From: Acidobacteriota bacterium
GTDB lineage: Bacteria; Acidobacteriota; Thermoanaerobaculia; Gp7-AA8
Reading direction: 5' to 3'
NCBI GenBank assembly: GCA_019244185.1
Contig: JAFATB010000016.1
Span: 1-31,109, forward strand
DNA length: 31,109 nt
The first letter of the stretch is position 1, and every line of letters begins with the position of its first letter. Of the stretch, positions 1 to 31,109 are shown one piece after another. The notes beneath the pieces were generated by a model, which was given only the letters and a program-made list of their open reading frames with translations, did no database searches and was not told the DNA's origin. The position numbers were made by a program, and so were the translations under genes.

Positions 1-67
1 ACGACAAGATCATGTCAGGCGAGAGGTCGAACGGGTCCAGGACCGGCAGTTCCTGCTCTTCAGTCAT
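1..67 (-). CDS. 5' end of a gene running off the left edge (MTEEQELPVLDPFDLSPDMILS...), product unknown
   Basis: ATG at 67 on the minus strand preceded by GAAAGGA (SD-like) and a sigma70-like promoter; frame open to the window edge; too short to identify. Confidence 0.6.
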   Translation of the reverse strand, partial: MTEEQELPVLDPFDLSPDMILS

Positions 68-88
68 AGCAGTTATCCTTTCCCGCGC

Positions 89-118
89 AGTTTGGCAGCA
101 CGGCGGTAAAGAAGTCAA
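89..118 (-). promoter_or_regulatory. Putative sigma70 promoter for the leftward gene
   Basis: Minus strand TTGACT-N18-CAAACT with TGn extended -10, about 20 nt upstream of the ATG at 67. Confidence 0.5.
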
Positions 119-165
119 CAAGCCACAAATCGTGGCAGGCGGCGGCCGGCCAAGTGGCGACCGGC

Positions 166-239
166 GGCTAACTCTGGTGTCAAGCCGCCAGCGGGCTGCC
201 GTCCGGCCCGGCGGCCGAGCCGCCTAGGGTCCGTTGGCT
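166..239 (+). repeat. attC-like site, internally deleted (family B left arm joined to R')
   Basis: GGCTAACTCTGGTGTCAAGCCGCCAGCGGGCTG...GCCGAGCCGCCT joins directly to AGGGTCCGTTGGCT; the L' arm (GCTTACACC) is missing relative to 3152-3336. Confidence 0.7.
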
Positions 240-253
240 CCTCACTGGTTCTG

Positions 254-547
254 ATGGAACGCGGCATGATGGTTGAGCGCTGGAAGAAACCACTCGAGCG
301 GATGCGTTACGAGTTCGGTCTCTCCGGCACGTGGACTCTAAACGATCTTTCCGACCGTGCGGAAGATGTTCCGCGCACCTCGCGTCTCTACAAAGTTTCC
401 GTGGGGTACCTGTCCGACCCAGCCGCCGGCTTCAAGGTGCTGACGTCTTTCGAAGATGGACGAACCGGTCCCTTGTTGCAGAAAGTCCGTCAATACTTCG
501 TCGGCATTGCGATTAGCCGCTTCTCCGGTCGCGGCGTACTGCCGTGA
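254..547 (+). CDS. Cassette 1 hypothetical protein (97 aa, possibly frameshifted near the 3' end)
   Basis: Starts 20 nt after the GTT core, as expected for a cassette ORF; no recognisable motif; another frame stays open to about 635. Confidence 0.45.
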   Translation: MERGMMVERWKKPLERMRYEFGLSGTWTLNDLSDRAEDVPRTSRLYKVSVGYLSDPAAGFKVLTSFEDGRTGPLLQKVRQYFVGIAISRFSGRGVLP

Positions 548-660
548 TCTCGAAATGGGTGTGCCGGTTGAGCGAGGGCACACCCCAACGGTGCCGATCT
601 CAAATGTCGCAGCTTCATTAGGCGATCGACAGTGAGAATCAGCCCTAACTCGACATCGCC

Positions 661-854
661 GGCTAACTTTGGTGTGAAGCTGGTGCGGCCCGGCTTCGGC
701 CCGGCAGCCGAGCTGCCTGCGTCGCCAGCGTGACGACGTCACGCCAGTTGCAGAACGCGACTCGGTTCTTCGAACGTCATGCGCGGCAACTGGCGCGCCG
801 CTGCGGCTTCGGCACGCGGGACCGGCCGCACAGCTTACACCAAGGACGTTAGAC
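661..854 (+). repeat. attC site, family A (194 bp)
   Basis: GGCTAAC-TTTGGTGT(G)AAGCTG(G)TGCGGCC ... GGCCGCACAGCTTACACC-AAGGAC-GTTAGAC. Confidence 0.92.
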
Positions 855-928
855 CGGCCGAAAGCCCGGTGCGGAGCGACGGGTCCTACCTGTTGCCGAC
901 GGTGCGGAATGCGTGATTTACTGCCACT

Positions 929-1759
929 ATGGCCGATCTCATCACGACATTCCGAACACTATCGCCGAGTATCGTTGCGTTCGGGTCGAAATTTGCCCGC
1001 TCGAAGGGAGGGCAAGCGCCGCCATTCCCTGAAATCATCGGGACGGGCTTTGTGATCGACGAGCGTGGCATCGTCGTAACGAACCGACACGTCGCCGAGG
1101 CACTTCTCGCATTGCCGTCTGCGCCCAACACCAGTGAGCCAGCGGCCTTCGCTCTGGTTTACGGCGGCGTCTACGAAGAGAACGGTGGGCACGCTTTAAA
1201 CGCAGCACCCGTCGACATCATCCACTACCAAATGATCGGCGCGTTCAAAGCCGAAAAGGAGTGGTACGGCGATCCGCTGCCCGACGCGGCATTTTTGCAA
1301 CTGAAGGTCCGCGGCCTGAAACCGGTGACCCTCGCAACTGACCACTGGTCTTGGGAGGTGGGCACACCCGTAGCTACCGCTGGTTTCGCGATCGGCGCTC
1401 AGGCCATGGTGATCTACGGCAACATCAATCAAATGACACCGATACTCCGCCAGGGAGTGATCGCAAGCGTATTTCCATTCCCTTGTCCCACACCGCACGG
1501 GTTCACCATCGACATCATGACTCTCGGTGGGGAGAGTGGCTCACCGATCTTCCGTCAGGACCGTCCGGAAGTTGTCGGACTGCTGCATGCCGGATTCGAT
1601 AACACGAACATCACGCTCGCACTGCCATCGCTGTTTGTAGCGGAGGCGTACAAGGCTATTTCCGCACAGAACCTATTCGAATTTAGCAGCGATGTGCCCA
1701 CACTAGATGCGCTCTTCGAGGGCGAGGGCTCGAGCGGTCCGGAATGGACGGCGGTCTAA
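929..1759 (+). CDS. Cassette 2 trypsin-like (S1 family) serine protease, no signal peptide
   Basis: GTGFVI..VVTNRHV (His), PDAAFL (Asp), GESGSPIF (Ser) triad motifs; stop codon TAA lies inside the R'' GTCTAAC. Confidence 0.9.
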   Translation: MADLITTFRTLSPSIVAFGSKFARSKGGQAPPFPEIIGTGFVIDERGIVVTNRHVAEALLALPSAPNTSEPAAFALVYGGVYEENGGHALNAAPVDIIHYQMIGAFKAEKEWYGDPLPDAAFLQLKVRGLKPVTLATDHWSWEVGTPVATAGFAIGAQAMVIYGNINQMTPILRQGVIASVFPFPCPTPHGFTIDIMTLGGESGSPIFRQDRPEVVGLLHAGFDNTNITLALPSLFVAEAYKAISAQNLFEFSSDVPTLDALFEGEGSSGPEWTAV

Positions 1760-1928
1760 CTTTGGTGTGAAGCTGGCACGGCCCGGCTGCCGAGCCGCCT
1801 CGCGCGCGGCAAGCGTGACGGCGTCACGCCGCCTGCAGCCGCGTCAAAGTCAAAGGCGGCAAGCGGCGTGCCGCTCTGGCTTCGGCACGCGGGGACCGCC
1901 CGTGCAGCTTACACCAAGGACGTTAGGC
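1754..1928 (+). repeat. attC site, family A (175 bp)
   Basis: GTCTAAC-TTTGGTGT(G)AAGCTG(G)CACGG ... CCGTGCAGCTTACACC-AAGGAC-GTTAGGC. Confidence 0.92.
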
Positions 1929-2410
1929 CGACGAGCCATACTTCCCGTGGCAACGCCTTTCCATGACGCTCCGCGTACTTGCACCGCAACGCGCAGAACC
2001 AGCTACGCAGGCACCCTTGGGCAGAATGGCGCAGGCTGTAGGCCAACAAATCGCCATTCCGAGCGATCTGCGCGGGAATCGCGGCAGTGAACGAACTGCA
2101 ACACGTCAGGTGATGCGGTAAGCTGACTAGGTGAGCTCCTTGTGCGATCCGCGAAAGGCATGGACGAACGTCGGAAGTACGGCGAGTCTTCCGAGGAGAC
2201 CTGCTCCGTCCTCGTCGACCGCATCGCGCGTATCCACGACGACCCGGATCATTCGTTCGGACGAGATCCGGTGAGATCGTCGCGGGGCATCGAGTGGTGG
2301 TCGGTTACTGGTGGTCTCTTTCACGGAACTAGGCGAGTTCGTTCGTATTATCAACGCTCGGTGCGCGGACCAGATGACCGTGAGAGCCGTTGGGCTGACG
2401 GAGGTGGATA

Positions 2411-2881
2411 ATGCAGGCAGCGTCGCGCGGCATTTTGATTGTCAGCAGCATCTTTGCCTCGTTGGTCTCGTTCGCCGCACCATCAACATACGTCGCGACT
2501 CGTGCGGCCGCTGTGAAGCAGGCCACCCTCGTCCTCGCCGAGCTCGAGCCGATCGCGCGAGAGAATCCGAGCCACTACCCGGATAAATCGACTCAGCAGA
2601 AAATCGGTCAACTCATGGCCGGGCTCAAGGATCTGCACGCGCTATCGGTTTTCGCGAAGCTCGCCGCCGCCGTCCAGAGTGGTTTGGCAGAGCATCAAAG
2701 CTACGACTCGGTGTTCGAACATGCGGAATGGCTCGCCATTGAGAGAGTTGCATCCATTCCAGGCGAAGAGGCCCGATTCGAGCTTGAAAATGTCCTCAAA
2801 CCGACTCTTGGAGCCGACGGGCATCCGGCAGAGCTATTCTCCGAGCTACTCGCGAAGCAGCGAGCTCTCAAGCCGCGCTAA
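2411..2881 (+). CDS. Cassette 3 secreted hypothetical protein (156 aa)
   Basis: GGAGGT SD; N-terminal signal-peptide-like stretch (RGILIVSSIFASLVSFA-A); stop immediately before the degenerate attC. Confidence 0.75.
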   Translation: MQAASRGILIVSSIFASLVSFAAPSTYVATRAAAVKQATLVLAELEPIARENPSHYPDKSTQQKIGQLMAGLKDLHALSVFAKLAAAVQSGLAEHQSYDSVFEHAEWLAIERVASIPGEEARFELENVLKPTLGADGHPAELFSELLAKQRALKPR

Positions 2882-2887
2882 CCGCAG

Positions 2888-3046
2888 CCCCAACTCACGG
2901 TGGACCTGACCACGCGCCGTTCGTTAGCCCGGCGGCCGAGTCGCCTTGGTCATCGCGACGCGGCTGGCGTCGCGCCGCTTGCATTTGCGGCATTTCAAGT
3001 GCAGCAAGCCATCCGCGGTCGCTTGGTCAATCCGCGAACGTACACG
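2888..3046 (+). repeat. Degenerate attC relic
   Basis: CCCCAAC-TCACGGTGGACC ... GGTCAATCCGCGAAC-GTACACG; retains CCCGGCGGCCGAGTCGCCT and GGCGTCGCGCCGCTTGCA shared with family A; core GTT reads GTA. Confidence 0.65.
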
Positions 3047-3151
3047 GGCAGAAGGAGACGCGATGCTGAAGAATCGTTTGAGGTTCATGTGCGACGCAAT
3101 GATCACCTCGATCGCGGTACCGCGTGGTGCAGTTGGTGAGTGAATCGCGCG

Positions 3152-3336
3152 GCCTAACTCTGGTGTGAAGCCGTCGGCGGGCTGGTCGTCCGGCCCGGCG
3201 GCCGAGCCGCCTAAATGATCGCCCACAGGAATGGCGGCACGCCAGCCGCAGGCGCCTAAATGCGTCGTCGCGCGTGCTCGGCGGCGGCTGTCCGGCCACG
3301 CGAAGCCCGCCGCGGCTTACACCAGGGACGTTAGGC
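3152..3336 (+). repeat. attC site, family B (185 bp)
   Basis: GCCTAAC-TCTGGTGT(G)AAGCCG(T)CGGCGGGCT ... AGCCCGCCGCGGCTTACACC-AGGGAC-GTTAGGC. Confidence 0.92.
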
Positions 3337-3590
3337 GGACGAATCAACATCTGAGCGCCGGCACGTTTCCTATGAGCTCAGCGTAAATGCACCCTCGGCA
3401 CTGCGAAGTGTCGGAAGAGGCCTCTCCCTTCAGAAGCCAGAATCGGAAGACGCCATCTGTCTGAAGTTGGGAAGGGGGGCGCACTGCGACGTTCGTCGGC
3501 GTCGCATTCTCCGAAGCGAGACGGTAGGGTGGACGCCGGCCGTGTTCCCACCCGGAGCCATTTTGGGCAAGCCGGGGAATCAAGTTGCAC

Positions 3591-3618
3591 TTGCAGGGCG
3601 CCGCGATCGCGCTATCAT
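3591..3618 (+). promoter_or_regulatory. Putative cassette-internal sigma70 promoter
   Basis: TTGCAG-N16-TATCAT about 135 nt upstream of the ATG at 3753. Confidence 0.4.
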
Positions 3619-3752
3619 CTTCTGATAAGCGACCATTTTCGAAGCAGTCAGTCTGGCGCTGCGTCTGCTTTTTTCCGTTAGCAGCTTAGCGCACTCCGCA
3701 GATAACCGTCCCAGTGCTGTCACGTCGAGCAGCCGACAAAGGAGAAGGCGAG

Positions 3753-3953
3753 ATGTCTGAAAACCCGTGTATTGAAGCCTCCAATGCCGCCTATCAGGCG
3801 CGTATCGGCAAGCTGTTTGACAATTTGGCAGAATGCCTAATGCTCGCGGAGCCGGATAACGATGAGGCGCGTGCGGCCTGCCAAGAACGATTCCGCCGTG
3901 GCCTTTCGGCGGCTCGTGAAGCTCGTGCAATTGCGCTTAAGGAGTGTCGCTGA
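3753..3953 (+). CDS. Cassette 4 small helical hypothetical protein (66 aa, 4 Cys)
   Basis: AAAGGAG SD upstream of ATG 3753; MSENPCIEASNAAYQARIGKLFDNLAECLMLAE... looks like amphipathic helices. Confidence 0.7.
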   Translation: MSENPCIEASNAAYQARIGKLFDNLAECLMLAEPDNDEARAACQERFRRGLSAAREARAIALKECR

Positions 3954-4211
3954 TCGCGGGTGAACCGCGCAAGTGATGACTCGCAGTGGAACTGTCACTG
4001 CCGCGCTGAGCAGTTCTTGCCGTTTGAGCGGAGCGTCTACGCCCCACCATGCCTGCATGACGAAGAGAGGGAGCCGTCCTCGGTCAGTGTCGGCTATCGT
4101 GCGTATACCGAACCAGTAACGCGTAATGTAGCAGCGCGCGTATCGTTGCCGGCTCGCCGCAACGTGGCACGGGACAGATGACTTCTGTCACCGGTGCTTC
4201 AGACGCTCGCC

Positions 4212-4409
4212 GGCTAACTCCACACTGAAGCTGGCGTGGCCCGGCTTCGGCCCGGCGGCCGAGCCGCCTCGGTCGATCACGATCGTCGCGGCGTCACGCT
4301 GGCTGCATTTCGCTCCCGCCGAAGCCTCGTTAGTCGCGGCAGCCAGCCCGCCGCTGTGACTTCGGCACGCGGGCCCTGGCCACGCAGCTTAGTGTGAGAT
4401 CCGTTAGGC
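4212..4409 (+). repeat. attC site, family A variant (198 bp)
   Basis: GGCTAAC-TCCACACT(G)AAGCTG(G)CGTGGCC ... GGCCACGCAGCTTAGTGTG-AGATCC-GTTAGGC; the L-box stem co-varies relative to the other sites. Confidence 0.92.
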
Positions 4410-4782
4410 GCACGCAGCTGTGGCGTCAACATTGTGGTGTCTTCGGCTGTGTCACCAAGGGCTCGTTCCGCCGACTCGATGGCGACACAGGTGTTTCGCG
4501 ACTTGCTACGCATCAGCATCGCTGTCCAATTCAGCTGCCGTCCGACCCGTTGTGGTTTGGTGGCAGGGAAACTCCGAAGAGGCGCTGCACAGATGACACG
4601 TTCTGCGTTGCAGCTCCTGCCGGCGTACAAAGCCACACAATGGTAGGTACGGCGAGGCGGCACGGTTCGTTCCGATCCAAGCAGTAGTCGTCAGGGGGCG
4701 CTCGTTCTGATGCCCGAAGGTATTACGCCCACATCGGCGGACGTTTGGAGTCTCGATATGAGTGACCATGTTCATGACCGCG

Positions 4783-4968
4783 GGCTAACTCTGGTGTGAA
4801 GCCGTCGGCGGGCTGGCCGTCCGGCCCGCCGGCCGAGCCGCTACATCATCTAAATATGCACGGCAGCACGCCGGCCGCAGACGCGCATATGCGTCTTCGC
4901 GCGCTCGCCGCGGCGCGGCGTTCCGCGCACCTCAAGCCCGCAGCGGCTTACACCAAGGGACGTTGTGC
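4783..4968 (+). repeat. attC site, family B (186 bp), last in the array
   Basis: GGCTAAC-TCTGGTGT(G)AAGCCG(T)CGGCGGGCT ... AGCCCGCAGCGGCTTACACC-AAGGGAC-GTTGTGC. Confidence 0.9.
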
Positions 4969-5568
4969 GGACGGCCCGTGTGCTGCGTAGACTCAGGTCG
5001 CTGCCGGTAAGTTACAGGTGCAAAGCGACTGCTGCTCCGCGTCGAAGCGAACACGTGCACGAGAGCCGCTAGTTTCGCGATCGACTGGCTGCCCGCGCTG
5101 CGCTCTTCAGTGGCCGCGCCTGAGGCTAGTTTGGGTTATCTTTACGTGTGCGTACACGACTGCCAGCCGATCGCATCGTTTCGGAGTGAACGCGTCTCCG
5201 AATCGGTGCGGCGTTCGCTACGCAGCAGCCGCCCGCGTCCGCGACGTTGTGACTGTCCGCTCAGGCTGCGGCTTCGTGTGCGTAGTTGCAGGTGTCACGC
5301 ATCGGCCGGTCGCACCGCCGTAGTCACCTCGGCCCGCACTTGAAGGCCGCGAGCGGCTGAGTGAAAGAAGGTGGGACGGACGGAACGTTGGCTTGCTATA
5401 AGACGTTTGCTGTCGGACTGATAGCGCTTTGAGTGTCAAGCCTCCCGACGAGCCGCCGGTCCATCTCAAGATGGACAAGGCGCTTTGTCCGATCGTTGTC
5501 GCCTGCAACGTGTACCTCAGCTGGAGAAGCAACGGGCGAAGGCGGTTCCGAATTGACTAACTGCTTAA

Positions 5569-6246
5569 TTAAGGTATTTCAAGAATCATTCTCAATCGCC
5601 CCAAATCCTCCTGCACGTTGAGCGCGGGGTCGTCGCCGAGGAGTTTGGAGACGCGGGCGCCGAGGCGGCCGGCGGGGGGATCGTAGCGGAGGATGACTTT
5701 GACTTCGGTGGCGTTGCGGGTGGGGGTGGGGGTGAAGTGGACGGAGCCGGCGTTGTCGACCTGGCTGCTGTCGACGGAGCGCCAGCCGATGAGCTCATTG
5801 GGGATTTCGTTGATGATCTCGGCTTCCCACGACACGGTCGTTCCGGCGGGGCCGCGCGCGGTCCAGCGGGAGCGTTTGTCGTCATGCACGTCCACCGATT
5901 CGAGGTGTTGCATGAAGCGGGGGAGGTTGGCGAAGTCGCGCCAGAACGCGTAGATGCGTTCAGGCGGGGCATTGACGATCACCGACTCTTCGACACGGAT
6001 GCCTTTGCCGTAGGGGACGCTGACGTGGCTGTCATCCTCCGCGTCGGGGACGCTGGTCACGCCGAGCGTCTGATACACCATGCAATGGCCTGTGGCGCCG
6101 CGCCAGACGAGCGCGCCGCCGGCGGCGGCGATGGCGAGGCCGCGCAGCGATCGCGACTTCAAGCCGTAGGCGGCGACGGCGCTGCCGAGGATGACGGAGA
6201 TCCAGCGTTCGGGATCGTTGACGTTGACGTTGGCTCGTTCAGTCAT
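5569..6246 (-). CDS. SRPBCC family (cyclase/dehydrase) protein with N-terminal DUF2892-like membrane segment
   Basis: NVNDPERWIS..GATGHC..Y and IYAFWRDFANLPRFMQHLESV..SRWTARGPAG..WEAEI..NAGSVHF motifs; start moved to ATG 6246. Confidence 0.9.
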   Translation of the reverse strand: MTERANVNVNDPERWISVILGSAVAAYGLKSRSLRGLAIAAAGGALVWRGATGHCMVYQTLGVTSVPDAEDDSHVSVPYGKGIRVEESVIVNAPPERIYAFWRDFANLPRFMQHLESVDVHDDKRSRWTARGPAGTTVSWEAEIINEIPNELIGWRSVDSSQVDNAGSVHFTPTPTRNATEVKVILRYDPPAGRLGARVSKLLGDDPALNVQEDLGRLRMILEIP

Positions 6247-6297
6247 GACGCCGTTCGCTGCGGCATGAAGCATGCCCGGGCGATAGAATCGGCGGCC

Positions 6298-7260
6298 ATG
6301 CCGAACGCCGCGCCGCCCGTCCGTCCCGTCACTCTCGCCGAGATCGAAGCCGCGCGCGAACGCATCCGCGGCGTGATCACGCGCACCCCGCTCGTCCGCC
6401 TGCTGCACGGCATCGACGGCGCGCCGGAAATCTGGCTGAAGCTGGAGAATCTGCAGCCGATCAACGCGTTCAAGCTGCGCGGCGCGGCGAATGCGGTCGC
6501 GCTGCTGTCCCCCGAAGAACGCAGCAAGGGCGTCTGGACGATCAGCGCGGGCAACGCGGGACAAGGCGTCGCGTACGCGGCGCGCGCCGCGGGCGTGCCG
6601 TGCAGCGTGGTCGTAATCGACAAGGCTCCGGAGACGAAGATCGAGCGGATGCGCGCGCTCGGCGCGACACTGGTCAAGGCGCCGTTCGACGCATGCTGGC
6701 GCGCGATGGACGAGCGCGCGTTCCCCGGCATGGACGGGACGTTCGTGCATCCATTCGACGATCACGATTTCGTCGCCGGCAATGCGACCGTCGCCCTCGA
6801 AATCTTCGAAGATCTTCCCAACGTAAAAACCGTCATCGCCGCGATCGGCGGCGGCGGTCTCATCGCCGGCATCGGCAGCGCCCTCCGCGCCGTCGCGCCC
6901 CAGGTCCGCGTCCTCGGCGCGGAACCGGAGACCGCCGCGCCCGGCGCCGCATCATTCGCCGCGGGCGCACCACAAGTGTTCGACGGCTGGCAGCAGTCGT
7001 TCGTCGACGGCGCCGGCGGCAAGAGCATCTTCCCGCGCATGTGGGAACGCATGAAGACGACCGTCGACGGTTCGACGATCGTGACGCTCGATGAAGTGCG
7101 CGACGCAATGCGCCTCGTCGCCTCGAAGATGCGCGTGATCGCCGAAGGCGCCGGCGCCCTCGGCGTCGCCGCCGCGCTCAAGGAATCCGACGGCCCCGTC
7201 GTCGCCGTCGTCTCCGGCGGCAACATCGACCTGCGCAAGTTCTGCGAACTGGTTGGGTGA
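6298..7260 (+). CDS. PLP-dependent threonine/serine dehydratase family protein
   Basis: KLENLQPINAFKLRGA (PLP lysine), SAGN, IGGGGL, SGGNID; no regulatory domain; TAGAAT 8 nt before ATG 6298. Confidence 0.92.
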   Translation: MPNAAPPVRPVTLAEIEAARERIRGVITRTPLVRLLHGIDGAPEIWLKLENLQPINAFKLRGAANAVALLSPEERSKGVWTISAGNAGQGVAYAARAAGVPCSVVVIDKAPETKIERMRALGATLVKAPFDACWRAMDERAFPGMDGTFVHPFDDHDFVAGNATVALEIFEDLPNVKTVIAAIGGGGLIAGIGSALRAVAPQVRVLGAEPETAAPGAASFAAGAPQVFDGWQQSFVDGAGGKSIFPRMWERMKTTVDGSTIVTLDEVRDAMRLVASKMRVIAEGAGALGVAAALKESDGPVVAVVSGGNIDLRKFCELVG

Positions 7261-7267
7261 GGCGATA

Positions 7268-7418
7268 GGGACCGACCAGAGGCCTCCGGCGGGCCGGCGC
7301 GGCCGGCTGCGCTAAGGGCCTAGCCAGCACGCACGTTCAGAGCAGCCGCACGTGCGGATAGGCTAGGCCCTAAGCGCAGCCGGCCGCGCCGGCCCGCCGG
7401 AGGCCTCTCGTCGGTCCC
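7268..7418 (+). repeat. Long intergenic inverted repeat (58-bp arms, 2 mismatches), REP/MITE-like or bidirectional terminator
   Basis: 7268-7325 is the reverse complement of 7361-7418; fills the gap between convergent genes. Confidence 0.9.
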
Positions 7419-7425
7419 CGTCGGC

Positions 7426-8010
7426 TCACCGCACCGTCGCGACCGGACGATAGCCTGGCGGGCTTGGGTAGTCGCGGCGGTCCGTGAGCTGCGCGAGGGG
7501 CGTGTTCATGATGGGCACGACGTAGCCGGCGATCTTCGCGGTCTTGCCGGTGGGCGTCGGCTTGTCGACTTCGGCGGGGAGGCGGATCTGGATCTTCGAG
7601 GGATCGAGGACCGTCGCGCCGCCCGGTTTGAGGAGCACGTCGGGGATGAAGACGTCGGCGTTGCCGGGGACGCCTTCGAGCAGGAGTTGCGCGTTCTCGG
7701 CACCGGGGGCGCTGATGCCGACGACGGCGTGTTGCGGCGGGACGTCCAGCACGATGAACGCGCCGTTTTCGGCGATGCCGCCGGACGCGTACTGCGCGTT
7801 CTCGACCCAGAGCGACGACGACTGGAACAGCTGCGTGCGGCGCGCGATCTCCGTCTCGATCGTCTCGCCGCGTTTCGCGCCGGCGACGTCGACGATCCAG
7901 CCGCGCACGCTGATCGGATCGTGACTGAGCTCGTAGATCGAGCTCGGATCTTTCTTGCCGCCGCATGCCGCGGCGACGAGCAGGAGCGCGGCGGCGAGTG
8001 TGCGTCGCAT
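7426..8010 (-). CDS. Hypothetical lipoprotein
   Basis: MRRTLAAALLLVAAAC lipobox; genome-typical codon usage. Confidence 0.85.
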   Translation of the reverse strand: MRRTLAAALLLVAAACGGKKDPSSIYELSHDPISVRGWIVDVAGAKRGETIETEIARRTQLFQSSSLWVENAQYASGGIAENGAFIVLDVPPQHAVVGISAPGAENAQLLLEGVPGNADVFIPDVLLKPGGATVLDPSKIQIRLPAEVDKPTPTGKTAKIAGYVVPIMNTPLAQLTDRRDYPSPPGYRPVATVR

Positions 8011-8060
8011 CGGCCGAAGACTAACATGCGCCCCATGCGATAATCGCGGCCGCGTTCATC

Positions 8061-9710
8061 ATGAAACGGTTCCTCCTCGCCGGCGTCGTTCTCGCCTTTG
8101 CTCTCGCGTCGCTTCTCTTCGCGCAGACCTCCGGCTCGGCGACGCTGCGCACGCCCAACGGCGACAAGCCGATCAGCGTCGTGAGTCAGGGAGGGCAGAC
8201 GTATGTGAGCGCGGCGGACGTCGTCGCGGGACTCGGCGGCACGCTCAAGCCTGACTCGACCGGCTACACCGCGACGCTCGGCAACGTCACCGCGGCATTC
8301 GGTCCCGACTCGCGTTTCGGCGTCGTGCGCGATGACCTCATCGAGATGCCGGTGCCGCCGATCGCCGTCGACGGCAAGCCGTACGTGCCGTGGCAGTTCT
8401 TTCAGGGACTGCTGGCGAAGACGGCGTCGATGGATGTGACGTGGGATGCGGCGGCGAACGCGCTGACGGTGAAGCCGATCCAGCGCGACGTCGTCGGCGT
8501 GCAGGTCTCCGTCGCGAACGTGCAGGGCATCTCGAAAATCGTGCTCACGCTCAGCGCGCCGGCCGAATACGCGATCGTCAAAGCGCAGCAGGCGTACACG
8601 GTGCGCTTCAAGTCGCCGGTGCGGCCGCCGTTCGCGGAGCAGACGTATGAGGATCCGTACATCGCGAAGATGACGTTCGCCGGGAGCGACCTGCAGATCG
8701 CGCTGACGGCGCCGGACGTCGTCGGCGACGCGTACAAGCTCGAGAATCCGCCGCGCATCGTGCTCGACCTGCGCAAGGCGGCGACGCCCGCGCCGGGCGT
8801 CGTGCCGCCGGTGCAGCCGGGCTCGAAGCCGGTCGAACTGCCGGGCATCCACACCATCGTCATCGATCCGGGTCACGGTGGACGCGAGGTCGGCGCCATC
8901 GGACCGGGCGGTCTCATGGAGAAAGATGTGACGCTCGCCGTCGCACGCAAGCTCGCCGATTCGCTCGCGGCGAAGACCGGCGCGCGCGTGATGCTGACGC
9001 GCGAGGACGACAGCGTGGTCTCGCTCGATCAGCGCACGGCGATCGCCAATCAGTACAAGGCGGATCTCTTTCTGTCCGTGCACATGAACGCGGCCATCGT
9101 GAAGGGCGCGAAAGGCTCCGAGACGTACTTCCTTTCTCTCGAGGCCTCGGACGAGCTGGCGAAGAAAGCGGCGGAGTCGGAGAACGCGTCCGGCGTCGGC
9201 AACGTGGCCGGCGGCGCGTCGAGCGATCTCAATCTCATCCTGTGGGACCTCGCGCAGCAGACGTATCTCGACGAGTCGAGCCGCTTCGCGCAGGCGATTC
9301 AGGAAGAGATGAACGCCGCGACCGGCGTGCAGAACCGCGGCGTGAAGCAGGCGCCGTTCAAGGTGCTCGTCGGCGCGACGATGCCGGCCGCGCTCGTCGA
9401 AGTCGGCTTCATCACGAATCCCGAGGAAGAGGGAAAGCTCAAGAGCGACGAGTTTCAGAAGCTGATGGTGGACGCGCTGACGCGCGCGGTGGTGCGATAC
9501 AAGACCGACTACGAGACGCGCATCGGCGTCATTCAGCCCGCGCCCGCGACGCCGGCAACCGCGACGGCACCTGCGCCGGCGGCGCCACGGCCCACCACGC
9601 CTGTGCCGGCTACGACAACGACCACGGCGCCAGCGCCCGCGGCGCCGAAGACCACGGCGCCGGCGACCACGACGACTCCGGGAACGACGACGAGGACGGA
9701 ATCGGAGTGA
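8061..9710 (+). CDS. N-acetylmuramoyl-L-alanine amidase (Amidase_3) with N-terminal accessory domains and P/T/A-rich tail
   Basis: Signal peptide; IVIDPGHGG, EKDVTL, FLSVHMNA, PAALVEVGFITN motifs. Confidence 0.95.
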   Translation: MKRFLLAGVVLAFALASLLFAQTSGSATLRTPNGDKPISVVSQGGQTYVSAADVVAGLGGTLKPDSTGYTATLGNVTAAFGPDSRFGVVRDDLIEMPVPPIAVDGKPYVPWQFFQGLLAKTASMDVTWDAAANALTVKPIQRDVVGVQVSVANVQGISKIVLTLSAPAEYAIVKAQQAYTVRFKSPVRPPFAEQTYEDPYIAKMTFAGSDLQIALTAPDVVGDAYKLENPPRIVLDLRKAATPAPGVVPPVQPGSKPVELPGIHTIVIDPGHGGREVGAIGPGGLMEKDVTLAVARKLADSLAAKTGARVMLTREDDSVVSLDQRTAIANQYKADLFLSVHMNAAIVKGAKGSETYFLSLEASDELAKKAAESENASGVGNVAGGASSDLNLILWDLAQQTYLDESSRFAQAIQEEMNAATGVQNRGVKQAPFKVLVGATMPAALVEVGFITNPEEEGKLKSDEFQKLMVDALTRAVVRYKTDYETRIGVIQPAPATPATATAPAPAAPRPTTPVPATTTTTAPAPAAPKTTAPATTTTPGTTTRTESE

Positions 9711-10246
9711 AGCGCGCAGTCGTCGTAGCGCTGGCGATGCTCGTCGTCGCCGGCGGATGTCGCAAGAAGTCGACGCTCACGTCGAATCTCAACGCGGCGA
9801 ACAAAGTGGCGATGCGCAACGTGCGTCTCTACTACGAGTCCCCGCGCATGCTCCTCGGCAGTGAGAACCGCGACGTCGCATTGCCGGAGAGTCCCGGCGC
9901 GGCGTTGCCGGTCGTCTTCCGCGAGCTGGTGAAGGGGCCGCGGCGCGGGACGACGGGGCGCGTGCTGCCGCGCGATACGGTCGTGCGCGCCGTCTATCTG
10001 CTGCCGGGCGGCACCGTCCTTGTGGATCTCGGCGGAGCCACCCTGACGCAGGGGTGGGGAACGGGAAGTCACGAAGAACTGCTGGCGGTCTATTCGCTCG
10101 TCCAGACGGCGACCGCCAATTTCCCCGACGCGCGGCGCGTGCGGATCCTCGTCAACGGCGCGCCCGCGGAGACGCTGGGCGGGCACATCTCGCTCTCGCG
10201 GTCGCTTTCTCCGGTGCCGGCGCTGGTCGAGCCGGCGTCGCGCTGA
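9707..10246 (+). CDS. GerMN domain lipoprotein
   Basis: GTGA overlap with the amidase stop; lipobox VVAGGC; ELVKGP, VYSLVQT, VRILVNG..ETLGGHISL typical of GerMN. Confidence 0.88.
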   Translation: MKRAVVVALAMLVVAGGCRKKSTLTSNLNAANKVAMRNVRLYYESPRMLLGSENRDVALPESPGAALPVVFRELVKGPRRGTTGRVLPRDTVVRAVYLLPGGTVLVDLGGATLTQGWGTGSHEELLAVYSLVQTATANFPDARRVRILVNGAPAETLGGHISLSRSLSPVPALVEPASR

Positions 10247-10420
10247 GACGAGGAATCGCGGCGGCCCTTTCTCCGTTAACATCGTTAACCATGACGTTCC
10301 CGAGCCGGAAACCCGCGAACCGTTCTCGAACCGAACGCTCGTTTTGCTTTCCGCAAACGATGGACTGGAATTCAACGCGTATCTCTCGAAAGATCAGCGG
10401 CTTGTCACGTTCCAGTTACA

Positions 10421-10438
10421 TTGGGAAAAGTTTCACAA
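10421..10438. promoter_or_regulatory. Rex-like operator
   Basis: TTGGGAA-AAGT-TTCACAA versus Rex consensus TTGTGAA-N4-TTCACAA (1 mismatch), just upstream of an extended -10 TGaGATACT (10443-10451). Confidence 0.55.
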
Positions 10439-10460
10439 AGTGTGAGATACTACGCGCCAA

Positions 10461-10652
10461 CGATGAAGATTGCTTTACTGGATGGGAGGGCGGGAACCGC
10501 TTTCTGTTGTACCGCCTCGCCGTTTGCAGCATTCCTCTTTGAACTCTTCCTTGAATCTTACCGACCTAACCATCACACCCCCGAGCGTTAACGCTCCCAC
10601 CATCCAGTAAGGTTCGTCGGACCCCGCCGGAAACGGCGGGGTCGAATTTTTT
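10461..10652 (+). ncRNA. Candidate structured small RNA (family unknown)
   Basis: Promoter-like element upstream, 5'/3' long-range pairing (10461-10485 with 10600-10619), pyrimidine-rich interior, + strand intrinsic terminator. Confidence 0.55.
10620..10652 (+). terminator. Rho-independent terminator
   Basis: GACCCCGCCG-GAAA-CGGCGGGGTC followed by GAATTTTTT. Confidence 0.88.
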
Positions 10653-10672
10653 ATGGGGGTTGCGAGGCGCGG

Positions 10673-11539
10673 TCAGACGAGCGCCGCGACCACCTGCTCC
10701 ACCACGAGACGCACGTCCGCATTCACGGCGAGCCAGCGGATGGCGCCGAGGGACGCGTCGGCGGCGGCGAGGAGCCGTTCGCGGGGGATGTGCTCGCGGA
10801 TCTCGGCGAGCTTCTTCGGATCGAGCGACTCGCGCGGATCGAGAGCGGCGATGTCGCAGAACATCGCCCCCAACAGCGCGATGGCGTCTTTCACGTCGTC
10901 GTGATCGGAGACGATCGCCGCGAGCGCCAGGAGCGCCGCGCTTTCGCCGCGCGTGGCGTAGCGATGCAGCGTGTCGAGGATGTGGCCGGCGAGCTCTTCG
11001 CCGTCGTCGAGCAGCGCGACCTGGCGGATGCGCATGGACTCGCGCGGACCCGTGAGCGCGCGCGCGGTGTCGCCGACGTGGATCTGCTGCGCGCGCGACT
11101 TGATCGTCGGCAGCAGCAGATCGGGCGAGCGCGTGAGCAGGATGAAGTGCGTATCACGCGCGGGCTCTTCGAGCGTCTTGAGCATCGAGTTCGCGCCGGG
11201 GATGCTGAGCGCGTCGGCGGGATCGATGATGAAGACTTTGTTGCGTCCTTCGTACGGGCGCAGCGTCGCCTCGCCGACGAGCTCGCGCACCTGTTCGATG
11301 GAGATGAGCTTCTTGTCGCCGCCGACTTCGAGCACGTGCACGTCGGGATGCGTGCGGCGGTCGATGCGCTGGCACGACGCGCAGTCGTCGCCGGTCGTGC
11401 CTTCGAGGCAGTTCAGCGTCTTCGCGATGCGGATCGAGAGATCGCGCAGCAGCGACGGCGACGGTCCGTGGAGGATGACCGCGTGATGCAGCTCGCCTCG
11501 GCGCGCGGTATCGAGAATCAGCGAAGCGGTGGTGGTCAT
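10673..11539 (-). CDS. holB: DNA polymerase III subunit delta'
   Basis: HPDV, ISIEQVREL, KVFIIDPAD, ANSMLKTLEEP, LLPTIKSR; ATGA overlap downstream of tmk. Confidence 0.92.
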   Translation of the reverse strand: MTTTASLILDTARRGELHHAVILHGPSPSLLRDLSIRIAKTLNCLEGTTGDDCASCQRIDRRTHPDVHVLEVGGDKKLISIEQVRELVGEATLRPYEGRNKVFIIDPADALSIPGANSMLKTLEEPARDTHFILLTRSPDLLLPTIKSRAQQIHVGDTARALTGPRESMRIRQVALLDDGEELAGHILDTLHRYATRGESAALLALAAIVSDHDDVKDAIALLGAMFCDIAALDPRESLDPKKLAEIREHIPRERLLAAADASLGAIRWLAVNADVRLVVEQVVAALV

Positions 11540-12174
11540 GCGAGTAGTTGCGGCGCGCGCGCGCGCACCGCCTCCAGCGTCCGCGCGAACACTTCGTCAA
11601 TGTTCCCACGCGCGTCGACGGTTACGAACCGTTTCGGCTCGGCCAGCGCGAGCGCGAGATAGCCCTCGCGCACGCGGCGGTGAAAGCGCAGGTCTTCCAT
11701 CTCGAGGCGGCTTTCATCGACGGTCATGGTCGAGTTGCGCGCGTGCGCTCGCGCCAGTCCCGTTTCCTCGTCGATGTCGAAGAGCAGCGTGAGGTCGGGA
11801 TGCAAGCCGCCGGTCGCCCATTCATTCAGCGTTTCGAGACGGCCGAGATCGAGCAGGCGTCCGTACCCCTGATACGCGACCGTGGCATCGGTGTAGCGAT
11901 CGCAGAACACCGGCACGCCGCGGTCGAGCGACGGACGGATGATCTCGACGACGTGCTGCCGTCGCGAGGCGGCGTAAAGCAGGAGCTCCGTCATCGGATC
12001 CATCGCCGCGGCGGCGGAGTCGAGCAGGATCGCGCGGATGCGATCGGAGATCGGCGTGCCGCCCGGTTCCTTCGTGACGACGCACGCGCGGCCGGCGGCG
12101 CGGAACCATTCGCCGAGGCGCTGGATCTGCGTCGACTTGCCCGAGCCTTCCGGCCCTTCGAAGGTGATGAACAT
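11536..12174 (-). CDS. tmk: Thymidylate kinase
   Basis: FITFEGPEGSGKSTQ, KEPGGT, CDRYTDATVAYQG. Confidence 0.97.
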   Translation of the reverse strand: MFITFEGPEGSGKSTQIQRLGEWFRAAGRACVVTKEPGGTPISDRIRAILLDSAAAAMDPMTELLLYAASRRQHVVEIIRPSLDRGVPVFCDRYTDATVAYQGYGRLLDLGRLETLNEWATGGLHPDLTLLFDIDEETGLARAHARNSTMTVDESRLEMEDLRFHRRVREGYLALALAEPKRFVTVDARGNIDEVFARTLEAVRARAPQLLA

Positions 12175-12204
12175 CGGCGCGCGGATTCTACTCGGGGCGT
12201 GGCG

Positions 12205-13116
12205 CTATTCGGCGGGCGAGAGCAGGCCGTCGCGCAAGCCGCGCAGGTAGTGCTCGCGCATCAGCGTCTCGAAGACGGACGAGCGGGCGAGGAGGCGAAA
12301 GCGTTCGCCGAGCCGCGCGCGGCGGCGGAGTTTCGCGAGCCGCGTTTCGTCGGCGAACGGACGCGACGTGACTTCGTGCACGCCGAGGAAGCCGCCGAGC
12401 TCGGGATGCTTGCGGAAGAAGATCGCGCCCGATTTGCCGACGGTGTACTGCCGCCGCGCGAACGAGTCGACGGTCATCGGATGATAGTGCCGCGTGATCG
12501 CGCGCGCGTTGTAGTGGATCTTGAGGCCGAGCGCGTCGAGACGGTAGGCGAGCTCGATGTCCTCCCACGCCGCGGCGGGGAACGTCGTGTCGAACGGATG
12601 CGCGGCTAGGAGCGCGCGGTCGATGGAGATGTTCGACGTGTAGAAGAAATTGAACGGCACGACCTCGCCGTCGCGAATGAGCTTGTAGCCGAACTGCAGG
12701 CCGTAGTCGTTGATGTAGTCCATGAACGCGGTGACGCGCTCGCCGTGCGGCCAGCCGGTGTAGCCGAGGCAGGCCACGAGCACGTCATCGTTCGCGTCGC
12801 GGTGCACGCGCGCGTGCTCGGCGAGAAACGACGGTTCGGGCACGGTGTCGTCGCCGATGAACACCACGAACCGTCCGCGCGCGAGCGAGACGCCGTGATT
12901 GCGCGCGCGTCCGGGGCCGCCGTTCGGCTGCGTGCGAAATGTGACGTTCGCTCGCTGCGAGACGGCGCGTTCCGTGTCATCGGTCGAACCGTCGTTGATG
13001 ACGATGGTCTCGAACGGCGGCGCATCGCGCTGCGCGTCGAGCGCGTCGAGGACGCGCAGGAGCATGTCGAGGCGGTTGTAGGTGGGGATGACGATGGAGA
13101 AGTACGGCTCGGTCAT
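12205..13116 (-). CDS. Glycosyltransferase family 2
   Basis: SIVIPTYNR, INDGSTD, NGGPGRARNHG, FIGDD, WEDIELAYRL. Confidence 0.93.
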   Translation of the reverse strand: MTEPYFSIVIPTYNRLDMLLRVLDALDAQRDAPPFETIVINDGSTDDTERAVSQRANVTFRTQPNGGPGRARNHGVSLARGRFVVFIGDDTVPEPSFLAEHARVHRDANDDVLVACLGYTGWPHGERVTAFMDYINDYGLQFGYKLIRDGEVVPFNFFYTSNISIDRALLAAHPFDTTFPAAAWEDIELAYRLDALGLKIHYNARAITRHYHPMTVDSFARRQYTVGKSGAIFFRKHPELGGFLGVHEVTSRPFADETRLAKLRRRARLGERFRLLARSSVFETLMREHYLRGLRDGLLSPAE

Positions 13117-13834
13117 GCGGACGCGCCACCATCAATCGCCAGCACCTGCCCGGTGATTCCGCTCGCGTCGTCCGACAGCAGGAACGCGATGGCGGCGGCG
13201 ACTTCGTCCGGGCGGATCGCGCGCCGCATCGGGATCTGGCGGATCATCTCCCGCTTCACCTCGGCGTCGAGCTCCGCGATCATGTCCGTCTCGACGAGTC
13301 CGGGCGCGACGCAGTTCACGCGCACGCCATTGCGCGCGGTCTCGCGCGCGAGCGAGCGCGTCATCGCGACGAGCGCGCCTTTCGCCGCGGAGTAGTTCGT
13401 CTGTCCGACGACGCCGTGCAGCGCGGAGAGTGAGGCCACGTTCACGATCGCGCCGCGGCGCGCCTGCATCATCAGCGGCAGCACGGCCTTCGTCATCGAC
13501 CACGCGCCGCGCACGTTCGTGTCGAGCACCTCGTCCCACTGCTCGGGCGTCATGTTGTACAGCAGCGCATCGCGGCGGATGCCGGCGTTGTTGACGAGCG
13601 CGTCGATCGCGCCGAAGCGCGCCATGACGCCGTCGGCGACGCGGCGGTTCGCGTCATGATCGCGGATGTCGGCTTCGAACGCCGCGGCGCGCCCTTTCGC
13701 TTCAGCCTCGAACGCGAGCGCGGCATCGCGCGACGCGCTGTAGGTGAACGCGACGGTCCAGCCGTCGACGAGCAGGCGCATCGCGGTGACGCGGCCGATG
13801 CCGCGCGAGCCGCCGGTGATGAGGACGGTTCTGG

Positions 13835-13838
<4 letters not shown>
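13113..13838 (-). CDS. SDR oxidoreductase, FabG-like (3-oxoacyl-ACP reductase family); probable CTG start
   Basis: [27 protein letters not shown]; the only start candidate near the Rossmann motif is CTG overlapping the acs stop. Confidence 0.88.
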
Positions 13839-15784
<1,946 letters not shown>

Positions 15785-15814
15785 GGCCCGCGAATTCTAA
15801 TCCCTCGCGGAGGC

Positions 15815-16510
15815 TCAGACGCTGGCGAACGACGCCGCGATCGATTTGAAAATCTGCAGGCCGTCGGCGTTGCCGAGAATCGATTCCGCGCAGCGCTCGG
15901 GATGCGGCATGAGGCCGAGCACGTTGCGGCCGCGATTGCAGATCCCGGCGATGTGGCGCGCGCTGCCGTTCGGATTCGCCTCGGCGGTGAGGCGCCCTTC
16001 GTCATCGCAGTAGCGGAAGATGACCTGGCCGTTGCGCTCGAGCTCGTCGAGGGTCGCGTCGTCGGCGAAGTAGTTGCCTTCGCCGTGCGCGATCGGCATG
16101 CGCAGGATCTGCCCTTCCGTCAATGCGTTCGTGAACGGCGTGTCGATCTCCTCGGTGCGCAGGATGACGTCGCGGCTGAGGAAGCGCAGGTGCTGATTGC
16201 GCATCAGCGCGCCGGGCAGCAGACCGACTTCGGTCAGCACCTGGAAGCCGTTGCAGATGCCGAGGACGAGACCGCCCGCTTCGGCGTGACGTCGGATCGG
16301 CTCCATGATCGGGGCGAATTTCGCCAGCGCGCCGGCGCGCAGGTAGTCGCCGTACGCGAAGCCGCCGGGCACGATCACGCAGTCGGCGCCTTTGAGGCTC
16401 GTCTCCTTGTGCCACAGCACCTCGGCGTCCGCGCCGAGAACGTCGTGCGCGACGTGCAGCGCATCGTGATCGCAGTTCGAGCCGGGGAGGACGACGACGC
16501 CGAATTTCAT
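15815..16510 (-). CDS. purQ: Phosphoribosylformylglycinamidine synthase subunit PurQ
   Basis: [36 protein letters not shown]. Confidence 0.97.
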
Positions 16511-16548
16511 ATGCGGATTCTACGGCGGGAGACGTTCACCGCGCGGCT

Positions 16549-17631
16549 CTAGTGCGCGAGCGCGGGATGCGGCAGGTTGTAGATCGTCAGGAAGCCGGCG
16601 CGGTCAGTGGCGACGAGCGTGCTTTTCGTTTTGTCGAACGCGATCGCGTACGCGCTCACGCCGTAAAGCGACGCCGGCGTGACGGCGCGCTGCGAGCCGA
16701 AGAACGCGCCGCTCGCGTCGCAGCGGCGTTCCGCGTACACGAGGTTCGTGTCATTCCCCGCGAATGCCGCGATCTGCGGTCCGCTTCCCACGGGAAGACA
16801 GACGCGGTCGCTGTTCACGAGGTCGCCGAAGTCGATGCGCATGCGCATCACACGCGTCTCGCCGTTCTGCCGTTCCATCGACGGCGCGGGACGCGACACG
16901 AGCGGCTTCTCGTACAGATGTTCGCGGCTCAACGCGACGAGCGCGCGGTCGCCGTTCGCGAACATCGCCGCCTCGATCGTCTCGGTCGTCTGCAGCGGAT
17001 CGCGCGCGACTTCCGCGAACGACGCCGTCTCGTACAGCGCGACGCTCGTCGCCTTCGCGTTGCCGAAGTCCTCGGTCGCCACGATCGCAAGGTACTTGCC
17101 GTTCGCGCTGACGGCGATGGCCATCGGATCGCTCGCGCCGACCGTGCGCAGCTCTTTCTCCGCGTTGCCGTCGTAAACGTGCACCCGGCGGCCGAGGAGA
17201 TAGACGTAGCGGCCTTGCGGATCGGGGAGCACGTCGCGGATCGTTTCGCCTTCGGTGGTGATCTCGCGCAGCACGGCGAGATTCGGGAGCGAGAGGATGC
17301 TCGCGCTCTCGTCGCTGCCGTTGGCGATGAAGAGGCGCGTGCGGTCCGCGTTCGTGCGCAGCGTCACGAGCTCTTTCGTCGACGCGATCTCCGCGGAGTC
17401 GAGGACGACGCGCTGTTTCACGGCGCCGGTGGCGGGATTGATCGCGACGACCGCCTGCGGCTCGGCGAGGCCGGCGTAGACGGTGCCGTCGGCGCCGATG
17501 GCCACGCCGCGCGGATCGCCGGGCAGCGCCCAGCGCTTCACGATCTTGCGATCTTTCGTGGGAACGGCGGTGAGGGTGGTCTGCGCGAAGAGCTGCATCG
17601 CGGCGAGCAGCGTTGCGGCAGTGAGCAGCAC
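16549..17631 (-). CDS. Secreted beta-propeller protein (YncE/YVTN-like); start uncertain
   Basis: Signal-like LLTAATLLAAMQLFA-Q; repeated blades (PRGVAIGADGTVY, PMAIAVSANGKYLAI, YAIAFDK); lies between purS and purQ. Confidence 0.75.
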   Translation of the reverse strand: MLLTAATLLAAMQLFAQTTLTAVPTKDRKIVKRWALPGDPRGVAIGADGTVYAGLAEPQAVVAINPATGAVKQRVVLDSAEIASTKELVTLRTNADRTRLFIANGSDESASILSLPNLAVLREITTEGETIRDVLPDPQGRYVYLLGRRVHVYDGNAEKELRTVGASDPMAIAVSANGKYLAIVATEDFGNAKATSVALYETASFAEVARDPLQTTETIEAAMFANGDRALVALSREHLYEKPLVSRPAPSMERQNGETRVMRMRIDFGDLVNSDRVCLPVGSGPQIAAFAGNDTNLVYAERRCDASGAFFGSQRAVTPASLYGVSAYAIAFDKTKSTLVATDRAGFLTIYNLPHPALAH

Positions 17632-17644
17632 GAGAGCGCGGGAG

Positions 17645-17893
17645 TTACTCCTCGAGAGTGTAGGAGAACTTTTCGATGACGGTGTTTGCGAGAAGCCGCT
17701 CACACATTTGTCGAAGCTGCGTTTCGACGTTCTCCCGTGTCTGCCCACTTTCCGCAAGCGAGATTCGGAACAGCTTCCCCACCCGCACATCTTCCACGCC
17801 CGCGAAGCCGAGCGAGCTCAGCGAGTGTTCGATGGCTTTCCCCTGCGGATCGAGGACGGACGGCTTGAGCTCGACGGTCACGGTTGCGTGCAT
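17645..17893 (-). CDS. purS: Phosphoribosylformylglycinamidine synthase subunit PurS
   Basis: LKPSVLDPQGKAI, VRVGK, MCERLLANTVIE. Confidence 0.96.
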   Translation of the reverse strand: MHATVTVELKPSVLDPQGKAIEHSLSSLGFAGVEDVRVGKLFRISLAESGQTRENVETQLRQMCERLLANTVIEKFSYTLEE

Positions 17894-17906
17894 GGAGGGG
17901 GATTCT

Positions 17907-18021
17907 AGAAGAATGAATGAAGAACGCAGAACGCAGAATGAAGAATTGAGAAAAGAGACCGGTCTCGGTTTCTCAATTCTGCGTTCTGCGTTCTGCGTTC
18001 TGCGTTCTTCATTCAGCTTCT
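17907..18021. repeat. Hairpin built from heptamer tandem repeats (GAACGCA/GAATGAA versus TTCTGCG)
   Basis: Left arm gaagaacgcagaacgcagaatgaagaattgagaaa, right arm tttctcaattctgcgttctgcgttctgcgttctgcgttcttcattca. Confidence 0.85.
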
Positions 18022-18839
18022 CAAAACAACGACATCTGTCCGAGCGGCGCCTTCCGCTCGCGCCTGCGCGCCACGTCGAACACGCCCGTCGGCTCGAACT
18101 GCTTGGCGATGGCGAAGTCGATGCTCGCGCCGGTTCTCCGCAGAAGCCGCGTGCACATGTCGCGGACGATCGACTCGTGGTTGTTCTTCTGTGAGAGATG
18201 AATCATGCAGAGCGTCTTGAGCTCCGCGCCGAGGAGGCGCTGCACGGCGTTGACGGAATCGTCGTTCGAGAGATGGCCGAAGCGCGACATGATGCGGCGC
18301 TTCAATGACCACGGGTACGTGCCGGTGCGGAGCATGTCGAGGTCGTGGTTGGACTCGAAGAAGAGTCCGTCGCAGCCGCTGAGATGGCGCACGACGTCCT
18401 GGCTGACGTATCCGAGGTCGCTGGCGATGCCGACGCGGGTGCCGTCGCGCGCCTCGACGACGAAGCAGGCGGGATCGGCGGCGTCGTGAATCGTTTTGCA
18501 CGCATGCACCTGCAACTCGCCGATGGTGAAACTCGTGTCGTTGTCGAAGACGACCGTCTTCGTCTCCGCCGCGTCGATGCGCGAGGCGTTCAGCGTGCCG
18601 CGCGTGAGATAGATCGGCACCTGGTACTTGCGCGCGAGCGATTCCGCGCCGCGGATGTGATCGTAGTGTTCGTGCGTGACGACGATGGCGGCGAGGTGCT
18701 CGATCTCGCGGCCGACCGTCTCGAGCCGCTTCTTCGTCTCGCGCGGACCGAGGCCCGCGTCGACGAGGATGGCCGTCCCGTCGCTCTCCAGCCAATAGGC
18801 GTTTCCGGCGCTTCCGGAGGAGAGAGGGGCCACGAGCAT
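18021..18839 (-). CDS. MBL-fold metallo-hydrolase (YycJ/WalJ-like)
   Basis: LSSGSAGN, VDAG, THEHYDH, ESNHD, YPWSLKRRI, GHLSN, HLSQKNN. Confidence 0.92.
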   Translation of the reverse strand: MLVAPLSSGSAGNAYWLESDGTAILVDAGLGPRETKKRLETVGREIEHLAAIVVTHEHYDHIRGAESLARKYQVPIYLTRGTLNASRIDAAETKTVVFDNDTSFTIGELQVHACKTIHDAADPACFVVEARDGTRVGIASDLGYVSQDVVRHLSGCDGLFFESNHDLDMLRTGTYPWSLKRRIMSRFGHLSNDDSVNAVQRLLGAELKTLCMIHLSQKNNHESIVRDMCTRLLRRTGASIDFAIAKQFEPTGVFDVARRRERKAPLGQMSLF

Positions 18840-18910
18840 GGACGGATGGTAGCAGACCGCGGCGGGTAGGGATTTCCTCGTTTCCGTCTCTCCTGCTGTA
18901 AGGAGATTCA

Positions 18911-19291
18911 ATGAAAAAACTCGTCCTCGCCGCTCTCGCTCTCGCCATCCTTGTCGCCCTCGTCGCACCGCCGTCCGCCGAAGCCGCGTGCTACTACCCG
19001 CGCCGCCACGTGCGCGAGCACATCGGCTTCTACGACATCAACGGCAACCCGAACTGTCCCGTGATCATCAGCCCGCAGCCGACGTACACCGACGTCATCG
19101 GCGAGGAGATCTGGGATTGCGACGGCAGCTACAGCTACTGGGGCATCATCTCGTGCGCCTGGACCATCACGAACGATTACTGGGAGCAGTGCGATCCGAT
19201 CTGCGACGATCCGATGGCGTCGAACGACGCCACGGAAGCGAACGACGCCGCGCAGCCGGCAGCGGCCGCGGCCTCCTGCGTGATGCGCTGA
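18911..19291 (+). CDS. Small secreted Cys-rich protein (possibly DUF6289-like)
   Basis: AAGGAG SD; signal peptide ending AEA; 7 Cys; VIGEEIWDCDG..WG motif. Confidence 0.8.
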   Translation: MKKLVLAALALAILVALVAPPSAEAACYYPRRHVREHIGFYDINGNPNCPVIISPQPTYTDVIGEEIWDCDGSYSYWGIISCAWTITNDYWEQCDPICDDPMASNDATEANDAAQPAAAAASCVMR

Positions 19292-19361
19292 CCTCGATCC
19301 GGTCCCGCTCCGCGTGCGCCGTCGCGCGCGCGGAGCGGCGTGTGCCATACAATCCGCGCCG

Positions 19362-20654
19362 ATGGCGCTCGAACGATTCGTGGTCGAAGGCGGCCGCCGG
19401 CTGGAGGGGACGATCCGGCCGGGCGGAAACAAGAATGCGGCATTGCCGATCCTCGCGGCGTGCCTGCTCACCGACGAGCCGGTCGTGCTGCGCAACCTCC
19501 CCGACATTCAGGACGTCCGGGTGATGCTGCAGATCCTCGAGCAGCTCGGCGCATCCGTCGAGCGCGTCGAGGCGAACGTCGTCCGCATCACCTCGCGCGG
19601 CGACATCGGCTGCAACCCCGATCCGGAACTCTCGAAGAAAATCCGCGCGTCGATCCTTCTCGCCGGACCTTTACTCGCGCGCTGCGGGCAGGTCGCCGTC
19701 GCGAAGCCGGGCGGCGACGCGATCGGCCGCCGCCGCGTCGACACGCACCTCCTCGCGCTCGAGGGTCTCGGCGCGCAGATCGAAGTCTCCGCGCACGAGT
19801 ACCGCATGGAAGCGCGCGCGCTCAAGGGACGGAAGATGTTCCTCGACGAGGCCTCCGTCACCGCGACCGAGAACGCGATCATGGCCGCGGTGCTCGCGGA
19901 AGGGGAGACGCAGATCTACAACGCCGCGGCCGAGCCGCACGTCCAGGATCTCTGCCACTTCCTCAACGCCCTCGGCGCGAACATCGACGGCATCGCCACG
20001 AACTCGCTCCGCATCAACGGCGTCGAGTCGCTGCACGGCGGCGAGTTCCACATCAACAGCGACCACATCGAAGTCGGCTCGTACATCGGCCTCGCCGCGG
20101 TCACGCGCAGCGAGCTGCTGATCGAGGACGCCGTGCCCGAGCACATGTACGCCGTCCGCTACATGCTCGAGAAGCTCGGCGTCGACATTCGCGTCGAAGG
20201 GAAGAACATCCGCGTGCCGCGCGAGCAGGAGCTGCGCGTGCGCTACGACATCGGCGCCGCGGTGCCGAAGATCGACGACGGCCCGTGGCCGCTGTTTCCT
20301 GCCGACCTGCTGTCGATCATGATCGTCATCGCCACGCAGGCCGAAGGCACGGTCATGATCTTCGAGAAGATGTTCGAGTCGCGGCTGTTCTTCACGGACA
20401 AGCTCATCTCGATGGGCGCGCGGATCATCCTGTGCGATCCGCATCGCGCGATCATCGTCGGCGGCGGACGTCTGCACGGCGGCGAGATCTCGAGCCCCGA
20501 CATCCGCGCGGGCATGGCGCTCCTGCTCGCGGCGCTCTGCGCGAAGGGCGAGAGCATCATCCACAACGTCCATCAGATCGACCGCGGCTACGAGCGGATC
20601 GACGACCGCCTCAACGCGCTGGGGGCGCGGATCACGAGAGAACGCGACGTGTGA
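19362..20654 (+). CDS. murA: UDP-N-acetylglucosamine 1-carboxyvinyltransferase (Asp-type)
   Basis: GNKNAALP, IRASIL, PGGDAIGRR, SVTATEN, FESR, PDIRAG, IDRGYE. Confidence 0.97.
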   Translation: MALERFVVEGGRRLEGTIRPGGNKNAALPILAACLLTDEPVVLRNLPDIQDVRVMLQILEQLGASVERVEANVVRITSRGDIGCNPDPELSKKIRASILLAGPLLARCGQVAVAKPGGDAIGRRRVDTHLLALEGLGAQIEVSAHEYRMEARALKGRKMFLDEASVTATENAIMAAVLAEGETQIYNAAAEPHVQDLCHFLNALGANIDGIATNSLRINGVESLHGGEFHINSDHIEVGSYIGLAAVTRSELLIEDAVPEHMYAVRYMLEKLGVDIRVEGKNIRVPREQELRVRYDIGAAVPKIDDGPWPLFPADLLSIMIVIATQAEGTVMIFEKMFESRLFFTDKLISMGARIILCDPHRAIIVGGGRLHGGEISSPDIRAGMALLLAALCAKGESIIHNVHQIDRGYERIDDRLNALGARITRERDV

Positions 20655-20659
20655 GCCGA

Positions 20660-20742
20660 AACGATGAGCGATGAACGATGAGCGATGACCCGGAAAGCAT
20701 GCCCGGCCCGCGTTCATCGTTCACGGTTCATCGTTCCTCGTT
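20660..20742. repeat. Hairpin built from heptamer tandem repeats (CGATGAV x4 versus TTCATCG-like x4)
   Basis: cgatgag-cgatgaa-cgatgag-cgatgac ... ttcatcg-ttcacgg-ttcatcg-ttcctcg. Confidence 0.8.
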
Positions 20743-21538
20743 CCCGCGCGTCATGGGTATTCTCAACATCACGCCCGATTCGTTCTCGGACGGCGGCGTG
20801 CATTACGAGCGGGTGCGCGCGGTCGACGCCGGACTGCGGATGGCGGAAGACGGCGCGGCCATTCTCGACATCGGCGGCGAGTCGACGCGTCCCGGTTCCG
20901 AGGCGGTGTCCGCGGAGGTCGAGCTCGAGCGGGTCATCCCGGTGATCGAGGACCTGCGCAAGCGCACGGACGTGCCGATCTCGATCGACACGCGGAAGGC
21001 GCGCGTCGCCGCGGCGGCGCTCGACGCGGGCGCGAACCTCATCAACGACGTCAGCGCGCTGCGGCACGATCCGCAGATGCGCGTGCTCGCGGCGACGAAG
21101 CGCGTGCCGGTGATCCTCATGCACATGCGCGGCGAGCCGCGCACGATGCAGCAGAACATCCACTACGACGAGGTCGTCTCCGACGTCGCGCGCGAGCTCG
21201 CGCGGTGGCGCGACGACGCGGTCGCGGCGGGCGTGGAAGCGTCGCGCATCTTCGTCGATCCCGGCATCGGCTTCGGCAAGACGTACGAGCACAACCTCGA
21301 GCTGCTCGCGCGCTGCCAGGAGCTGGTGATGGTCGCGCCGTTCGTCATCGGCGCGTCGCGCAAGACCTTCGTCGGACAGCTCACCGGACGCGCGTCGGGT
21401 CCCGATCGCGTGTCGGGCTCGCTCGCGGCGGCGGCCGCGGCGTATCGCGGCGGCGCGGCCATCGTGCGCGTGCACGACGTGCGCGAGACCGTCGACTTCC
21501 TCAAGGTCCTCCACGCGATCGAGGAGCGGCGGCGGTGA
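20678..21538 (+). CDS. folP: Dihydropteroate synthase (alternative start ATG 20753)
   Basis: MGILNITPDSFSDGG, DIGGESTRPG, SIDT, INDVS, DPGIGFGK, SRK, VRVHDV. Confidence 0.96.
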   Translation: MSDDPESMPGPRSSFTVHRSSFPRVMGILNITPDSFSDGGVHYERVRAVDAGLRMAEDGAAILDIGGESTRPGSEAVSAEVELERVIPVIEDLRKRTDVPISIDTRKARVAAAALDAGANLINDVSALRHDPQMRVLAATKRVPVILMHMRGEPRTMQQNIHYDEVVSDVARELARWRDDAVAAGVEASRIFVDPGIGFGKTYEHNLELLARCQELVMVAPFVIGASRKTFVGQLTGRASGPDRVSGSLAAAAAAYRGGAAIVRVHDVRETVDFLKVLHAIEERRR

Positions 21539-22296
21539 ACGTCTTCGATCGCCTGCTGTCGCTGAACTTCACGTGGCGCGACGCGGTCGACATCGTCATC
21601 GTCGCGTTCATCATCTATTCGATCCTCGCGCTGCTGCGCGGCACGCGCGCGATGCAGATCTCCCTCGGCCTCATGGTCCTCGGCTCGACGTTCTTCGTCG
21701 CGCGCGCGTTCGACCTGCCCGCGCTCGAGGTGATCTCGCGGCAGATCCTCTTCTATCTGCCGTTCGCCGTGATCGTGCTCTTCCAGCAGGAAATCCGCCG
21801 GGCGCTCGCGCGCATGGTCGGCAATCCGTTCGCGGCGTTCTTCCGCCCGCGGGCGGGAGAAGTGCCGCACGACGCGATCCTCAACGCGTGCGACGTGCTC
21901 GCGGCGAAACGCATCGGCGCGCTCATCGCGATCGAAGGGCGACAGACGCTGCGGATGTACGAGGAAGGTGCGAAGCCGGTCGACGGTCTCGTGACGACGG
22001 AGCTGCTCGTCTCGATCTTCACGCCCGGCGGTCCGCTGCACGACGGCGCGGTGATCGTGCGCGGCAACCGCGTCGTCGCCGCGAACGCGTTTCTGCCGCT
22101 GACGTCGACGCCCGACCCGCGGCTCGCGCACGGCACGCGCCATCGCGCGGCCATCGGTCTCAGTGAAGAGAGCGACGCGTTCGTGATCGTCATTTCGGAA
22201 GAGAACGGCTCGATGGCGGTGTGCGCGGATGGCGCGCTCACCGAGCATGTGGAACGCGACGCGCTGCGGCAGCAGCTGACGGAGCGCTTCGGATGA
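21535..22296 (+). CDS. cdaA: Diadenylate cyclase CdaA/DacA
   Basis: Three N-terminal TM segments; FQQEIRRAL, PLHDGAV, GTRHRAAIG, SEENG; GTGA overlap with folP. Confidence 0.95.
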   Translation: MNVFDRLLSLNFTWRDAVDIVIVAFIIYSILALLRGTRAMQISLGLMVLGSTFFVARAFDLPALEVISRQILFYLPFAVIVLFQQEIRRALARMVGNPFAAFFRPRAGEVPHDAILNACDVLAAKRIGALIAIEGRQTLRMYEEGAKPVDGLVTTELLVSIFTPGGPLHDGAVIVRGNRVVAANAFLPLTSTPDPRLAHGTRHRAAIGLSEESDAFVIVISEENGSMAVCADGALTEHVERDALRQQLTERFG

Positions 22297-23003
22297 AGAA
22301 CCTCGGACTCAAGTTCATCGCGTTGCTGCTCGCGGCGATCGTCTGGTTCAACGTCTCCGCGCCGCGGCGCGAGCGCGCGCGCGAACGGATCGTGACCGCG
22401 CCGATCTCGCTCGTCGGCCTCGCGAACGATCTCGTGATCACGACGGACATCCCGAGCAGCGTGGCCGTGCGCGTGCGCGGACGCACGTCCGATCTGCGTG
22501 CGCTGGCGACGGCGAGTCTCGAGGTGCCGGTCGATCTCAGCTGGGTGCAACTGCCGGGCGACGTCGAGATCACGATCCGGCCGCAGGCGATCAACGTGCC
22601 GGCGGAGATCGAGGCGTTCTCGATCGTCCCGAACAAGCTGCGCTTCCGCATCGAGCGCGTGCGGCAGCGCGCGGTGCCGATCCGGCCGTTCCTCGTCGGT
22701 CAGCCGCCGTCGGGCTACCTCGTCGGCGAGCCGACCACGGATCCGCCGCTCGCGCTCGTGTCGGGGCCGGTCTCGCAGATCCTGAAACTGAGCGAAGTGG
22801 CGACCGAACGCATTATCATGACCGGCCGCACGGCGACCTTCGTGCAGAACGTGGCCGTCGTGTCGGACTCGCCGCTCGTGCGCGTCGTCTCGCCGCCCAC
22901 CGCGCAGGTCACGGTGCCGGTGCTGGCGGAAGTCGGTCCGGCGCCGCCGCCGCAAGTGCTCCCGAAATCAGAAGAAAAAACCGAAACGACGGAAACGCAA
23001 TGA
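22293..23003 (+). CDS. cdaR: CdaR/YbbR-like regulator
   Basis: N-terminal TM (KFIALLLAAIVWF), YbbR-like beta repeats, position between cdaA and glmM with ATGA overlaps. Confidence 0.88.
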   Translation: MKNLGLKFIALLLAAIVWFNVSAPRRERARERIVTAPISLVGLANDLVITTDIPSSVAVRVRGRTSDLRALATASLEVPVDLSWVQLPGDVEITIRPQAINVPAEIEAFSIVPNKLRFRIERVRQRAVPIRPFLVGQPPSGYLVGEPTTDPPLALVSGPVSQILKLSEVATERIIMTGRTATFVQNVAVVSDSPLVRVVSPPTAQVTVPVLAEVGPAPPPQVLPKSEEKTETTETQ

Positions 23004-24340
23004 GAACGCTCTTCGGCACCGACGGCATCCGCGCGAAGGCGCACGAATATCCGCTCGACGCGGCCACGATGTTCGCGCTCGGCGAGGCGCTCGCGCATCG
23101 CCTCAACGGCGGCCGCGTGCTGCTGGGCATGGACACGCGCGAGTCGGGTCCGGAGATCGCACGCGCGCTCGCCTCGGGCATGCGGGCGGGTGGCGGGGAG
23201 GCGGTGCTGGTCGGCGTGATCCCCACGCCGGGCGTCGCGTATCTCTGCCGCACCACCGATGCCGCGGCCGGCATCTCGATCTCCGCCTCGCACAATCCGT
23301 TCGAGGACAACGGCGTCAAGATCTTCGGTCACGACGGGATGAAGCTGCCGGATGCGATCGAAGAAGAGATCGAAGACGAGCTGCGCGCGCTGCGGCGCGA
23401 CGGCGTCGAAATCTCTGACGGACCGCTGCCGGAGAATGAAGAATTGATCGAAGCCTACGAGCGCTTCCTCATCTCCGGCGTTCCGCCGGGCGCGCTCTCC
23501 GGCAAAAAGGTCGTGCTCGACGCCGGCTTCGGCGCCGCGTATCGCATCGGCCCGGAAGTCTTTCGCCGCGCCGGCGCGGAAGTGGTGGTCATCCACGACG
23601 CGCCGAACGGCCGCAACATCAACGAAGGCTCCGGCGCGCTGCATCCGGAGCGGCTCGCGGAAGTGGTGGTCGAACAGCAGGCCGACTACGGCGTGGCGTT
23701 CGACGGCGACGCGGACCGCGCGATCTTCGCCGACGACGCCGGCAAGATTCGCGACGGCGACGAGATCATCTACCTCTGGGCCAAACACCTCCGCGCGCGC
23801 GACGCGCTCGCGAACGGCTGCGTCGTCACGACGGTGATGTCGAACTTCGGCTTCGAGCAGCAACTGCAGGCCGACGGCATCGAGCTCTGTCGCGCGCAGG
23901 TCGGCGACAAGTACGTGCTCGAGCTGATGCTCGAACGCGGCGCGATCCTCGGCGGCGAGCAGTCGGGCCACATCATCGACCGCACCGTGCACACGACCGG
24001 CGACGGCATCCATACCGCGCTCGTCTTCGGCGCGATCCTCGGCGAGATGCACGAGCGCTTCTCGCGGCTGCACACGTTCGACCCGATGCCGCAGCTGCTG
24101 CTCAACGAGAAAGTGGCGTCGAAGCCGACGCTCGATTCGCTGCCGCGCTATCAGGCGGTGCTGGCGGCGGCGCAGCAGGATCTCGGCGGACGCGGGCGCA
24201 TCCTCGTGCGCTACTCCGGCACCGAGAATCTCGTGCGCGTGATGGTCGAAGGAGAAGACGACGCGCAGATCCGGCGCATTGCCGCGGAGCTGCGCGACGT
24301 GCTGCGCGATGAAATCGGCTCGCTGGTCGCTCGAGGGTAA
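23000..24340 (+). CDS. glmM: Phosphoglucosamine mutase
   Basis: [34 protein letters not shown]. Confidence 0.96.
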
Positions 24341-25061
24341 GACCGCGCTCGTCACCGGCGCGACCGCGGGCATCGGCCTCGCGATCGCGGAAGAACTGCT
24401 CGAGCACGGCGCGAACGTCATCGGCGTCGCGCGCGACGAGGCGCGGCTGGCGCAGTGGCAGGCGTCGCATCCGCGCACGCGCGGGATTCGCGCCGATGTC
24501 TCCGTCGCGAGCGACCGCGCGCGCATCTTCGACGGCATCGAGCGCCTCGACATCCTCGTCAACAACGCGGGCACGAACATCCGCAAGACGATGAACGAGT
24601 ACGCGTTCGACGAATACGAGCGCGTGCGCACGACGAACATGGATTCCGTGTTCGAGCTCTGCCGGCTCGCACATCCGGCGCTGCGAGCGAGCGGCGCCGC
24701 GAGCATCGTGAACGTCGTCTCCGTCGCCGCCTTCCGCCACCTCGGCACGGGCATTCCGTACGCGATGACGAAGGCCGCGGTCGCGCATCTCACGCGCGGG
24801 CTCGCGGCGGAGTGGGCGGCGGACGGCATCCGCGTCAACGCCATCGCGCCGTGGTACATCCGCACGCCGCTGGCCGAGCCGGTGCTGAGCGATCCGGTGC
24901 GGCTCGAGAAGATTCTCGCGTCGACGCCGCTCGGGCGCGTCGGTGAGCCGGAGGAGGTCGCGTCGCTCGCCGCGTTCCTCTGCATGCCCGCGGCGTCGTA
25001 CATCACCGGCGCGTGCATCGCGGTCGACGGCGGATTCGCCGTCTCGGGTGTTTTCAAATAA
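24309..25061 (+). CDS. SDR oxidoreductase, tropinone-reductase-like
   Basis: [52 protein letters not shown]. Confidence 0.9.
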
Positions 25062-25137
25062 TGCCGTTGGCGTAGGGGCCGGGCGCTGCTATATTGCGCC
25101 ATCCATTTTTCAGGGCCGGCAGGCGGAGTGAACGTTA

Positions 25138-26235
25138 ATGGCTAAGGCGCAGGGGAAAAAAGCGGCCTCGAAGGTCGTGGCGCGGGTGAAAAGCGCCGCG
25201 CAAGCCGCAAAGAAGAAGGTCGTTGCCCCGAAGAAGACCGCCGCGCCCGCCAAGGCTGCCGCGAAGCCGGTCTCGAAAGCGGCGCCGAAGCCCGCCGCGA
25301 AACCGGCGCCGAAAGCCAAAGCCACTCCCGCGAAAAAAGCCGCGGAGAAGGTCAAGCAGGCCGTCGCGAAGACCGTGAAGGCCGCGAAGCAGGTGGTGAA
25401 AGCGGCCAAGCCGGCGAAGGACGCGAAGCCCGCCGCCGCGCCGAAAGCCGCCGCGAAGCCCGCGCCGAAAGCGCCTGTTGCCGCACCGAAAGCGGCTGCA
25501 CCGAAAGCGCCTGTTGCACCAAAAGCTCCTGCACCGAAAGCGCCTGCGCCGAAAGTCGCAGCGCCGAAAGCTGCCGCGGCGAAGACACCCGCGAAAGCGG
25601 CGGCAAAGCCCGCCGCCCCGCCCGCGCCTGTTGCGCCGGCGCCTGTGAAAGCCACGCCGCCCGCCGCGGCGCCGGAGCCGGAGAAGAAACGCGGACGCCG
25701 CGCGCGTCCGCGCGTGCACTCGAACGGCGTGCCCGCCGCGGCGTGGCTGTCGACCGAGAAGCCGCGTCCGGCCTCGTTCATCCCCGCGCCGCCGCGCGCG
25801 GAAGCGCCGTCGGCGATCGCCGCGCCGCCGGCGTCGTCGGATCGTCTCATCCGTCCCGAGGATGTCGCGCAGCCGGCGGTGCGAACGGTGCCCGTGCGCG
25901 TCGACGTCGAACAGGGCGCGGGACGCTTCTACGTCATCGCCAATCCGATGGAGATTTCGCTGCGCGCCACCGAAGGCATCGAGTGGGACTTCCGCTACAT
26001 CGGCGGCGCGGACGTCACGATCGACGAGATCGTCATCCAGTTCGAGAAGCCGTCGCCGTTCGCGCAGGCCGTGTTCCGCACGCGCAAGCCGGGCGGCGCG
26101 CGTCCGCATCGCCAGCTCTCGGGCGGCGCGCTGCCGGCCGCCGCGGGCAAGCGCATTCAGTACACCGTCCGCGCGATGAATCAGTTCGGCACCGAGCTCG
26201 CGCACACGGCGGTGTACCTGAACGTTACCGCCTAG
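25138..26235 (+). CDS. Protein with histone H1-like Lys/Ala/Pro-rich N-terminus and unknown C-terminal globular domain
   Basis: About 185 aa of KAAAK/PAPK/PAKK repeats followed by a beta-strand-like domain; GGAG SD. Confidence 0.85.
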   Translation: MAKAQGKKAASKVVARVKSAAQAAKKKVVAPKKTAAPAKAAAKPVSKAAPKPAAKPAPKAKATPAKKAAEKVKQAVAKTVKAAKQVVKAAKPAKDAKPAAAPKAAAKPAPKAPVAAPKAAAPKAPVAPKAPAPKAPAPKVAAPKAAAAKTPAKAAAKPAAPPAPVAPAPVKATPPAAAPEPEKKRGRRARPRVHSNGVPAAAWLSTEKPRPASFIPAPPRAEAPSAIAAPPASSDRLIRPEDVAQPAVRTVPVRVDVEQGAGRFYVIANPMEISLRATEGIEWDFRYIGGADVTIDEIVIQFEKPSPFAQAVFRTRKPGGARPHRQLSGGALPAAAGKRIQYTVRAMNQFGTELAHTAVYLNVTA

Positions 26236-26262
26236 TGGAGCGCTCGTCGCTCCACGCCTGAT

Positions 26263-28002
26263 TCACGCGAACGCCACTTCCATCTCGACGCGGTTCCGGC
26301 CCCGCTCCTTGGCGCGGTAGAGCAGCTCGTCCGCGCGCTTCAGCAGCGCGTCGACCGCTTCGCCCGACGTCCACGCGGCGATGCCGATGCTGATGGTGAC
26401 GCGCAGCTCCGGATGCAGATCGCTGCAGTCGATCGCCTCGACCGACGTGCGCAGCCGCTCGGCGACGTCGAGCGCGGACTGCGCGTCGGTGCGCGGCAGC
26501 ACGACGATGAACTCCTCGCCGCCGGTGCGTCCCATGACGTCTTCGCGCCGCCGCAGCGACGCGCGTCCGGCGTCCGCGACGCGGCGCAGCACGGCGTCGC
26601 CGGTGTCGTGACCGAAGCGGTCGTTGATCCGCTTGAAGAGATCGATGTCGAGCATGAGCAGCGAGAGCGGCGTTGCGTGCTGCCGCGCGAACGCGACGGA
26701 GTCGGCCGCGACCATCAGCACGTGGCGGCGATTCGGAAGCTTCGTCAGCTCGTCGGTCATGGCCATGACGCGCATGCGGTTCGCGTTGGCGATGTGCTTG
26801 ACGACGAGGTACGCGAGGGCGGCGATGACGAGCGTGCCGAGGATGATCACGATCGTCTGCAGCTGCCGCACGCGCGTGGCCGCGCGGAGCGCCTGATCGC
26901 GCAGTTCGTTCTCGCGCAGGAGCGCGCGGTTCTCCTGTTCTTTCTTCTCCGAGTCGAACTGCACGCGCAGACGCGCGGTCTGCTCTTCCTTCAGCTTCTC
27001 TTCGAGCTCGCCGCGCAGTGCCATCTGCGCCGCCTGCGCCTCGAATGCTTCCTGCCACCGCCCGGCGCCGGCGAAGGCGAGCGAACGCTCTTCCTGCGTT
27101 TTCTCGAGGAAGCGCGCGTTCTTCGTTTCTTCGAAACGTTTGCGCGCGATCTCGAGATCGTCGAGCGCGGCGCTCCAGCGGCCGAGACGCCGCAGCAGAC
27201 CGCCGCGCGTCAGGTGCGCCTGCGCCGCCGTTTCCACCGCGTGCTGCTGTTCCAAATAGCCCAGCGCCGCGTTCACATACCGCAGTCCCTCGGCGGGACG
27301 TCCGAGGCGGCCGAGCAGCGAGGCGATCGCGCGCTGATCGACCGCGACCTCGCCCGGCTCGTGGCGCTTCCGATCGATCTCCAGGCCGCGCTGGTACTCG
27401 ACGAGCGCGCCCTTCAGATCGCCCTTGCGCTCCATCGTCGAGGCGATGTTGAAGTAGCCGGTCGACAGCTCCTCATCCGACGGCGACGGGTTCTCGCGCA
27501 GGATCTGTTCGTAGTACTCGATGGCGCGGTCGAAGTCGCCGACGCGCGCGTCGGCGTAGACGTTCGCGATCGATTCGAGCGCCGAGCGCGCCTCCTTCGC
27601 GCGTTGCAGCGCGGTGTAGAGACGATACGAGCGCTGCAAGTCCGCGAGCGAGTCGTTCATCAGCCCGCGGTAGTAGCGCAGTTCTCCGCGCAGGCGCAGG
27701 CCGGCGGCGACGAGGGGGTCGTAGTGCAGGCGTGTTCCCTCGCTGATCCCGAACTCGTACTCCTGCTGCGCTTCGATCGGGCGCCCGAGTTGTTCGAGCG
27801 CCGCGCCGCGGCAGAGGTGTGCGTCGGCGCGGTGGATGTCATCGTGCGCGGCGTTCGTGGCCGCGATCACGCGGTCCGCTTCCGTGAGTCCCGCGGCGGG
27901 CTGGCGGTAGACGAGCGACCAGCACGCGTCGGTGAGGTCCGCGCGCGCGGAAAGGCTCGCGCAGACGGCAAGAAGAACCGCGAGCGGGAAGGCGCGTCGC
28001 AT
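26263..28002 (-). CDS. TPR-containing membrane diguanylate cyclase
   Basis: Signal peptide from ATG 28002 (MRRAFPLAVLL..), TPR-like helices, coiled coil, TM, TDELTKLPNRR, DIDLFKRINDRFGH, RRED I-site, GGEEF. Confidence 0.93.
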   Translation of the reverse strand: MRRAFPLAVLLAVCASLSARADLTDACWSLVYRQPAAGLTEADRVIAATNAAHDDIHRADAHLCRGAALEQLGRPIEAQQEYEFGISEGTRLHYDPLVAAGLRLRGELRYYRGLMNDSLADLQRSYRLYTALQRAKEARSALESIANVYADARVGDFDRAIEYYEQILRENPSPSDEELSTGYFNIASTMERKGDLKGALVEYQRGLEIDRKRHEPGEVAVDQRAIASLLGRLGRPAEGLRYVNAALGYLEQQHAVETAAQAHLTRGGLLRRLGRWSAALDDLEIARKRFEETKNARFLEKTQEERSLAFAGAGRWQEAFEAQAAQMALRGELEEKLKEEQTARLRVQFDSEKKEQENRALLRENELRDQALRAATRVRQLQTIVIILGTLVIAALAYLVVKHIANANRMRVMAMTDELTKLPNRRHVLMVAADSVAFARQHATPLSLLMLDIDLFKRINDRFGHDTGDAVLRRVADAGRASLRRREDVMGRTGGEEFIVVLPRTDAQSALDVAERLRTSVEAIDCSDLHPELRVTISIGIAAWTSGEAVDALLKRADELLYRAKERGRNRVEMEVAFA

Positions 28003-28031
28003 GGATCGGATCCCGCGATTACGGTAACACG

Positions 28032-31000
28032 TCAGCGCGCGACGACGGCGTGCTGTTCCTGCAGCGCCGCGAGCGTGCTCACGCCTTCTTTGAGCGAGCG
28101 GATTCCCTCGACGCACGCGGTCGCGGCGGTGAGCGTCGTGATGCACGGCACGTTCATCTGCAGCGCGATGCGGCGGATGTACGTGTCGTCGACGAAGGCC
28201 GACTTGCCGAAGGGCGTGTTGATCGCCAGCGCGACCTCGCCGTTGATCATGCGGTCGATGATGTTGGGCCGCGCCTCGTGCACTTTCCACACGAGCTCCG
28301 CCTCGACGCCGTTCTGCAGCAGGAACTCGCGCGTGCCGGCGGTGGCGATGAGACGGAAGCCGAGGTGCACGAGCTCGCGCGCGAGGTGCGCGACGTGCGG
28401 CCGCTTGTCGTTGTCGTTGATGGAGATGAACGCCATGCCTTCGAGCGGCAGCTTGGTGCCCGCGCCGAGGAGCGCTTTCGCGTACGCCTCGCCGAAGCTC
28501 GGCGAGCTGCCCATCACTTCGCCCGTCGACTTCATCTCCGGGCCGAGGAGCGTGTCCTCGCGCGGGAAGCGGTTGAACGGGAACACCGGCGCTTTCACGA
28601 AGTAGCCGTCGACGCGCGGCTCGTGCACGAGTCCGAGCGAGCGCAGCGTCTCGCCGGCCATGACTTTCGCCGCGATCTTCGCGAACGAGACGCCGGTCGC
28701 CTTCGAGACATACGGCACCGTGCGCGATGCGCGCGGGTTGACTTCGAGCACGTACAGCTCGCCGCGGTAGATCGCGTACTGCACGTTCATGAGGCCGATG
28801 ACGTTGAGCGCCTTCGCCAGCTCGATCGTACGGCGGCGGATCTTGTCCTGCTCGCGGTGGCCGATGATGTACGGCGGAATCACCGTCGTCGAGTCGCCGG
28901 AGTGGATGCCCGCTTCCTCGATGTGCTCCATCACGCCGGCGACGACGACCTCGTGTCCGTCGCCGACCGCGTCGACGTCGATCTCGATCGCGTCTTCGAG
29001 GAAGTGATCGACGAGGATCGGATGTCCGGGCGCGGCTTCGACCGCCTGCGCCATGTAGCGCGTGAGCGCCGCGGCGTCGTAGACGATGGCCATCGCGCGT
29101 CCGCCGAGGACGTACGACGGGCGCACGACGACGGGATAGCCGATGCGCTCCGCGACGGCGAGCGCCTCCTGCTCGTTCATGGCCGTGCCGTGCGCGGGCA
29201 CGAGGATGCCGTGATCGCGCGCGAGCGCGCCGAAGCGCTCGCGGTCTTCGGCGATGTCGATCGAGTCGACCGACGTGCCCCACATCGGCACGCCGGCGTC
29301 GGCGAGCTGCTTCGCGAGCTTGAGCGGCGTCTGTCCGCCGAACTGCACGATGACGCCTTCCGGCTGTTCGAGCTCGACGATCTCGAGCACGTCTTCGAGC
29401 GTGAGCGGCTCGAAGTAGAGGCGGTCCGACGTGTCGTAGTCGGTCGACACCGTCTCCGGATTGCAGTTGACCATGATGGTCTCGAAGCCGCTCGCGCGCA
29501 GCGCGAACGACGCGTGCACGCAGCACGTGTCGAACTCGATGCCCTGGCCGATGCGGTTCGGTCCCGAGCCGAGGATCACGACCTTGCGCTTGTCGGTCGG
29601 CGCGGCTTCGTTTTCGGTCTCGTAGGTCGAGTAGAGATACGGCGTCGTCGCTTCGAACTCGGCGGCGCAGGTGTCGACGCGTTTGTAGACGGGGCGGATG
29701 CCGAGGCGGTGACGTTCGGCGCGGACGTCCGTCTCGCTGCGGTTCGTGAGCTTCGCGAGCTGGCGGTCGGAGAAGCCGTTGCGCTTGAGCGCGAGCAGCG
29801 GGGTGGTGGCGACGTTGCGTTCGAGCTCCACGATCTTGCGGATCTCGCGGAGGAACCACGGGTCGATGAACGACATCGCGTGGATCTCGTCGACGGACAT
29901 CCCCGCGCGCATCGCGTCGCCGACGGCGAAGATGCGCTCCGGCGTCGGCGTGCGCAGCAGATCGGGGAGACGCTCGCCGGCGTGGCCGCGCGTCTCGAGG
30001 CCGGCCACGCCGATCTCGAGCGAGCGCAGTCCCTTCTGCAGCGCCTCGTTGAACGTGCGGCCGATGGCCATCGACTCGCCGACCGACTGCATGGAGAAGC
30101 TGAGATGCTGCGGCGTGTTCGGGAACTTCTCGAACGAGAAGCGCGGGATCTTCACGACCACGTAGTCGATCGACGGCTCGAACGACGCCGGCGTTTTCTT
30201 CGTGATGTCGTTCGGGATCTCGTCGAGCGTGTAGCCGGCGGCGAGCTTCGCGGCGAACTTCGCGATCGGAAAGCCGGTGGCTTTCGACGCGAGCGCCGAC
30301 GAGCGCGACACGCGCGGATTCATCTCGATGCAGATGCGGCGTCCGGTCTTCGGGTCGACGGCGAACTGGATGTTCGAGCCGCCGGTCTCGACGCCGATCG
30401 CGCGGATGATGCGCTTCGCCTCGTCGCGCATCGCCTGGTATTCGTCGTTCGTGAGCGTCTGCTGCGGCGCGACCGTGATCGAGTCGCCGGTGTGCACGCC
30501 CATCGGATCGACGTTCTCGATCGAGCAGACCATGATCACGTTGTCGGCCTTGTCGCGCATCACCTCGAGCTCGAACTCTTTCCAGCCGATCACCGACTCC
30601 TCGACGAGGACCCGATGGACCGGCGAGAGGTCGAGGCCGCGCGCGACGATGGAGCGCATCTCCTCGACGTTGTAGGCGATGCCGCCGCCCGACCCGCCGA
30701 GCGTGAAGGACGGCCGGATGACCAGCGGATAGCCGATGCGAGAGGCGAACTGCTCCGCTTCTTCGACCGATGCGGCATAGCCCGATTGCGCGCACTCGAC
30801 GCCGATCCGCGTCATCGCCTCTTTGAACAGCTGGCGATCCTCGGCGGTCTTGATGGCCTCGTAGTTCGCGCCGATGAGCTCCACACCGTGCTTTTGGAGC
30901 GCGCCGCTCTCGTGAAGAGCCATGGCCAGGTTGATGCCCGTCTGGCCGCCGACCGTGGGAAGGATGGCGTCCGGCCGCTCCCGCTCGATGATCCGCTCCA

Positions 31001-31109
31001 CCGTCTCCGGCGTCAGCGGCTCCACATACGTCCGGTCCGCAACCTCGGGGTCGGTCATGATCGTGGCCGGGTTGGAGTTGACGAGGATGACCTTGTAGCC
31101 CTCCTCCTT
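28032..31109 (-). CDS. carB: Carbamoyl-phosphate synthase large subunit (5' end beyond the window)
   Basis: [65 protein letters not shown]-terminal MGS-like domain. Confidence 0.98.

Follow-up and report, generated by a model that had tools for sequence, protein, structure and literature searches.

The attC sites of integron cassettes are commonly taught as hairpins of 57-141 bp in which nothing but the outer boxes counts and the terminal part can vary freely. In studied sites the extra bases are G and T on the bottom strand, with G as the first extra base in proteobacterial sites, and in the aadA7 type the R''-L'' arm bears two extra bases at a distance of 6 bp. The available text of the published descriptions gives an attC length of about 57-141 bp (PMC5371416) and a VTS of 20-100 nt (PMC4889954); class 1 attC (e.g., the aadA7 type) have a VTS of down to 3 nt and a total of 56-141 bp, and the VCR sites of the Vibrio superintegron measure 120-129 bp with a "complex branched" VTS (both from the available text of PMC5371416). 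For the chromosomal integrons of Treponema, in which intI and cassettes are co-oriented and site length varies between species, the part of the text available gives 115-132 bp for "long" sites and 63-68 bp for common ones (PMC3607928).

Here, we analyzed a 31,109-nt stretch of DNA (the window) on contig C9 of a genome of 5,304,552 bases (G000), and we put at about 0.9 the probability that its positions 1-5500 are the distal end of a sedentary chromosomal integron's cassette array, in which the sites act as ordinary attC. The sites in the window are 175-198 nt long, which bears out a preliminary description of this DNA that had called them exceptionally long, and they exceed the attC lengths given in the above sources by ~50 bases. 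Like VCR, they are a lineage-specific family of homogeneous attC sites that have a long, branched terminal structure and stand in a large sedentary array on the chromosome, but at 175-201 nt they exceed VCR by ~60-70 nt, come from a host of another phylum and a different G+C, have intI in the same orientation as the cassettes, and carry a bottom-strand C as first extra base where VCR have G. Co-oriented intI and variation of site length between species are points of likeness with Treponema, from which the sites here differ in their length range. With class 1 attC they share the R''-spacer-L''...L'-spacer-R' order and, in the aadA7 type, the distance between the two extra bases, whereas class 1 attC are mobile, not sedentary.

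A profile HMM derived from 72 members of the long-site family was searched across the whole G000 genome (nhmmer) and returned seven matches at E<1e-3, all at C9:167-4965 on the + strand, five of them full length and two partial, in the order (partial B)-A-A-(partial)-B-A-B; the remaining 15 matches listed for this genome had E-values of 0.018-8. The preliminary description had placed five intact, co-oriented palindromic sites and two damaged ones between positions 166 and 4968, and had divided them into two interleaved families A and B; the five full sites were recovered at the coordinates it had given, along with the two fragments (Table 1). The bottom strands of the five full sites have predicted folds of -57.7 to -63.9 kcal/mol (z -2.55 to -4.63; 200 shuffles each). 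The truncated first site was matched at 167-227 (profile positions 2-60, E 1.2e-5) and is 91-92% identical to the 5' parts of the sites at 3152 and 4783. In runs X1-X3 attC A3 is spanned by a single 1503-nt contig, and a 1268-nt contig of run X1 extends 1121 nt past window position 1.

Table 1. Features of the cassette array and its border in the window.
Feature	Position	Strand	Remarks
ORF 5' end, running off contig start	1..67	-	Sequence reading; belongs upstream of assembled array
Truncated attC, B-type 5' half (R'', L'', stem, first inner hairpin)	166..235	+	3' arm missing
Cassette ORF, 97 aa	254..547	+	No family match
attC A1, 194 nt	661..854	+	185.9 bits; fold -62.7 kcal/mol, z -4.63
Cassette ORF, 276 aa, trypsin-like peptidase	929..1759	+	PF13365, E 2.8e-14
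attC A2, 175 nt	1754..1928	+	Lacks 14 nt of 5' inner region and part of apex
Conserved leader, ~65 nt, at cassette start	1922..1990	+	Second copy at 3329-3395
Overlapping pair of cassette ORFs	2142-2411 (89 aa), 2411-2881 (156 aa)	+	No family match
attC fragment, inner region only	2924..3017	+	Profile positions 36-128, E 1.3e-4; no L boxes, no R'
attC B1, 185 nt	3152..3336	+	Profile search and fold
Cassette ORF, 79 aa	3714..3953	+	No family match
attC A3, 198 nt	4212..4409	+	L box altered on both arms: ACACT/AGTGT, not GGTGT/ACACC
attC B2, 186 nt, final full site	4783..4968	+	R' = GTTGTGC
Element X', non-coding	4962..5322	+	80% identity with G000:C25:88802-89177
Candidate decayed 5' half of B-type attC, weak	5426..5491	+	Local alignment score 18; no profile match
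First gene beyond array: YgaP-like TM and SRPBCC/polyketide cyclase domains	5569..6765	-	Domain matches

The sites read TAAC, 8 bases, an extra base, AAGC ... GCTT, 11-12 bases, GTT, and the spacing pattern of YAAC and AAG against CTT and GTT proposed in the preliminary description holds both in the window and in 67 of the 72 related sites (5' spacing 9, 3' spacing 11 or 12). The AAC/GTT core column pairs are retained in 70-72 of the 72 sites, with both core ends present in 5/5 window sites, and the L-box 5-mers are perfectly complementary in 66/71 sites via four different sequence pairs. On the R''-L'' arm, an extra base occupies alignment column 16 in 72/72 sites, followed 6 bp on by a second at column 23. 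The first is G on the top strand, and so C on the bottom strand, in 70/72 sites, which differs from the extra-base identity of the studied sites; the second is G in 39, T in 16, A in 12 and C in 5 (top strand). Ordinary-length sites beside related IntIs also have a sense-strand G as first extra base (33/51), and a C-then-A pattern was seen in three sites of a Thiobacillus locus. The unpaired R-L spacer is asymmetric, with 3 nt (TTT in 51/72) facing 6 nt (AAGGAC in 46/72). The modelled helices are paired in 95.8% of 3195 cells, compared with 21.8-53.9% in slid controls, and 19 of the 45 pairs show changes on both sides, amounting to 150 such cells vs. 47.4 +/- 6.2 in shuffles (0/500 reach 150). 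Across the 72 sites, the R- and L-paired fold is predicted with a median probability of 0.75, medians alone being used since one value exceeded 1 through a numerical fault. Fold prediction makes the bottom strand the more stable in 48/72 sites; the counts of G-T vs. A-C mismatches (48 vs. 34) do not indicate which strand is under selection.

The preliminary description had advised looking for intI elsewhere in the genome, and a full gene was found at C25:87528-88466, 751 bp from the contig end. It scores 454.5 bits against TIGR02249 (cut-off 265, passed by 0/14 control genomes), and its product can be aligned over its whole length with VchIntIA (2A3V, E 2.6e-93; residues 7-319), including the IntI-specific insert, with the catalytic motifs present and no stops. 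In G000, intI and the array lie on separate contigs, the C25 terminus carrying only 9 bases that resemble the run-up to an attC, and we infer that the two are linked. On one contig of genome G001 (C7), an intI (452.7 bits) is followed by four long sites on the same strand, and in genome G296 (C2) an intI at 2118113-2119048 is followed, starting 1.5 kb behind it, by 94 profile matches at 2120564-2226592 (106 kb), of which 87 are full length, 86 of these on the + strand and one inverted. Together with the attC anatomy and the presence of intI in the same genome, these long sites behind intI uphold the initial identification of an integron cassette array.

The closest IntI relatives (68-71%) come from MAGs titled Thermoanaerobaculia, and 38 of 42 stretches carrying the site motif are from Acidobacteriota-titled MAGs (28 of them Thermoanaerobaculia), in agreement with the acidobacterial host previously proposed; the host is most likely a member of Thermoanaerobaculia. 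Nearest-relative loci from Acidobacteriota, Eisenbacteria and Blastocatellia (L012, L016, L021 and L064) also have arrays downstream of a co-oriented intI. Across 80 loci, a crude palindrome finder allowing up to 260 nt gave candidates in 25, a total of 53 that measure 59-157 nt, none with sequence likeness to families A or B.

Comparison of neighbouring sites bears on where strands are exchanged. R'' is fully complementary to the preceding site's R' in 31/45 neighbour pairs and to its own site's R' in 13/45; in the informative cases, it agrees 21 times with the R' that opens its own cassette vs. three times with its own site's R'. In element X' as well as in its copy behind intI, the likeness sets in precisely with the G of GTT. 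The R''/R' matching and the X' boundary together point indirectly to exchange between G and TT of R', which would make TTRRRY part of the following cassette. By analogy with known integrons, each long site would work as an ordinary attC: the bottom strand would fold on itself, with the R box (CTAAC/GTTAG) and L box pairing around the unpaired spacer, the two extra bases on the R''-L'' arm would mark the strand, and the integrase would cut between G and TT of R', such that cassette circles are excised and re-inserted, with intI co-oriented with the cassettes and attI presumably behind the intI 3' end. At attC B2 the R box pairs at AAC/GTT only, and such a hybrid R' is what one would expect if the right half of the site derived from a different partner. 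The evidence for cassette mobility is comparative throughout; units have a median length of 1215 bp, and no cassette contents are shared between G000 and G296.

Total site length is fixed near 190-200 nt throughout the whole genus, at 187-201 nt in G296 and 186-203 nt in 67 of the 72 related sites, with a mode of 197-198 nt for the family. Past the L box, where a short variable loop is usual, lies a conserved, covarying, mostly paired region of ~140 nt made up of a stem of 12-13 bp, a side hairpin of the GGCNGCC-GA-GGCNGCC type and a central helix of 10 bp (CGGCGGTTGC/GCAACCGCCG), whose inner boxes are at least 95% invariant over 86 sites otherwise 61-99% alike (median 74%). It is a tentative, rather improbable idea that this inner part functions as a module in its own right, a branched element of DNA (or RNA) whose boxes, among them CGGCGNCACG and the CCGAG hairpin, are nearly invariant; the integron lineage would then depend on it, for example for host-factor recruitment, for timing single-strand folding or for acting on cassette transcripts, and these sites would then be the first attC class with sequence-specific information past the L box.

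A comparably doubtful proposal is that the outer 50 nt suffice for attC function and that the inner 140 nt are kept for something other than recombination, as a transcript 3'-end RNA (stabiliser or terminator) or a host-protein binding site. The invariance of the inner boxes, the constancy of length in G296 and two GGCTTCGGC motifs on the sense strand are in keeping with this, but window positions 1-6000 show no excess of terminator-like (6 vs. 5.8 expected) or promoter-like (0 vs. 0.9) signals, no Rfam match at gathering score was found in the window and locus L001, and the paired cells, 94% of them Watson-Crick with no clear G-T strand bias, fit a DNA palindrome as well. Homogeneous single-lineage sites also occur in Vibrio without such a function, according to the available text of PMC5371416.

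Two of the seven window sites are broken and the last R' is hybrid, and part of the array may be decaying. We think it unlikely that the G000 array as a whole is a frozen, decaying relic (CALIN), with the C25 intI serving another, unassembled array or none: besides the broken sites, the hybrid R' and the separate contig of intI, this would account for a possible third remnant at 5426-5491 (whose alignment score compares with 10.0 +/- 1.7, maximum 16, in 200 shuffles) and a further decayed half-site lying 458 bp inside the end of contig C2, but intI is full length and intact in its motifs, for 4/5 full sites the recombinogenic fold is predicted with a probability of 0.6-0.8, and contigs with further members of the long-site family occur in the samples that contain the window. 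The assembly probably broke within the repeated attC sites. It is barely credible that REP- or MITE-like interspersed palindromes, merely resembling attC and spread by other means, account for the repeats, since, although they are long and GC-rich and G000 does carry interspersed palindromes (window 7251-7435 and 17919-18003, used as positive control, each give ~200 blastn matches, spread over 20 and 16 contigs), all seven significant profile matches fall within a single 4.8-kb stretch and on the same strand, those of G296 form a single array that begins 1.5 kb behind intI, and the complementarity of R'' to the preceding R' would be left unexplained. Neither of the outcomes that the preliminary description had named as refuting it, repeats scattered singly in random orientation or no homologous array ever linked to an IntI-type recombinase, was borne out.

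The sites of the cassette array fall into families A and B, which had been taken to indicate at least two cassette sources, a conclusion that our comparison does not support. R boxes, L boxes and inner boxes are common to A and B, which are subfamilies of one superfamily, and in a same-genus genome three subfamilies alternate within one array (46 switches in 85 neighbour pairs), so that interleaving needs no second source. Searched with site A1, 23/24 other genomes of the genus and 48/96 of the family gave matches, a tally that includes the unpublished genomes G180, G140 and G109, while other families gave weak short matches only.

A whole genus of abundant soil Acidobacteriota keeps ~195-nt sites, one array holding ~90 cassettes within 106 kb. 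Such sites widen the range of sizes known for a recombination substrate that has to fold itself out of duplex DNA, and offer a natural test case for the effect of length and branching on folding and strand choice. The default attC maximum of IntegronFinder is 200 nt, near the size of these sites, and given this limit surveys may undercount long-attC arrays. Six of the seven window ORFs tested had no significant family match, indicating a large, almost wholly unannotated soil cassette pool.

Two further details concern the cassette ORFs, in that the TAA stop of the peptidase ORF falls within R'' of the following attC (A2) and the ORF at 2411-2881 has the C-terminal end GCGCTAAC. G+C is 58-65% within the array vs. 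66-72% beside it, the rise coinciding with the first gene beyond the array.

The repeats in the window are a genuine integron array. Reading of positions 1-6000, together with a repeat finder, recovered the five palindromic sites at the coordinates claimed in the preliminary description, along with two fragments, every one on the + strand, and predicted folds for the bottom strands of the window sites range from -57.7 to -63.9 kcal/mol (z -2.55 to -4.63). The genome (G000) comprises 5.30 Mb in 26 contigs at 66-68% G+C, with the window making up all of contig C9, and G+C is 58-65% in the array region vs. 66-72% in the adjoining genes. A promoter and terminator scan of positions 1-6000 gave nothing beyond chance, and Rfam gave no signal for the sites or the window.

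Features of the array, the integron integrase and related elements, with their locations
Feature	Location	Strand	Remark
attC fragment	window 167-227	+	partial; profile positions 2-60
attC A1	window 661-854	+	full site, family A
attC A2	window 1754-1928	+	full site, family A
Leader copy	window 1922-1990
attC fragment	window 2924-3017	+	partial; profile positions 36-128
attC B1	window 3152-3336	+	full site, family B
Leader copy	window 3329-3395
attC A3	window 4212-4409	+	full site, family A
attC B2	window 4783-4968	+	full site, family B
Element X'	window 4962-5322		non-coding
Palindrome	window 7251-7435		185 nt, near-perfect, intergenic; 86-nt arms, 87% complementary
Palindrome	window 17919-18003		85 nt, GAACGCA heptamers
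Decayed attC half	G000:C2:416290-416345	-	5' half, B-type
Tandem repeat	G000:C10:107621-108071		four weak attC-profile matches (E 0.08-6), ~126 nt spacing
intI	G000:C25:87528-88466	+	integron integrase
Copy of X'	G000:C25:88802-89177		behind intI 3' end
intI	G296:C2:2118113-2119048		same-genus genome
attC array	G296:C2:2120564-2226592		94 attC-profile matches, downstream of intI
Leader copy	L141 6063-6130		locus cut from a genome
Leader copies	G296 array

Searching for intI elsewhere in the genome, as had been proposed, revealed a full integron integrase gene on contig C25, 751 bp from the contig end, which scores 454.5 bits against TIGR02249 (cut-off 265; passed by none of 14 control genomes). 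The encoded protein aligns with VchIntIA (PDB 2A3V, E 2.6e-93) over residues 7-319, IntI-specific insert included, with no additional domain. Behind the gene lies a second copy of X', the non-coding element (361-376 nt) that follows the last attC site in the window; the two copies are 80% identical, differ by indels of 1, 1, 11 and 2 nt, and have no Rfam match. Their likeness begins exactly at the G of GTTGTGC in both, with unrelated sequence upstream (attI side on C25, 3' arm of the last attC on C9), a boundary that is the footprint expected from exchange at G|TT. X' does not qualify as a conserved platform component of the integron, as a search of 100 other family genomes, 15 of them of the genus, did not recover it. 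With two broken sites, a hybrid last R' and intI sitting on another contig, the C9 array itself may be decaying and integrase-less.

Scattered REP-like palindromes, which the preliminary description had set as the refuting alternative, are excluded for this genome, since all seven matches to an attC profile HMM (trained on 72 family members) at E<1e-3 across G000 fall in one stretch (C9:167-4965) on one strand, five full length and two partial. Fifteen additional matches have E values of 0.018-8. As a positive control for scatter, two other window palindromes each gave ~200 matches, spread over 20 and 16 contigs respectively; the longer of these (20 contigs by blastn) is a true REP/MITE-like element, and the heptamer palindrome is likewise scattered genome-wide. 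One of the fifteen weaker matches is a decayed half-site on contig C2, which lies 458 bp short of the contig end, is followed by ordinary genes and is probably another array end or a relic. The weak tandem matches on contig C10 were rejected as attC, being instead an unrelated GC-rich tandem repeat.

We drew 72 distinct sense-strand sites (5 from the window and 67 from other genomes) from the 42 stretches found by an exact scan of the genome collection for the site 3'-end motif. MAGs titled Thermoanaerobaculia account for 28 of these stretches, MAGs titled as other Acidobacteriota for 10, and 4 lie elsewhere. The geometry of the aligned sites is that of canonical attC, with differing extra-base identity. 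In the 5' arm, R'' (GNCTAAC) is separated by 3 unpaired bases from a 5-bp L box; an extra base follows, then 6 bp (AAGCYG), another extra base and more stem. The 3' arm mirrors this without the extra bases, with 6 unpaired bases before the terminal R' (GTTAGNC). L-box 5-mers are perfectly complementary in 66/71 sites, via four different sequence pairs. Studied proteobacterial attC sites have G and T as their bottom-strand extra bases, whereas the first extra base here is G on the sense strand (70/72 sites), and the second is G in 39 sites, T in 16, A in 12 and C in 5. A sense-strand G in first position also occurs in 33/51 ordinary-length sites next to related integrases, and is thus a trait of the integron clade rather than of the long sites.

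These attC sites are a long, conserved, lineage-wide variant, with families A and B belonging as subfamilies to a single superfamily. The claim of an integron cassette array with exceptionally long attC sites is borne out by attC anatomy, by intI-linked arrays and by length: 67 of the 72 sites span 186-203 nt (mode 197-198; 195: 5, 196: 5, 197: 26, 198: 19, 199: 4) and the other five 126, 133, 144, 223 and 331 nt, compared with attC lengths of 57-141 bp in general and 120-129 bp in Vibrio given by PMC5371416. Variation by 1-2 nt rules out the sites as coding sequence. Two further papers give a variable terminal structure of 20-100 nt (PMC4889954) and, for Treponema, sites of 115-132 bp termed 'long' with a co-oriented intI (PMC3607928), and an Acidobacteria attC model has been constructed (PMC8352920). 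Our literature search found no paper joining attC and Thermoanaerobaculia, although Supplementary Table 1 of PMC8352920, which covers that model, and the supplements of PMC4889954 and PMC5371416 on site lengths may already contain such sites; integron uses of long, large or longer attC referred to sites <=132 bp, or to arrays.

Linkage of homologous arrays to an IntI-type recombinase, whose absence had been named as refuting, was found in two other genomes. In G001, contig C7 carries intI (452.7 bits) and, 1.1 kb downstream on the same strand, four long sites. The array downstream of intI in G296, which belongs to the same genus and is assembled in 3 contigs, includes 87 full-length sites, 86 on the + strand and one inverted. 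The 86 measure 187-201 nt when core-site-trimmed, with pairwise identity of 61-99% (median 74%), and clustering at 80% splits them into three groups interleaved along the array, with a change of group at 46 of the 85 neighbour pairs. Querying with site A1, with two candidates scored per genome and the unpublished genomes G180, G140 and G109 included, gave matches in 23/24 other genus genomes and 48/96 family genomes, and only weak, short matches elsewhere in the class. An integrase-relative search confirmed 583/600 candidate stretches; among the best 80 kept, the closest relatives are 68-71% identical and come from MAGs titled Thermoanaerobaculia, and the five window sites gave only one 31-nt and one marginal match against these 80 loci.

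Conservation extends to the inner part of the sites, where several boxes are >=95% invariant, also among the diverse G296 sites. RNAalifold over all 72 sites gave a partial consensus only. The helices tested (R box, stem, side hairpin, central helix and extension, apical helix) were hand-picked from a DNA-parameter consensus that drew on 57 A-type sites of full length, with 15 rows dropped. The modelled helices are paired in 95.8% of 3195 cells vs. 21.8-53.9% in slid controls, a comparison that favours them because they were picked from the same sequences that were then tested. Both-sided changes occur in 19/45 helix pairs, and 150 cells are altered on both sides vs. 47.4 +/- 6.2 in shuffles (0/500 as high). 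A local hairpin, CGTGACGGCGTCACG, was ruled out as a conserved helix, with uncompensated changes in its 5' half by eye. For the fold pairing both R and L boxes, the median predicted probability is 0.75 on either strand, and the bottom strand is predicted to be stabler in 48/72 sites (mean 1.6 kcal/mol); mismatch counts taken to find the strand under selection (G-T 48 vs. A-C 34) are driven by one pair and show no clear strand bias.

Among 45 neighbour pairs, the 7-mer R'' fully complements R' of the preceding site, at the start of the same cassette, in 31 and that of its own site in 13. Where one complementarity alone holds, the split is 21 vs. 3, which is consistent with circular cassettes whose junctions lie at G|TT. 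Cassette units measure 559 to 2690 bp (median 1215). Window cassette contents were not found in the G296 array. All window cassette ORFs are co-oriented with the sites; one, whose stop codon lies within R'', encodes a trypsin-like peptidase with weak PADLOC protease-model matches (E 3.4e-7 and weaker), and the others are without significant family match, with a marginal PADLOC match (E 0.008) for a 156-aa ORF. Some cassettes that are otherwise unrelated share a conserved ~65-nt leader (...GCTTTCCATGANGCTCCGCGTA...) immediately after R', namely two in the window, the first cassettes of G001:C7 and G136:C15, and 10/86 in G296; by eye, no reading frame is maintained through it, a further ground for rejecting the sites as coding sequence. 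Across the G296 array (loci L144-L151), GAC stands at +9 to +11 after GTT in 62/86 cassettes, which suggests that conservation on the R' side may run beyond 7 bp, and ~15 short, nearly identical cassettes of about 480-500 bp are found repeatedly.

Finally, contigs from four sequencing runs (X1-X4) were mapped to the window; the run that covers it best may be the source sample, and X4 covers a small share only. Contigs from X1-X3 end within attC sites, and attC bins reach 3-25 times the summed contig depth of unique cassette bins, a measure that does not equate to copy number; this hints that the samples contain more members of the site family than the assembly. A 1268-nt X1 contig over window positions 1-147 extends 1121 nt past the window start at ~twice unique-cassette depth, suggesting that the assembly was broken by a sequence present in two copies.
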